Below are positions 1 to 64,000 of a stretch of 64,000 bases of DNA, in pieces (the first letter of the stretch is position 1; each line of letters opens with the position of its first letter). The translations under genes and the position numbers were made by a program. The notes beneath the pieces were generated by a model. That model was not told where the DNA came from. It ran no database searches and saw nothing but the letters and a program-made list of their open reading frames with translations. The stretch lies in NCBI GenBank assembly GCA_043732185.1, contig JAYTHY010000046.1:124876-188875 (forward strand), in the 5' to 3' direction. Origin of the DNA: Fibrobacteria bacterium. Its GTDB lineage: Bacteria > Fibrobacterota > Fibrobacteria > UBA11236.

Positions 1-160
1 TGGTAAAGAGACTTTCCTGTGCTGGTATTTGGTATTTCATGTACTCTTTTTTTGATTTATCAAATTTAACGATTAGGGAGTCAGGAGAATAATTTTGAAA
101 TTTAGCCGCCATAATAATCGCCGGCATGAAAAAAAATAGATGTCCAAATAATTTCACCAT
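1..160 (-). CDS. Partial (runs off the window start) secreted hypothetical protein; tandem paralog of 197..820, candidate immunity protein
   Basis: Not in the ORF track. Manual translation from ATG at 160 gives MVKLFGHLFFFMPAIIMAAKFQNYSPDSLIVKFDKSKKEYMKYQIPAQESLFT, 40/53 identical to the N-terminus of 197..820. Same upstream AAAGGAAATAAGAAA-ATG. Confidence 0.85.
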   Translation of the reverse strand, partial: MVKLFGHLFFFMPAIIMAAKFQNYSPDSLIVKFDKSKKEYMKYQIPAQESLFT

Positions 161-196
161 TTTCTTATTTCCTTTAAAAAAGTTGGGATAGTCAAT

Positions 197-820
197 TTAT
201 TTCTTGAAAATTACAGAGGAGTCAACATGCCGCAACATGCCCTGCAGATTTTGTATAAATCCGACAGCAAAACTACCCGATTTCTTTTTATAAATCCCAT
301 TCGACCTCACAAAAAACAGCATTCTTAGGAAGGATGGATCGCCATTGACATTTTTATAATACACTATTATCAAATCAGGTGTTTCAAAAACAGCTTTAAT
401 TTCAATACTTTTAACATCCTTCCAAGCACTGAAAAACCTTAGGCTGTCTTTCTTTTGCTGAAGCATGGAATCCACCCATGCTCGACTTGATAATTCATGG
501 AGCGCTACCATTTTCTCTTTATCGCCAGAATTCACAACAAATAAGTAGTTGGCAACTGCTTCAAATGGCGTCCTGGGATCGGGGATTCGACTAGGAAAAA
601 TTTTAACAATATTTGAATCTGGAAATATCTGACCTAAAAAATGCAACTCTCGAATTTCTTTGGTAAAGAGGCTTTCATTTGCTGGTATTTGGTAGGTAAC
701 ATAGTCTTTTCTTGATTTATCAATTTTAAAGATCAATGAGTCTGGAGAATAATTTTGAGATTTGGCCGCCACAATAATTGCTGGAATGAAAAAAAATGGG
801 ACCCCAAATAGTTTCAACAT
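197..820 (-). CDS. Secreted hypothetical protein (207 aa), candidate immunity/partner protein
   Basis: Hydrophobic N-terminus ending IIVAA resembles a signal peptide; AGGA SD; AT-rich; starts 13 nt after the stop of the large Ig-repeat gene. Confidence 0.8.
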   Translation of the reverse strand: MLKLFGVPFFFIPAIIVAAKSQNYSPDSLIFKIDKSRKDYVTYQIPANESLFTKEIRELHFLGQIFPDSNIVKIFPSRIPDPRTPFEAVANYLFVVNSGDKEKMVALHELSSRAWVDSMLQQKKDSLRFFSAWKDVKSIEIKAVFETPDLIIVYYKNVNGDPSFLRMLFFVRSNGIYKKKSGSFAVGFIQNLQGMLRHVDSSVIFKK

Positions 821-833
821 TTTCTTATTTCCT

Positions 834-3800
834 TTAAAATAGTGGCCCTAAATCCCACGATACTGCATACGAAATTAACTCGACTTCGGTTGCCATTATA
901 ATACTGGCCGTTGCTGTAAGTGTTGGCGCTGCAATGGTAGGCAAGCTAAACTCCCAATCAGGATAACAAAGCTTTCCTTTTGCAAAAACTAGCGATAGAG
1001 CACCTTCAGTTTGCAACTTGATGAGATCACACGTCCCAATAACGCACCCTGCAGCTTGAATAGCAACCGTTCCGCTCCCAGATATATCCCCACACACTCT
1101 GTCACTATTACACCCTGTCGTTAAGTTCCCGCTTCCAGTCCCTGTGACTTCCAAAGCAACGGAAAATGAAACTTGAATTTCTGCCCCCAAATTAGGAACG
1201 TAGTAACTGTATGAAGGAGTATTGCATCCAGCTATTTTTCCAGAAAGCGAGCCGCCTATACCGACAACTTCCTTGTCTTCACAATTGCATGCTTGGTGAC
1301 TCTTTGTACCAAAAAGACTCCATCTAATAGTTGGAGAGCAAGCCTTGGTTGCCTCAATATTTTTCAAATAGTTGTTCAATGCGTTTTTATCCCAGCCCAA
1401 ACCACTTACAGTTTCAGAAAAATCTGGATTGATTATGCCAACACTGGTAGAAGCACTAGTTGTACCTGCCTTTATCGTGACGATACCTGTACCTTTTCCG
1501 CCTGCTAGAGAAGGGACGACCCCATCGAAATTGACAGCAGGAGAAAGTTCAAATCCCGCTGGATTTGTAGTTATCTTAAATTTGGATTTCTCTAGAGCTT
1601 CACCGGCCTGAAAATATTTGCAAGTTGTAGAAACCGACGATACTCCAACACAAATACCAAAACTCGACTTTTCAGCCACTCCTCCACCGTTACAATTCCA
1701 GGTGGCCTTATTGTAGAATGTTCCTGGAGTAGTGCATGTAACATCATCAAAATGCAAATGGTTAGAATTGCCTGCAGGTTGACTCCAAGACAAGCTTCCG
1801 TTTTCTGGATTAGTCGTCGCATTATAGCGAATTTCCTCACCCATCCCAACAATAGGATTTTCAACCGAAACATTTACTTCACATTGCGAACAAGTACCCG
1901 TCGGATTCCCCGGCCCACCGCAATGCCAGCCACCCTTCACAATCCCAAAGCCCTTATCCGAGGTCATCGTTGCCCCATCCTCGCTCACAGTTCCAGTTCC
2001 GATGCTCACATAGGTCCCTAAATCATGATCAAAAGAATAAAAATGCGTTTGCTCCCCAGGCTTCAGTCCGTTTACATTAGGAAAAGTTATTGGCGCAGGT
2101 GGGTCAAATTTAACCTGAGGAGGCCCAATCGAAACAATAAACCTCGGCTGCATTCCCTCTCCAGGAGGCATGGGAATTTTATCGGCATGCACAGCCGTGA
2201 CCGTAATGGTATGGTCATCCAGATCCGGAGGGAAGGTGGCCGACCCTGCGGGTATTTTTAAAGAAAAGCCTGGGATCTCTGAAAGTGTTATAATCTGCTC
2301 CGTCGATGCGCTCGGAACCTTACCTTCTGCATTGTTTCTAGCTACCAGATACATCGGCATCCCGATATCATTATTCTTGCCGCTGATAGCATTCACCTCA
2401 AACATCAAGGTCACCCAATCGCCGGGCTGCGTGGCCGTTGTTCCATCGACATGCAGATGCAGATTGCCTACGGGGGTGTTGGAAAGTTGATATTGCCCTG
2501 CACTATTGGTTGTAGTCTGTTGCCCATTTTCTTCGATACGTACCGTTACGCCTTGTAGAGGCTGATTGCTATTGTCCAGGATGACACCGCTTACCTTTGT
2601 TTCTGAAGGCGGGCCTGGAATATATCCGGAAAGCACGAAAATGGCCGGCTGACTGGGATTGCCTGCGAAGGAAGCTTCCACAAGGTTATTATCCCGTCCC
2701 TCTTGTAATCCTAAAGTGAAAGAAGCCACTGCGCGCCCATCTTCTCCCGTTATGGCGGAGTCCAAATTCTGCCCTTGGAAATGGCCGCCGCCTGTTTTGA
2801 CTTTGAATTCAACCATCATGCCGGGAATTGGATTACTGGCGCTATCGGTAACAATGGCGACAAGTGGATGTGGGGCTCCGTTTCCAGCCAAGCCCCGTTG
2901 CATATCACCGGAGGCGGTCAAAATGCGTTGCGCCAATTGAGTTTTTGCATTCGCATGGAAAACGACAGCGCCAGCAAAGCCCTCGGCCACAGCTGTAACC
3001 TCATTGGCTCCAGGTCCTGCGCGCTTGCCTAGCACAAACGGAACCGATGCCAATCCATCAGCATCCGTAGTTACCCGCAATGTTCGAGCATTTCCCGTAA
3101 AAGAGCCATCCCCCACGCTAACGTGGAACAGGACAATCTGCCCGGCGACTGGTTGATTCAAGGAGTTTTTGATTGAAACAACGAGTTGCTGAGGGAGAAG
3201 CGCGAAAATAGTGCCGCTTTGATTGTTACCAGAAAACAGGGTCAGAGAGGGAGCTACAGAAACGTCAAGCGTTACATGCGATACGGCACTTTCCACATTC
3301 CCGGCCCGGTCAGTTGCTACGGCTGTAATCGTATTCATGCCGGAGGACAAAGGAAGCACGACGGAAAAAGTATTGTTAACTACTACAGCCTCGATGCCAT
3401 TCACCTTGACCGAGGGCATGCTTTGGCCTTGGACATCGGCAATTCGATCCGAAACGCTTCCTGAAACCGTGACCGAATGCTCTCGCATCACCAAGCTATC
3501 TGCTGGCGAGGTAATGTAGATTCGTGGTTTTTCCCGATCTAAAGTAACCGTGAGCGTGGCGGAAACTTGATTCCCGTCTTGGTTAGTCGCCGTGGCCATC
3601 AGCGTGTTCCGACCATCAACCAATGGAACCAACGTCTCAAAATGATTTCCAGAAATGGCCGTGGGAATGCCATCAATACGAAGATTGGTCAAGACACCGT
3701 TGGTTTCCCCCGCAACAAGAATATCGGCAGTTCTAACCGTACTTAAGTTGGCTGGAGAAGTTATGATAAGGGCTTGGGGTGGCAAGGTACAGGTAAAGTC

Positions 3801-5474
3801 CGACAAAAGGGTTGCCGTATTCCCAATGGCATCCTGCACACTACTCGAAATATGATGTTCACCTTCACTCAAAGAAAGCACAGCCACAGCCGAGTCCGCG
3901 GAATGGATAAGGTTGGTGGTAATATTTATTCCGTCCAAAAGCACTTGCAGCGTGGCTTGGGCTATAGGTGATAGGGAATCGCTAAAGATTATTTTTAGCG
4001 GGACTGAGAGATCGGCCAGTACTTGGTGGTTAACGGGATTAACTGAGATTCTAGGAGGGATGGTATCCAAGGTCACAACAACCTCAGCTTTACCCAGATT
4101 TCCAGCTGCATCGGTTGTATCGACCTTTAACACATTCGCTCCCGGTGCCAGAGAGAATGTTTTTGATCGCGCTGCGGAGTCTACTGTATAGTGCACCGTG
4201 ATGGTGCTTGCGGATACAACTGTGTCTCGCCCCGGGCTCGATATAACCACTACGGGAGGATGAGAATCGCGGTTAATGGTGATCGAGGCCGATCCCGAAT
4301 TTCCTCCTAAGTCCGTAAAGGAGCGCGTTACCACGTTGGGACCTTCGGTCAGGACTTCAAAGAGTTGATTGGATTGATCAAGTCCATCCACAGTCCAAGC
4401 GATTTCAGATGCCGGTTCTTTAGTAAATGATCCATTTAGCGGACTTGTGATGGCAACTATAGGTGCCCGGGTGTCCAATGTGACTTTGGCAGTATCTGCA
4501 CCACGGTTCCCGGCCGCATCCGTGGAATCCACCACTAGGAGATTTAATCCTTCTACCAAGGTAAAAGTCTTATTAAATCCGGTAACGCCATCGACTTGAT
4601 AGCTTATTGCAAAAGTTGAATTACCAACGACCGTGTCGCGACCTGGGCTGGATAGGACTACTACGGGTGCATGTGAATCGCGATTAATGGTAATCGAGGC
4701 TGTGCCTAAATTCCCTGCTAAATCTGTAATGGAGCGCGTCACCACATTGGGACCTTCGACCAGAACTTCACTGCGTTGGCTAGATTGATCAATTCCATCC
4801 ACAGTCCAAGTGATTTCAGATGCTGGTTCTTTAGTAAACGACCCATTTAATGGACTTGTAATGGCAACTATAGGCGCCTGGGTGTCCAATGTGACTTTGG
4901 CAGTATCTGCAGACCTACGACCAAAAATATCCACGGAATCGATGATTACCCGATTTACTCCCTCGACCAATTCCACCTGCCGATTGAAGGCCAGCCCATT
5001 CACTGTGTATCCTACGGAGAAGGGAGTCTTGTTTACCAAGGTATCACGAGATGGGGACGTAATAATCAGTGAGACTGGAGGGGGTGGAGGTTGTTCGGCA
5101 CCCATCCATTGGATGTCATCAAGGTATACCTGACCTGAAGCATCGGCTGCTTTAAGCATTAAGCGTCGAATGGTTCCGCTTCCTCTCATATGACCCTGTT
5201 TTACAACAGTGACTTCACTGGTACGGTTTGGCGATCGATCCGCAAAAACCTGATATACCCCGCTGGAAATATTTCCGACGAGGCGCATATAAATCCATTG
5301 CCCAGTAACGTTGGAAAGACTTCCTACTTGATTGGCGCAAACTCCAACGCGAAATGCCGCCTTGTGATCGACATTACCAACTAAACTGTCAGAAGGGCCA
5401 AAACAAAGATTGGAATTGGAATTCAACCTGAACCAGCGCCATCTAATTTCAAAGGCTCCTGTTAATATCTGCAT
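834..5474 (-). CDS. Large extracellular protein with bacterial Ig-like repeats, a carboxypeptidase-regulatory-like domain and a Cys-rich C-terminal tip (candidate polymorphic toxin/adhesin)
   Basis: Repeated DTxAPxVxITSP...LVEGxN...DxAGN Ig-like units; invasin/Big_1-like SGNNQSG...PQQLVV units; VSGVILDNSNQPLQGVTV...TTNSAGQY; Cys-rich last ~360 aa. The true start is probably 5744 (see findings). Confidence 0.8.
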   Translation of the reverse strand: MQILTGAFEIRWRWFRLNSNSNLCFGPSDSLVGNVDHKAAFRVGVCANQVGSLSNVTGQWIYMRLVGNISSGVYQVFADRSPNRTSEVTVVKQGHMRGSGTIRRLMLKAADASGQVYLDDIQWMGAEQPPPPPVSLIITSPSRDTLVNKTPFSVGYTVNGLAFNRQVELVEGVNRVIIDSVDIFGRRSADTAKVTLDTQAPIVAITSPLNGSFTKEPASEITWTVDGIDQSSQRSEVLVEGPNVVTRSITDLAGNLGTASITINRDSHAPVVVLSSPGRDTVVGNSTFAISYQVDGVTGFNKTFTLVEGLNLLVVDSTDAAGNRGADTAKVTLDTRAPIVAITSPLNGSFTKEPASEIAWTVDGLDQSNQLFEVLTEGPNVVTRSFTDLGGNSGSASITINRDSHPPVVVISSPGRDTVVSASTITVHYTVDSAARSKTFSLAPGANVLKVDTTDAAGNLGKAEVVVTLDTIPPRISVNPVNHQVLADLSVPLKIIFSDSLSPIAQATLQVLLDGINITTNLIHSADSAVAVLSLSEGEHHISSSVQDAIGNTATLLSDFTCTLPPQALIITSPANLSTVRTADILVAGETNGVLTNLRIDGIPTAISGNHFETLVPLVDGRNTLMATATNQDGNQVSATLTVTLDREKPRIYITSPADSLVMREHSVTVSGSVSDRIADVQGQSMPSVKVNGIEAVVVNNTFSVVLPLSSGMNTITAVATDRAGNVESAVSHVTLDVSVAPSLTLFSGNNQSGTIFALLPQQLVVSIKNSLNQPVAGQIVLFHVSVGDGSFTGNARTLRVTTDADGLASVPFVLGKRAGPGANEVTAVAEGFAGAVVFHANAKTQLAQRILTASGDMQRGLAGNGAPHPLVAIVTDSASNPIPGMMVEFKVKTGGGHFQGQNLDSAITGEDGRAVASFTLGLQEGRDNNLVEASFAGNPSQPAIFVLSGYIPGPPSETKVSGVILDNSNQPLQGVTVRIEENGQQTTTNSAGQYQLSNTPVGNLHLHVDGTTATQPGDWVTLMFEVNAISGKNNDIGMPMYLVARNNAEGKVPSASTEQIITLSEIPGFSLKIPAGSATFPPDLDDHTITVTAVHADKIPMPPGEGMQPRFIVSIGPPQVKFDPPAPITFPNVNGLKPGEQTHFYSFDHDLGTYVSIGTGTVSEDGATMTSDKGFGIVKGGWHCGGPGNPTGTCSQCEVNVSVENPIVGMGEEIRYNATTNPENGSLSWSQPAGNSNHLHFDDVTCTTPGTFYNKATWNCNGGGVAEKSSFGICVGVSSVSTTCKYFQAGEALEKSKFKITTNPAGFELSPAVNFDGVVPSLAGGKGTGIVTIKAGTTSASTSVGIINPDFSETVSGLGWDKNALNNYLKNIEATKACSPTIRWSLFGTKSHQACNCEDKEVVGIGGSLSGKIAGCNTPSYSYYVPNLGAEIQVSFSVALEVTGTGSGNLTTGCNSDRVCGDISGSGTVAIQAAGCVIGTCDLIKLQTEGALSLVFAKGKLCYPDWEFSLPTIAAPTLTATASIIMATEVELISYAVSWDLGPLF
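4210..4910. repeat. Intragenic direct repeat, two ~300-bp copies offset by 411 bp (137 aa; two Ig-like domains per period)
   Basis: ggacttgt(g/a)atggcaactatagg...gtgtccaatgtgactttggcagtatctgca at 4441 and 4852; protein DTAKVTLDT(Q/R)APIVAITSPLNGSFTKEPASEI occurs twice. Boundaries approximate. Confidence 0.85.
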
Positions 5475-5549
5475 GGGACGGAAATACTCCGTACTTCCAG
5501 TGACTACACAGCTTAAATACTGATTGCCGCCACTTGCCTGAATCCTGAA

Positions 5550-5744
5550 TTAATGGGCATTTGCTTGCCCGCATGAAGCCTGAAATTTCCATCCATCTTG
5601 ACCATCAAGGATTTGGCCGCTTAAATATTTCGGTGAAGCAAAATCAAGAGTGTCTGCCCAAACGAACGGTTGGCCAAGATACACTACCAACATCAAAAAG
5701 GCTTTAAAGACGCTCAAATTGAAACGAGGGAACAAATGGATCAT
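5550..5744 (-). pseudogene. N-terminal signal-peptide fragment of the large Ig-repeat gene, separated from it by one in-frame TAA
   Basis: Same frame as 834..5474; 25 sense codons (FRIQASGGNQYLSCVVTGSTEYFRP) lie between TAA 5550-5552 and ATG 5474; signal-like MIHLFPRFNLSVFKAFLMLVVYLGQPFVWA. Confidence 0.7.
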
Positions 5745-5905
5745 GCATAGAGCTTAGATAAATCGGAACGTTTTACACATCCCGCACGCCATTTTATTCA
5801 AAAATCCATCGACCAAGGCTCATTAATTAATTATTTTTCTGCCCTAAAATTTGGCAAATCTCTCTAAAAGCGCACACATAAAACTCTTTGGTAGCAGGAT
5901 CATAA

Positions 5906-6871
5906 ATGAAATTCAAACGCACCCTTCCAACCGCCCTCCTCACCTTCTCCACTGCAATTCTTAGCCTAGTCACAGGCTGTTCCACCATTGGAAAAGTGGG
6001 CCCGGCAGAAGACCTAGTCGTCCAAGCCACACCGGAAAGAATCGAACGCGGTAAATACTTGGCGCATCATGTTTCCCTTTGCATTGATTGCCACTCGACG
6101 CGGGACTGGACTTATTTTTCCGGCCCACCAAAAGATGGAACCTGGGGCAAAGGCGGAGAAGTGTTCGATCAGAAATTTGGATTTCCCGGCAGTTTCATCT
6201 CACGCAATATTACCCCAGCTGGCGTAGGTACCTGGTCGGATGGCGAATTGTTCCGGGCCATTACCGGAGGCGTGAGTCGAAACAACAAGCCGCTGTTTCC
6301 CATCATGCAATACAAGGCATTCGGTCAAGGCGATAGGGAGGATATTTATTCTATTATCGCCTATGTGCGTTCGTTGCCGGCCATTGAAAATAAAGTACCG
6401 GCTTCCAAGGCGGATTTTCCGGTTAGTTTGCTGATGAAGACAATGCCACAAAAACCTCATTTCACCACTATGCCGGAGAAGTCAAACAAGGTCGCTTATG
6501 GAAAATACCTGGTGACGATGGCTGCTTGCATTGAATGCCATACGGAAGCCAAACGAGGCAAGCGCGTGGGTCCGGAATTTGCCGGAGGGTTCAAGTTTAC
6601 CATGGCGAATTTTACCGTGTACTCCAAAAATATCACGCCTGATTCCGCTACCGGTATCGGCGCGTGGAGCGAACAACAATTCATCAACCGCTTTAAGACG
6701 TATGCCGATCCGGCCTACTCCCCCAAGCCGCTTGCCAAGGGCGACAATCAAACGATCATGCCATGGGTCATGTTCAGCGGAATGACCACGGAAGACTTGT
6801 CCGCCATCTATACTTATTTAAGAACAGTTGCCCCAGTGAAACGGGTTCCGCCAGCTCCGGTTTTTAACTAG
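5906..6871 (+). CDS. Diheme c-type cytochrome lipoprotein
   Basis: Two CxxCH motifs (CIDCH, CIECH), each preceded by GKYL and followed by NITP...G.G.WS; lipobox LVTGC. Confidence 0.9.
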   Translation: MKFKRTLPTALLTFSTAILSLVTGCSTIGKVGPAEDLVVQATPERIERGKYLAHHVSLCIDCHSTRDWTYFSGPPKDGTWGKGGEVFDQKFGFPGSFISRNITPAGVGTWSDGELFRAITGGVSRNNKPLFPIMQYKAFGQGDREDIYSIIAYVRSLPAIENKVPASKADFPVSLLMKTMPQKPHFTTMPEKSNKVAYGKYLVTMAACIECHTEAKRGKRVGPEFAGGFKFTMANFTVYSKNITPDSATGIGAWSEQQFINRFKTYADPAYSPKPLAKGDNQTIMPWVMFSGMTTEDLSAIYTYLRTVAPVKRVPPAPVFN

Positions 6872-6892
6872 ACCGGATTAGGCGCAAAATCA

Positions 6893-6913
6893 GGGCTCAA
6901 GTCTGTTGAGCCC
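6893..6913. terminator. Hairpin between convergent genes, possible bidirectional terminator
   Basis: GGGCTCAA-gtctg-TTGAGCCC perfect 8-bp stem; no clear U-tract. Confidence 0.5.
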
Positions 6914-6920
6914 CCTCCCC

Positions 6921-7739
6921 CTAGTGTAAACGACCTGGAATGGCGTCCAGCAGGGTTCGTGTATAGGCGTGCGCGGGATTCCGGTATAGCTCTTCGGTAT
7001 CGGCCAGCTCCACAATTTGTCCATTATTCATTACAGCCACTTTCTGGGCGATATGTTTGACCACGCGCAGGTCATGGGAAATAAAGAGATAGCTCAAGCC
7101 TAGTTGTGCTTGGAGATCCATCAATAGGTTCAGTATTTGAGCCTGGATGGATACGTCCAAGGATGAAACAGGCTCGTCACACACCAGAAATTCTGGTTCA
7201 ACACAAAGCGCACGGGCGATGCCGATGCGCTGTCTTTGGCCACCTGAAAACTCATGTGGGTAACGGTTAAGGTACGTTGGATCAAGTCCCACCAACCGCA
7301 TTTTGGTCGCCAGTATGTCTTCCCAGGTTGAAACCTCCTGGGGATGTCCCAGCCCCAAAGCCTCCTTTAGGCTACCGCGTATAGACAACCTGGGGTCCAG
7401 AGAGGAATAGGGATCCTGGAAAATCATCTGCACTCTTTTTCGGTAGGGCCGGAATTGTTTCTCGTCCAATCGGTTGAGATCCACGCCATCAAAGGAGATA
7501 CGGCCGCCCTTTGGTTTGAGCAAACGCACAATGGCGCGGCCCACGGTGGTTTTACCGCTTCCGCTCTCCCCCACCAAGCCTAAGGTTGCATGTTTTGGGA
7601 TACTGAAAGAAACTGCACGAACGGCTTGCACTCTATCCCGTCCGCTTCCAAATTCAACACTAAGTTCCGATACGTTCAGCAAAGGAGTTTCCGTGGGTTG
7701 GGATGCAGCCAATCTGGAATCCGTATTTTGCGCCATCAT
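6921..7739 (-). CDS. oppF: Oligopeptide/dipeptide ABC transporter ATP-binding protein (OppF/AppF-like)
   Basis: GESGSGKT, MIFQDPYSSL, YPHEFSGGQRQR, DEPVSSLDVSIQAQ, FISHDL. Confidence 0.9.
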   Translation of the reverse strand: MMAQNTDSRLAASQPTETPLLNVSELSVEFGSGRDRVQAVRAVSFSIPKHATLGLVGESGSGKTTVGRAIVRLLKPKGGRISFDGVDLNRLDEKQFRPYRKRVQMIFQDPYSSLDPRLSIRGSLKEALGLGHPQEVSTWEDILATKMRLVGLDPTYLNRYPHEFSGGQRQRIGIARALCVEPEFLVCDEPVSSLDVSIQAQILNLLMDLQAQLGLSYLFISHDLRVVKHIAQKVAVMNNGQIVELADTEELYRNPAHAYTRTLLDAIPGRLH

Positions 7740-7742
7740 TTC

Positions 7743-8744
7743 TCAAATCATCCTATGCGTGTTCAACAATTCCTCACGCCTTAGGCATGCGGATCGTTGC
7801 GTAACTGGACCGACCAAATCCGGCACTTGCAGGGAGCAGTCCGATACAGCCATGAAACAGCGTGGATTAAAACGACAACCTGGAACAGCGTCCGTGGGTT
7901 TGGGCACCATGCCTTCAATGGCAGCCAGCCGCGACACCTTTGTATCTAAAGAGGGAATGGATTTGAGCAGACCCAAGGAGTAGGGATGAGAAGGCCGCTG
8001 TAAAATTTGAGAAGCACTGCCCCGCTCCACCACGCGTCCCGCGTACATGACCACCAAATCCTGAACCATATCCTGAACGATTCCGAGATCATGCGTGATC
8101 AAAATCAACGCCATCCCGTAGCTTTTCTGAAGGTCGCGGATCAGCCGAAGAATTTGCGCCTGAATGGTGACATCCAATGCAGTAGTGGGCTCATCGGCGA
8201 TAAGCAATTTGGGCCGACAGGACAAGGCCATGGCAATCATAACACGTTGTCGCATGCCTCCGGAAAGTTCAAAGGGATAGGCTAGGCTGCGTCGATCGGG
8301 ATTGGGTATGCCCATTTGTTCAAGCAGAGAAATGGATTCCATTTTTGCTGCATGCCGACCTTTGCCTTGGTGGAAACGGATGACTTCGGCAATTTGCTCC
8401 CCGCAGCGCATCAGCGGATTGAGACTGGTCATAGGATCCTGGAAAATCATGGCGACTTCCCGGCCCCGCAAGGCCCGCCAATCGCGAGGCGGCAAGCTCA
8501 AGAGATCTTTTCCATTGAATAGAAATTTATCTGCGGTAACTCTGGCGCTACGTTTGGGCAATAGCCCCATTATCGCCAGGGAAGTCACGGATTTTCCGCT
8601 GCCGGACTCGCCGACAATGCCAAGCGTCGCGCCGGCCTCCAAGTTCAAATCGATGCCCGTAGTTACCGGAACAAAATCCTGTGCCGCATCCCCCATGCGA
8701 AAGGCAACGGTCAGATTTTTTACTTCAAGCATCTGTGCGTTCAC
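7743..8744 (-). CDS. oppD: Oligopeptide/dipeptide ABC transporter ATP-binding protein (OppD/DppD-like)
   Basis: [41 protein letters not shown]-terminal HPY...GCRFNPRC. Confidence 0.9.
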
Positions 8745-9567
8745 CTGTCACTGGCATGTTACCATACCATTCTGGCATGGATTTGGAAACCCGTTCCGCT
8801 TCGGACGCAGTCAACGGTGCGCGCTCCATCACAATTCCCAAAGCCGCCGCAAATCTATCTGAAAATCCCTCCGCAACACTTTCCCAGCGGATGGGCTTAT
8901 TCAACACTTCTTCCAAACTTACCGCATTGCGATCCAGAATCTCCAAATAACCCCTGCGTCGCTGGGCATCCAATCGCAGGCATTCGACAATAGTGCGATG
9001 CTGGCTGGAAACCAAAATGGACCCGTGTTGCAAAAAGGCATTTCGTAGGCGACGCTGGGCGGAACCAACTACCTTCCTATTCCCGTAAACGACTTCAGCA
9101 CGCGCTGTGGAAGAAAAGCATGGTGTCATGGCCCGCAGGTCCAAAGGTTTTTCCACCGGGTAGCCCCTGTCCAAGGTGATGCCCAAGCCGTTGGTGGACA
9201 AGGCCACGGCAATAGCTTGAGAGATGGCCCGATAAGAGGATTCCTGCGTCTTGGCCCAGTCCGCGGACTCGGCGCGAGCCAGCAGAGAATAGGTCAACTC
9301 ACCAATATGTAATACTGCGCGGCCGCCTGTGGGCCTCATTACAATATCGTATCCAAGCTCACGCACGCGATCGAGATTTAATTCCCGCTCAGGATTTTGC
9401 GAATGACCCAAACTGATGCAGGGTTTGCTCCAACCGTAGAGTCGAAAAGTTGGAGGAGAATGACCGGCGTCCACTTCGGCTAGAATGGCTTCATCCACAG
9501 CCATGTTTACGGCACCGGAATGGGCAGCAACGGATTTCAAATCCATTTCCAAAAGTCGCCAGATCAT
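8725..9567 (-). CDS. Lipoate-protein ligase family protein (LipM-like octanoyltransferase)
   Basis: NMAVDEA, RLYGW, RPTGGRAVLH, CF, KVVGSAQRR, LQHGSI. Confidence 0.85.
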   Translation of the reverse strand: MIWRLLEMDLKSVAAHSGAVNMAVDEAILAEVDAGHSPPTFRLYGWSKPCISLGHSQNPERELNLDRVRELGYDIVMRPTGGRAVLHIGELTYSLLARAESADWAKTQESSYRAISQAIAVALSTNGLGITLDRGYPVEKPLDLRAMTPCFSSTARAEVVYGNRKVVGSAQRRLRNAFLQHGSILVSSQHRTIVECLRLDAQRRRGYLEILDRNAVSLEEVLNKPIRWESVAEGFSDRFAAALGIVMERAPLTASEAERVSKSMPEWYGNMPVTGERTDA

Positions 9568-9592
9568 GACTGCAGTTTAGGGCCATGCCCTC

Positions 9593-10411
9593 TCAAAGCG
9601 GACCGGTGGATTTCTTATCATTCCGTCCACGGGAACCCGAACCGATATCCCCGGTTCCCCGCTCTTTTTCACCCGTCATGTTGGCCAAAGCTATCCGGGC
9701 ACCGGCCTGTTCAGCACTTTTCTTGGTGTTGCCGCGACCCTGGCCCCATTCCTTGCCCTGAACAAAAACTCCGATCACAAAACTCTTTTGATGCTCGGGG
9801 CCTGATTCTTCAACAACCTCATAGGCGGGAATGCCCGAACCCAGAGATTGGGTATACTCCAGCAATTTGCTTTTGTAGTTGGCCAACTCCTCATCGTCCA
9901 AGACACTATCCATAATGGTCATCAGTGAGCCGTGGATGAGTTTGCGCGCCGCTTCCAAGCCCCCATCCAAATAGACCGCTCCCACAATGGCTTCATAGGC
10001 ATCGGCTAAAATACTGAGCCGATTGCGTCCACCGGATTTCTCTTCCGAACGGCTCAATAGAATAAAGTCTCCCAAATGCCATTTGTCCGCGCACAGGCCC
10101 AACACCTTGGAACTGACCACCAAGGATTTCATTTTGGACATCCGGCCTTCTTCGCGATCCGGGTATTCATGAAAGAGGAAATCGGTGACAACGACATTCA
10201 ACACGGAATCGCCGAGAAATTCTAAGCGTTCGTTGGACTCTGATTTGGTTTTGATTTCCGAATTCTGGCTATTGACGTAGGACCGATGGGACAACGCCAA
10301 CACCAGTAGAGCATGGTTTTGGAATCGGTATCCCAAAACCCGTTCCAACTCCGTATGCGAGGGCTTGGAGGGCGCCCGCTTAAAGAGTTTGACTAAAAAA
10401 TCAAGGAACAT
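9593..10411 (-). CDS. rnc: Ribonuclease III
   Basis: ALSHRS, NERLEFLGDSVL, ADAYEAIVGAVYLD, dsRBD with YKSKLLEY...KKSAEQ. Confidence 0.97.
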   Translation of the reverse strand: MFLDFLVKLFKRAPSKPSHTELERVLGYRFQNHALLVLALSHRSYVNSQNSEIKTKSESNERLEFLGDSVLNVVVTDFLFHEYPDREEGRMSKMKSLVVSSKVLGLCADKWHLGDFILLSRSEEKSGGRNRLSILADAYEAIVGAVYLDGGLEAARKLIHGSLMTIMDSVLDDEELANYKSKLLEYTQSLGSGIPAYEVVEESGPEHQKSFVIGVFVQGKEWGQGRGNTKKSAEQAGARIALANMTGEKERGTGDIGSGSRGRNDKKSTGPL

Positions 10412-10459
10412 CAGGATACCAAGGCACTTTCAAATGCAAATGGTGCCTTCATCCTGATG
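10409..10459 (-). promoter_or_regulatory. Stem-loop between acpP and rnc that pairs the rnc AUG; candidate RNase III autoregulatory site
   Basis: mRNA CAUCAGGAU-G-AAGGCAC-(15 nt)-GUGCCUU-GGU-AUCCUGAUG: 9 + 7 perfect pairs; the final AUG is the rnc start. Confidence 0.6.
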
Positions 10460-10469
10460 GTGGTAGGAG

Positions 10470-10706
10470 TTAGGCTTTAGAGTTTACGTAAGCGATAACG
10501 TCGCTTACCTTCTTCAGCTTTTCTGCTTCTTCATCTGGGATCTCGATGTCGAATTCATCTTCCAGGGCCATGACCAGCTCGACCTGATCCAAGGAGTCGG
10601 CGCCTAGGTCATCGATAAAGGCCGCTTCGGGCTTTACCTGTTCCTCGGTTACACCGAGCTTTTCGACGATGACTTTAGTGATTTTCTGATTGATTTCCGA
10701 TGACAT
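10470..10706 (-). CDS. acpP: Acyl carrier protein
   Basis: [40 protein letters not shown]. Confidence 0.98.
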
Positions 10707-10835
10707 TCAAATCTCCTTAGAAAGGTTGGCTAAATATAACTAATACCGGTCAATTAGACCGTTTTTTCCCCATTATGAACTCAAAACGAATTGAAATTGG
10801 TGTTTTTGTGGGTACATCAAGGCCATGGACAAAGT

Positions 10836-11594
10836 TCATATTCCCATGCCCCCATCGATTCCAAAAACTTGACCGCTTAAATATCCCGATTCCCGTGCCG
10901 ATAAAAAAGCCACCAGGGCGGCCACTTCCGATGCAGTGCCCATTCGGCCCATGGGAATGCTTCGCAGGATTTCCGTTTTCTGGTCTTCACTTAAAACTTG
11001 CGTCATATCCGAATCGATAAATCCCGGCGCCACGGCATTGCATGTGATATTCCGCGAGGCAATTTCCTTGGCACAACTTTTAGTAAATCCAATTATACCC
11101 GCCTTGGACGCGGCATAGTTGGCCTGTCCGGCCTGGCCATGGACACCCACAATAGAGGTGAGATTGATTATCCTGCCGTACTTTTGCTTGACCAAAGATC
11201 GCAATAGAGCCTTGGTGCATAAGAAAACGGATTTCAAATTGATGCGCACAACCTCGTCAAAATCCTCGTCCTTCATGCGGAGCAGCAAGCCGTCACGGGT
11301 GATGCCGGCATTGTTGATCAGGATTTCCACTGTGGGAGATTCCTTTAAGATGGCCGCAAAGGTTTCGTTGACCGAAGTGCTATCCCCTACATCTGCGGCC
11401 CAGCCCTTGGCTTCGCAGCCGGTTTCCGAAATGAGGCGAGTTGTAGCCGACTGGATCCCTTCAGCATTTCTAGCTATGAGATGCAGTTTGGCTCCGGACC
11501 GGGCGAGACGCTCGGCAATGGCATATCCCAAACCCCGGCTGGCCCCGGTTACAATGGCCGTTTGACTGGAAAGACTTAAAAAATCCGTTGCCAT
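10836..11594 (-). CDS. fabG: 3-oxoacyl-ACP reductase
   Basis: TGASRGLG, NNAGITRD, YAASK, VAPGFI; start moved to ATG 11594 (MATDF), just after the fabD stop. Confidence 0.95.
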   Translation of the reverse strand: MATDFLSLSSQTAIVTGASRGLGYAIAERLARSGAKLHLIARNAEGIQSATTRLISETGCEAKGWAADVGDSTSVNETFAAILKESPTVEILINNAGITRDGLLLRMKDEDFDEVVRINLKSVFLCTKALLRSLVKQKYGRIINLTSIVGVHGQAGQANYAASKAGIIGFTKSCAKEIASRNITCNAVAPGFIDSDMTQVLSEDQKTEILRSIPMGRMGTASEVAALVAFLSARESGYLSGQVFGIDGGMGI

Positions 11595-11601
11595 TGTCTC
11601 T

Positions 11602-12537
11602 TTATCCTTTCGAAGCGCCCTGGAGGCGTTCGATTTCTTCCCAGGATTCCACCGGGGTAACTTTAAGGTCACGGCTGATGCTACGGGCCAATCCCATCAG
11701 CACCTTACCGGGTCCGATTTCCAAAGCTTCGGTACAACCGAGGCTCATGGCGTTTTGTATGGATTCCACCCAGCGTACGGGTGAAGTCAACTGGCGCAGC
11801 AACATGGTTCGGATCGTTTCCGGATCCGTAAAGGGTTGCGCTTCCACATTACTGATCAGCGGCACTTGCGGCGCAGTAATTTTGACTTGAGCCAAACCGG
11901 CTTTAAGACCAGGCACTGCGAATTCCATTAATGGAGAGTGAAAGGCGCCGCTTACCGCCAACATCACCACTTTTTTTGCTCCAGCAGCTTCGGCGAGTTC
12001 GGCTGCAGCTTTTACACCCGCCACACTGCCGGACAGCACAATTTGCGAAGGACTGTTGAAATTGGCTGCCACCACCATTCCAGCTGAGGCGGCTTGCTGC
12101 AAAACGTCGTTTAACTTCGCTGTATCCAAGCCCAATACCGCCGCCATGGATCCGGGGCTTTTGTCACCGGCTTGAGCCATGAGTTGTCCGCGCAACTGAA
12201 CGACACGCAGTCCAGACTCAAAATCAAACGCACCTGCGGCGCAAAGGGCCGAGTATTCTCCTAAGGAATGTCCAGCTACATAATCGAAAGTGATTCCGGC
12301 CTTTCGCACCGCTTCCATAGCCATTATGGAAACGGTAAAAATGGCGGGCTGGGTAATATCAGTGCGGGTGAGTTTGGCTTCTGGACCATTTCGAAGGATA
12401 TCCCCTAGATCAAAGCCTAGAACCTGATTGGCTTTCTCCAACACTTCCCTGGCTGGAGCAAAGGTTTCCGCCAAAAGTTTTCCCATGCCTACATACTGGG
12501 ACCCTTGACCTGGAAAAAGCAAGATGCGCTTCGACAT
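11602..12537 (-). CDS. fabD: Malonyl-CoA:ACP transacylase
   Basis: FPGQGSQ, TQPA, GHSLGEY, VSGAFHS, SPVRW. Confidence 0.97.
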   Translation of the reverse strand: MSKRILLFPGQGSQYVGMGKLLAETFAPAREVLEKANQVLGFDLGDILRNGPEAKLTRTDITQPAIFTVSIMAMEAVRKAGITFDYVAGHSLGEYSALCAAGAFDFESGLRVVQLRGQLMAQAGDKSPGSMAAVLGLDTAKLNDVLQQAASAGMVVAANFNSPSQIVLSGSVAGVKAAAELAEAAGAKKVVMLAVSGAFHSPLMEFAVPGLKAGLAQVKITAPQVPLISNVEAQPFTDPETIRTMLLRQLTSPVRWVESIQNAMSLGCTEALEIGPGKVLMGLARSISRDLKVTPVESWEEIERLQGASKG

Positions 12538-12596
12538 TATTTCACCTGCTGCTCAAGTTCAAACATATTCATTTTTGGTTTTAAAAATCGCGGTGA

Positions 12597-13553
12597 TTAC
12601 CAGCGCAATAAATTGCATCCCCAAGACATGCCACCACCCACAGCAGCCAACGCTACCAGCTTTCCTGGTTGCAGCAAGCCCTTGGCTTCCGCATCACACA
12701 AAGCTAAGGGAATGGACGCCGATGAAGTGTTTCCAAATCGATCCACATTGACAATTACTTTTTCCGGGGGCAAGCCAAGCCTATCGGCAATGGCATTCAG
12801 TATGCGGACATTGGCCTGATGGAGAACCAAAAGATCCAAATCCTTAACCGCGTATCCAGCCTTCGCAACAGTCGATTCCACGATCTCGGAAATGACGGTG
12901 ACAGCTGCTTTAAAAACCTGTTTGCCATCCATATACATACCGCGTACGCCCCGTTCATCGGGTGTGCAGCCCAGATATAAAAAATCTGCTTGTCTTCCAT
13001 CGCTCTTGAGTTGGGACAGGAGAACACCGCGTTCCTTAGGACCCGCGCTCACCACTACGGCACCGGCCGCATCACCAAAAAGGATGCAAGTATTTCGATC
13101 CGACCAATCCAAAACCGGTGAAAGAATTTCAGTTCCGATGACGAGAATGTTTTTTGCCTGCCCGGATTCGACAAGCAATGCCGCCATGTTGAATCCAAAT
13201 ACGAAACCGGCGCAAGCGGCGGTTACATCGAAAGCGAAGGCATTGTGAGCCCCCAACTTGGCTTGAATAAAACAAGCCGTGGCCGGAAACTGCTTATCAG
13301 GATTGATGTTCGCGCAAATGATGCCGTCGATTTCTTCCGGCTTGACGCCTGCCTTGGCCATAGCCCCTTGAGCCGCCGCTGCGCCGAAGTCAGACGCCAC
13401 CAAAGTGGAATCCTCGGGTAGGATGCGCCGCTGCTTGATTCCGGTGCGGGTGGTTATCCACTCGTCGGTTGTATCCACCAATTTTTCAATCTGCGCATTC
13501 GTGACAATGTTCTCGGGATAATACACCCCAATGCCTCGAATGATGGCGCCCAT
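12597..13553 (-). CDS. fabH: Beta-ketoacyl-ACP synthase III
   Basis: EWITTRTGI, AACAGF, FGDAAGA, HQAN, GNTSSASIP. Confidence 0.97.
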   Translation of the reverse strand: MGAIIRGIGVYYPENIVTNAQIEKLVDTTDEWITTRTGIKQRRILPEDSTLVASDFGAAAAQGAMAKAGVKPEEIDGIICANINPDKQFPATACFIQAKLGAHNAFAFDVTAACAGFVFGFNMAALLVESGQAKNILVIGTEILSPVLDWSDRNTCILFGDAAGAVVVSAGPKERGVLLSQLKSDGRQADFLYLGCTPDERGVRGMYMDGKQVFKAAVTVISEIVESTVAKAGYAVKDLDLLVLHQANVRILNAIADRLGLPPEKVIVNVDRFGNTSSASIPLALCDAEAKGLLQPGKLVALAAVGGGMSWGCNLLRW

Positions 13554-14515
13554 CAGACCACCTGATTCAATTTAGCTGCGATTTTTTCGGCAACTTTATT
13601 ATTCGCCAGGCGATAGGCGAGATCCAATCCGTTCTTGATGACCTTGGCATTGGCCCGGCCATGCGTGATGAGGCCGGTACCATTGAGTCCCAGCAACATC
13701 GCTGCGCCAAAATTGGCGTAATCCCAATCTTGGTGAAATTGTTTCCCAGCCGGAGTCTCAATTTTTCCAAAAGTTTTGAGATGGTATTCGTAGAAACCTT
13801 CCATCAATTTCAGCACCACATTGCCGGTATAGCCAGGCGTCACCACAACATCCGGCGCATCATTCATCAAGTCACGGCCTTCCACATTGCCAATGAAGTT
13901 GATGGGCGCTTGTTTCAATAGCTGATGGGCTTCTTGCAACACCTCAGTGCCTTTTTTTTCTTCCTCACCCATGTTAAGGAGGCCTACAGTGGGATTTTTA
14001 CGGCCGAGCATTTCTTCCGAATAAATACTGCCACAAATGCCAAAGGCCACCAGGGTGCTGGCTTTTTCATCCACATTGGCACCGCAATCGAGCAGGGTGA
14101 CTTTTTTGCCGAAGGAAGGTACGTCGCAGGCGATGGCGGGTCGAGGAATCCCTCCGACGCGGCCGAGAACCATCAGGCACGCAGCCATCATGGCGCCGGA
14201 ATTTCCCGCACTAATACTGGCATGGACCAAACCCGCTTTTTGCAGGCTGACGCAAGTCATTAATCCGGAATTTTGTTTGGTCTTGAGAACAACTGTGGGC
14301 GAATCACCCATGGCTACGATATCGGGCGCATGCACGATTTCCATGCCCGCACCATCGTACCCAAAAGCCGCTAACTGTGCTTTAATGACATCCTCGGGGC
14401 CGACCAGCAGTATCTGGAATTTCCCCTGGTTTTCTTTGGCCGCGAGTATGGCACCTTCAACGATAGCCGCAGGTGCATTATCGCCACCCATGGCATCCAA
14501 GGCAACTTTGATCAC
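13553..14515 (-). CDS. plsX: Phosphate acyltransferase
   Basis: ALDAMGGDNAP, SAGNSGA, LDCGAN, GEEEKKG, FIGNVEG. Confidence 0.96.
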   Translation of the reverse strand: MIKVALDAMGGDNAPAAIVEGAILAAKENQGKFQILLVGPEDVIKAQLAAFGYDGAGMEIVHAPDIVAMGDSPTVVLKTKQNSGLMTCVSLQKAGLVHASISAGNSGAMMAACLMVLGRVGGIPRPAIACDVPSFGKKVTLLDCGANVDEKASTLVAFGICGSIYSEEMLGRKNPTVGLLNMGEEEKKGTEVLQEAHQLLKQAPINFIGNVEGRDLMNDAPDVVVTPGYTGNVVLKLMEGFYEYHLKTFGKIETPAGKQFHQDWDYANFGAAMLLGLNGTGLITHGRANAKVIKNGLDLAYRLANNKVAEKIAAKLNQVV

Positions 14516-14525
14516 GGTTTAGGCC

Positions 14526-14705
14526 TTATTCGACCGGCTGGCGGACTTCCATACCCGCGTAATAGCCGCAATTTGCGCAAACCCGATGCGAGATCTTGAT
14601 CTGTCCACAATGCGAACATTTCGCGACCGCAGGAGCTGTCAATTTCCAATGCGTTTTACGCTTGTCGCGACGGGCTGTTGATGTTTTTCGCTTAGGTACT
14701 GCCAT
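14526..14705 (-). CDS. rpmF: 50S ribosomal protein L32 (Zn-ribbon type)
   Basis: Not in the ORF track (59 aa). Manual translation MAVPKRKTSTARRDKRKTHWKLTAPAVAKCSHCGQIKISHRVCANCGYYAGMEVRQPVE; canonical position between yceD and plsX. Confidence 0.96.
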   Translation of the reverse strand: MAVPKRKTSTARRDKRKTHWKLTAPAVAKCSHCGQIKISHRVCANCGYYAGMEVRQPVE

Positions 14706-14763
14706 TTTCGACTCCAGTCAAAGTTACGTCCAAATCAATCGAGATCCACGTCTCCCGAACTTC

Positions 14764-15309
14764 TTAACCCGCCGCTCCATTGGAGTCATGCGGATTTTTA
14801 AGATCCTTGAGTTTAGCCCACCTGGGATCCACCCTATCCTTTTTAACTGCCTCTGCCTGGAATGCTTGACGGTTGCATTGTAAGCAACGGTCTTTATCAT
14901 CCAGTGATGGCAGTGGATGCAAATTGTAGTTGAGAATAATCTGCTCGGCAATTGGATGTTCCAGCGGAATATCCAGAATATCAGGCCCTACCTGGACCAA
15001 ATATTCTTCAACGCCTAAGTCCTCATTCTCTTCCCACTTAAGTCCCTGCGTCTCTTTCTTTTCTACAAGCAATCTCAGCTTGACCTGAAAGGCCCCGGTG
15101 AGTTTGTCCAAGCACCTTCCACAGTCCAAGGTGATAGACCCACGGATGACCATTTCATAGAGATGGCTCGTTACCGTTGGAATCGACTTGACTTTAGCCG
15201 TAAGTTCACCGCCACAGCCTAGATCGACCAGTTCCGGAAAATCCTCGCTTTTGGCTTGGAGAGTGAACTCCGTAGGCGCATTGCCTGTTGTATTTAGAGA
15301 GAGTAGCAA
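14764..15309 (-). CDS. yceD: YceD/DUF177 family protein
   Basis: CGRCL and C-terminal DPRWAKLKDL; upstream of rpmF. Confidence 0.85.
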   Translation of the reverse strand: MLLSLNTTGNAPTEFTLQAKSEDFPELVDLGCGGELTAKVKSIPTVTSHLYEMVIRGSITLDCGRCLDKLTGAFQVKLRLLVEKKETQGLKWEENEDLGVEEYLVQVGPDILDIPLEHPIAEQIILNYNLHPLPSLDDKDRCLQCNRQAFQAEAVKKDRVDPRWAKLKDLKNPHDSNGAAG

Positions 15310-15418
15310 AACGAGGGATAAAGTAAGAAGAACGGGCGAAAACCGTCAATTAATAGGCGCCGATTTCTTTTATATTTACCTGTCGACCTGCCCATTTTTG
15401 GCCCCGAAGGCGAGCCTG

Positions 15419-16597
15419 ATGCTTTTTTCCCCAATTTCCCTTTTTTTGGGAGCTGCCAATGCCATCTATGCGGGCTTGAATTTAAAGCTTTTACAGGGTT
15501 TGGGAAATTTGGCCCGACCGACTTCTAATGGGCAACCAGGGACTTCTAATGGGCTGTCAGGTTTAACGTCCCCATTGGTAACCATTCTTATCGCCGCTCG
15601 AAATGAGGAGTTGCGTATTTCCAAATGCCTCGATTGCCTCATGGTCCAAGACTATCAAGCGGACCGGCTCCAAATCATTATTGTCGATGATCGGTCCACG
15701 GACAAAACCGCCGATGTCCTAAATGGGTATGCGGACCGTTGGCCCGGCCGCCTGACCGTGGTACAATTGACCGAAACCAGACCCGGCCTTAGCCCAAAAA
15801 AATATGCCTTGAGTGTGGGGATGGAACAGGCAACTGGGGAACTTATTCTGACTACAGATGCGGATTGCGTTCTGTCCAAATCCTGGGTGTCCACTATCGT
15901 GTCGGAATTCGCACCCAATACTGGGCTGGTTTTGGGTATGACCAGTTATTACTCTATCGGCCCTAAAAGTATGGCTTGGGGCGTTCAAGCCCTTGAATTC
16001 ATTTCTTACGGGATAGTGGCGTCGGCGCTCATAGGCCTACGCTTCCCCATTCACGGCAATGCCAACAATATTGCGTACCGGCGTAAAGTGTATGCAGAAG
16101 CGGCCGGCTTCGCCACGCATGCGAATATTGTAAGCGGGGACGATGACTTTCTCATCCAATCCATTCATAAATTAGGCCGCTGGAAAATCCGATACTCCAT
16201 TCATCCGCAAAGCCAAGTGGAAACAGAACCGCCCTTATCCTTGCATCAGTTTTGGGAACAAAGAAAACGTTGGGCCAGCAAATGCAGCTTTTATGAACCC
16301 AAACAAGCCCTCTTTCTTGCTGGGATTTTTGCGTATTATTCTCTAATACCGGCTTGCATTGTGCTGGGGCTATTCAACAAAACGTATCTCGTGATGGGCT
16401 TAGCCAGCTTTTTCATCAAGACCGGCATGGACTATCTGGTCATGCGTCGCGGCCTAAGAATTTTTTCAAAGGTTGAATTGCTGCACTGGTTTCCGATAAC
16501 CTGTTTGGTCCATATCCCCGTAATTCTCGCCGCTGTACTGGTTGGCAGTTTCGGTGATTTTACTTGGAAGGGACAACGCGTCAAGCGGAAACTGTAG
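15419..16597 (+). CDS. Membrane glycosyltransferase family 2
   Basis: IAARNEE, VDDRSTD, TDADC, SGDDD, QRKRW, C-terminal TM helices; start trimmed to ATG 15419. Confidence 0.9.
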   Translation: MLFSPISLFLGAANAIYAGLNLKLLQGLGNLARPTSNGQPGTSNGLSGLTSPLVTILIAARNEELRISKCLDCLMVQDYQADRLQIIIVDDRSTDKTADVLNGYADRWPGRLTVVQLTETRPGLSPKKYALSVGMEQATGELILTTDADCVLSKSWVSTIVSEFAPNTGLVLGMTSYYSIGPKSMAWGVQALEFISYGIVASALIGLRFPIHGNANNIAYRRKVYAEAAGFATHANIVSGDDDFLIQSIHKLGRWKIRYSIHPQSQVETEPPLSLHQFWEQRKRWASKCSFYEPKQALFLAGIFAYYSLIPACIVLGLFNKTYLVMGLASFFIKTGMDYLVMRRGLRIFSKVELLHWFPITCLVHIPVILAAVLVGSFGDFTWKGQRVKRKL

Positions 16598-16621
16598 TTG
16601 CTTTTCCCAGTTTGGGACGGG

Positions 16622-17065
16622 CTACTCCACTGTTACCGTAGCTTTGGCGGTACCGGTTTTTTCCAATCCAATTTTATGCGCTGCCGCTGGGGAAAGGTCC
16701 AAAATGCGACTTGATGAAAAAGGACCTCGATCATTTACCTCTACAATAACGCTTTTCCCATTCTCAAGATTTGTGACTTTTACCTTGGAATGGAATGGCA
16801 AGGTGCGGTGGGCTGCAGTGAAGGCGTTCTTGTTGAACAACTCTCCACTGGCTGTTTTACGACCATGGAATTTGTCGGCATAAAAGGAAACCATGCCTGT
16901 CTCCGTGTATCCCGCTGCGCGAGGGCGGGTGGCGGAGGGATAGCCGCTCATACCACGATCATATCCAGGTCTAACGGGCGTTTTATGGGATGCACAGCCT
17001 ATCCAAAATAGGCAAGCCAGACCGGCTAAAACCGGCCTAAGGCCCTGATTAATACTGATCCACAT
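16622..17065 (-). CDS. rlpA: Septal ring lytic transglycosylase RlpA family lipoprotein (DPBB domain only)
   Basis: [31 protein letters not shown]; lipobox WIGC. Confidence 0.9.
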
Positions 17066-19052
17066 TATCGTAGCCGTTGTCCAATTCTTCCTTGGTCTTG
17101 CCCTCTGGCACTATGGTAGAACTGTCCACGACAGGTGTTGATTCCGGCGAAGGGTGTGAGCCGCCTTCTCCAGAATAGCCATGGCCATAATGTTCAGAAT
17201 TGGGGTTGGGCTTGCCCTGAATCGGTGGAACACCGCCAGTTGCGCTGCCTGTTCCAGCTGGAACCGTACCATTTACTGGAGCCGCCACTGCCGGTGTTCC
17301 CGGTTTCGGCTGGACGGTTTTTGGGCGCGACTGAATACCCGCAGCAGCCAATTTGGCGTCCGCCATTGTAAAATAGGGTGTTTGCGGATAATGTTCACGG
17401 ACCAAGGAATAGGCATTAACGGCGGAATCGCGGGAACCGACCACTTTTTCTTCCCCGCGGTTCAATTGGTCATAAATCATGGCAATCACAAATTGGGCTT
17501 TAGCGGCTTCATGCGTTTTTCCGTAGACGGATACCACTTTGGCATAAGCGGGAACAACGGTGGCAATGAGATCTCCACCTCCAAAGCGCAATGCTTCCGC
17601 TTCCAAAAAGATTTTATGGGCCAAATCTTCCTCCGTTTGCACCGTTGCCTTAAGGCCCAGATTGCGTTCCGCCTGTTTGGCGTATTCCGTGCTCGGGAAC
17701 TTGTTGAGTACAAATTGGTATAAGGAATCACCGGTTGGCTTGGAGTGCTTGAACTCCTCTTGGATAAAGGCTCGCGCGTAGGCAGCACGCATGCTGTGGT
17801 TGGAATCCTGGCGTGGATCTTTTACGATGCGATCCAAATGCCCTAAGGCACTGTCGACATTGTCCAGATTGAAAAGAAACAATTCCGCGATCATGAAATC
17901 ACGATAATGGACCGGTGCCGCTGCCGTGTCCGTGGACTTGCGAAAATCAGCCAGGCGAGTGAGTGCCTTGGAACGCTCGGACCCTTTGGCTCCAAACTCA
18001 AATTGAATGCCTGCAGCTTCTGCGGAATCAAAAAAAACTTTAGCCGCTTTCTCCTGTTTGAGATCTGTCAATTGATACATGCCCAGGCGATAAAAAGCTT
18101 CCGCAGAATTGGCCGATTTGGGGGAGAGTTTCGGTACCTGCAGGAGCAAGGCTATAGCCTTATCAGGCTTGCCAATCTGAAAATATCCCTCCGCCAGCTT
18201 GAGATTGATTTCGGAAAAGTAGGGCGAGAAAAGCCGATTCTTGAGCATTGCTTCCAATTCAGTTATTCCGTCTTGGCCACGACCCATGCGATACAGGCAT
18301 TCCGCCGCCAGCATGTCACATCGATACCGCAGCTTGGTAGGCAGATATTTGATTTCCACAGCGCGTACATGATTCCTGGCTCGTTCCCATTGTTCCAGTT
18401 TCCAGGCCAGCTTTGCTGCTTCATAGTGAACCTGCGCTTTAGCTTCTGGAGTGCGGGCCTGTTCCTGTAAAAGTTTTTCATACAGTTCCAACGCCACAGA
18501 TGGAGAATCATTTTTGACTTCGAGCTGTGCCAAAAAGCCTAATGTCACGGCTCGCACATCCGGATCTTTGGTCGTAGCCAATACTTTTTCCAATGCCGTA
18601 AGGGCGAACGGGTATTGCCCATTCAGGAATAGGCATTTGGCGCGATGGAATTCAGCCACCTGAATCTCTTCTGCCTTGGGATAAAAGCGTTGCAACTCTT
18701 CGTACTTGAGAATGGCTTTGCCATATTCGCCCATGGCAAGGTAAGACTCGCCGATCAAGAACAGCGACTTGGGTTGATATTTTATTTCCGTGGAATAGAG
18801 CTCCAGGACTTTGGAAGCCTTGGCGATACTCCGCTCCAGCTTAACCTTTTCTTCCGGTGAGGCGATGATCGAATCCTCCGGATTCTTGTCCAGCCGTTTG
18901 TCATGCATGCGCATGGCCTGATCATAAGCTTTCTGCGCGTTGAAATAGGTATTGAAATAAACGCACCCGCCGAGACCAAAAACTAGGACGGGGAGGCATA
19001 GTCGGACCAGGCCTAAAAAAAAGCCAGGTGGTTTTGCGAGGTAGCGGGCCAT
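17049..19052 (-). CDS. TPR-repeat lipoprotein
   Basis: Lipobox [13 protein letters not shown]; many TPR-like helical pairs; Pro/Gly-rich tail. Start 19052 (or 19091). Confidence 0.8.
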
Positions 19053-19173
19053 GGTATTCTGCACTAGGATATAGTGTACGAATTTAGCCATGGGGAGTCA
19101 CGGATGGACGGGCAGCGGCACTGGCCCATGGAACGGGCACCGGCAAGGGCTCATGGCAAGGGCCATTGGATGA

Positions 19174-22100
19174 TTAAGCCGGAACTTGTTGGGTCGCTTC
19201 AGGAACGGGTATGCCGCTTTTTCGGTAGAACTCTTGGAGTGAACAAACATCCAGCTCTCCTCCCCTTAGCGCCTGAATGGCCTCTACAGCTGCTTCAGAA
19301 GCAGACAAGGTGGTGGTATACGGAATCTGCGCCAATAGTGCGGCTTTGCGAATCACGCCGTCATCGTCTTTGGAAGACTTTCCTGCAGGCGTATTGATCA
19401 GAAAGGCAAATTCCTTCTTTGCGATAAGCTCAACGACATTGGGGCGTCCCTCCGAAACCTTTTTCACGACCACGGCCGCAATGCCTTTGCTTTCTAGAAT
19501 CCGGGCTGTGCCCGAAGTAGCCACGATTTCAAATCCCATTTCCGTTAGCTTACGTGCGAGCGGCACGACCTTTTCCTTATCCCGATTATTCACCGAGATA
19601 AAGACCTTGCCATGCAAAGGGAGTGAATTTCCTGCTCCCATTTGGGCTTTTGCAAACGCCAGTCCAAAGTTGTAGTCGATGCCCATCACCTCGCCGGTGG
19701 ATTTCATTTCCGGACTTAGTAACGTATCCACGCCGTGAAATTTGGCGAAGGGGAAAACGCTTTCTTTTACCGCGATATAAGGCGGCATGCGGCTTTCCGT
19801 GAATCCCAATTCTTGCAAGGTTTTTCCCACCATGATTTTGGTGGCCAATTTGGTCAACGGAACGCCAATGGTTTTGCTGACAAAGGGAACGGTTCGGCTA
19901 CCGCGCGGATTGACTTCCAGGATATACACCAAATCATCCTTGATGGCATATTGGATGTTCATGAGACCAATAACCTTTAGCTCTTTGGCCAAAGCGATGG
20001 TTTGACGATCCAATTCCCGCAGCAGCCGGGGCGATAAATCCTGCGGAGGCAGAATGCAGGCGGAGTCACCGGAATGAATGCCCGCCTCTTCGATATGCTG
20101 CATGATGCCGGCCACCACTACGGTAGTCCCATCCGAAATGGCGTCGACATCGACTTCCATGGCCGAATCCAAAAATTTATCCACCAGCACCGGCCGCTCC
20201 GAGGACGCTTCAACGGCTGTGGACATGTACTTTTCCAACTCTTCCTGACTGTAAACGATCATCATCGCCCGTCCGCCCAACACAAAGGAAGGACGAATTA
20301 AAACCGGGTAGGTCAAGCCCTGCGCAATGGTTACGGCCTCCAGAGTATTGGTGGCAATGCCATGCGGGGGCTGGCGCAATCCCAGTCGTTCCACCATTTC
20401 CGAGAACAGTTTGCGATCTTCAGCAATGTCAATGGACGTGGGAGAGGTCCCGATGATGGGCGCTTTGGCAAGCTCCAGCGGTTTGGCCAATTTGAGCGGC
20501 GTCTGACCGCCGAATTGCAGGATGATGCCATCCGGCTGTTCCAGCTCGATGATATTGAGAATGTCTTCGCGGGTGAGCGGCTCAAAATAAAGTTTGTCGG
20601 AAGTATCGTAATCGGTGCTTACGGTTTCCGGATTGGAATTGACCATGATGGACTCATAGCCTTCTTCCTGTAACGCGAATGAAGCCTGGCAGCAGGCATA
20701 ATCGAATTCGATACCCTGCCCGATTCGATTGGGTCCCCCACCTACTATGAGCACCTTTTTGCGTGGTGAACGGATGGATTCATTTTCTTCTTCATAAGTG
20801 GAATAGTGATATGGCGTGAACGCCTTGAATTCCGCCGCGCACGTGTCCACGGTTTTGTACACGGGAAGGACACGGATGTTTTTACGGTGCGTCCTTACGG
20901 CATCTTCAGAAGACTTGAGTAGAAATCCCAACTGGTAATCGGAATAGCCCCATTGTTTGGCCTGCTTGACGATTCCATTGGATACAGTAGCCAGCGTTTG
21001 ACCCAAAAGTTCCCGTTTTTCAAACAGCACCAAATCCTGGATCTGGTTCAAGAACCATGGATCGATCATGCTCATGTCATGCAGTTTTTGCACGCTCCAG
21101 CCCAGCTCAAAGCCGCGTCGCACGGAAAGCACGCGATTGATACCGGGCCTCCGGAAGTCCAGATTATTAGGGATCTCCGCATCCGGGATTTCCTTTTTGC
21201 CATCTGCGCCCAGGCCATACCTATCGATTTCCATGGAACGCATGGCCTTCTGCAACGATTCCTTGAACGTGCGGCCGATGGCCATGGCTTCGCCCACAGA
21301 CTTCATCTGCGTGCCGAGAATGGAATCCGCTTGCGGAAATTTCTCAAAGGTAAAGCGGGGAATTTTAGTCACCACATAATCTATGGTGGGCTCGAAGCAA
21401 GCAGGCGTGACTCGGGTGATGTCGTTCAGCAATTCGTCCAGGGTATAGCCGACTGCGAGCTTGGCCGCAATTTTAGCGATGGGAAAACCCGTGGCCTTGC
21501 TGGCCAAAGCAGAACTGCGGGAGACCCGGGGATTCATTTCGATGATGAGCATCCGACCGTCTTTGGGATTGACCGCGAATTGCACGTTGGACCCGCCGGT
21601 TTCTACGCCAATCTCGCGAATACAGGCTATGGAAGCATCGCGCATGCGCTGGTATTCTTTATCCGTCAATGTCTGCGCCGGAGCCACGGTGATGGAGTCG
21701 CCGGTGTGAATGCCCATGGCATCTAAATTCTCGATAGAACAAATGATGACCACGTTGTCAGCCTTGTCCCGCATAACTTCCATCTCGAACTCTTTCCATC
21801 CCACGATGGATTCTTCGATGAGAACCTCGGAGGTTGGACTGAGCTGCAGGCCGCCGGCGGTAATCCGTTCAAATTCTTCCTCAGTATAGGCAAATCCGCC
21901 ACCGGCTCCACCCATGGTAAACGCAGGCCGGATTACCAATGGCAAACCGATTTCGGCTTTGGCTTTGCGGGCTTCTTCAATCGTGTGCGCGACAAAAGAC
22001 CGCGCGGATTCAATGCCGATTTTTTGCATGGCCACTTTGAACTGTTGGCGCGATTCCGCTTTCTCGATGGCTTCCAGGTTGGCGCCGATCATCTCGACAC

Positions 22101-22434
22101 CGTACTTTTTTAGAATGCCGCGCTTGGCAAGTTCGACGGCCGTATTGAGGCCGGTCTGCCCCCCCAAAGTGGGCAAGAGTGCGTCGGGTCTTTCCTTGGC
22201 GATGATTTTCTCGCACATTTCCCAGGTTATGGGTTCAATGTAGGTGGCATCCGCCAGGCCTGGATCGGTCATGATGGTGGCCGGATTGGAGTTGATCAAG
22301 ACAACTTCAAAGCCTTCTTCTTTAAGCGCTTTACAGGCCTGAGTTCCGGAATAATCGAATTCGCAAGCCTGCCCAATCACGATGGGGCCGCTGCCGATGA
22401 GCATAATCTTATGAAGGTCGGTTCTTTTGGGCAT
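19174..22434 (-). CDS. carB: Carbamoyl-phosphate synthase large subunit
   Basis: MPKRTD...[49 protein letters not shown]-terminal MGS domain. Confidence 0.99.
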
Positions 22435-22720
22435 CGGGGGGGAAAGATAACATTTTAACTATGGCTTTCAGGTCCATTTCTCCCATCATAGCAGGAGCAT
22501 CCCCAGCAGCCACTTCCAATTGAGGGTTGGCTGCCGAAAAACGATAAACCCTTCTGGAAACCATGCCAACCAGGGCTAGGCTGCCACTGCCCAAATATTG
22601 AAACAATCGTGGTTCCAGCCCTTTGATGGGCTCCCTTTCCAACGTGATGGATTCCGTGCTTGTCGCAGCCATGGCATTGCCCGCCAACCATTGACCTCGT
22701 TTATTTCCACAACAACCCAT
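22409..22720 (-). CDS. Small hypothetical protein with N-terminal MGCCGxKR motif
   Basis: ATG at 22720 preceded by AGGGGAG SD, 20 nt after the upstream stop; C-terminal FQYLG...[10 protein letters not shown]...VAAGDA region; overlaps the carB start by 26 nt. Confidence 0.65.
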
Positions 22721-22739
22721 ACCGATTTTCTCCCCCTGT

Positions 22740-23009
22740 TTATTTTTTTTCCGTCGCTTTGAAAAGCAAACTGGCACCACCGGACAATGCCAGGCCTAGT
22801 ATTCCCATTTCTAAATAATTGCCACCCAAATAGACGGCAAAAGGAATCGCTATCCAAATACTGAGACAGTAAAAACAATCCATCAAACTTCCCAAAAATC
22901 CTTGCCCAAGCACTTTCCTTAATTTGAATATCCAATCAAAAGGCCCATCTTCCTGTGAAAAAAGATGGGCCAGCCGCCACACGGCGAGTGTAGCGACTAA
23001 GAATTCCAT
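22740..23009 (-). CDS. Small membrane protein, DUF1360-like, with CxxC
   Basis: [18 protein letters not shown]...[11 protein letters not shown]; three hydrophobic segments. Confidence 0.75.
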
Positions 23010-23023
23010 GAATGATGTCCGGA

Positions 23024-25357
23024 TTATGGCGACAACCTTTCCATGGCAACGCTGGAACTGGTAAGGTACTGTCCACTGCGGCCATCGTTGTATCCATTGG
23101 TCACCCGTTTATAGGCGCTCAGTGTAAAGCTGAGCACAGTATAATACTCGGCAGCTCGAATCCATCCCGTCTCCGAAGCCCCAGGTTGGAACTCGACTTT
23201 TATCATTCCAGGAGAAGAAAACGCCGCTAGCGTGCCCGTGTACCCGGGGCAATTGTTCGCAAAGGTATTGAGCGGTGCGGAACCGGAGGACATGGTTGTA
23301 CTCAAGGACGTGGTATTTGCCAAAGGTGGCTTATGTGTGTTGATTTGCAAAGCCAACATCGGCTCCGGACAGCGTCCCATTGTCAGTTCAAATAAATCCA
23401 CGAAGCCGTAGGGATCATTAGCCATAAAAGACAGGTTCAAAGGATCGTTCATTTGTCCATCTGTTAAGCGATACAAGCCGCAACCCGCATTCACAATGGC
23501 AGGATTGGCAAATACCGGACCCACCAGTCCAAAGTTCAAGGGAACATTGTGGATATAAAGCGGAATCATATCGGAAAGGTTTGGCACTCGTTTTCCAGCA
23601 ACATCATAGCAGTCAATTTTGACCAGGAAGGTACCAGGAGTAACAACACCCGCCACCATATCAAACAAAGTGGTGTACAGCTGCATGTACCGATCGGAAT
23701 TGGCGAACTCCCAATCAATCCCTTCAGCATTGATTTCATGCTGAATGTTTTTGTACGCAGCCACATTAACCAAGTCACCACCATCTACATGTAAGGGCAC
23801 AGTAAAAGGACCAACGTCATCGCCGATATAATTTGGCAAATTGCGATTGGAAAATTTAGGGTGCTTATAATTCTGACTGACAAAGGTCCAATTGGAGGTT
23901 CCGGCACGTTTAATTCGGATGGTATACCATTTGGCGAGGTTTTGGTCAGCGGGTTTCGACGTGTCATACATACAGCCGCGCATATCAATGACACCCTCCC
24001 AAGCCGCACACTGTATTTTGAATTGGGCCATGGTGTTATTGACGGATATCCGCCCGGTGGAATCCAAGTCATTGCTATAGCCCGAGCGGGTGAGCGCCAC
24101 CGCTGATTCAGAACCAAAAGTGTTCTGATTGCCACCGATAAAGACATTGCCCAAGCTGCCGACCAGATTGCCGTTGAAACATGCGGCAGTGGGCCGGACG
24201 GTGGATTTTGGCAAACACAAATTGATGCGCTTTAAATTGGGAATATTGTAATAGGGCGCGCTTTCATACAGAACCGTATAGGGCGCGAAACCGGTGACTT
24301 TTACAATGATATCCGGATAAATAATGACATCCACATTTTCACCGAAAGCGATATCGCCGGCATCAGCCAGTCCCGGAACTTCCAAATCAAATGCAAAGCG
24401 GAAGATATAATTGCCGAACATATCGGTTACGGTATCGCCCAACAATTGCCGGTTGCCCGTGCCCGAATATGCGCCCCCGGCCAACTCCGCTCCAGTGCGA
24501 TCATACTCCTCAAAAGTTAGGGTGATATTTTCAGCCGGTTCCGTTTGACATCCAAAGTAGAGTCCATCAATTGCCTTGGCGATGTCTGGCCGATTGGTAA
24601 AAATGTTTTCACTTATGGACATGGTTTCGCTGGTAGAAAAAGCGGAGGTGGATTTAACAGCCGCAGATTTTAGCAGATTGAATTCATTAAATGGTTTGCC
24701 CCCTGAAATCGCGCTCAATTCAGCTCTAGCCTTAGGCGCAGATTTGGAATCAACGGCTTCCTTGCGCTGGTATACCAACTGGGTTTTGGGAAGTGTCGCT
24801 TCGCCAAATAGGTCGAGCACAATAGGTTTGAAAGGTCCGGGATCGGGCTCGGGAGGAAATGGGAAATGCGGAACTCGCTCTGGATACAAATTGGTAATAA
24901 GATCCTTGAGCTTAGGATTCAACATGGCATCCAACAACCCAGGATACGTATCGATCACATAAGGACGTTTTCGGCACGGATTGAAAAGGCAACGACCACT
25001 GTAAAGCGACACGTTGCCATAAATCATGAAGTCATTGATGGTGGCCACTGTGCTGCAAGTTAAAACCAGGTCATTGAAATCACCGTCAGCGCCATCCTCA
25101 GATCCAATGTCAAATACATATTCAGTTCCCACCCTATGGGGAAATTTGATTTGAGCCTTAGATACCCGAAAGCCGGTGCCGGGATTGTTCTGAATGGCGA
25201 TGGACCATTGATTGCCAACCACGGTGGCCGAAACTCCGACAGTTCCGGCATAACTGCCGTTTCCTGAAACTGCCCCACTCACTAGGAAGCGCTGGTCGTA
25301 GGAAGCACTTTTCGATTTAACTGTCACTTTCCAGTTTCCCTGCATCGATATAATCAT
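23024..25357 (-). CDS. Large hypothetical protein (~777 aa), beta-rich, with an N-terminal lectin-like Ca-binding motif
   Basis: Long ORF; AAAGGA SD before ATG 25357; [32 protein letters not shown]...PDIIVKV; no signal peptide. Confidence 0.8.
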
Positions 25358-25696
25358 GATGTATTCCTTTGGTGATTGAATAAGCAGGGACCATCGGCCC
25401 CTTTGCGAATTAGACATCGCTATCGCCAAACCAGGTAACATTTTTTCTGTCTGTCGGCCTTGGCTGTCCCATTCTGAGAGGCTATGATGGCAGAGGCCAA
25501 TCCGAATAATGCAATTGTGACGGGCAAGTCAAAAGGTAAATGGCTGAATGGAAGAGCACATTTAGCTACTGTGGGATAGGTAGCCATGAGCATGATCCAG
25601 GTATCGGAATTAGACACCAAACCCGATTATATTTTTAGTTGCTCCTGGTAGCAGGGAGTGAAACGTGGGATTATTGCGCTGGTAGAGCGCGGCACC

Positions 25697-27766
25697 TTAC
25701 AGCAGCCTTCCACAAGCATAACGCCTAATTTCCTGCGTGAGTTCAAAGTCAGCCAGGAGATCCGTATATCGGAGCGCACCATATCCACTTTGATCCGTCC
25801 CCTCCAGGTTACCGGTACCACGCGATTTGAGATCCATTTCCGCAATTTTGAATCCATCATCGGTTTCAGAAAATCCGGTAAGGCGTTCCAGAGTATCCGC
25901 TGGCCATTCCTGCTCCGGCATGGCTAGAAAGCACCATGCCTGGGTGGATCCGCGCCCCGTGCGCCCGCGCAACTGATGCAATTGGGCAAGTCCAAAACGG
26001 TCCGGACCCTCGATGACCATCACATTGGCATTGGGAACATCCACACCCACTTCGATCACCGTAGTTGCCAAAAGCAGGTGGATTTCTCCGGCTCTAAATG
26101 CTTTTAGCGTCGATTCTTTCTGCTCCTGCGTGAGTCGCCCATGAACGATTCCCACGCGCCAATCGTTTGTAAACGATCGAAGTTCTTTTTCAACCTTTTC
26201 TAAAGTCGCAATATCTTCATCAGGCCGGCGGGGCACCTCTGGTTTAGGCACTGGAATAGAGAAAATATCCGGATCGTCTGAAACAGGTTTTTCCGGTGAC
26301 TTTCCGATTTGTGGAACGACCCAATAAATTTGATTTCCGTTCAACGCTTCCTTGCGTAAAAAGGTGAGCATGTCGTGGCGTTTATGAGCGGGCACCAGTC
26401 GGGTTTTTACGGGCAATCGACCGGGTGGTTTTTCCTTCAGCACAAGACTTTCCAAATCGCCAAACACCGTATGCGCTAACGTGCGTGGAATGGGCGTTGC
26501 GGACATATACAGGATATCCGGATCATTTCCTTTAGCAACGATAGCTTGCCTTTGTTGCACGCCAAAGCGGTGCTGCTCGTCGATAAGGACCAAACCCAAA
26601 TCCCGGAATTGGACGCCTGCCGAGAACAAAGCATGCGTACCCATGATAAAAGTCAACTCACCGGAGGCCAGCTTTTTCAGCATTTCCTCCCGCTCGGTTT
26701 TTCCGGTGTCACCTGTTAAAAGTCCGCAAGGAATTCCCGCTGCGGCAAGCCAAGGTGAAAGCGTTTGCATATGCTGGATTGCTAGAATTTCCGTGGGTGC
26801 AAGCAGTGAGACTTGACCTCCCGCCTCCAGCACATTGGCCGCCGCGAGCAAGGCTACCACGGTTTTGCCGGACCCTACATCACCCTGAAGCAATCCACAG
26901 AATTGACTGGCTTGCGCTTGACCTTCGGAAATCTTTTCCACCGCTTCCAGCTGCCCGGCTGTTAGTGAAAAGGGAAAGCCGGCCAACAACGTTTTCGCAA
27001 GGTGACGGGAATTTGGCCACGCCCTTCCGACCTTTAGCCTTTCGCGCTTCAATGCTTCCAAGCGCATGGACAAGGGCAACAGCTCGCGTATTTTTAGCTG
27101 CCGCCGTAAGTTGGGAATGCTGTCCATACTTTGCGGCTGGTGCAAACCGCGCAGCAGATCCGCTTCCGCGATCAAACCCAGGTCCTTGCGTTCTTTTTCG
27201 GGAATGGCATCGGTAAAGGTGAATTGGTCTAGGGCGGAAAGACAGATGCGTTGTAAAAATTTATGCTCCACATGACCTGCAGCCATGTCCATAGTCAATG
27301 GATATCGGGAGAGGATGGACCCCTTCACTTCCTGGCCCTCTGCGAGAACTTCCCATTCCGGATGGACAATTTGCATGTCCCGAAAAAAAGACGGGACACC
27401 GGCTACCAAGATGCGCTGGCCTTCATGAAACCGGTTTCTCAAAAATTGCACACCATTGAAAAAGAGGAGTTCTAAAGTGCCGGTTTCGTCCTCCACCTCA
27501 ACCACCATGCGGGTTTGGATAATCGATAGAGAGATGACCTTAGCAGGAAATATGGCGTCTTTTCCCACCTCCAGTTGGCCGATTGGGGTAAACTGGGTGC
27601 GGTCGATATAGCGCCTGGGCAGATGATAGACTAGATCGCGGAGGGTGTGGATTCCTGCTTCAGCCAGCAGTTTTTTCCGCTTAGGACCCACGCCTTCCAG
27701 ACGGGACATATCGGATACGCCGGACATACCCGAAAAGATAGCCTCTTTCTTAAACGTCTGGGGCAA
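25697..27766 (-). CDS. recG: ATP-dependent DNA helicase RecG
   Basis: PRRYIDR, LQGDVGSGKT, DEQHRFGV, MSATPIPRTL, TTVIEVGVDVPNA, LHQLRGR. Exact start uncertain. Confidence 0.96.
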   Translation of the reverse strand: MPQTFKKEAIFSGMSGVSDMSRLEGVGPKRKKLLAEAGIHTLRDLVYHLPRRYIDRTQFTPIGQLEVGKDAIFPAKVISLSIIQTRMVVEVEDETGTLELLFFNGVQFLRNRFHEGQRILVAGVPSFFRDMQIVHPEWEVLAEGQEVKGSILSRYPLTMDMAAGHVEHKFLQRICLSALDQFTFTDAIPEKERKDLGLIAEADLLRGLHQPQSMDSIPNLRRQLKIRELLPLSMRLEALKRERLKVGRAWPNSRHLAKTLLAGFPFSLTAGQLEAVEKISEGQAQASQFCGLLQGDVGSGKTVVALLAAANVLEAGGQVSLLAPTEILAIQHMQTLSPWLAAAGIPCGLLTGDTGKTEREEMLKKLASGELTFIMGTHALFSAGVQFRDLGLVLIDEQHRFGVQQRQAIVAKGNDPDILYMSATPIPRTLAHTVFGDLESLVLKEKPPGRLPVKTRLVPAHKRHDMLTFLRKEALNGNQIYWVVPQIGKSPEKPVSDDPDIFSIPVPKPEVPRRPDEDIATLEKVEKELRSFTNDWRVGIVHGRLTQEQKESTLKAFRAGEIHLLLATTVIEVGVDVPNANVMVIEGPDRFGLAQLHQLRGRTGRGSTQAWCFLAMPEQEWPADTLERLTGFSETDDGFKIAEMDLKSRGTGNLEGTDQSGYGALRYTDLLADFELTQEIRRYACGRLL

Positions 27767-27772
27767 GCACCA

Positions 27773-29371
27773 TCAGTACTTGAATTCCGTGGCGTTGATT
27801 TCAAAACGACTTAATGCATAGCGAAGTTGTCTTAGGGACACGCCGAGCATTCGGGCCGCATGCGTTTGAATGCCGCCGGCATTGTGCATGGCCTCGCGGA
27901 TATCCTTTTCCCGCAATGGCACCCGCTCATATAGTTGGCGCTCTTTGGAACGGCTACTCAAAGGTGAAAAGGTCACGGCGGCATTGGTAGCAGCTGGTAA
28001 AGGTACAGGAACAGGATCCGGTACCTCAATCATGGAATTGAGTATGGGAATGTCCTTGGGTGTGAGCGCTTCCGACCCGGCCAACACTACAGTTCTCTCG
28101 ATGGTGTTTTCCAACTCCCGAACGTTTCCAGGCCACGGGTAGCCTTCCAAAAACTCCATCACTTCGCGCGAGACGGTGATGCGCTTATTGTACTTGGTCG
28201 TAAACTTTTTCAGAAAGTAGGAGACCAGCGGCAAAATATCTTCTTTGCGTTGCCTGAGTGGAGGCACATTCAGTGGAACAACCATCAGCCTATAGTAGAG
28301 GTCTTCACGGAATTTCTTGTCCCTGACCATCTGTTCCAAATTCGCATTGGTTGCACAGATAAGGCGCACATCCGCAGTCATAGTTTTGGAGGAGCCGACG
28401 CGTTCAAAGGTGCCATCTTGAATGACGCGAAGCAATTTGGCTTGGGTCTCCGCCGGAATCTCACCGATTTCATCCAAAAATAGAGTACCGCCATCCGCGG
28501 CTTCAAACCGGCCGATCCGTTGCGCCAAGGCTCCCGTAAAAGCACCTTTCTCATGCCCAAAAAGTTCACTTTCAATGAGGCCACTGGGGAGCGCGGCGCA
28601 GTTTACAATGACAAACGGAGCCTTCTGCCTTGGGCTGGAATAGTGGATGGAACGAGCCAATAACGTTTTTCCTGTACCGCTTTCTCCACGCAACAAAACG
28701 GATGCATCTGTACCGGACACTCTTTTGACCATTGCCAATGTTTTGGACATAGCCGATGAATTGCTTATCAAATTATCGGGGTTGAAGCGCTCTTCCAATT
28801 CTGCATGCAGTTCTTTGTTCTCTTGTACCAGACGGGAATTCTCTTCGCGTATCATTTCCGCAATGCGCAACGTTTGAGAAAGCAATGAAGCGACAATCTT
28901 CATTACTCGGATGTCCTCATCCACCATGGTGCTGCTGCGCGATGTGCGGTGCGCGGTAATGACACCAATGGGTCGTGAATCGAGAATTACCGGAACGGCG
29001 ATAAACCCTATCCGATACAAATTGAAGGCTTCCGCATTGTCTTTGGGTATGGGAATACCCGGCATTTCGTCCGCATCCGGCAATGCCATGGGTAGGCAAT
29101 TGCTGAAAACCTTGCCTACAAAATCATCACCAATTTTATAGACAGCACTGCGAATTTCCTCGGGCGAGAATCCGATACTCGCCTTTATCACTAAAAACTT
29201 TCGATCGGAAGTGGGCATCAACAAGGTGCCTCGTTCCAAATCCAAAGTTTCGGAGAGGGTATGCAGACATTGATTCGCCACTTCCCGATAATCGAGCGAG
29301 GAACTGAAAAGTTTGCTGATCTCGGTTAAGGCAGTCATAATTCTGCCCTGATGAATGGTAAAGTCTCTCAT
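27773..29371 (-). CDS. Sigma-54-dependent Fis-family activator, NifA-like architecture (GAF-AAA+-HTH)
   Basis: GAF N-terminus, [41 protein letters not shown]-terminal [14 protein letters not shown]. Confidence 0.92.
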
Positions 29372-29386
29372 GCCTTCAATCCTAAT

Positions 29387-29403
29387 ATGTCAATTATTGA
29401 CAT
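29387..29403. promoter_or_regulatory. Palindromic operator-like site just upstream of the sigma-54 activator gene
   Basis: ATGTCAA-tta-TTGACAT in an AT-rich divergent intergenic region. Confidence 0.5.
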
Positions 29404-29599
29404 TAAAGTGAACAAATATCGTATTTGTCATTATTTGTCTGATTTTTCATTGCTTTCAAGCGTTGTATCTTAACAAAAGCAAAAAATACACCAAAAAAGC
29501 TGGGACGCCATCATCCTAAAATCGCGAAATCGCACAAAAGAGGTTAAAGCGAGTAGAATTCAGAGTATTCTTACCTAAAACCCCTTATTTGAGGCCCAC

Positions 29600-31081
29600 A
29601 TGAAGCTGCTTTTAGCATCGATGGAAAAATTACCCGCCGCGCAAATTCCACCCCTCATCCTAATTGCCGACCAGGAAAAGTTGCTTGGAACACTGCCCAA
29701 AGCCAATGACACAAACTCTGCCAAAGTCAGGGAAATTGTCAAACAGCAAACGGCCAAACTGCTCACAGAAACCATTGAGCTGCTTTCCGGCACCAGCCCA
29801 CTACTGGCAGTTTGTCAGGTGCCAACCAAAAAAGGGCTCGATGGCGAAGACCGTTTACGCCTCGCCGCTTCTCGCATTCTCGATTTTCAAAAAAGCCGAT
29901 CCCTTCCCCGCGTGGCGATTTCCTTGGACAAGGCGACTGCCAGGGAATTTCAAGCGATATGCGAAGGCTTGTTGATTTCCGCCTATGACTTTCGCAAATA
30001 CAAAAGCGATAAAAATGCAGGTAAGCATGCTAACAATGAAGTGATGCTGCTCGTATCCGCTCAAGACCTTAAGAGCTTTTCCCTTGTCCTGTCCGAAGTG
30101 GAAACCATTTGCCACCAGATCAACCTGTGCCGCGACCTAGTCAATGAACCCGGCTCCGCTTTGGATCCGCAGGACTTTGCGGAATACGCGCGCAAGGCTG
30201 CCAAAGAGTTCTCGCTTACGGTTAAAATCAGAGATGAGAAAAAATTGGTTAGCGATGGATACATGGGATTATGGACCGTGGGCAAAGGATCGGACCGACC
30301 ACCGCGCATGGTAACCTTGGAGTACACAGGTGGGAAAGCACGTAAGAACGGGCCCCATCTGTGCATTGTAGGCAAAGGCGTCACTTTCGATACCGGTGGC
30401 ATCAGCATCAAACCCAGTCAGGGCATGTGGGAAATGAAATGCGACATGGCAGGTGCGGCTACGGCCCTTACAGCTTTGTGCGCCATTGCGGCTTTGAAGT
30501 TGCCCATTAAAGTCAGCGCCGTGCTTTGCCTTGCGGAAAATCGCCCTGGCAATGCTTCCGTTTTACCCGGTGATATTTTCACCGCCAAAAACGGCAAGAC
30601 CATTATGGTGGACAATACCGATGCGGAAGGTCGTTTGGTCTTAACCGATGGATTGGCAGAAGCCGGTGCCCTAGGAGCGACGCATATAATTGACTTGGCC
30701 ACTTTGACCGGCGCCATCGTCCGCGCCTTAGGTACATCGATCGCGGGACTTTTTAGTAACGAGCCGGACTTTTCCCAAACCATTCTCACGGCCGGCAAAA
30801 ATGTCGGAGAGAAATACTGTGCCATTCCCATTGAAGAAGAATACCGGGAGCATCTCGACGATCCGGTTGCCGATATGAAAAATGTTGGCAAATCGGAAGC
30901 GGGTGCCATTACCGCAGCACTATTTCTCCAAGAATTCGTACCCGCCAAGACCGCTTGGTCTCATCTCGACATCGCCGGGACGGCCTTTACCACTTCCACA
31001 TGGAAATATTTCAAGCCTGGGGGAACCGGTTTTGGAGTCAAGACCTTGGTGGAAACGGCCCGTAGCCTTGCCGGACGTTGA
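29600..31081 (+). CDS. pepA: Leucyl aminopeptidase (M17)
   Basis: VGKGVTFDTGG, MKCDMAGAA, NTDAEGRL, ATLTGA, HLDIAG. Confidence 0.95.
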   Translation: MKLLLASMEKLPAAQIPPLILIADQEKLLGTLPKANDTNSAKVREIVKQQTAKLLTETIELLSGTSPLLAVCQVPTKKGLDGEDRLRLAASRILDFQKSRSLPRVAISLDKATAREFQAICEGLLISAYDFRKYKSDKNAGKHANNEVMLLVSAQDLKSFSLVLSEVETICHQINLCRDLVNEPGSALDPQDFAEYARKAAKEFSLTVKIRDEKKLVSDGYMGLWTVGKGSDRPPRMVTLEYTGGKARKNGPHLCIVGKGVTFDTGGISIKPSQGMWEMKCDMAGAATALTALCAIAALKLPIKVSAVLCLAENRPGNASVLPGDIFTAKNGKTIMVDNTDAEGRLVLTDGLAEAGALGATHIIDLATLTGAIVRALGTSIAGLFSNEPDFSQTILTAGKNVGEKYCAIPIEEEYREHLDDPVADMKNVGKSEAGAITAALFLQEFVPAKTAWSHLDIAGTAFTTSTWKYFKPGGTGFGVKTLVETARSLAGR

Positions 31082-31148
31082 ACGAATGGCGTAGAACACG
31101 TGGCTCCGGTCTCATCCCGAACCGCTGGGTTGCTATATTAAATCGCAC

Positions 31149-32936
31149 ATGGAAAAAATTGGAATTGTCGATTTTGGTGGGCAATATACCCATTTGATTG
31201 CCCGGCGCATTCGTCAGTTGGGCGTCTATTCGGAAGTCATTCACCCGCAGACCGAATCTGGGGATTTAAAAGAACTGGTGGGCCTGATTTTTTCCGGAGG
31301 CCCTTCTTCCGTTTATGATCCAGAAGCCCCATCTTGCAGTCCGGCCTTGTTGGATTCCGGCTTGCCGATTCTCGGCTTGTGTTATGGGCATCAACTCATC
31401 AGCCATAAATTAGGCGGGGCTGTCAAGCCCGGTAAAGTCCACGAATTCGGCCGGGCGGAATTCCATCCGGAGATTTCCCATCCCCTATTTGCAGGCCTCT
31501 CCGCCGTTTCCACAGTTTGGATGAGTCATGGTGATGAGGTGGTCAAATTGCCACCAGGATTTCGAAGCATAGGCAATACCAGTGATTGTGAAATGGCAGC
31601 CGTGGCCAATGATGTCAAGCGCATTTACGGAGTTCAATTTCACCCTGAGGTGACCCATTCCATTGAAGGATTGGACATCTTTAAAAACTTCCTCAAGATT
31701 TGCGGATGTCGGTTTACCTGGAAAGTGGCGGACTATATGGCTGCCCTGGAAGGCAAGCTACTGCGCCAATGCGAAGGTCGGAAAGTATTTTTGCTCGTAA
31801 GTGGCGGCGTCGATTCTACCGTTGCCTTTGCTTTGCTCAATCGTATTCTGGGGCCCGACCGTGTACTCGGCCTGCATATTGACAATGGTCTGATGCGGAA
31901 AAACGAAAGCGCCGATGTTCTGGAATTCATGCACAAGGAAGGCTTTCACAATCTGAAAGTGCGCGATGCAACCGAGGACTTTCTTAAGGCCCTTTCCGGC
32001 CTGCATGCCCCGGAAGCCAAACGGAAAGCCATCGGCGATATGTTCCTGGAAGTTAAGGATAAGGCCTTGGCGGATCTGCAGCTTGATCCAAATGCTTGGC
32101 TGTTGGCCCAAGGCACAATTTATCCAGATACCATTGAGAGCGGCGGAACGCAGCATGCTTCAGTGATCAAAACCCACCACAATCGGGTGGGTGCCATCAT
32201 GGAATTATTGGCCAAGGGACTTGTGGTGGAGCCGTTGGCCGATTTGTACAAAGATGAAGTACGCGAGTTGGGTTTGTTACTCGGCATTCCACCTAAACTC
32301 ATTTGGCGGCATCCTTTTCCAGGACCTGGATTGGGCGTGCGGCTCTTGTGCAGCACCGAATCCGGCAGCCATGTCCAATCCGATATCGTTACCAAGGTAC
32401 ACAGCGCCTTATCCATTGAAGGGCTCGAAGGAGAGGTGCTGCCGGTAGAAAGCGTTGGCGTACAAGGCGATGCCCGTACGTATGCGCATCCCATCCTGCT
32501 GCGCGGCCCTAAGGACTGGGAGTTGTGCGATCGCATCTCGACTCTTTTAACCAATCGTATCCGTGAGGTCAATCGAGTGGTTTTGGAAATTGGGGCGATG
32601 CCGGGCGGGGCCTACGTGCCTGTGGCGGCTGAATGCGACGCCTCTCGCCTGCATTTTTTACGCGAAGCGGATTCCATTTGTACCGATTTTTTAATGGAGT
32701 CGAATCTATACTCCTCAGTATGGCAAATGCCAGTGGTACTGCTACCGCTTACCTGGTGCGACAAGCCCGTGATTGTCATTCGTCCCGTTGTCTCTTCCGA
32801 AGCCATGACGGCTACTTTTGCATCGCTTCCCTTTCCGGAACTTGAAAAACTTTGGCATCGCCTAGCACAGGCAGGCGTTGGTGCGCTTCTGTACGACGTG
32901 ACGCATAAACCCCCGGGAACCATAGAGTGGGAATGA
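31149..32936 (+). CDS. guaA: GMP synthase (glutamine-hydrolysing)
   Basis: DFGGQYTHLI, GLCYGHQ, QFHPEV, SGGVDS, IKTHHN, RHPFPGPGL, KPPGTIEWE. Confidence 0.97.
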   Translation: MEKIGIVDFGGQYTHLIARRIRQLGVYSEVIHPQTESGDLKELVGLIFSGGPSSVYDPEAPSCSPALLDSGLPILGLCYGHQLISHKLGGAVKPGKVHEFGRAEFHPEISHPLFAGLSAVSTVWMSHGDEVVKLPPGFRSIGNTSDCEMAAVANDVKRIYGVQFHPEVTHSIEGLDIFKNFLKICGCRFTWKVADYMAALEGKLLRQCEGRKVFLLVSGGVDSTVAFALLNRILGPDRVLGLHIDNGLMRKNESADVLEFMHKEGFHNLKVRDATEDFLKALSGLHAPEAKRKAIGDMFLEVKDKALADLQLDPNAWLLAQGTIYPDTIESGGTQHASVIKTHHNRVGAIMELLAKGLVVEPLADLYKDEVRELGLLLGIPPKLIWRHPFPGPGLGVRLLCSTESGSHVQSDIVTKVHSALSIEGLEGEVLPVESVGVQGDARTYAHPILLRGPKDWELCDRISTLLTNRIREVNRVVLEIGAMPGGAYVPVAAECDASRLHFLREADSICTDFLMESNLYSSVWQMPVVLLPLTWCDKPVIVIRPVVSSEAMTATFASLPFPELEKLWHRLAQAGVGALLYDVTHKPPGTIEWE

Positions 32937-34048
32937 GCGGGGTCGCCAGGCCCAGGGAAAAAGCAATTTTGGTAGGCGTCGCCACCAATAGTGTTTCGGC
33001 AAAAACCGTCAAAGAGCATCTTGCCGAATTGGGCCGGTTGGCGGAAACGGCCGGAGCCGACGTGGTCGATAGCACTTTGCAGCGCAGGGAAAAACTGGAT
33101 CCGTCCACCTTGATTGGAGCCGGTAAGGTGCAAGAAATCGCCGAAATGGTGGAACGCCATAACGCCGATCTCGTTATTTTCGATGAAGATTTGAATGGCT
33201 CCCAGGTCAAAAATCTGGAAGCCACCATCACTGCAAAAATTCTTGATCGCAGCGGAATCATTCTGGACATCTTTGCCAAACACGCCAAAACGGCGGAAGC
33301 CAAGGTGCAAGTAGAAGTGGCTCAGTTGGAATACATGTTACCCAGACTGACCAAGGCCTGGACGCATTTGTCCCGGCAGGCGGGCGGGGTGGGTATCGGC
33401 ATGCGCGGTCCCGGTGAAACCCAGCTTGAAGTGGATCGCCGCCTAGTGCGAAAACGCATTGCCGACCTAAACCAGAAACTCAAAAAAATGCAGGGCATCC
33501 GTGCTGCACAGCATTCCCGTCGTATCCCAACATTCCACATCGCCACTGTGGGCTATACCAATGCTGGCAAGTCCACACTCATGAACGCATTGACCAAAGC
33601 CGGAGTGGAATCGGCGGATAAACTATTCGCCACATTGGACCCAACGACTCGCAAGATCTGGTTGGGTAATCAGAAATCGGCCGTGCTTTCCGATACCGTA
33701 GGTTTTATACGCAAACTCCCCGTTGGCCTGGTGTCCTCTTTCAAAAGCACATTAAGTGTTGTCGCTCAAGCAACGCTCATTCTCCACTTGGTCGATGCCA
33801 GCGCTGAGGACTTTGAAGACCAGATGGAAATCACCGCGGGCATTCTTTCCGAATTATGCCCGGAAGAGACCAACCGATTTATCGTCTTCAATAAAATCGA
33901 TTTGCTGTCGCTGGAACGCTTACAATTCCTGGAATTGCACAATCCTCAGGCTATCTTCATTTCCGCGGAAACCAAGATTGGACTGGACCCCTTGCGGAGC
34001 CGCATCTGCGAGTACTACGATCAAATTCAATTCAACGGTGCGCCTTGA
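32933..34048 (+). CDS. hflX: GTPase HflX
   Basis: RGPGETQLEVDRR, GYTNAGKST, FATLDPT, DTVGFI, NKID; ATGA overlap with guaA. Confidence 0.96.
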   Translation: MSGVARPREKAILVGVATNSVSAKTVKEHLAELGRLAETAGADVVDSTLQRREKLDPSTLIGAGKVQEIAEMVERHNADLVIFDEDLNGSQVKNLEATITAKILDRSGIILDIFAKHAKTAEAKVQVEVAQLEYMLPRLTKAWTHLSRQAGGVGIGMRGPGETQLEVDRRLVRKRIADLNQKLKKMQGIRAAQHSRRIPTFHIATVGYTNAGKSTLMNALTKAGVESADKLFATLDPTTRKIWLGNQKSAVLSDTVGFIRKLPVGLVSSFKSTLSVVAQATLILHLVDASAEDFEDQMEITAGILSELCPEETNRFIVFNKIDLLSLERLQFLELHNPQAIFISAETKIGLDPLRSRICEYYDQIQFNGAP

Positions 34049-34049
34049 A

Positions 34050-34931
34050 ATGGAATTGAATTCCATCCTCAACCCCACATTCCTTTCCAGTCTCAAGGGA
34101 TTGGCGCTTAAAGCAAAAATGGTATTGGAAGGAACGATGGCAGGCCGTCATCTTTCGCCGTATCATGGCTTCTCATCCGAATTCTCCCAGTACAAAGGGT
34201 ATGTTCCCGGTGACGATATCAAGGCACTGGACTGGAAAGTGTTCGGCAGAAACGATCAACTGGTAACGCGACAATATCAGGATGAAACCAATACCGCAGT
34301 CTATCTGGTGCTCGACAGTTCCCACTCTATGGGCTACGCGTCTCCGGGCGGCACTGCTAAGCTTGAGTACGCGGTGGTGCTCGCCGCCGCCTTGGCGCTG
34401 ATGGCTTTTGGCCAGAGGGACAGCATTTCCGTAGCGCATGGAGCCGGAGAACCCACGGGCTTTCTTCCGCCGCGCAACAACGCTGCCCATCTCAGACAAG
34501 CACTGCAAATCTTAGAATCCCTTAAACCGTCCGGAGTGACGGATTTAAAGGCTTTGTTTGGACGGGTGGCGGCACGACTAAAGGCCGGTAGCATGACTTT
34601 TCTTTTTACGGACTTGTGGCAGGAGCCGGAAACCATCATTACCGGCCTCAAGGAAGTTCGTTTTAAGAATCAGAGCGCCACACTGGTACAAATACTGACT
34701 CCCGAGGAAATGAATTTTTTGGAAGGGAACAATTTGGAATTGGTGGACATGGAAACCGAGTCCTCGCTAAAAGTATCGGCACGGCATCTTAAGCCTCAGT
34801 ACTTGACTATGCTTGCGCAGCATACGGAAACCCTGCGGGCAGAATGTTTCAATCTCAATGTCAAATTTGTGCGCGTAGACACCGGCACAGCCTACTTCCA
34901 AGCCATGCGCCAAATTCTGCTTCGGACCTAA
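34050..34931 (+). CDS. DUF58 domain protein
   Basis: GRHLSPYHGFSSEFSQYKGYVPGDD, DWKVFGR, LDSSHSM, TDL; start trimmed to ATG 34050. Confidence 0.9.
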   Translation: MELNSILNPTFLSSLKGLALKAKMVLEGTMAGRHLSPYHGFSSEFSQYKGYVPGDDIKALDWKVFGRNDQLVTRQYQDETNTAVYLVLDSSHSMGYASPGGTAKLEYAVVLAAALALMAFGQRDSISVAHGAGEPTGFLPPRNNAAHLRQALQILESLKPSGVTDLKALFGRVAARLKAGSMTFLFTDLWQEPETIITGLKEVRFKNQSATLVQILTPEEMNFLEGNNLELVDMETESSLKVSARHLKPQYLTMLAQHTETLRAECFNLNVKFVRVDTGTAYFQAMRQILLRT

Positions 34932-34934
34932 AAT

Positions 34935-37040
34935 ATGTTTTCCCTGCTCAGCCCCTTCAGTCTGTGGTTGGGCGCCGCTTTAGCAGTACCGCTGGCCATT
35001 CATTTTTTGGGCCGCCAACGATTGCGCAAACAGCCTTTTCCCAGCTTACTTTTGGTCCGCGACCTATTTGCCAAATCCATGCATCGGCACCGACTGAAAA
35101 ATTTCTTGCTCTTGTTGATCAGGACCTTGCTGTTACTCTGCCTGTTGTTCGCCCTCTCCAATCCCGTTCTCAACTCTATCAAGGTATCTACTTCACATCC
35201 CGATCACTCAGCGGCTCTCATTCATAACGGTATCTATGGCAGGCTTTCAGTAGAACATGGGAAAAACGCGTTAGAAGCGCAGCGTTCGCGCTTACGTTCC
35301 TACGATTCTACGGAAGGAACGCATTCTGTTGTCTGTCCACTGATAGAGGATGGGCCAGGGATGTGGACGATTTCCGATCGCTTTGGAAACTATCGAGACG
35401 GCCTATCCCGGCTGATGACGACCTTGGGTGCCAATGCCGGCACGGTTCAAATCCACATTCCCGTATTCTCCTGGAGCGAACTTTTTCCTGCCACACCTGT
35501 TTTGATACGGGCGCTTAAGGAAAATCCCGGACTGCAACTTGTCTTGACAGATTATGAAAATGCCGGGGCCCGGGTTCATGCATTCATGGGCATACAAGCC
35601 ACACCAGCTTCCGATGGACCCATCATGAAAATCATTTCCAGCATCAATGTAAACGTGCCAAGGGACAAGCTGGGTAAATTGCAAGTCTTTTTAAACGGCA
35701 GGATTTTTCAGGAGTCCACTCCAGACGGGAGTCGCATCGAGGTTACCATACCCTTAAGTGACGGTCCCCAAACCACCGGAAAGCTTTCCTTGCCCCAATT
35801 CGGTTTTGCAAACCCGGATTATTTTTTCTGTTTTCCCAATTCCGGGACCTGGAAAATGGCACATACAGGGAGTGTACTGACCTCACTACCTAGCCTAGGA
35901 AAGGAAACCTATTTTCGAAGGATTGAACATGTAGCCAGCCTCAAGGATATTCCTTGGACTGAAGGGCTGGGTCCGCAGGGAAAGGAAACAAGCGCCAATC
36001 TGAAAGTGGTCTATTTGGCCAATGACCGAAATAGGGATCCTCAAGGTTATGCGAAGGTCGTGGAGTTTGTGAAAAAGGGAGGTAGGCTCATCATCGGCGT
36101 GGGCCAGGAAACCGACATTCCCATGCTCAACCGGTTTTTATTGCAACCGCTGCGATTGGGCCGCCTGGGTAATCTAGTCGAGTCCCCTACCAGCTCACCT
36201 GTTTCCGTCAATCGAATGGGCTTAGCCAAGTTGGGAGGATTGCCGAAGGATCTCGGTGGTTTGGGCAGTGTGCATAAGCGGTTTGCTTTCCTTCCGGATT
36301 CAGGGACGGAACTCTTATTATCCCAAATGGATCCCGCATCCGCTCAGAATGCAGAAGCCCCAACGACCCCTTCCCGACAGGCCGGCGCGGTACTCGTAGC
36401 CGGAGATTTCCATCGTGGCAAAGTTTTACTTTGGACTACCGATATCGACGATCTCAATTGGTGCGATCTCGGCGTCCGCCCAATCACGCCACTGCTCCAT
36501 CAGGCCCTGCAGGAAACGGGATCGGAAGGGCAAGCCCAAAACCATTCCATCCCTGCCGATTCCATTTTGGTTTTAAACGTGGATGAAATCGCCATGGTTG
36601 CCAATCACCAATCTGTTTCAGAGGCCCCTACTTCTAGGGAAATCCTTGATCCAGACGGCATGATTTTTTCGAAAGTACGCGTTGTAGGTCCACGACTTTA
36701 TTTGGGACCCTTCGATCACCTGGGTATTTATAAAATTATTCAAGATCGAGACACTACGGAATTTGCGGTAAACCTGGCAGCTAATTCTGGAGGTGTCAGT
36801 CAAATGGGACAAGCATCCGGTTCGGATTGGGAGCACGAAAACGAACAGGCCAAGGCAACCTGGCTTGCAGAGTTCAAGGATTTTCCGGGCCGTCTCATAG
36901 TACAATCCAGCAGGACTCCAGTGACCGGCTTGGCTTCAGTTATGACGCTTTGGCCAAAGCTGTTCCTGGCGGCAATATTATTACTTTTTCTGGAAGGGAT
37001 TATTGCTTTGGCTTTCTCCCTTAAGGCAGCAAAAATATGA
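34935..37040 (+). CDS. BatA N-terminal domain protein (membrane anchored, probable GATase-like middle region)
   Basis: AVPLAIHFL...PFPSLLLV...LLLLIRTL; FVKKGGRLII; C-terminal LW...LLFLE TM helix. Confidence 0.8.
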   Translation: MFSLLSPFSLWLGAALAVPLAIHFLGRQRLRKQPFPSLLLVRDLFAKSMHRHRLKNFLLLLIRTLLLLCLLFALSNPVLNSIKVSTSHPDHSAALIHNGIYGRLSVEHGKNALEAQRSRLRSYDSTEGTHSVVCPLIEDGPGMWTISDRFGNYRDGLSRLMTTLGANAGTVQIHIPVFSWSELFPATPVLIRALKENPGLQLVLTDYENAGARVHAFMGIQATPASDGPIMKIISSINVNVPRDKLGKLQVFLNGRIFQESTPDGSRIEVTIPLSDGPQTTGKLSLPQFGFANPDYFFCFPNSGTWKMAHTGSVLTSLPSLGKETYFRRIEHVASLKDIPWTEGLGPQGKETSANLKVVYLANDRNRDPQGYAKVVEFVKKGGRLIIGVGQETDIPMLNRFLLQPLRLGRLGNLVESPTSSPVSVNRMGLAKLGGLPKDLGGLGSVHKRFAFLPDSGTELLLSQMDPASAQNAEAPTTPSRQAGAVLVAGDFHRGKVLLWTTDIDDLNWCDLGVRPITPLLHQALQETGSEGQAQNHSIPADSILVLNVDEIAMVANHQSVSEAPTSREILDPDGMIFSKVRVVGPRLYLGPFDHLGIYKIIQDRDTTEFAVNLAANSGGVSQMGQASGSDWEHENEQAKATWLAEFKDFPGRLIVQSSRTPVTGLASVMTLWPKLFLAAILLLFLEGIIALAFSLKAAKI

Positions 37041-37978
37041 CAATCCTCGGTACCACCAGACTCATAGGCCTGATAGGAGATCCTGTCTCCCATTCACTGT
37101 CACCGGCCATGCACAATCCAGCCTTTGAACACAATGGGATCGATTTTGCCTATGTGCCGCTGCGAGTGCGCCACGCAGATCTAAAGTCTGCTGTAGAGGC
37201 GCTTAGAATCTTCAACTTTCGCGGTGCCAATGTCACCCTACCCCATAAAGAAGCGGTCATTCCCTTTCTGGATGAGCTTTCAGATATTTCCCGTTTGATG
37301 GGCGTCGTGAATACGATAGTGAATGACAATGGCCGCCTGTTAGGCACGACCACGGATCCACATGGCTTCCTGGAAGGCTTTCGAATGGCCGGTCACAGCT
37401 TCGAGGGAAAATCAGTAGCTATTTTTGGCAATGGAGGTTCGGCGCGCAGCATCGTATTTGCATTGCTGACCATGGACAAACCTTCGCGCGTGGTCTTGGT
37501 CGGGCGCGATGTCGCCAAGGCCAAAAAATTGGCGTTGGAAATTACTGCTACGCTGGCCAATCAAATTCAAGCTCCCTTCGCACCCATTCTGGAATTTGCA
37601 GCTTTGAGCGAGTATGCTGCCTTAAGCCCCAACATTCAAATCATCGTCAATGCAACGCCGCTTGGTATGCATCCAAATATTGGGTCCAGCCCATTGCAGG
37701 CCGGGGATTTTCATACTGGCCAGATTGTCTATGATATCGTGTATGTCCCCGAACAAACCTGCCTCATTCAATTGGCGCAGGATTTTGGCCTTAAAACCGT
37801 GGGAGGACTGGGAATGCTGGTCCACCAAGGCCTAGCCTCTTTCGAAGTCTGGACAGGCACGACTCCTGATGTTACCCAGTTCTTTGCTTCTGCTCGAGAG
37901 CAGTTGGAAAGAAGTGGTCGTCCAGATGATCACAAACCCACGCCGATATCCGGCCTCGATACACTCAAAAATTTCTGA
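37037..37978 (+). CDS. aroE: Shikimate dehydrogenase
   Basis: GDPVSHSLSPAMHN, GANVTLPHK, VNT, NATPLGM, GLGMLVHQG. Confidence 0.95.
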   Translation: MTILGTTRLIGLIGDPVSHSLSPAMHNPAFEHNGIDFAYVPLRVRHADLKSAVEALRIFNFRGANVTLPHKEAVIPFLDELSDISRLMGVVNTIVNDNGRLLGTTTDPHGFLEGFRMAGHSFEGKSVAIFGNGGSARSIVFALLTMDKPSRVVLVGRDVAKAKKLALEITATLANQIQAPFAPILEFAALSEYAALSPNIQIIVNATPLGMHPNIGSSPLQAGDFHTGQIVYDIVYVPEQTCLIQLAQDFGLKTVGGLGMLVHQGLASFEVWTGTTPDVTQFFASAREQLERSGRPDDHKPTPISGLDTLKNF

Positions 37979-37989
37979 GCCAAACCACC

Positions 37990-39627
37990 ATGTCCTTGCC
38001 CCTCACACGTAATATTTATTTCACAGGTTTCATGGCATCCGGAAAAAGTCGCATAGGCTTTTTAACAGCGGCATCCCTTGGCTGGAAATTTTTTGATCTA
38101 GATAAGGTCATTGAGGAAAAAACTGGAAAGACCATACCCCAGATTTTCGCTGAATCGGGTGAAGAGGCTTTTAGGCGCATGGAAGTGGAAATATTGGAAG
38201 AGATCAGCCATCAAGGTCCATTGGTCGCGTCCTTGGGTGGCGGAACCTTGCTCAATCCATCCGCCATCGAAATCATTCGCAGGACCGGCGTTCTGATTGG
38301 ATTGTCCGCAAGCCCTGAAGTGATTTTGGAACGGGTCAACCGGAAAAAAGATTCTCGGCCCTTATTGGCAAATTTGGATGATGAATCCAAAATGCAAAAG
38401 ATCAAGCAATTGCTGGTTGATCGCAAGCCCTTATACGATCTCGCAGAATTCCATTTCGAGTCTGATGAAAACATCCCCCATCACATATTGACGCGCCGTA
38501 TCATCCATCGACTCCAAATCGAGGAACTCAAACCCTTGATTGTAAACCTCAAGGAACGCAGCTACCCAATTTTTGTCGAAACCAACTTGGCTGAACATAT
38601 CGATAGCATTGCCGACAAATCGGGATGTGCACACCGTTTTTTAATTGTCACGGACCTCAATCTACGGGCCGAACAAAAACACATGTTGGAACAATTGCGT
38701 TCGGCGCTCGGCGACTGTCGCACCTTCTTTTTCAAGCCAGGAGAGGAAGAAAAAAATCTCAAGTCCCTAAACAAGCTTTTCACTTTCATGCTTCGTCACG
38801 CTTTACCACGCAAAACCACTTTGGTGGCTTTTGGAGGCGGGGTTGTAGGCGACATGGTGGGATTTGCTGCCGCCATTTATTTGCGCGGAATTGATTTTCT
38901 GCAAGTGCCAACCACGCTGCTCTCCATGGTAGACAGCAGCGTCGGCGGTAAAACCGGAGTCAATCACCCCTTTGGAAAGAACTTGATCGGCGCATTTTAT
39001 CAACCGAAGGCGGTTATAATCAGCTTATCTGCTTTGGAAACATTGCCTCGTCAGGAATTTTTAGCCGGACTCGCCGAGGTGGTAAAATACGGAGTTATCG
39101 CAGACCGAGACTTCTTTGACTTTTTGGACAAAAATAGCGAAGGCATACTAAATAAGGAACCCGCACTTATCCGGGAAGTGGTACTTCGCTCATGTGCCAT
39201 AAAGGCTTCCGTGGTTGGCAAAGACGAACGCGAAACCGAAGATGGCGGGCGTGCCAATTTGAATTATGGTCATACTTTCGGGCATGCATTTGAAGTTCTG
39301 GCCGGCTATGGAAATTTGCCGCATGGATTAGCCGTGGCCTTGGGTATGCGCGTAGCCGCCCGCCTGGCAGTTCAGATTGGAATGTTGGATCCCGTAGCAG
39401 AATTGGAACAGCGTAACGTTCTGGACAAACTGCAATTGCCAAAATTGTTTCCGATACCATTGAACCCTGCCCAGGCATGGGATGCCATGGGATTGGATAA
39501 GAAAGTCGACGACGGTAATCGGGTCTACATCCTTCCCTCTCGCATCGGAGCAGTACAATCCGTTCGGGATGTGGATAAGGAACAGGTTCTCCTCGCCTTG
39601 ATGGTTGTGCAGGAACCGAAGGCATGA
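37990..39627 (+). CDS. aroKB: Bifunctional shikimate kinase / 3-dehydroquinate synthase (AroK-AroB fusion)
   Basis: N-terminal GFMASGKS...GEEAFR...GGG...RPLL; C-terminal GGGVVGD, PTTLLSMVDSSVGGKT, KNLIGAF, LNYGHTFGH. Confidence 0.95.
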   Translation: MSLPLTRNIYFTGFMASGKSRIGFLTAASLGWKFFDLDKVIEEKTGKTIPQIFAESGEEAFRRMEVEILEEISHQGPLVASLGGGTLLNPSAIEIIRRTGVLIGLSASPEVILERVNRKKDSRPLLANLDDESKMQKIKQLLVDRKPLYDLAEFHFESDENIPHHILTRRIIHRLQIEELKPLIVNLKERSYPIFVETNLAEHIDSIADKSGCAHRFLIVTDLNLRAEQKHMLEQLRSALGDCRTFFFKPGEEEKNLKSLNKLFTFMLRHALPRKTTLVAFGGGVVGDMVGFAAAIYLRGIDFLQVPTTLLSMVDSSVGGKTGVNHPFGKNLIGAFYQPKAVIISLSALETLPRQEFLAGLAEVVKYGVIADRDFFDFLDKNSEGILNKEPALIREVVLRSCAIKASVVGKDERETEDGGRANLNYGHTFGHAFEVLAGYGNLPHGLAVALGMRVAARLAVQIGMLDPVAELEQRNVLDKLQLPKLFPIPLNPAQAWDAMGLDKKVDDGNRVYILPSRIGAVQSVRDVDKEQVLLALMVVQEPKA

Positions 39628-40598
39628 CCATTTTTATAACCGGTGGCACGTGCTTCCTGGGTTATCATCTGCTCAGCCTGCTTTCCCACGGCAAAGACAA
39701 GCTTGTCTCCTATTCCGCCGAGGATCACGAATCCCATAAAACTTTACAAGACGTGACCTATCTCACCGGTGACCTGCTGGACTTCAAAAGCTTAGTGCAA
39801 GTTCTTGGCGAACATCGACCAACCGAAATTTACCACATGGTTTCTCAGGGCTTCTCCCTGGGTACGTCCCAGCTCAAGCCCAATGCCATTTTGCAACTGT
39901 TGATTCTCGGTACGCAGAATCTGTTCGAAGCCGTTCGGCTCACAGTACCCAAAGCACGCGTGCTTTTGGTCAGCTCCTCGGAAATTTATGGCGCAGGTCG
40001 TGGTGTGGTGGATATTATCCACCGTGAAACCGACCCTCCCATTCCCTTCACACCTTACGCTACCGCATTGGCCGCCTGTGAATTACTGGCCAAACAATTT
40101 ATTGTCGCCCACAGCTTGGACATCGTCACCATTCGTCCTTTCAGCAGTACCGGACCCTTTCAGGAACGCAAATTCGTACTTCCTTCCGTTGCTGTGCAAA
40201 TCGCATCCATTGAAATGTACGATGGTGAAACTGCAATCTACACAGGTAACCTGGATGTTTCCCGTGATTATTTGGACGTGCGCGATCAGGCCCGCGCCAT
40301 TGCCATGCTCGCTAAACGAGCCAAAACTGGGGAAGTTTACAACGTCTGTTCCGGGAAGGCCCGCACCATTCGTGACTTGGTGAATTTCTTGATCAGTCTC
40401 AGTGGCTGTCCCATTGAAACCAGGATTGATCCGGCTCTGGAAAGAGCTATCGATATTCCCCTGCTGGTAGGCAGTCCGGAAAAAATAATGACGTTGACTG
40501 GGTGGAAGCCTCTCATATCGATCGAAGACAGCCTTAAAGATCTTTACTCCGACATCAAGAACCGGCTGCAAGCCAACTCCCCAGCCACTTTAACCTAG
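39624..40598 (+). CDS. Extended SDR, GDP-mannose dehydratase/Rmd-like, with degenerate catalytic motifs
   Basis: ITGGTCFLG, SSSEIYG, PYATAL, GNLDVSRDYLDVRD, GEVYNVCSG, TGWKP. Confidence 0.8.
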   Translation: MTIFITGGTCFLGYHLLSLLSHGKDKLVSYSAEDHESHKTLQDVTYLTGDLLDFKSLVQVLGEHRPTEIYHMVSQGFSLGTSQLKPNAILQLLILGTQNLFEAVRLTVPKARVLLVSSSEIYGAGRGVVDIIHRETDPPIPFTPYATALAACELLAKQFIVAHSLDIVTIRPFSSTGPFQERKFVLPSVAVQIASIEMYDGETAIYTGNLDVSRDYLDVRDQARAIAMLAKRAKTGEVYNVCSGKARTIRDLVNFLISLSGCPIETRIDPALERAIDIPLLVGSPEKIMTLTGWKPLISIEDSLKDLYSDIKNRLQANSPATLT

Positions 40599-40612
40599 GG
40601 GTACCTGAAAGC

Positions 40613-41764
40613 ATGTTTTCCTATTTTCTCTATCACTGGACCCATTACGCACTTTTCGACGATCGCTTGTTTCGCGCCGGAGCCGCGTCTCTCTTTGCCT
40701 CCTTACTCGTGTTTCTGGCCATGCCTCGTTATATCGCATTGCTCAATCGTCTAGATGCCACTTCTGATTTTGATCATGGTAAACGAAAGTCACCTCCCAT
40801 CATGGGCGGAATGTTGCTCGTCTTTGCCGTTCTTGCCGCCTCCCTCAGCTTCGCCAAGCCTAATGCCTACTCCATTTCAGCCCTGCTAATACTATTAGCC
40901 TATGCCACTATTGGCGGCATCGACGATGTAATCAAAATTCGTAATAAGAAATTGGTCGCAAAGGGCAAGCTTTCCAAAGCCGATTACCAACTCAAAGCGG
41001 ATGGCATTTCAGCACGCCTACGCCTTTTCCTTTATTTTCTTTTTTCCCTCATCGTCGCGATCTTTGCTTACAAATTCATTCCCGGCCTTTCCGGTCACCT
41101 TACCATGCCTTTCGTTAAGCCCGAAATTTGGCTGCCTTATCTTCCGCGCTGGGCTTTCGTAATCCTCATTTGTCTCATCACTACCTCCAGCGCCAATGGC
41201 GCAAATTTTACGGACGGCCTGGACTCTCTGGTTTCCATTCCAATTATAACGACATCCCTATTCGCCGGAATCGTAGCCTATATTTCCGGAAACGCCATCT
41301 TGGCAAAATATTTTCTGATCCCTCACATTCCCGGTGGGGATGAGCTGTTCCCGATCTGCGCGTCCATTATTGGCGCAACTCTTGCCTACCTTTGGTACAA
41401 CAGCCCACCAGCTGAGATTTATATGGGGGATGCCGGATCCATCGGCTTTGGAGGAGTCATTGGAATGATGTTCGTGTTGCTAAAAATTGAGCTCTTCCTT
41501 CCCATTGTGGGAATCGTTTTCTTGGGCGAAGCCCTTTCGGTATTGATTCAAATCAGCGGATTCAAATTAACCCGTCATTTCAGCAAAGGGAAAACGGGTC
41601 AACGATTTTTTCTGCGCGCACCGCTACACCATCATTATCAAATAAAGTGGAAGGAAAAATTTGATTCTCAGCAAGCTTTGAATTCCAAAATCATTTGGCG
41701 TTTCCACTTGGTTTCCGTCCTGGCCTTGATTCTGAGTTGCCTGATCTTTTTTAAATTGCGGTAG
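40613..41764 (+). CDS. mraY: Phospho-N-acetylmuramoyl-pentapeptide transferase
   Basis: PIMGG, GGIDD, NGANFTDGLD, WYNSPPAEIYMGDAGS, EALSV..Q, APLHHHY. Confidence 0.9.
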   Translation: MFSYFLYHWTHYALFDDRLFRAGAASLFASLLVFLAMPRYIALLNRLDATSDFDHGKRKSPPIMGGMLLVFAVLAASLSFAKPNAYSISALLILLAYATIGGIDDVIKIRNKKLVAKGKLSKADYQLKADGISARLRLFLYFLFSLIVAIFAYKFIPGLSGHLTMPFVKPEIWLPYLPRWAFVILICLITTSSANGANFTDGLDSLVSIPIITTSLFAGIVAYISGNAILAKYFLIPHIPGGDELFPICASIIGATLAYLWYNSPPAEIYMGDAGSIGFGGVIGMMFVLLKIELFLPIVGIVFLGEALSVLIQISGFKLTRHFSKGKTGQRFFLRAPLHHHYQIKWKEKFDSQQALNSKIIWRFHLVSVLALILSCLIFFKLR

Positions 41765-41804
41765 CGCACAACCCATCCCCCCAATCCTGGAGTTTGTACT
41801 GTAC

Positions 41805-43199
41805 ATGTCAGAACAGGATCGTTTCAATCAAGCCCGGACGCTCGTTTCCCGCCACGGCCAGGAGCATCTACTTCAATTTATCGATGAACTGCCACAAGCG
41901 GAAAAGAATTTCCTAATTGACCAAATTCTTTCCGTCGATTTTTCTGAACTTGCCCACCTGCATAAACAGCTTGTCACCGGGAAATCCAAAGAAAGTTTTG
42001 CCGAAGTTTTTGAACCCTTGCCGGCCCGCAACTGGGATGAGTATGCCATTACCGAGCGAGCAACAATGTCCAATCAAGGGATGCGCGCCTTGCGGGAAGG
42101 AAAAGTCGCTGCCTTTCTAGTTGCGGGAGGACAGGGCACGCGCCTTGGGCATGCAGGGCCTAAAGGCGTATTCGATATTGGCTTGCCGTCCCATAAATCC
42201 TTGTTCCAGATTCAGGCAGAACGGCTACGCAGTTTGTCCCGTCAATCTGGAAAGATCATCCCGTGGTACATCATGACGAGTATCGAAAACCATGCGGAAA
42301 CAGTGGCTTACTTTAGGGAAAACAATTGGTTTGAAATTCCCCAAAGCGACATCTTGTTTTTCCAACAAGGTGAAATGCCATTGGTGGACGAACAAGGCCG
42401 GATCCTGCTTGCGTCCAAGGGGCAATTGGCAATGGGAGCGAATGGCAACGGAGGGTGTTTTCTAGCGCTCTCCAAAAGTGGCGCATTGGAGGATATGCGC
42501 AGACGCGGCGTTGAGTACATATTTGTCTACAGCGTAGACAACGCCCTAGTGCGTATTTGCGATCCGCGCTTTTTAGGATTCGCAATACAGTCGGGTCTAC
42601 CTATTGCCAGTAAGGCCGTGGTCAAAGCCGCACCTAGTGAAAAGGTGGGCGTACTCTGCCGACGCAATGGCCGGCCCTCGATTCTGGAATACTCGGAAAT
42701 GACTGAAGACATGCTGACAGCGCAGGATAACCACGGAATGCCTTTATATGCATCAGCTAATATTGCCGTGCATCTTTTTACCAGAAACTTTTTGGAAAAG
42801 CATTGTGCAGCCTCACTTCCCTTCCATCTGGCTCATAAGCGCATCCCGTACATTGACCCCGAGGGCAACCTGGTCCATCCAACCGCACCCAACGCCTACA
42901 AATTTGAAATGTTCATGTTCGATCTATTCCCTCTGGCCCAGGACATGGCAGCCCTCTTGGTTAAAAGAGAAGAGGAATTTGCTCCCGTCAAAAATAAGGA
43001 TGGCGTGGACAGTCCTGGTACAGCCCGGGCTATGCTATTAAACTTACACCGCAACTGGGCCCTGGCTGCCGGCCTATCCCAAGAAGAACTCCAAAACAGG
43101 ATAGTGGAAATCTCACCTCTGGTTTCTTATGCAGGCGAAGGTTTGGACCCCGGCTTCATTCGCTCTCAGCTCAAAATTCCCAGCATACCTTTGACATAA
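41805..43199 (+). CDS. UDP-N-acetylglucosamine pyrophosphorylase, UAP1/UDPGP type
   Basis: LVAGGQGTRLG..GPKG, GNGG, VDN, EKVGV, EYSE, KFEMFMFD, REEEFAPVKN, EISP. Confidence 0.88.
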   Translation: MSEQDRFNQARTLVSRHGQEHLLQFIDELPQAEKNFLIDQILSVDFSELAHLHKQLVTGKSKESFAEVFEPLPARNWDEYAITERATMSNQGMRALREGKVAAFLVAGGQGTRLGHAGPKGVFDIGLPSHKSLFQIQAERLRSLSRQSGKIIPWYIMTSIENHAETVAYFRENNWFEIPQSDILFFQQGEMPLVDEQGRILLASKGQLAMGANGNGGCFLALSKSGALEDMRRRGVEYIFVYSVDNALVRICDPRFLGFAIQSGLPIASKAVVKAAPSEKVGVLCRRNGRPSILEYSEMTEDMLTAQDNHGMPLYASANIAVHLFTRNFLEKHCAASLPFHLAHKRIPYIDPEGNLVHPTAPNAYKFEMFMFDLFPLAQDMAALLVKREEEFAPVKNKDGVDSPGTARAMLLNLHRNWALAAGLSQEELQNRIVEISPLVSYAGEGLDPGFIRSQLKIPSIPLT

Positions 43200-43229
43200 T
43201 TGGGCTACATCTGGCACGGGTCGTATTAA

Positions 43230-43245
43230 TAAAGTATTGGCTTTA
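43230..43245. promoter_or_regulatory. Inverted repeat upstream of the SufR-like regulator, possible auto-operator
   Basis: TAAAG-tattgg-CTTTA with AT-rich symmetric flanks, 20 nt upstream of a TATATT hexamer. Confidence 0.4.
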
Positions 43246-43276
43246 ATTAATTTCAATGCGAGGGTATATTCTGGGT

Positions 43277-44008
43277 ATGACCATGAGTAAGCTTCCCAAG
43301 CAACCCACTACGCAGTCGCCAACTCCAAAAAATACCAGACTAGCCATTCTTGACATTCTCAAGCGCGAGGGCCCACATAGTGCAGGAGGGCTAGCCCGTA
43401 GACTTGGTGTCACCCCCATGGCCATTGGACTGCAGCTTGCGTCCTTGGAACTGGAAAAAGTGGTGTTCCCTGATTCAGATCCAATTAGTAGTCCACACCG
43501 TGGCCGTCCCGTTCGGCAATGGCGACTGACTGAGACGGCAAACCGGGTTTTTCCAGATGCCCACGCCACATTGACTGTTGGCTTACTCCATTCCTTACAA
43601 GAGGTTTATGGCCAGGTAGGTATTGAAAAAATATTAGAGTCGCGGGCACGACAATATGTGGATGAGAACGAACATCATATTCCTAATGCCAGTGGTTTAA
43701 AGGAAAAAGTGAAGGCATTGGCAAACCTGCGCGACCGCGAAGGCTATATGGCCGAAGTCCAACCGCAATCGGGAGGCGGGTTCCTGTTGATTGAAAACCA
43801 CTGCCCAATCTGTACAGCTGCCAAAACCTGCCAAGCTATCTGTCAAAGCGAAATTCAAGCTTTCCAAAGTCTGATGGGTAACGAAGCCATAGTAACGCGC
43901 GAGGAACATATTCTAAGCGGGGATCGCCGTTGCGTGTATGCCATTCGCCCAGCCATTGTAAAGAAGAAAAAAGGGCCGGGGCAGGATAGCGCATTGTTTT
44001 TACATTAA
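43277..44008 (+). CDS. Winged-HTH metalloregulator, SufR-like
   Basis: TRLAILDILK...LGVTPMA, RGRPVRQWRLT, GYMAE, ENHCPIC...C...C..E, RRCVY. Confidence 0.85.
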   Translation: MTMSKLPKQPTTQSPTPKNTRLAILDILKREGPHSAGGLARRLGVTPMAIGLQLASLELEKVVFPDSDPISSPHRGRPVRQWRLTETANRVFPDAHATLTVGLLHSLQEVYGQVGIEKILESRARQYVDENEHHIPNASGLKEKVKALANLRDREGYMAEVQPQSGGGFLLIENHCPICTAAKTCQAICQSEIQAFQSLMGNEAIVTREEHILSGDRRCVYAIRPAIVKKKKGPGQDSALFLH

Positions 44009-44014
44009 TTCCTT

Positions 44015-44911
44015 ATGGTAATATCCACTTGCTTGCTTGCGCTCCTTTTAGCTAAACCAACTCCCGTTGAGCCCGTTTTCGACTCTACCCGGGCATTTCG
44101 TTATCTGACTGAGCAATGCGCATTCGGTCCGCGCATTAATGGAAGCGAAGGGCACCAACGCACTCAGGAATATTTTATCAAGCACTTTCAAATGTTGGGA
44201 TTTCAGTTGCTCCCCCAGAAGTTCGTGCATTCTGACATGGCGACAGGTACAAAAATGAATTGGACCAATTTCATTGCAAAAATCAAAGGCAAGGATGCGA
44301 AAGCGAAACCGGTTATCTTTTGCGCCCATTGGGATAGTCGACCTAGGGCAGATCAGGATCCCAATTTAGCCGTACGAGACCGGCCAATTCTGGGGGCCAA
44401 TGATGGCGCATCCGGTGCCGCCATTCTAATGGAGTTGGCCAACCTACTCGCGCAAAAGCCACCTCTACAAACGGTATATCTAGTGTTTTTCGATGGCGAA
44501 GATTATGGCAAGGAAGGCAATATCAGTGAATATTTTCTAGGTGCCCGCTATTTCGCGAAAAATCTCCCCGAAAAAAACATTGCCTATGCACTGCTTTTGG
44601 ACATGGTTGGGGATAGGGATTTAAATCTTTTCCGTGAACAAAACTCCCTGTCACAAAGCCCTACGATCGTTGAAAAAATATGGTCGAGGGCGCATGCCTT
44701 GGGTTTAAATGCTTTTAAGGATGGACCCGGGCCATCCGTTCTCGATGACCATATGCCCTTGCAAGCCGTGGGCCTTCCAGCCATAGACTTAATCGACTTC
44801 GATTACCCGGCGTGGCATACCTTGGGCGATACTCCCGATAAATGTTCTGCATTTAGTCTGGGCAATGTGGGAAGATTGGTGGCCAGCCTTGCCTTCAAAG
44901 GTTTACCTTAA
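44015..44911 (+). CDS. M28 family peptidase / glutaminyl cyclase-like, exported
   Basis: FGPR, AHWDSR, GANDGASG, FDGEDYG, LLDMVG, DDH, WHT..D. Confidence 0.9.
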   Translation: MVISTCLLALLLAKPTPVEPVFDSTRAFRYLTEQCAFGPRINGSEGHQRTQEYFIKHFQMLGFQLLPQKFVHSDMATGTKMNWTNFIAKIKGKDAKAKPVIFCAHWDSRPRADQDPNLAVRDRPILGANDGASGAAILMELANLLAQKPPLQTVYLVFFDGEDYGKEGNISEYFLGARYFAKNLPEKNIAYALLLDMVGDRDLNLFREQNSLSQSPTIVEKIWSRAHALGLNAFKDGPGPSVLDDHMPLQAVGLPAIDLIDFDYPAWHTLGDTPDKCSAFSLGNVGRLVASLAFKGLP

Positions 44912-45842
44912 AACCTTCAGTCTCAAGCTAGGTAGCCGCTTCGTCGGATTTTTATGCCTGGCAACCCTTAGGGTTCTGACTCAGCTTCCCCCGAATTTTC
45001 TCCATTCAATTTTTCATTGGACGATACCGATCTATTTCTGGATACGGCGTAAACAGGTGCAGCGGCTACGTAAATGTTTTACCGTCTCGCCCTTTTCACA
45101 AGACCTGAACCTCCTCTCCTATTACCGAATGCGGCTTCGGCTTTTTTTGATTGGGCTACGTCAGCATGGCAGATCACTTGAACCCGGCTCAATAACTGTT
45201 TTCGGTGATAGCCATTATAAATCGGCATTGACATCCGGCCGACCGGTAGTATTGCTCGGAGCGCATGCAGGATTGCTCGAACTGCTACATCAAGTACCGC
45301 TGGCACCAAAGGGGCGCCCCTTTTTGATTTTGACAGCTCCGGCATTTACTGATGCACTTTCAAAATTCATGGCCGCAGGAAGAAAAAGGGATGGGAAGGA
45401 TGTTATTTGGATGAGTGCACATCGATATACAAATCCGGTAGCCGGCAAAGGCTTGGCAGCTGGATTACGTCTTTTACTTAAAGAAAACGGCGTGCTGGCG
45501 ATGATGGTCGATCAAAATCCAAAACCAGAATTGGAGTCGGATTTTCTGCTTTTGTGGGATAAAATCTCCATTACTTATCCAGCTCGTTTATTAGAATTCT
45601 TAAGCAATTCAAATTGTCTGTTCGTTCCGGTATCCACATTTCTGCAGGCAAATGGCAAGTCCGTCTTTACTTTTCATCCACCATGGAATCCCCTAGGCAG
45701 GAAAAATGTAAAATCCAGTCCAGAAACTCTGGACCGAATCAATTTACGAACCTGGGTGCGCGGATTTATGGAGTCCACTATTTCCCAGGCGCCTCAACAA
45801 TGGAATTGGTCCTACCCCAAAATCCAGGCGCCTAGTATTTAG
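44865..45842 (+). CDS. LpxL/LpxP-like lysophospholipid acyltransferase family protein
   Basis: GRPVVLLGAHAGLLE (HX4E), MVDQ, C-terminal PQQWNW; start uncertain. Confidence 0.7.
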   Translation: MWEDWWPALPSKVYLKTFSLKLGSRFVGFLCLATLRVLTQLPPNFLHSIFHWTIPIYFWIRRKQVQRLRKCFTVSPFSQDLNLLSYYRMRLRLFLIGLRQHGRSLEPGSITVFGDSHYKSALTSGRPVVLLGAHAGLLELLHQVPLAPKGRPFLILTAPAFTDALSKFMAAGRKRDGKDVIWMSAHRYTNPVAGKGLAAGLRLLLKENGVLAMMVDQNPKPELESDFLLLWDKISITYPARLLEFLSNSNCLFVPVSTFLQANGKSVFTFHPPWNPLGRKNVKSSPETLDRINLRTWVRGFMESTISQAPQQWNWSYPKIQAPSI

Positions 45843-48800
45843 CGATAGTCCGGCGGCAACATGGCTTCATCGCCACCGTGCTTGCGGAAAGCTTTGAAGA
45901 AATCTTTGGCTTCCTTCTTCTGATATTTCTTATCCGCAACCACACCCGCAAAATAATAGGGTGAGGCATCATCGGGACAAATAGATATCGCGTACGTGCT
46001 GTTAGACTTACTGGTCTCATAATTTCCCGCAGCGAAATTGATCTTGGCGGATCCAATCAGTAATTCACAGGAATTGGGATTCCCTTCCAATGCTCTTTTA
46101 GCCAATACCAATGCGTCTGATTTCTTATTCTGGGCGAGCAGCACATCCCCCATGGCAACGACTGCCTTAGAATTTCCAGGCTGCAGTTCCAATGCTTTCG
46201 CGGCATGCTTCTCAGCTTCGTTTGGTTTACGCAATTTCAACAGGACACGGGCCCACAAGCATTCTGCATCCGCCGATTCGTCGGCGCTTACCGACTTTTG
46301 CAGGAAGTTTTCGGCAGCTTCAAATTTCTTTTCGGAATAAAAAGCCATCGCCAATCCCAGGAAACCCTTAGCTTGATTGGCGGGGTTGGCGTGCTGGGAA
46401 AGTTCCTTAAAATAGTTCTTCGCGTCCGTATTGCTGTTCTCATTAAGTAGACAAAGGCCAATATGATACACTGCATCCATCAGATCCGGGTTGTACTTGA
46501 TGGCCTGATCGAAATCCTTTTTGGCCTTGGTATAATCCTTTTCCTCAAAATAAGTTAGCCCCCGATAATGGTAGTAGTTTGGATTGTATTTGCTATCGCG
46601 GATGAGTCGCTCCAATACTTCCCTGGCCTTTGGCACTTCATGAGAAGCGAGACGGGCCTTTGCAAGGGAAAATAAGACCAAGCTGTCTTGGGAAAAATCG
46701 GAACTTTCTATGGTGTGAATGGCTTCGCGGTAATTTCCTTTATTTATTTGCAGTTCCGCCAATTTAGCCAATACAGGTGCCGAAGGCGATTTACTAAAAA
46801 GCGCATTGAATTCAACCAATGCATCTGCATTCCGTCCCTGCTTCATAAGACAGTCACCGTACATGAGGCGACCCGCCGAGGACAGGTTCTCTTTCACCGG
46901 TTCCAAAAGCCGGCTCGCTTCGGCAAATTCATCCTTGTTATAATTCATCCTCGCTAAAGCTTCGGCATAATCACCATTGGCTGGTGCAAGCAATTGCGCC
47001 TTGTGGAAATATCCCTCGGCTACACCCGGTTGGTTTCGTTCTGCGGCAATTTGACCCAGCCAGAAATAGGCCATGTGGTTACGAGGATCCTTTTTGACCA
47101 TGGCAGATAGAATGGACTCGGCTTTGTCCACATTCCCTTCCTCCTTGTAAATTCTGGCCAAACTGGTCATCACTCTTGGGCTGTTTTCGCCAAGATCCAC
47201 CGCGCGCTGAAAAGCCTTTTTGGCTCCGCTAATTTGCTTGGTCTCCAGCAAAGCATATCCGAAATTTGCCCAAATGGCCTTGTCGACATTTTTATTTGCA
47301 GTCACACGCGTGTACAAAGTAGTCGCCTCGACATATTTTCGCTCTGCAAAATAAATATCCGCTAAAGCGGAGGTGGCCTCCACATTTCCGGAATCAAGCC
47401 GCACGACATCAGCATAGGCGCCCATAAGCTCCGAAGTGGCATTGACTTCCTTGGTCATTTGCATCTTGGAAATGGCGATGGGCAGGCTTTGATCCTGCAA
47501 CTTGAATGCGCGCTTGTATGCCTGGAGGGAAGATGCATAGCGTTTATCGTTACGATAGGCATCGCCAAGATAACGCCAACCCGTTGAACTATCAGGAAAT
47601 TTGGCCAAGCCTATTTCTAACAGCTTAATTGCCCGGCTGTATTCTTTTCGGCCTGCCAATATCATGCCCAGATTCATGTTTGCGGAAGGTAGCGAAGGCA
47701 TTTTTTTAAGAATCATATCGTACTGAACTTCAGCTTTCTTGATATCGCCATGGGCACGATATATTTCCGCAAGCTCAACTCGATACTCAAAATTCTGAGG
47801 TTCGGTGGCCATGAGACGCTCCAACATCGCCAGCGTCCCCTTTTCATCGTTAGTCTTCTTATACAGATTGTACAATTCAACCAGGATTTTAATGTCCTTT
47901 GTCTTGGCATAGTAGCCTTCGTACACTTTAATGGCCTGTTCCGGTTCCTTGTTCGCAATGTAGGCTTGACCCAGCATGCTAAGCACATCTACGCGTTTCT
48001 CATCGGCTCGAGTCAAATTATTAATCGTTCCCTGCCAGTTTTTTTCCTCGAAGTAAATTTTTCCGAGATAGTAGAATGCTTCTTCAACTGGATGATTGCG
48101 GGTATAGGACTCCAAAATCTCCTTTGCTTTCGACTTGTTTTTGGTTTCGTAAAAAAGTACGGCCAAGGGCAAAGATTGCTTGGCTTCTTCCGGATATTTT
48201 CGGATGAGCTGCGGACCCAGTGCAGCCGCGCGATCCTTTTGTCCAAGCTTAAAGTAGCCGTCCAAAAGCAAAAAGGACATTTCTGCATCTAGCACGTCCT
48301 TAAATATTGGCCGCTCTAGAATGCGAACTGCATCCGCCGGACTTTTCAATTCTGATTCCAATCGCGCAAGGGAGAACGAAAGGGCTTTATCACTGGGCTT
48401 GAGCGAAACCAAGGTACGCAATCGCTCGCGGGCTAAGCCCTGATTTTTTTCGGTCAGATAAATGTTGTAGAGGGCCATATTAATGGCTTCATCGTTCTTG
48501 AACGTCCTGTCTGCAATCAGCAACGGATTCTTTGCCTTGGCCGCTTGGCCCGCAGCAACCAACGCCAATCCAAACTCCTTCTGATAAATCGGATTCGCCG
48601 AACTGAGCGTCACAGCTTTAGTTAGAAGATCCAAGGATTTTTCTTTATTACCGATCTTAGTGTAGGCCAAAGCTGCTTTGTATGCAATCTCGCCATTTTT
48701 AGGATTGAGCTCCGACACGTGCCCCAAAGCCTCAGCCAGTTTGGTGTTGTTTTTGGTTACAGTGTACAGGTCAACCAGTAAAGTCCAAGGCCTGACCTGT

Positions 48801-51800
48801 TCCGGCTCCAAGGCCACCCATCTCTGGAGTAATCCCGTCGCCATTTCAGTATTATTCATCGATACTGCAATTTCAGATCCATTTCGCAAGGCAGGCAAAT
48901 TGTTGTGGTCCTTTACCAGAATCTCGTTAAATAGATCAAGCGCTTTCGGGGTCTTACCCAAGGTTAAGGCATAATCACCCTTGAGTTCGACATCATCAGA
49001 GAAGGCTTCATACCCTTGCTTGAGTAGCCCGGCTCGGTAAGGAGAATCATGCTCTTTGGCGTATTTATAAACCTTTACGAAAAGCTTCCGATCTTTTTTT
49101 GCCATTCGAGCGGCCTCGAAATAGCTTTCATTGGCAAGTCCGCTCTTGTTTTGAAAGGCATACACATCACCAAGCGGCTCTGCCAACCCAGGATCCAGTT
49201 TGGCTTCCTGAGCAAGAAAACCTACAAAGGGCGCCATTTTCGCTACTGCACCCTTTTGATAGTAGGACTTGATTAGAATGACCTTGCCGCGTCTGAAGTC
49301 AGGATGAATGGCCACTAATTTTTCAATACCCGCAATATTCCCGGAGCGGACATAATCCACTTCAGCCAGCTGGAAGGCATAAATCAAATCAACTTTTTTA
49401 TTCCGATTGAGTCGAACCAAGGCGTCCATGAGCGTCGCCGTATCCTTTTGTTGATCCGCCAGACGGTGCATTGCCTTGAGCGCCGACTCATCATCGCCAT
49501 TGCGGCCAATCCAATCCGCGTACTGTTGCAACGCTCCTTTTAAATCCTTGGCCTTTTCCAATTCACTGGCGAGCAACAGCTGGTAGCCCTTATACTTTGG
49601 ATCCACCAAGACGATACGTTGGAGTGTGGACACATAGCCCTTTTGATTGGCTTCCAACTTGTAGAGGTTAGCAACGGATTCCAACAGTGCCAGATTATTG
49701 GGTTCAGTCAGCAATCGCCTCTCATAGAGACCTCGCGCTTTGGATTTTTGTCCTGAAAGCATATAGGCATCTGAAACCATCGGTTCCGTGGCACCCAAAG
49801 TAGAGTCGGTCTTGAGTAACCAATCCCATTCCTTGGCGGAATTGGAATAATCAAGATTCAGGAAATAGGCCTGAGCAAGTTTTTTCCGTTCCTCAACACT
49901 TGGACCACTTTGATTAAGAAATTTCAAGAGCGGAAGGTTTTGTTTGATTTCATCCTTGCTCGAAACATTACGTGAGTAGGCGCGCGCATAGGTAATATTC
50001 CCGGGCTCGAGCTGATAGGCGTGATGGAACTTGTCTACCGACTCCTTGTCCTTGCGTAGTTTTAATTCTGTTTCGCCGAGCCGGTACCAAATCTTTGCAT
50101 TAGAAGCACTCCCTTTGGCCGCATTGGTAAATGAAACCTCCGCGTCCTCATAATTTCCTTTGTCGAAATATAAGCTGCCCAATTCGAAATCATAACGCCC
50201 CCGCATTGCCGGTTCCAGGAGAACTAGTTTTTCCAAGACTTGGATATAAACATCTTCCTGTCCCGGACGTTTGGTCACCAGTGGCATTAAGAAGTGCCAT
50301 GAATTTGCATCCTTGGGATTCTTTTCCAACCACTGACACACATGGACAATTGCCCCAGCGGTATCCCGAACTGCAAGGTCCAATTCGGCAAGACGCATGT
50401 TCCATTTAGTAGCGCTTTCCGGATCGATTGCTATGTGGTTGCGAATGGCTTCCCGCATTTTGTCAGCTGGCTTCTTTGTGGCTGAAAAAGAATTCACGAG
50501 AATTTCACTGATCGTCTTGTCCTTGGAATTAAGAGGGTCTGCAGCCAGATATTTTTCTGCGAGACTTCCGGAAAGCTCAAAGCTTTTGGCGTCATACAGG
50601 GATACCACAGCATCTCTATTGCCTTCCAGTAGTTTGGGCGATTTTGCATACACTTCGGTAAAGTAGCGGGCTGCCATTAAGGAGTTCTTTTTCTTGGCAT
50701 AACCTCGTCCAACTAACATCTGCAATTCAGGACGAGCGCCCGGTACCGCTGCCAGTTTTTCCAGAGCAATAAAATTATCCATCACTTGTTGATCCGTAAC
50801 GATGGTTCTCGGAAGCATGGCTTTGTATTCGGGGTTTTGCGGTTGATTGCGCAAAGCTTTTGTGATATAGGTATAGGCTTGCTCACGGTCTTTTTCTTCC
50901 AAGAACATACTTGCCAATCGGAATTGGGCATCGTGCGCGGCTGGATCATTTTTATCAATGGTCAGCAGGACTTGACGCAATTCTGGAATACGGTTTTGGC
51001 TGGTCAGCAATGTGACGACTTTACCTTGCACTACCTGATTTTTGCCATCCAAAGCCAAGGTTTTTTGGTACATGCCCGTTGCCTTATCCAATTGTTTCTG
51101 CTCCTCATAGAGATTGGCTAATTGGAGGGTCAAATCCTTGCGCTGCGGATAAAAACGAACAAGCTGTTCCAAATCATCAGCCATGCGCTGTTTATTGCTC
51201 ATTTGTGTGTGAACGGCTAGCGCTTGTTCCCAGACTTTTGGTTCCTTAGGTTCCAAATTGATCCATTTGTCAAGCAAGAGTGCCGCGACAGGAACTTGTT
51301 TTAGAGTCATTGCAATGTCCAACGCTCTCGCAATCACCTTGACATCTGGCTCCTTTACAAGGACTTCCTGATAGATCTCTAGGGCCTTAGGCGTTTTACC
51401 CAAAGTTGCGGCGTAAGCGCGCTTGATATCCATTTCCTGTGGAAAGGATTCATATCCGATGCGTAAGATATCTGATAGGTAAGGCGATCCATTTGCCGCC
51501 GAGTACGTGTAAACCTTGGTATACACTTCTTTACTCTTGGGATTTGCAATTAATAAATCATGGTAAGCGGTATTCGCCAACATGGTTTTCTTTTGCATGG
51601 CATATAAATCGGCCAAGGGCTCAAGCAAGGTCTTGTCCGTTTTTGATTCGACTACAAGAAATCCAGATAACGGAATCAGTTTGGTCTTGGCATTTGTGCG
51701 AATATATTCACGAACCAATATGGCTTTACCTTGTTTATAATCAGGATGGAGAGTTACCAGCTTTTCCACTCCAATGATATTGCCAGAACGGCGGAAGTCG

Positions 51801-54800
51801 ATTTCGGCCAATTGGTATTTGTAGGTATTGTCGATTGTCTTTTCCCGATTTAGCCGCACTAACGCGTCCATGAGAAGAGTGGTATCCTTCTGCTGGTCGG
51901 CCAGCCGGTGCATGGCTTTAAGCGAAGTCAAATCTCCTGGGTTACGGGAAACCCAAGATGTATAGAGATCCAAGGCTGCTCGATAGTTTTTGGCTTTTTC
52001 TTTTTCAGCGGCCAAGGTCACTTGGTAGACTTTGAAAGCCGGATCCACACCTACGATTTTTTCAACCGTCGCTAAGTAACCTGCTTGATTCGCGTCGGAT
52101 TTGTAAATGCCGGCAATGGATTCGAGTACCGCTAAATTATTTGGATCCTGCAACAATCGTTGCTCGTAAAGTCCACGTGCTTTTGAACTTTGACCCGAAC
52201 GCATGTATGCGTCAGCAATCATGGGTTCTGTGCTTGCCAATGCGGGCTCGCCTTTCAATACCCAATCCCATTCTTTGGCTGAGTTTGCGTAATCGCCCGT
52301 TAGGTAATACGCTTTTGCCAACTTCTTGCGTTCTTCAACGCTGGGTCCATTTTGTGAAAGCAATAGGAAAAGCGGCAAGTTGAGCTTGATTTCATCTTTG
52401 GAATCCATATATTGCGCAAAAGTTCGCGCGAAGGTGATATTTTTTGAATCGAGTTGATACGCACGGTGAAATTTTTCAACGGCGTCCTTTTCCTTGCGTA
52501 GTTTTACCTGAGCCTCGCCCAGTCGGTACCAAAGCATTGCATTGGCTGGGTTGCTTTTGCTGGCACTGAGGAGGGATTTCTCCGCATCCTCAAAATTTCC
52601 TTTAGCCATAAACAAATTGCCAAGTTCCAGATCATATTTTGCTCGATTGGCCGGTTCAAGTTGCCCTAGCTGTTGCAATACCTGTATATATGTGTCTTCT
52701 TGGCCATCTCGTTTGGCAACCAGTGGAGCCAAGAAACGCCATCCTTCGACATTCTTTGGATTTTTACTCAACCAATCCTTAGCATGTCCAATCGCAGCAT
52801 TAGTATCCAAAGCAGCAATGTCTAACTCAGCCAATCGCATGGACCATTTGGATCCACCATCCGGATCCATAGCTGCCAGCCCCTGAATGGCTCGCCGAAT
52901 CTTGTCAGGAGATTTCTTTGTATTTACAAAGGAGTTAACCAAAATTTCATGAATACCCTTATCCCTATCGTCAGTGAGCAAATATTTCTCGGCTAAAGCA
53001 CCAGAAAGTTCAAAATTTTTGGCGATGTACAAAGCTTCGACGGCTTCACGTTGACCCTCTACCAATTTAGGATTTTTAGCGTAGGCTTCTGAATACAGGC
53101 GAGCCGCCATTAAATTGTTTTTCCGTTTGGCATAGCCACGGGCAATCATGGCTTGCAACTCAGGTTTGGCAGCAGGCAATAGCGCAGACTTTTCCAGAGC
53201 CGCAAAATGCCCATCCACCTGTTCATCACTGGTAACTAAGAATGGCAGCAGCGCCAGATATTCAGCGTTGGCGGGCTGATTGCGCAAGGCTTTCTCGAGG
53301 TATACGTAAGCTTTTTCCTTATCCCCGGATTCCAAAAGCAACTTAGCCAATTGGAATTGGGCTTGATGCGATGTGGGATCCGATTCCTCAATTTTCATAA
53401 GTAGTGACTGGAGTTGGGCCTTATCTCCTTTTGCAGAATACAACGTGAACAACTTTGCCTGCATGGCCTTATCTTTTGGATTGGCTTCCAAGATTTGGGA
53501 ATACACTTCCGCCGCCTGATCCAATTTCTTTAACTCTTCATACGCACCGGCCAATCGCAAAGACAAATTTTTGTCCTTATTGTCGGAGATATGCGCTTGT
53601 TCCAGGTAAGGAATGGCATTGCTGGATTGTTTATTCGCATACAACAAATCAGCGGTCTTTAGGTTCAAATTTTTATCCGTGGGCGTTTCCTTGGCAAGCT
53701 GTTGGTATAACTTAAGGGCCTCCAATGTGTTGCCTTTAGTTTCATATGCCTGGGCAAGGGCTAGAGTCTGTTTGGAATCTTCTGGGGTAATTTTCAAGTA
53801 GCGTACGCGATACTCAATGGACTTGGGACTCGATTTGTCATAAAGACCAATGAGTTCCAGCAGTAAGGGCGCATCCTTAGGGTTCTTGGCCAACTGCATT
53901 TCCAGTTTTGGAATCAATTTATCCTTCTGTAAGGGTTGACGGTAAAATTCCACTAAAAAGCTGAGCGCGTCTTCAGCATCCGGATATTTGAGAAGATATG
54001 CTTCATATTCAAGCGCAGCCTTGGCACGCTGTTTCGTCTGCAACAAAGTCTTGATGTACTTGTTCCAATCCACGCGATTGGCAGTCACGTTCGGCATTTT
54101 CTGGAAATACTTTAACGAACCGGAATAATCCTGAACTTCGAACAAGGCCAAAGCCATCATTCGATTCGCGGTAGGTGAAAGCACTTTTAGTTTACCGAAA
54201 TTCGCTACCGCAGGCCTAAAATCCCACTGCATAAAATTAATAACAGCTTCGGCTTCAATTAATCGCGGGTCTGGAACCTTTGATTTTGCTCGCCTTTCCG
54301 TTATATCGACTAGCATCGCAGCCGTATCCATTTTGGAGGGCTGTTGAGTGATAAGGGCGGTTAGTCGATCTTGGAATTGTTTTTCCTCTTCTGCCTTTGC
54401 CTTGCGTTCCGCTTCTAACTGAGCCAACCTTTCGGCTTCCGCTTTCGCTTTACGGTCGGCTTCTTCGCGCGCTAGTTTAGCCGCTTCTTCCCTGGAAATA
54501 CGTTCCGCCTCTGCCTTGGCTTTACGTTCCGTTTCAACTCGGGCCAAACTGTCCAATCGCTCCTTGGCCTTTCGATCCGCCTCTATTTTCGCCAGACGAA
54601 GCGCTTCTTCTTTTGCCTTCCGAGCCAATTCGGCTGCAGCTTTTCGCTCTTCCTCTACGCGAACTAAGCTGTCAGCACGCGCCTTGGCACGGCGGTCGGC
54701 TTCTTCACGGGCTAATCGGGCAGCTACTTCCTTTGCTTTTCTTTCTGCTTCCAATTTTGCTTTGTGTTCATTTTCCGCTATAAGTTTGGCTTGAGCTATG

Positions 54801-57577
54801 CTGTCCGCACGAATTTTGGCCTGACGCGCAGCCTCTTCTTTTGCCAAACGCATTGCTTCCGCTTTGGCTTTTGCATTGGCTTCGTCTAATGCTTTCTTCT
54901 CCGCTTGCGCCTGCGCTAGGCTATCGGCATGCGCTTTGGCTTTGCGAGCCGCTTCCTCTTTCGCCAGACGCATCGCTTCCGCTTTGGCTTTCGCATTGGC
55001 TTCGTCTAATGCTTTCTTCTCCGCTTGCGCCTGCGCTAGGCTATCGGCATGCGCTTTGGCTTTGCGAGCCGCTTCTTCCTTCGCCAAACGCATCGCTTCC
55101 GCTTTGGCTTTTGCATTGGCTTCATCTAATGCTTTCTTCTCCGCTTGCGCTTGCGCTAAGCTGTCGGCATGGGCCTTGGCTTTCCGAGCGGCGTCTTCCT
55201 TCGCCAAACGCATCGCTTCCGCTTTGGTTTTCGCATTGGCTTCGTCTAATGCCTTCTTCTCCGCTTGCGCTTGGGCTAGGCTATCAGCATGGGCTTTTGC
55301 TTTGCGAGCCGCTTCTTCCTTCGCCAAACGCATCGCTTCCGCTTTGGCTTTTACATTGGCTTCGTCTAATGCCTTCTTTTCCGCTTGCGCTTGGGCTAGG
55401 CTATCGGCATGGGCCTTGGCTTTGCGAGTCGCCTCTTCCTTCGCCAAACGCATCGCTTCCGCTTTGGCTTTCGCATTGGCTTCTTCTAATGCTTTCTTCT
55501 CTGCTTGCGCCTGCGCTAAACTGTCAGCATGGGCCTTGGCTTTGCGAGCAGCTTCCTCTTTCGCCAAACGCATCGCTTCCGCTTTGGCCTGTTGATTGGC
55601 AGCCTCTATAGCTTGCTTGCTCGCCTGCGCTTGCACCAAACTGTCTTGGCGCTCTTTAGCCTTGCGTGCCGCTTCCTCTTTCGCAATTCGGAAAGCTTCC
55701 GCTTTGGCTTTCGCATTGGCTTCATCCAATGCTTTCTTCTCCGCTTGCGCTTGCGCTAGGCTATCGGCATGCGCTTTGGCTTTACGAGCCGCTTCTTCTT
55801 TTGCCAAACGCATCGCTTCCGCTTTGGCTTTCGCATTGGCTTCATCTAATGCTTTCTTCTCCGCTTGCGCCTGCGCTAAGCTGTCGGCATGGGCTTTTGC
55901 TTTGCGAGCGGCTTCTTCCTTCGCCAAACGCATCGCTTCCGCTTTGGCCTGTTGATTGGCAGCCTCAATGGCTTGCTTGCTCGCCTGCGCTTGCACCAAA
56001 CTGTCTTGGCGCTCTTTAGCCTTGCGTGCCGCTTCCTCTTTTGCAATTCGGAAAGCTTCCGCTTTAGCTTTCGCATTGGCTTCATCTAATGCTTTCTTCT
56101 CCGCTTGCGCCTGCGCTAGGCTATCGGCATGCGCTTTGGCTTTACGAGTCGCTTCTTCCTTCGCCAAACGCATCGCTTCCGCTTTAGCCTGTTGATTGGC
56201 AGCCTCAATGGCTTGCTTGCTCGCCTGCGCCTGAACCAAACTGTCTTGGTGTTCTTTGGCTTTACGGGCCGCTTCTTCTTTCGTCAAACGCATCGCTTCC
56301 GCTTTGGCTTTCGCATTGGCTTCATCTAATGCCTTCTTCTCCGCATGCGCCTGGGCTAAGCTGTCGGCATGGGCCTTGGCTTGCAGCTTGGCGTTTTCTT
56401 GAGCCAGTCGGTTCTCTTCAGCCTTGGCGGCTTTCTCAGCTTCCATTTTGGATTTGGCATCTGCAGCTGCTGCGGCAGCCAAGTCTGCATTCTTTTTATC
56501 GAGCGCAGCCTTTAAATTTGCTGCAGCTTTCTGGTCCGCCTCCGCACGGACTTTCTTATCTGCTGCCACCCTCCGCTCTTCTGCGGCCTGTGCCTCAGCA
56601 TTCGATTTAGCCTGTGCAGCCGCCTCAGCATCGGCTTTGGCTTTGGCTTGAGCCAAATCTGGGCTAGGAATTACGGGCGCGGCAACTACCGGAGTACTCG
56701 CCACAGGCGTGGAGGTGACGGGAGCCTCTGGAACAGGTACTGTTTTAACAGGAGCAGAACCCAAGGCGGCCATAGCACTTTCCAAACGGCCGCGTTCCTC
56801 CGCTTGTTCCGTATAAAGAATGGCTTTTTTATAGGATTCCTTGGCAGCGTTTTTATCAAAGTGGGCTTGTGATGCGGCGAGTCCGGCCCAGTATTCCGAC
56901 GATTCTGGACTGCCCTTAATTAATTCTGCAAAAGCTTCGGCAGCCTTGGGGAAATTACCGGTTTTGTTATACGCACGGGCCAGTTTGGCGGTGTACGAAG
57001 CATCAAAATTGGGCAGTTTGCGCAAATCTTCCAGCAGGGCAATGTAGTCGTCAACATGTTTTTCACGTCCATCCGCCTCGATTAGGGTCAAGTACTTGAT
57101 TCCCGTAACCATATCGCTTTTGTTCAAACTGAAAAGTTTTTTCTGAACGGGTAATTCCTCTTCCTTTTTGTTGGCGCCTTCCAAGGCGTTCGCATATCCA
57201 ACAAGAATGGAATAATCATTGGGCTTGAGTTCACTGGCATGGCGGTAGGGTTCCACGGCTTTGGCGAATTCGCCGGACTCTACATACGCGCTTCCTAGCA
57301 GGGACAATGCCTCCGGATAATCCTTATTCAGCTTTAACGCTTCCTGCAGGGAACCGATGGCCTCATCGACGGCGCCATCTTGATACAATTCACTCGCTCT
57401 CTGGTACCATTCCACTGCTGATGTTGGAGCTTGAGCTTGACCGGAAATCGGGAAAATTAGGCCGATGCCGATTGCCAAGGCTGCCTTGAAACTTAAACCG
57501 GGTTTACGAACGACCTGAAGACGGTTTAATGAGTACGAATCGTTAATCATGATATCTCCAACAATTTGATTCAGCAT
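45839..57577 (-). CDS. Giant exported TPR-repeat protein (3912 aa) with a TolA-like Ala/Lys/Glu repeat stalk
   Basis: Uninterrupted 11.7-kb ORF; signal-like AALAIGIGLIFPISGQAQA; dozens of TPR-like units; 40-aa repeat array. Start may be 57550. Confidence 0.9.
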   Translation of the reverse strand: MLNQIVGDIMINDSYSLNRLQVVRKPGLSFKAALAIGIGLIFPISGQAQAPTSAVEWYQRASELYQDGAVDEAIGSLQEALKLNKDYPEALSLLGSAYVESGEFAKAVEPYRHASELKPNDYSILVGYANALEGANKKEEELPVQKKLFSLNKSDMVTGIKYLTLIEADGREKHVDDYIALLEDLRKLPNFDASYTAKLARAYNKTGNFPKAAEAFAELIKGSPESSEYWAGLAASQAHFDKNAAKESYKKAILYTEQAEERGRLESAMAALGSAPVKTVPVPEAPVTSTPVASTPVVAAPVIPSPDLAQAKAKADAEAAAQAKSNAEAQAAEERRVAADKKVRAEADQKAAANLKAALDKKNADLAAAAAADAKSKMEAEKAAKAEENRLAQENAKLQAKAHADSLAQAHAEKKALDEANAKAKAEAMRLTKEEAARKAKEHQDSLVQAQASKQAIEAANQQAKAEAMRLAKEEATRKAKAHADSLAQAQAEKKALDEANAKAKAEAFRIAKEEAARKAKERQDSLVQAQASKQAIEAANQQAKAEAMRLAKEEAARKAKAHADSLAQAQAEKKALDEANAKAKAEAMRLAKEEAARKAKAHADSLAQAQAEKKALDEANAKAKAEAFRIAKEEAARKAKERQDSLVQAQASKQAIEAANQQAKAEAMRLAKEEAARKAKAHADSLAQAQAEKKALEEANAKAKAEAMRLAKEEATRKAKAHADSLAQAQAEKKALDEANVKAKAEAMRLAKEEAARKAKAHADSLAQAQAEKKALDEANAKTKAEAMRLAKEDAARKAKAHADSLAQAQAEKKALDEANAKAKAEAMRLAKEEAARKAKAHADSLAQAQAEKKALDEANAKAKAEAMRLAKEEAARKAKAHADSLAQAQAEKKALDEANAKAKAEAMRLAKEEAARQAKIRADSIAQAKLIAENEHKAKLEAERKAKEVAARLAREEADRRAKARADSLVRVEEERKAAAELARKAKEEALRLAKIEADRKAKERLDSLARVETERKAKAEAERISREEAAKLAREEADRKAKAEAERLAQLEAERKAKAEEEKQFQDRLTALITQQPSKMDTAAMLVDITERRAKSKVPDPRLIEAEAVINFMQWDFRPAVANFGKLKVLSPTANRMMALALFEVQDYSGSLKYFQKMPNVTANRVDWNKYIKTLLQTKQRAKAALEYEAYLLKYPDAEDALSFLVEFYRQPLQKDKLIPKLEMQLAKNPKDAPLLLELIGLYDKSSPKSIEYRVRYLKITPEDSKQTLALAQAYETKGNTLEALKLYQQLAKETPTDKNLNLKTADLLYANKQSSNAIPYLEQAHISDNKDKNLSLRLAGAYEELKKLDQAAEVYSQILEANPKDKAMQAKLFTLYSAKGDKAQLQSLLMKIEESDPTSHQAQFQLAKLLLESGDKEKAYVYLEKALRNQPANAEYLALLPFLVTSDEQVDGHFAALEKSALLPAAKPELQAMIARGYAKRKNNLMAARLYSEAYAKNPKLVEGQREAVEALYIAKNFELSGALAEKYLLTDDRDKGIHEILVNSFVNTKKSPDKIRRAIQGLAAMDPDGGSKWSMRLAELDIAALDTNAAIGHAKDWLSKNPKNVEGWRFLAPLVAKRDGQEDTYIQVLQQLGQLEPANRAKYDLELGNLFMAKGNFEDAEKSLLSASKSNPANAMLWYRLGEAQVKLRKEKDAVEKFHRAYQLDSKNITFARTFAQYMDSKDEIKLNLPLFLLLSQNGPSVEERKKLAKAYYLTGDYANSAKEWDWVLKGEPALASTEPMIADAYMRSGQSSKARGLYEQRLLQDPNNLAVLESIAGIYKSDANQAGYLATVEKIVGVDPAFKVYQVTLAAEKEKAKNYRAALDLYTSWVSRNPGDLTSLKAMHRLADQQKDTTLLMDALVRLNREKTIDNTYKYQLAEIDFRRSGNIIGVEKLVTLHPDYKQGKAILVREYIRTNAKTKLIPLSGFLVVESKTDKTLLEPLADLYAMQKKTMLANTAYHDLLIANPKSKEVYTKVYTYSAANGSPYLSDILRIGYESFPQEMDIKRAYAATLGKTPKALEIYQEVLVKEPDVKVIARALDIAMTLKQVPVAALLLDKWINLEPKEPKVWEQALAVHTQMSNKQRMADDLEQLVRFYPQRKDLTLQLANLYEEQKQLDKATGMYQKTLALDGKNQVVQGKVVTLLTSQNRIPELRQVLLTIDKNDPAAHDAQFRLASMFLEEKDREQAYTYITKALRNQPQNPEYKAMLPRTIVTDQQVMDNFIALEKLAAVPGARPELQMLVGRGYAKKKNSLMAARYFTEVYAKSPKLLEGNRDAVVSLYDAKSFELSGSLAEKYLAADPLNSKDKTISEILVNSFSATKKPADKMREAIRNHIAIDPESATKWNMRLAELDLAVRDTAGAIVHVCQWLEKNPKDANSWHFLMPLVTKRPGQEDVYIQVLEKLVLLEPAMRGRYDFELGSLYFDKGNYEDAEVSFTNAAKGSASNAKIWYRLGETELKLRKDKESVDKFHHAYQLEPGNITYARAYSRNVSSKDEIKQNLPLLKFLNQSGPSVEERKKLAQAYFLNLDYSNSAKEWDWLLKTDSTLGATEPMVSDAYMLSGQKSKARGLYERRLLTEPNNLALLESVANLYKLEANQKGYVSTLQRIVLVDPKYKGYQLLLASELEKAKDLKGALQQYADWIGRNGDDESALKAMHRLADQQKDTATLMDALVRLNRNKKVDLIYAFQLAEVDYVRSGNIAGIEKLVAIHPDFRRGKVILIKSYYQKGAVAKMAPFVGFLAQEAKLDPGLAEPLGDVYAFQNKSGLANESYFEAARMAKKDRKLFVKVYKYAKEHDSPYRAGLLKQGYEAFSDDVELKGDYALTLGKTPKALDLFNEILVKDHNNLPALRNGSEIAVSMNNTEMATGLLQRWVALEPEQVRPWTLLVDLYTVTKNNTKLAEALGHVSELNPKNGEIAYKAALAYTKIGNKEKSLDLLTKAVTLSSANPIYQKEFGLALVAAGQAAKAKNPLLIADRTFKNDEAINMALYNIYLTEKNQGLARERLRTLVSLKPSDKALSFSLARLESELKSPADAVRILERPIFKDVLDAEMSFLLLDGYFKLGQKDRAAALGPQLIRKYPEEAKQSLPLAVLFYETKNKSKAKEILESYTRNHPVEEAFYYLGKIYFEEKNWQGTINNLTRADEKRVDVLSMLGQAYIANKEPEQAIKVYEGYYAKTKDIKILVELYNLYKKTNDEKGTLAMLERLMATEPQNFEYRVELAEIYRAHGDIKKAEVQYDMILKKMPSLPSANMNLGMILAGRKEYSRAIKLLEIGLAKFPDSSTGWRYLGDAYRNDKRYASSLQAYKRAFKLQDQSLPIAISKMQMTKEVNATSELMGAYADVVRLDSGNVEATSALADIYFAERKYVEATTLYTRVTANKNVDKAIWANFGYALLETKQISGAKKAFQRAVDLGENSPRVMTSLARIYKEEGNVDKAESILSAMVKKDPRNHMAYFWLGQIAAERNQPGVAEGYFHKAQLLAPANGDYAEALARMNYNKDEFAEASRLLEPVKENLSSAGRLMYGDCLMKQGRNADALVEFNALFSKSPSAPVLAKLAELQINKGNYREAIHTIESSDFSQDSLVLFSLAKARLASHEVPKAREVLERLIRDSKYNPNYYHYRGLTYFEEKDYTKAKKDFDQAIKYNPDLMDAVYHIGLCLLNENSNTDAKNYFKELSQHANPANQAKGFLGLAMAFYSEKKFEAAENFLQKSVSADESADAECLWARVLLKLRKPNEAEKHAAKALELQPGNSKAVVAMGDVLLAQNKKSDALVLAKRALEGNPNSCELLIGSAKINFAAGNYETSKSNSTYAISICPDDASPYYFAGVVADKKYQKKEAKDFFKAFRKHGGDEAMLPPDYR
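54815..56375. repeat. Coding tandem repeat, 13 x 120 bp (40 aa), plus about 3 degenerate units extending to about 54450
   Basis: The DSL codons recur every 120 nt from 54921 to 56361; unit AHADSLAQAQAEKKALDEANAKAKAEAMRLAKEEAARKAK or E(R/H)QDSLVQAQASKQAIEAANQQAKAEAMRLAKEEAARKAK. Confidence 0.95.
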
Positions 57578-57694
57578 GGCTTGGCGAAAATCGGGATCGT
57601 CAAGCAGAAAAAACAGTGAAAGGACTTTAGGAAAGCCCGTGAAAGATAATTAATTTGGCTTATTTGGTTAAATCTGAATCGGGAGGAAGTGGGT

Positions 57695-58672
57695 TTAGCA
57701 GATTTCCCATGGGAAGTTCAGAACAGAGTCGATCCCGGTACTCGTTTGGGCCAGCAATAAAATCCGGTCGAAGCCCATGGCTATACCCGCACAAGGCGGA
57801 AGTCCCCGCTTCAGCTCCCGGAGCAATAGCCGATCTTTGGGCAATTGGGGCTTTCCTGCCCGCTGTCTTTTGGTGTTCTCCTGATCGAAACGCACCTCAT
57901 ATTCCTTGGGCTCCACCAATTCCAGATAGGCGTTTCCCAGCTCCATCCCACCCCCATAAACCTCGAACCGATTCGCCAGCCGAGAATCCTCTGGTAAAAG
58001 CTGCGCCTGGGCCGCCATTTCAGCGGGAAAAGAATGAATTAGGGTCAGTTGAGCTGGGGAAAAGCTAGGTTCTACCAAGTGGGCCATCAAATAGTCTAAA
58101 GCTTCTGCTTTGGTCTGAAAGGAATGTCCCTCCGGCAGCTTGTCCTTTAGCAAAGGTCGTGATCCTAGTCCGTCCAAGTCAAAATCTAGGGGGTCTAATT
58201 CGAGGACTTCTTGAAAGGCTTGCTGATAAGTCTGCCTCACGACCGGTCTTGGACCGGCCAAAAGGTGGCAAAGCGCTTCGACTTCGTCCATAAGTTGACC
58301 AAGGCTAAATCCCTTCCGGTACCATTCCAGCATAGTAAACTCGGGATTGTGATGAACACCCTGCTCTCCATTGCGAAAAGCCTTGGTCACCTGGTAAATA
58401 TCCGGAAAATCCTGGCACAAAAGCCGTTTCATATGCGGTTCAGGGGAAGACTGAAGGAAATACTGGCGTGGAGAACTTCCGGATCGAGGAAACCCGAGCG
58501 GATAGAACTCTGTAGAAAAAACATCGATATGACAATCGAGGGAAATCCCCCCCGATAGAATCGGCGTTTCCACTTCCAAAACATTTCTCTGAAAAAAAAA
58601 CTCCCTCAGTTTCCGAAGGGATTCGGCACGAAAGCGGGCAGCAGCTAGGCTGGGCCTAGGCCCCAAGTTCAT
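57695..58672 (-). CDS. epmA: EF-P lysine-34 aminoacylase
   Basis: LEVETP, LQSSPEPHMKRLL, FRNGEQG.HHNPEFTMLEWY, RFE...ELGNAY.EL, GLPPCAGIAMGFDR; adjacent to efp. Confidence 0.95.
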   Translation of the reverse strand: MNLGPRPSLAAARFRAESLRKLREFFFQRNVLEVETPILSGGISLDCHIDVFSTEFYPLGFPRSGSSPRQYFLQSSPEPHMKRLLCQDFPDIYQVTKAFRNGEQGVHHNPEFTMLEWYRKGFSLGQLMDEVEALCHLLAGPRPVVRQTYQQAFQEVLELDPLDFDLDGLGSRPLLKDKLPEGHSFQTKAEALDYLMAHLVEPSFSPAQLTLIHSFPAEMAAQAQLLPEDSRLANRFEVYGGGMELGNAYLELVEPKEYEVRFDQENTKRQRAGKPQLPKDRLLLRELKRGLPPCAGIAMGFDRILLLAQTSTGIDSVLNFPWEIC

Positions 58673-59235
58673 TTTGAACGTTCAACATATTCCCCGGTGC
58701 GGGTATCGATCTTAACCTTTTCACCCTGACCGATGAATAGAGGAATATTTATTTCGGCCCCAGTTTCCACCTTGGCTTTTTTGGTGACACTATTGGCGGT
58801 ATCCCCTTTTACTGCCGGTTCCGTATAGGTTACAGTAAGGACCATGAAAATTGGCGGAGTAACTGAAATGGCCCGGTCGCCCCAAAAGCTGATTTCACAT
58901 TCCGTATTTTCCAGCAGCCATTGTTCCGCCCCATCCATGGCTTCTTTGGAAATTTCCACCTGCTCAAAAGATTTGGTATCCATAAAGGTGTAATTGAGGC
59001 CATCGGTATACAGGAATTGCATATTGGTCATGGTGATGTCCGCTTCCTCAAACGAGTCGCCGGACTTGAATGTCTTTTCTAGCTGTCGACCCGTAATCAA
59101 ATTCTTTAAACGAACTCGATTAAAGGCTTGTCCTTTGCCTGGTTTCACGAATTCATTTTCGACGATCATGCAGGGTTGGTTATCCAACATTATTTTCAGG
59201 CGTTTTCTGAATTCGTTTGTACTTACCGTGCCCAT
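58669..59235 (-). CDS. efp: Elongation factor P
   Basis: VKPGKGQAF, TFKSG, EPAVKGDT, PLFI..GE...IDTRTGEYVER. Confidence 0.98.
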   Translation of the reverse strand: MGTVSTNEFRKRLKIMLDNQPCMIVENEFVKPGKGQAFNRVRLKNLITGRQLEKTFKSGDSFEEADITMTNMQFLYTDGLNYTFMDTKSFEQVEISKEAMDGAEQWLLENTECEISFWGDRAISVTPPIFMVLTVTYTEPAVKGDTANSVTKKAKVETGAEINIPLFIGQGEKVKIDTRTGEYVERSK

Positions 59236-59301
59236 TTGCAATGGCCTCCGCTGGGATTCTGACTATATTCAATTAAATTGGGCCATAATAGTAGAAACAT
59301 C

Positions 59302-60327
59302 ATGTCTTATCTTCCAAAAGTACCCGATAGAGCGGGCTGGATGCCAAAGGATTGGCAAAAGGACATGCAAAAGGCTTTCCGACGCTTGGAACCACTGCTT
59401 GATTACCTTCAACTGGACCCTAAGGACGCCCCCTTCGCCCTGGCCTTGGATTCCGCATTTCCAATTTTGGTAAGCGAAAACTTTGCAAGTGCTATGCGCA
59501 AGGGAGATTGGCTTGACCCGCTCCTACTCCAAATCTTACCTCTGGCTTCTGAAGAAAATTCCACAGCGGGTTTTAATCCTGATGCCGTCGGCGATCTTCC
59601 CGCCCAAATAATTCCCGGTCTTCTTCACAAATACGCGTCGCGCGCCCTGTTGATGGTTTCCCCGCATTGTGCCATCCATTGCCGGTATTGTTTTCGCCGG
59701 GAATTCCCCTATGCGGATTTGCCGCATAGCCAACAAGCGTGGGAACCGGCATGGGAATATCTTCGCGATGCCAAATCAATAAATGAAATTGTATTTAGCG
59801 GTGGTGATCCGCTTTTTCTCGACAATCGCCAAGTGCAATCACTCTTGGACTCGGCCATAGCCATACCCAATATTCACACCTTACGCTTTCATACTCGATT
59901 GCCGATTGTACTGCCGTCACGCATGGATGTAAGGTTGTTGGAGCTATTTAAAGCTGCCGCTTCCGTAAAATCACTCGTCATTGTTATTCATGCCAATCAC
60001 GCCAACGAAATCACCGCACCTGTGGCCCGCGCCTTAGTGGAACTTCGCAGCAATGGGGCCTTGCTCTTAAATCAAACAGTGCTCCTGAAAGGCATCAACG
60101 ACAATGCCGAGGCCCTGATTGCACTTTCCCATCGGCTCATTCAACAGGGTGTGCTTCCCTACTATCTCCATCAATTGGACCGCGTAACGGGCACGGCGCA
60201 TTTTGAAGTTGAGGAAAAGCGTGGATTGGAAATAATCGAAGAGATGCGCGCAAAGCTTCCCGGTTACCTTATCCCTAAATATGTCCGGGAAGAAGCAGGT
60301 CAAGCTTTTAAAAGCCCACTGAATTGA
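59302..60327 (+). CDS. epmB: Lysine 2,3-aminomutase for EF-P modification (KamA family radical SAM)
   Basis: PGLLHKY, CAIHCRYCFRR, SGGDPL, HTRLP, HANH, NQTVLLKGIND, PYYLHQLD. Confidence 0.95.
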   Translation: MSYLPKVPDRAGWMPKDWQKDMQKAFRRLEPLLDYLQLDPKDAPFALALDSAFPILVSENFASAMRKGDWLDPLLLQILPLASEENSTAGFNPDAVGDLPAQIIPGLLHKYASRALLMVSPHCAIHCRYCFRREFPYADLPHSQQAWEPAWEYLRDAKSINEIVFSGGDPLFLDNRQVQSLLDSAIAIPNIHTLRFHTRLPIVLPSRMDVRLLELFKAAASVKSLVIVIHANHANEITAPVARALVELRSNGALLLNQTVLLKGINDNAEALIALSHRLIQQGVLPYYLHQLDRVTGTAHFEVEEKRGLEIIEEMRAKLPGYLIPKYVREEAGQAFKSPLN

Positions 60328-60349
60328 ATTGAGGCCTCCATTCGATTCT

Positions 60350-61927
60350 TCAGAAATTATTGGTGACACGGACATGGACGAATCCATTCCCTAAGGATCG
60401 CGCAGGATTCAAGGCATAGCTGATACCAAAAGTCCAATCCTTTGCGCCAGACTCCAATCCAATTCCATACCCAATTTCCCTTTTCCAGTTCACGTCGCCG
60501 TCCATGCGGTTAATTAAGGCTGGAACGATGAAAACCGATGCTCGACTGCGAGGCGCCAGAAGGAATTGCATTTCGAAATTTCCATACAGAAACAGATTGG
60601 TCAGAAATTCCTTCTCCCGAAAGCCACGGATGGTATTGGCGCCGCCAATGGAGTACAGCTCTCCTCGGTTGGCGCGGCCTTCTAAGGGCCAATTTCCATT
60701 TCCTGAAATAAGGACATGGCCAACCCACCGACCCAAGTTAGCCCAGAGAGAAAATTCATTCCAATTTTGCAGAAGAAAATAGGAGGAGTCCTGCAGGTCA
60801 CGGTGAACGCCATTCAGACGAGTAGAGAATCGCATGCCTTTGAGAGTTGCCGGAACCTGATCACGGGAATCGAATTGAAAGCCCAAGCCCGCAATGTCGG
60901 CCGTGGATCGACTTGATGCGATATAGTCGTGATTGAACTGGCGGGCAAAAGCGACCAAATAGCGTGAATGAAAATCAAAATCTTGAAAAAATTCTGTGCC
61001 CATACTGCGTTCATCGTAAAGGGAATCTTCCAATGAAACGTGCAACTTTATTTTAACGCCGATGGATGTGCCTGGTATCCAAGGTTCAAGATAGTCGAGT
61101 CTTGCTTCCTTTGAGCTCGTACCAAGCCCGGTTTGTTTAGATTCAAAATTGAAATCCAAATCCCTGGCGGTACCGCGTAGATTGATTAGATGGATGTCCA
61201 CATATCCATTGACTCCATCACCACCTTTCTTTTCCGAGTCATAACCCAAAATGCCACTCAAACGATTTCCTTTCAAATCAGTCATGGATAGACTTGGGTA
61301 GAGCAGGTTTTTTGCCGAATCCCGGTAGACGGTGCCTGGGATCAGAGCTTCAAAATATCCCGTGCGGGACAGTTTCTCAATCGCCAGTGCTACGCGTGTT
61401 TCGCTATACGCTTCACCATACTTTAACAGGGCGAGCCGTTCTAGAGCCTCGGGCCGAATGCTGCTTCCCACATATTTAAAACCACCAAATTTAAACCCCT
61501 CCCCCGCCTCGATAAATACTCCCAAATCCAAAGCGGCTTTATCTTCCCGCGTAGTGAAGTCCATTTTCACCACAGCAAAAGGATGCCCATGATCGAGCAA
61601 AAATTTGCGTACCCGATTTCCGATGGTTTGCACGTTTGCAGCGGTAGCCGGTTGGCCAGAAAAAACGGCAATTCCCATTTGTACCGTTGTAAATCCGGGA
61701 GCACTGCGAATCCAAATTCCCCCCAAACTAAACAAGGGCCCCTTATCCAGATGATTTCCTTCCGATTTAGCCAGCAAGAAACCTTCGGCCATGGCGGCAC
61801 TTACTTCAGAGGAATCTAAACTAGATGGCGGATTCATCCCGTAGGCAGAAACCGTGAGAGAAAAACTGACAATAGCGACGAACAAACACAAGCGATGATA
61901 GGTCTGAGCCAATTTATGCACCTGCAT
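60350..61927 (-). CDS. Omp85 (BamA/TamA family) outer-membrane protein
   Basis: Signal peptide, POTRA-like HGHPFA / LSRTGYF, NLRGTAR, YLEPW, IGGANTIRGFRE loop-6 motif, terminal Phe. Confidence 0.85.
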   Translation of the reverse strand: MQVHKLAQTYHRLCLFVAIVSFSLTVSAYGMNPPSSLDSSEVSAAMAEGFLLAKSEGNHLDKGPLFSLGGIWIRSAPGFTTVQMGIAVFSGQPATAANVQTIGNRVRKFLLDHGHPFAVVKMDFTTREDKAALDLGVFIEAGEGFKFGGFKYVGSSIRPEALERLALLKYGEAYSETRVALAIEKLSRTGYFEALIPGTVYRDSAKNLLYPSLSMTDLKGNRLSGILGYDSEKKGGDGVNGYVDIHLINLRGTARDLDFNFESKQTGLGTSSKEARLDYLEPWIPGTSIGVKIKLHVSLEDSLYDERSMGTEFFQDFDFHSRYLVAFARQFNHDYIASSRSTADIAGLGFQFDSRDQVPATLKGMRFSTRLNGVHRDLQDSSYFLLQNWNEFSLWANLGRWVGHVLISGNGNWPLEGRANRGELYSIGGANTIRGFREKEFLTNLFLYGNFEMQFLLAPRSRASVFIVPALINRMDGDVNWKREIGYGIGLESGAKDWTFGISYALNPARSLGNGFVHVRVTNNF

Positions 61928-64000
61928 CAGAACACCGCCCGTGCTTCCGCAGAAAATTTCTGGTTGATTTTTTGTCCATTCGGTTCTAATTCAGGCGGTT
62001 CTAACCGTATCACATAATCAAAATTAAGGTACATGTTTTCGCCAACTTGAAAATTGGCGTTCGCTTGTGCACGGTGCGTCACGCCCCTGACAAATTCTCC
62101 TGTCGTATAGAATCCGCCTTGACCAGTACCCCAAAAATAGATAATGCCGTAATCGAGAAAAGCGCGGCCATTATACACCGAGGACTTCTCAAGTTTTAAT
62201 CCCGGTTTAAATCCTTGTAGATGAACAGGCCCCATACTCGAGGAACCGTTCACAACTAGATATTCCGTGCGGCCTTCCAATGAAAAGGCTCTCGGTAATT
62301 TGCGTTGCAGGCGTGTACCGTAGGTATAGTTTTCATTTTCGGAAATGGCGGAGGGTCCCGTGGATAAACCTTCGCGCTGGCGGTTTTCATAGGATTGATC
62401 CAAAGCGTATTCCCAATCCTCACTGAACTCATTTCGAAAATTACTTCGCTCCTTCCATACTTTTTCCCGAAAGGCATAAATACCGGCCGCAAGATTAAAT
62501 GACCTGTCTACATACAGATCCACCGTTTTTCGGGGGCCCGATGGAGCCTTCCAATGCAGGGCAGGGCTATACCGACTCCGACCACTACGGGCGCTTTCGA
62601 TTTGGGCATCTACAAACAAAGGCAAAAGACCGAGTCGGCCGGTTGTATCTTGATGATCCATCGCTAGATCCAAAGTGAATTCAATGTCCGCCAGTACGCC
62701 GGTTACGGTAAATGGAAATTTTGAAGGGTTCAATTCAAGGTTTGCCGTCCAAGACAAATCTTGATAGGGACTCGAACCTACAGTGGTGTCTCGCATCAAA
62801 CCGATGAGTATATAATCGCCGGCAGTCGATACTGGGTTATACACATTTTGCAGCGTGTCCTTTATATAATTCCCGCGGCCTTTCACTAGCGCGAAGGAAT
62901 CGACGAGAGGAAACTCGGCGGTTTGAGTGACACGATAAGAGGATGCCAAGCTATATCCTTGTTTCTGGTTGGCAATATGGTTGTTCCATTCCACTTGATG
63001 GAAATTATTTTCTTCCGGTGCCCCCGCATAAACGGAGGTGGGAGTTAAATGCCATAGTCGGTGATTGTGAAAGGAATAGAAAAAATCCGTGTTCCATGGT
63101 CCAATTCCGATGGCATCCACCTTTTGGGTGACGCCTACATCACGAACGGAATCCTGCATATCCGGCAACCTTCCAGCAAAGTTGCCGCGCTGGGAGAGCA
63201 GATACAGCCCGGAAACCAAACTCACACCGCCCAAGAATGGCGCTGTGGACACGGTGAATTCCGGTTCTTCCTTTATAGAACGGGCCTGAGAAAAATTGAC
63301 TAAATTCGCCAACCATTCATTGCGTGTTAAAACTAAACTTGGCGTAAAACCCCCGGCGGCGAAGGCCAACCGACCTTGTTGCCGGTAATTGTCGCTCCGG
63401 TCCGGCGAACGCGCAATTTTAGCTTGAGATTGCACCTCAACAAAAGTCTGCTCACCGCCTAATCGTACACCCAACCCTCCCCGCCGGGACTGGCTTCCAT
63501 CAGAGGCACGGGCACTTGCCGTATCCATCGCTGCGTCAGCATCCGCCCTGCCAATTTCTGCCGACAGTCTTAATTTGGAAAAAGGTGTTTCTTCCCAAGT
63601 GATTCGATTCGCCAAAAATCCCCGCTCGGCAACGTGCGGGTTTAGATTCCAGGTTTCCAGAAATGCTCGTGGCTCGATCAATTGTTTAAAGGATTCAAAT
63701 TGCGGAGCCCGGTATTCATGCTCGATCAGGAAATCGGATTGACCCCAGCCGCCATGATCAATGGCTTTACCCAATCTGTATTGACCATGGTAACGGGTGG
63801 AATACCCTAAATTGTCCGCATCATCCCGGCTGGAATACAAATTGCGATCGCGTTCGGAAAACAAAATGACCCCTCGCCCCTGGAATCCGGCCAGGATAAG
63901 CGCTAAATCTAAAGCAGCACTAGATTGTCGCTGCGGCATTTGTAGTCGCCTGCCCAAGGTGTCCACTATCGCAGAGTCTCCGGAGCTGGAATACCGTCGC
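61927..64000 (-). CDS. Partial large hypothetical outer-membrane beta-barrel-like protein (N-terminus outside the window)
   Basis: The frame stays open to 64000; alternating polar/aromatic strands; ends ...FSAEARAVF; 1-nt TGATG overlap with the Omp85 gene. Confidence 0.7.
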   Translation of the reverse strand, partial: RRYSSSGDSAIVDTLGRRLQMPQRQSSAALDLALILAGFQGRGVILFSERDRNLYSSRDDADNLGYSTRYHGQYRLGKAIDHGGWGQSDFLIEHEYRAPQFESFKQLIEPRAFLETWNLNPHVAERGFLANRITWEETPFSKLRLSAEIGRADADAAMDTASARASDGSQSRRGGLGVRLGGEQTFVEVQSQAKIARSPDRSDNYRQQGRLAFAAGGFTPSLVLTRNEWLANLVNFSQARSIKEEPEFTVSTAPFLGGVSLVSGLYLLSQRGNFAGRLPDMQDSVRDVGVTQKVDAIGIGPWNTDFFYSFHNHRLWHLTPTSVYAGAPEENNFHQVEWNNHIANQKQGYSLASSYRVTQTAEFPLVDSFALVKGRGNYIKDTLQNVYNPVSTAGDYILIGLMRDTTVGSSPYQDLSWTANLELNPSKFPFTVTGVLADIEFTLDLAMDHQDTTGRLGLLPLFVDAQIESARSGRSRYSPALHWKAPSGPRKTVDLYVDRSFNLAAGIYAFREKVWKERSNFRNEFSEDWEYALDQSYENRQREGLSTGPSAISENENYTYGTRLQRKLPRAFSLEGRTEYLVVNGSSSMGPVHLQGFKPGLKLEKSSVYNGRAFLDYGIIYFWGTGQGGFYTTGEFVRGVTHRAQANANFQVGENMYLNFDYVIRLEPPELEPNGQKINQKFSAEARAVF

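Follow-up and report, generated by a model that had tools for sequence, protein, structure and literature searches.

An interrupted giant gene with an exchangeable Cys-rich tip: a probable variant of the Sec-type polymorphic effector-immunity locus in a member of the Fibrobacteria

Introduction

To which class of locus belongs a gene for a giant surface protein that ends in a Cys-rich tip and is followed by small genes for exported proteins: is the tip a toxin with its immunity proteins, or the variable end of an adhesin? The question is raised by one end of a stretch of 64,000 nucleotides from a Fibrobacteria bacterium (assembly GCA_043732185.1, contig JAYTHY010000046.1, forward-strand positions 124,876 to 188,875), the whole of which is called here the window. 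A preliminary description had placed a polymorphic toxin-immunity locus at positions 1-5744. The layout, the exchange of the tip between strains and the small genes, which mostly co-vary with it, agree with that proposal, whereas the tip contains no recognisable toxin fold. Positions 1-5744 are read here, with a probability slightly better than even, as the opening gene of a Sec-type polymorphic effector-immunity locus together with its variable cassette. Sec-exported polymorphic toxins, Tox-PLA2, Imm-NTF2 and processing by ZU5 are described by Zhang, de Souza, Anantharaman, Iyer and Aravind (2012; PMC3482391).

Results and Discussion

Architecture of the giant gene

The features of the locus are the following.

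5553-5744, minus strand: codons 1-64 of the giant gene, with ATG, signal-peptide-like segment and start of the N-terminal domain (translation)
5550-5552, minus strand: in-frame TAA, nonsense codon 65 of the giant gene (translation)
2448-5549, minus strand: stalk, an N-terminal domain without family, then Ig-like repeats and CarboxypepD_reg (Pfam)
1914-2447, minus strand: conserved ZU5-like junction domain, aa 1010-1187 (alignment and profile search)
1920-1937, minus strand: KGGWHC motif, aa 1180-1185, at which conservation ends ahead of the variable tail (homolog comparison)
1881-1887, no strand: left breakpoint of the swapped cassette (end of similarity to locus L005, divergence of the X3 and X5 contigs)
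837-1889, minus strand: variable Cys-rich tip, aa 1196-1546, stop codon at 834-836 (Pfam, AF2, fold searches)
197-820, minus strand: partner gene 1, encoding an exported protein of 207 aa with an NTF2-like model of low confidence (ORF, model)
1-160, minus strand: partner gene 2, tandem paralog, first 53 codons within the window (ORF in contig)

The giant reading frame (834-5474, minus strand) encodes 1546 aa when counted from the ATG at 5474. The 64 codons that lie before the TAA contain a hydrophobic signal-peptide-like segment ending in VYLGQPFVWA/D, as judged by eye and not by a predictor, and gave no match in Pfam or NCBIfam. The Ig-like repeats of the stalk were matched by the Pfam models Glucodextran_B, Big_13, Big_1 and MG4, and the carboxypeptidase-regulatory-like domain by CarboxypepD_reg (aa 961-1010, window 2445-2594), as had been suggested from the sequence; the stalk was alignable in all 17 database homologs.

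The domain between stalk and tip is assigned by profile comparison to the ZU5 superfamily, a kinship new here and absent from the preliminary description. With a profile of 29 junction sequences, five of the six PDB matches at E<=10 were ankyrin ZU5 chains (best E 9.3e-5), and Pfam ZU5 (PF00791) matched 9 of the 29 members, all under the 21-bit cut-off (best E 0.0099). The aligned domain ends with ...SFDHDLG...GTGTVSEDG...GIVKGGWHCGG, in which every sequence of the alignment keeps G173 and W174 and the conservation of H175 and C176 is at least 90%, and the KGGWHC motif was present in 16 of the 17 homologs.

The pattern His-hydrophobic-Ser/Thr is the cleavage site of the autoproteolytic ZU5/GPS/Nup98 domains. 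The junction resembles them in a near-invariant His, with Cys, Thr or Ser as the next residue, at the domain end, which is their cleavage position, but its motif reads W-H-C and not H-F-S, and the residue after the His is Ala in homolog P0011 and Tyr in P0020 (variants overall A, T, Y and S). That this residue is not always a nucleophile counts against self-cleavage, and the ankyrin ZU5 domains matched here are not known to cleave themselves. KGGWHC may be regarded as a candidate processing site.

The tip and the partner proteins

The tip was described beforehand as Cys-rich and without family, and it indeed contains 14 Cys among its 351 aa; Pfam returned nothing at E<=1 for aa 1196-1546, with no toxin or enzyme signature. 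An Atlas search gave nothing above 0.82, and only three matches were obtained among 1.84 billion representatives. A 52-aa segment of the tip is repeated five times, at 33-37% identity, in a protein with an eCIS_core domain. The AF2 model (pLDDT 57.6) is all-beta with long beta-hairpins; it begins with Ig-like modules, the best modelled at tip aa 79-160 (window 1410-1655, pLDDT about 80), followed by an all-beta domain of about 190 aa with Cys at the hairpin turns (window 837-1409, pLDDT 50-63).

Partner gene 1 begins 13 nt past the stop of the giant frame and, as the earlier reading had it, encodes a 207-aa protein (ORF 197-820) whose hydrophobic N-terminal segment ends, by eye, in VAA/K. The diverged copy reported behind it is a tandem paralog, 70% identical, which could be completed on the contig to the left of the window (-463 to 160); these two are the only copies in the genome. 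Pfam and NCBIfam gave no match for the partner protein, and an Atlas search gave DUF4468 and DUF4864 at 0.86-0.89, as leads only. With the partner model (pLDDT 51.7), NTF2-like folds made up most of the 50 fold matches listed, at a Z of at most 7.8, and included Tai3, an immunity protein of the T6SS (4hz9_B, Z 5.6); the partner looks NTF2-like in the model. Both models are poor, and statements on the folds of tip and partner are weak, because even the highest Z (7.9 for the tip, 7.8 for the partner) falls in a range that the tool calls common.

The value for the tip belongs to a structure-only search (VIA-align) with tip aa 160-351, whose best matches were outer-membrane barrels at Z 6.3-7.9: pOmpT (7.9), a Legionella porin (7.0), OpcA (6.6) and the NalP translocator (6.3). 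The C-terminal 190 aa or so could accordingly be imagined as a beta-barrel that anchors the protein in the outer membrane, as autotransporters and OmpA are anchored, with the N-terminal domain distal and the NTF2-like proteins as barrel chaperones or plugs; the long hairpins and the C-terminal Phe, found likewise in the tips of L005 and P0021, would suit such an anchor. All Z values are, however, below 8 in a region of pLDDT 50-63, Foldseek gave nothing at E<=0.001 with the tip model, and the final residues SWDLGPLF, examined by eye, lack the alternating pattern of a barrel's last strand. In relatives, moreover, the tails at the same position are unrelated to one another and include phospholipase-A2-like and DUF6973 domains, which cannot anchor, and homologs P0010 and P0011 stop 29 aa past the KGGWHC motif. 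An anchor is very unlikely on this evidence.

A variable-tip adhesin or carrier of surface enzymes deserves more weight, although it too is judged unlikely. Its interchangeable ends would bind or degrade matrix material, the small proteins would be cognate periplasmic chaperones or inhibitors that keep the end-domain in a folded or silent state up to its export, and the diversity of tips would follow from different substrates or receptors, or from pressure by phages or predators. The Ig-like modules at the start of the tip and its want of a toxin signature are compatible with this, Cys-rich tails together with DsbA-like genes suit extracellular binding domains, and ZU5 domains are reported, in the part of PMC3482391 that treats them, from large bacterial surface proteins with adhesion modules and with lipases or glycohydrolases for matrix remodelling. 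Against it stands the partner family, which is extremely rare (6 proteins in 5.8 billion clusters) and tracks the cargo.

Exchange of the cassette between close strains

The locus L005, from the same genus, is 97.6% identical to the window in DNA over 1857 nt (window 1881-3737). Across the tip and the small genes the DNA match is zero, and it returns at 80% only from window -608, upstream of the next gene; the tips are 36% and the partners 33% identical as proteins. A near-identical strain has exchanged exactly the tip and the small genes. Replacement of the C-terminal module among close relatives was seen also in contigs from other samples: the X3 contigs break at 1881, beyond which their translation gives the tip of L005, and the X5 contigs break at 1887 into a third sequence, a third allele.

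The GC content falls from 0.496 in the stalk to 0.434 in the tip and 0.361 and 0.357 in the partner genes, confirming the drop noticed at the outset (0.50, 0.43 and 0.36 in round figures), in a genome with a mean of 0.492 (sd 0.033), where just 0.02% of 4388 1-kb windows have a GC content of 0.36 or less.

Replacement of both tip and partner beside an almost unchanged stalk is the signature of a conflict system and speaks against the adhesin, and a membrane anchor would have no obvious reason to be swapped, together with its partner, between near-identical strains.

Cargo and partners among relatives

Alignments of the 17 homologs stop at query aa 1184-1378. Their tails measure 13 to 1031 aa, and only that of P0004 aligns with the tip of the window (27% over about 175 aa). 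The conserved stalk with differing C-termini is the pattern of polymorphic toxins: behind a single conserved junction, the 34 tails that are complete, drawn from six or more phyla, sort into 20 clusters of cargo. The comparison of C-termini and downstream genes proposed in the preliminary description therefore found the stalk kept, the tails different and the small genes mostly changing along with them; neither a conserved C-terminus nor a lack of co-varying downstream genes, the patterns that would speak against a toxin locus, was found among the homologs.

The same partner family accompanies the same cargo cluster in the window and L005, in L007/L037, L009/L043/L044 and L008/L052. Apart from DsbA-like proteins and the conserved giant downstream, partner families are confined to one cargo cluster each. 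The counts include near-duplicate loci (L033/35/36, L043/44) and for this reason overstate independence. The first small ORF has an N-terminal hydrophobic segment in 22 of 29 cases. Tandem partner paralogs recur in L007/L037 and L010, and duplication in three cargo families is a further argument against the adhesin. No small ORF separates tail and giant in 4 of 35 loci (L013, L017, L034 and L038, two of them with phospholipase-A2-like cargo), a point in the adhesin's favour and against an effector-immunity locus. As far as these sequences indicate, the exported proteins encoded downstream mostly change with the cargo.

One cargo family of the relatives, distinct from the tip of the window, is phospholipase-A2-like by profile and motif. 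The profile of its five tails (A6) found three matches in the PDB, all of them phospholipases A2 (1faz, E 2.5e-5; 4aup, E 7e-5; 7ygk, E 0.04), Pfam Phospholip_A2_3 matched relatives' tails at E 5.8e-4 and 0.004, under its cut-off, and H147, D148 and Y151 of the catalytic motif C-x-H-D-x-C-Y are invariant in all five. That the partners of these five tails differ or are absent counts against an effector-immunity locus. The tail of L012 carries DUF6973 at a score over the Pfam cut-off. The adhesin is weakened by this enzyme-like cargo, though for the cassette of the window it keeps some likelihood.

DsbA-like genes occur in some loci alongside Cys-rich tails.

After the cassette there follows a conserved second giant gene, absent from the preliminary description, with LVIVD beta-propeller, TSP3 and Big_7 domains; the giant downstream has LVIVD in 17 of the 22 loci, and in L018 it has FG-GAP.

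The interrupted reading frame

A single frame of about 1636 codons with a signal peptide had been reported for the giant gene. The signal-peptide-like segment is there, but the frame is not open from 5744 to 834: the TAA at 5550-5552, which had been overlooked, parts the initial 64 codons, in which the signal peptide lies, from the remaining 1571 open codons. It probably inactivates the gene in this genome. A restart at the next in-frame ATG (5474) would give a protein without signal peptide, and most likely the effector copy here is not exported and the partner genes remain intact.

It follows to ask whether the locus is a decaying remnant, with a dead effector and with partner genes that may still protect against neighbours carrying live alleles, a possibility that we place a little short of even. 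The matching codon in G002, a genome of the same genus, is AAA (Lys), and an independent contig from the source run shows 0 differences from the window over 4882-5800, so that its consensus is TAA. In genome G008 about 150 nt are missing from the N-terminal region, and the second giant gene is split here into ORFs of 1186 and 319 aa in different frames, where a single ORF of at least 1760 aa is found in L005. On the other side, the stop is a single one and the other 1571 codons are open; the population may also contain an intact allele, because minor variants are dropped from contigs, and read-through, or a sequencing error in an assembly of depth 11, may also be considered. Decay in any case concerns activity in this genome and is compatible with an effector-immunity locus.

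Comparison with known systems

The closest likeness is to the Sec/T2SS-type polymorphic toxins of PMC3482391: signal peptide, long repeat stalk, a conserved domain preceding the variable C-terminal module, and a low-GC cassette with an adjacent downstream small gene that tracks the module and may occur in tandem copies. Their stalks consist of RHS, FilH, ALF or tail-fibre repeats, and in that article ZU5 stands at the N-terminus of RHS proteins, whereas here the stalk is built of Glucodextran_B, Big_13, Big_1 and CarboxypepD_reg, the ZU5-like domain adjoins the cargo, the partners are exported and the cassette has a conserved giant gene with LVIVD behind it. The cargo and partner families of the window match no library model. 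With the TcdB/TcaC-type toxins of the same article the locus shares a ZU5-like domain coupled to a beta-propeller, which is here in the neighbouring giant, but neither an SpvB domain nor an RHS cocoon was found.

As in CdiA/CdiI, where VENN marks the start of CdiA-CT, a conserved motif is the exact point at which the C-terminal domain and the next small gene are exchanged. The motif here is KGGWHC and ends a ZU5-like domain, and Pfam searches of the giant and its neighbours found no TPS domain, haemagglutinin repeat, VENN motif or CdiB gene; the locus is not a CDI (CdiA/CdiB/CdiI) system. Toxins of the Rhs/YD type, with RHS/YD repeats and the core end PxxxxDPxGL, were ruled out by the lack of any RHS match at E<=0.01 on the giant protein, and haemagglutinin repeats were likewise without a Pfam match there, in accordance with the absence of both repeat types noted earlier. 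The T6SS effectors that act in the periplasm (Tae3-Tai3, PDB 4hz9) offer a parallel in a partner that is predicted to be exported and NTF2-like and in the implied envelope target; the locus, however, has no T6SS genes and no PAAR, VgrG or Hcp domains, and its giant surface protein relies on a Sec signal for export.

Proposed mechanism and significance

The giant protein comprises, in order, signal peptide, N-terminal domain, Ig-repeat stalk, CarboxypepD_reg, a ZU5-superfamily junction ending in KGGWHC and the C-terminal cargo. The conserved DNA coding for the junction serves as the left recombination point, and a low-GC cassette of 2.4-2.5 kb, with the cargo and the genes for one or two small exported partners, is exchanged between strains as a unit. 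In this genome the cargo would be a rare, disulfide-rich, all-beta module and the partners two periplasmic NTF2-like proteins. In the proposed mechanism the cargo, released perhaps by self-cleavage of the ZU5-like junction near H/C, may damage competitors from outside the cytoplasm, at envelope or membrane, and would be neutralised in the producer's periplasm by the exported partners; the LVIVD giant may aid display or delivery.

It is tempting to go further and to speculate on an undescribed, phylum-spanning class of Sec-exported contact weapons, with Ig stalk, self-cleaving ZU5-like junction (KGGWH/C), swappable disulfide-rich cargo and an LVIVD/FG-GAP propeller giant for display or delivery, in which the cargo of the window would be a disulfide-stapled beta-hairpin pore-former of the envelope, blocked by a new family of periplasmic NTF2-like immunity proteins. 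This fuller picture is rather doubtful as a whole.

The locus is probably a variant of the Sec-type polymorphic effector-immunity systems, and probably inactivated in this genome. If the polymorphic toxin reading is true, it adds to these systems both a scaffold for delivery and a kind of junction that is ZU5-like and adjacent to the cargo, in lineages (Fibrobacteria, Nitrospirota, Thermoanaerobaculia, Candidatus Angelobacter, Phycisphaerae and Gemmatimonadota) from which there are almost no experiments on bacterial antagonism. The KGGWHC junction would be a sequence handle for mining metagenomes for unannotated pairs of extracytoplasmic effectors and inhibitors, including Cys-rich ones with DsbA-like genes of their own, and the three natural alleles at one junction, from sediment and freshwater populations, would be a ready system for the study of strain-level exclusion.

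Organisation of the locus

Every gene treated here as part of the locus is encoded by the minus strand; negative positions denote the contig beyond the left end of the window.

Features of the window's locus (L001)
834..5474, minus strand: largest open reading frame of the giant Ig-repeat surface-protein gene, 1546 aa counted from its first ATG
197..820, minus strand: partner gene 1, a 207-aa ORF beginning 13 nt past the stop codon of the giant gene
-463..160, minus strand: partner gene 2, a second copy with 70% identity, starting 36 nt after copy 1; it exits the window, and the contig contains all of it
-5079..-563 (L001:6921-11437), minus strand: split second giant gene (LVIVD, TSP3, Big_7), as 1186-aa and 319-aa ORFs with a 4-nt overlap in different frames

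Along the stalk of the giant protein, Pfam recognised Big_13, two stretches of Glucodextran_B, MG4 and Big_1. CarboxypepD_reg was assigned to aa 961-1010, and aa 1011-1546 gave no match at E<=0.01; the variable C-terminal tip (aa 1196-1546) contains 14 Cys. No protein of the locus matched NCBIfam over its cut-offs, and both small proteins were without a Pfam match. This succession of Ig-like stalk, CarboxypepD_reg domain and Cys-rich tip without a family, followed by the 207-aa gene and its diverged copy, agrees with the preliminary description, as does the fall in GC from 0.496 in the stalk to 0.434 in the tip and 0.361 and 0.357 in the two small genes (genome mean 0.492; 1-kb windows with GC <= 0.36 make up 0.02% of the 4388 in the genome). 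The suggestion that more copies might lie to the left of the window did not hold beyond the second partner gene, which is completed there; searches of the same genome returned no further tip and only these two copies of the small protein.

The giant gene, described earlier as a reading frame of ~1636 codons, does extend in frame to an ATG at 5744 but is broken by an in-frame TAA at 5550-5552. By eye, the 64 codons ahead of the TAA encode a hydrophobic, signal-peptide-like N-terminus. Since the N-terminal domain begun before the TAA runs on past it, this is a single gene carrying a nonsense codon and not two genes. The same-genus genome G002, 97% identical over this stretch, has AAA at the position of the TAA codon. 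An independently assembled contig of the probable source run showed 0 differences from the window over 4882-5800, so that the TAA is the consensus in that run, a comparison which cannot reveal minor alleles. When the same-genus genome G008 (L029, G008:C368) was aligned to window 5400-5780, about 150 nt of the giant's N-terminal region were found to be missing, the TAA position included; the gap would count as a further lesion of this region, independent of the TAA. Promoter and terminator scanning gave sites no more numerous than in shuffled sequence.

The junction domain

A word-indexed homolog search with giant aa 1150-1546 as query returned 17 proteins, all aligning over the stalk; the alignments end at query aa 1184-1378 and are followed by tails 13 to 1031 aa long. 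Only the tail of P0004 aligns with ours (27% over ~175 aa, covering the Ig-like part). The conserved part is closed in 16 of the 17 by the motif …SFDHDLG…GTGTVSEDG…G(I/V)xK(G/A)GWH(C)…, and some homologs carry precomputed Pfam annotations PF27332 and PF26198. Scanning with the junction, the conserved domain (aa 1010-1187) just ahead of the tip, gave 28 loci in metagenome contigs and 15 in species-representative genomes, the latter, going by their record titles, from Fibrobacteria, Nitrospirota or Nitrospirales, Thermoanaerobaculia, Candidatus Angelobacter, Candidatus Troglogloeales, Phycisphaerae and Gemmatimonadota. Only 5 of 40 relatives of the window's genome had a match; the giant gene is therefore accessory. 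In another same-genus genome (G001:C78), L024/L026 comprises only a short junction fragment (query aa 120-186) with an internal TGA, which may be an orphan or a decayed cassette stub.

The single-sequence Pfam scan of the junction gave a weak ZU5 match (E 0.066), and in an alignment of 29 junction domains nine members matched PF00791, the best at E 0.0099 and all under the cut-off. The profile of these 29 sequences, compared with all PDB sequences, found six chains at E<=10, five of them ankyrin ZU5 regions (E 9.3e-5, 1.7e-4, 2.2e-3, 0.033 and 0.77). Judged from these profile matches, the junction is a ZU5-superfamily domain. PMC3482391 counts ZU5 among the autoprocessing domains found in polymorphic toxins and in large bacterial surface proteins, and assigns it to the N-terminus of RHS proteins, whereas in the present family its position is immediately ahead of the variable tail. 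Conservation stops exactly at residues H175 and C176 of the junction alignment, both at least 90% conserved, with T, S, A and Y as variants at the Cys position; self-cleavage of the junction would be predicted at this site.

Variable tails and their partners

The co-variation analysis drew on 45 sources (44 loci and the window's own), with the junction motif in 40 and complete tails in 35. Clustering on the last 170 aa of the 34 tails long enough gave 20 cargo clusters. A first small ORF (<= 600 aa) follows the tail in 29 of 35 loci, and a Kyte-Doolittle heuristic detected an N-terminal hydrophobic segment in 22 of these 29. The partner family tracks the cargo cluster in four groups.

Groups of loci in which cargo and partner co-vary
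Window's own locus and L005
L007 and L037: tandem partner pair in both
L009, L043 and L044
L008 and L052: cargo only 35% identical, partner family the same

Within one loose cluster the partners of L012/L041 differ from those of L033/35/36 (cargo 25-27% identical). No partner family was shared by two cargo clusters, save DsbA-like proteins and the conserved giant. Three observations count against an effector-immunity reading: in L013, L017, L034 and L038 the giant follows the tail with no small ORF in between, the partners of the five tails resembling phospholipase A2 (PLA2) differ or are absent, and L033/35/36 and L043/44 are near-identical and so do not count as independent.

Exchange of the whole cassette, that is tip plus small partner genes, is seen between close strains. 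L005, the locus of G002 (Fibrobacteria bacterium, same genus), shows 97.6% DNA identity over 1857 nt up to window 1881, no detectable DNA similarity over the following 2.4-2.5 kb, and 80% similarity again from window -608, a short distance upstream of the LVIVD gene. The tails of L005 and our locus are of one family, at only 36% identity; the first gene after the L005 tail (208 aa) has 33% and 28% identity to our two partner copies, and where this genome has partner copy 2, L005 encodes an unrelated protein of 216 aa whose N-terminus holds a membrane helix (L005:3538-4188). Contigs of four sequencing runs were also placed on window 1-5800. X3, which shares its study with the probable source, matches the window over 1881-5800 at 95-99% identity. 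Its divergence begins at 1881, where the letters, after reverse complementation and translation by hand, give RLDIANASPV, as in the tip of L005. X5, from another study, diverges at 1887 into other letters (ACRVEVTAED), a third allele. Fragments of the 207-aa gene were found in X5 and X6 at 90-95% identity. The proposal that C-termini and downstream genes would vary among homologs is thus borne out, with a conserved stalk, unrelated tails, partners mostly tracking the cargo and the swap in L005.

A few tails of the relatives can be related to known domains. For a profile built from the Cys-rich tails of five loci (L013, L015, L017, L051, L053), the PDB matches were all phospholipases A2 (1faz of Streptomyces, E 2.5e-5; the fungal 4aup, E 7e-5; 7ygk, E 0.04), with the motif C-x-H-D-x-C-Y aligned; Pfam Phospholip_A2_3 was under its cut-off on two of the five. 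Tox-PLA2 is among the polymorphic-toxin domains listed in PMC3482391. The L012 tail matched DUF6973 over the cut-off, the P0006 tail matched DUF922 at 24.2 bits (cut-off 27), and HExxH motifs were noticed by eye in the tails of L006, L030 and L047. Three further resemblances seen by eye found no support: PDB profile searches with the L010/L032/L034 tails, taken for a transglutaminase-type protease, and with the L009/L043 tails, taken for a 3D-domain lytic transglycosylase, gave E values no better than 0.09, so that these two ideas were abandoned, and kinship of our tip family with the L007 tail had an hhalign probability of 11%.

The tip and the 207-aa partner

The tip family is very rare, with three proteins at E<=0.001 among 1.84 billion representatives.

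Proteins matching the tip family
P0021: 305-aa fragment
P0022: 443-aa secreted protein with Ig-like modules and the tip domain
P0023: 1733 aa, with an eCIS_core domain (E 3.2e-30)

In P0023 a segment of 52 aa corresponding to tip aa 281-332 is present in five tandem copies at 33-37% identity; the beta-hairpin module of the tip is therefore also found in a likely contractile-injection-system cargo protein. A metagenome scan with a two-sequence tip alignment gave 275 pattern matches, 0 of them confirmed, and an Atlas look-up of the tip returned nothing above 0.82. In the AF2 model of the tip, from four sequences (pLDDT 57.6), a single Ig-like module is confident (tip aa 79-160, pLDDT ~80), and the C-terminal part consists of long beta-hairpins with the conserved Cys at the turns. 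Foldseek found no match to the model at E<=0.001, and in a structure-only search with tip aa 160-351 outer-membrane barrels came out best at Z 7.9 to 5, values common for unmatched models. It is tempting to regard the tip as a membrane-inserting beta structure, because this would fit the alternation of Ser/Thr/Gly with hydrophobic residues noticed by eye in its strands.

The partner family consists of six proteins in 5.8 billion clusters, with 33-70% identity. Most of the best 50 structural matches to the partner model (AF2, pLDDT 51.7) were NTF2-like, SnoaL-like or cystatin-like cones at Z <= 7.8, and among these 50 are VirB8 and Tai3, a T6SS immunity protein. Atlas gave only leads (0.94 and 0.93 to unnamed clusters, and weak ones to DUF4468, 0.89, and DUF4864, 0.86). 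The N-termini, ending in VAA|K in ours and AMA|E in L005, both without a lipobox Cys, look like cleaved signal peptides, so the partners would be periplasmic. Prediction of a complex between the tip and the 207-aa protein scored 0.01 and 0.00, the mark being 0.32, which is evidence neither way.

Neighbouring genes

Beyond the cassette there follow, in order, proteins of 1186, 319 and 718 aa. The first contains LVIVD, TSP3_bac, Big_2, Big_7 and CarboxypepD_reg domains, and the second repeats its C-terminal modules. In L005 the ortholog of this second giant is one undivided ORF (>= 1760 aa) that aligns across the break; the division is either a frameshift or a natural split. The 718-aa protein (L001:4768-6924, window -7232..-5077) has a lipoprotein-like N-terminus (…LLGCSG) and no Pfam or NCBIfam match; its gene is the last of the same-strand run, and a helicase gene comes next. 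Directly upstream of the giant, a divergent gene (window 5906-6871, plus strand) encodes a 321-aa cytochrome c protein. Of the related loci, L013 has a di-haem peroxidase-like gene at its far end and L018 one for a cytochrome c; this may be a recurring neighbour.

Of the 22 loci with 2.5 kb or more of sequence beyond the tail, 17 are followed by an LVIVD-type giant; the giant downstream in L018 carries FG-GAP repeats in place of LVIVD. Proteins with three DsbA domains are encoded in L008 and L013, and DsbA-like ORFs also in L015, L050 and L056.

DsbA/thioredoxin proteins (three such domains, or one) in loci with very Cys-rich tails (20-30 Cys)
L008:10479-12314
L013:2708-4531
L015:11217-11801

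Their location inside loci with tails of this kind suggests dedicated disulfide formation for the cargo.

General considerations

Among the papers found on polymorphic toxins, the titles and opening lines of abstracts contain no description of the present architecture. As read from sequence, the layout has the structural features that define polymorphic effector-immunity loci; on this reading the tip would be toxic, the partner would bind it and confer immunity, the junction would cleave itself, and the LVIVD giant would help in display or delivery. In the window's genome the nonsense codon in the effector gene and the splitting of the second giant between two frames suggest that the locus may be decaying while its partner genes persist.
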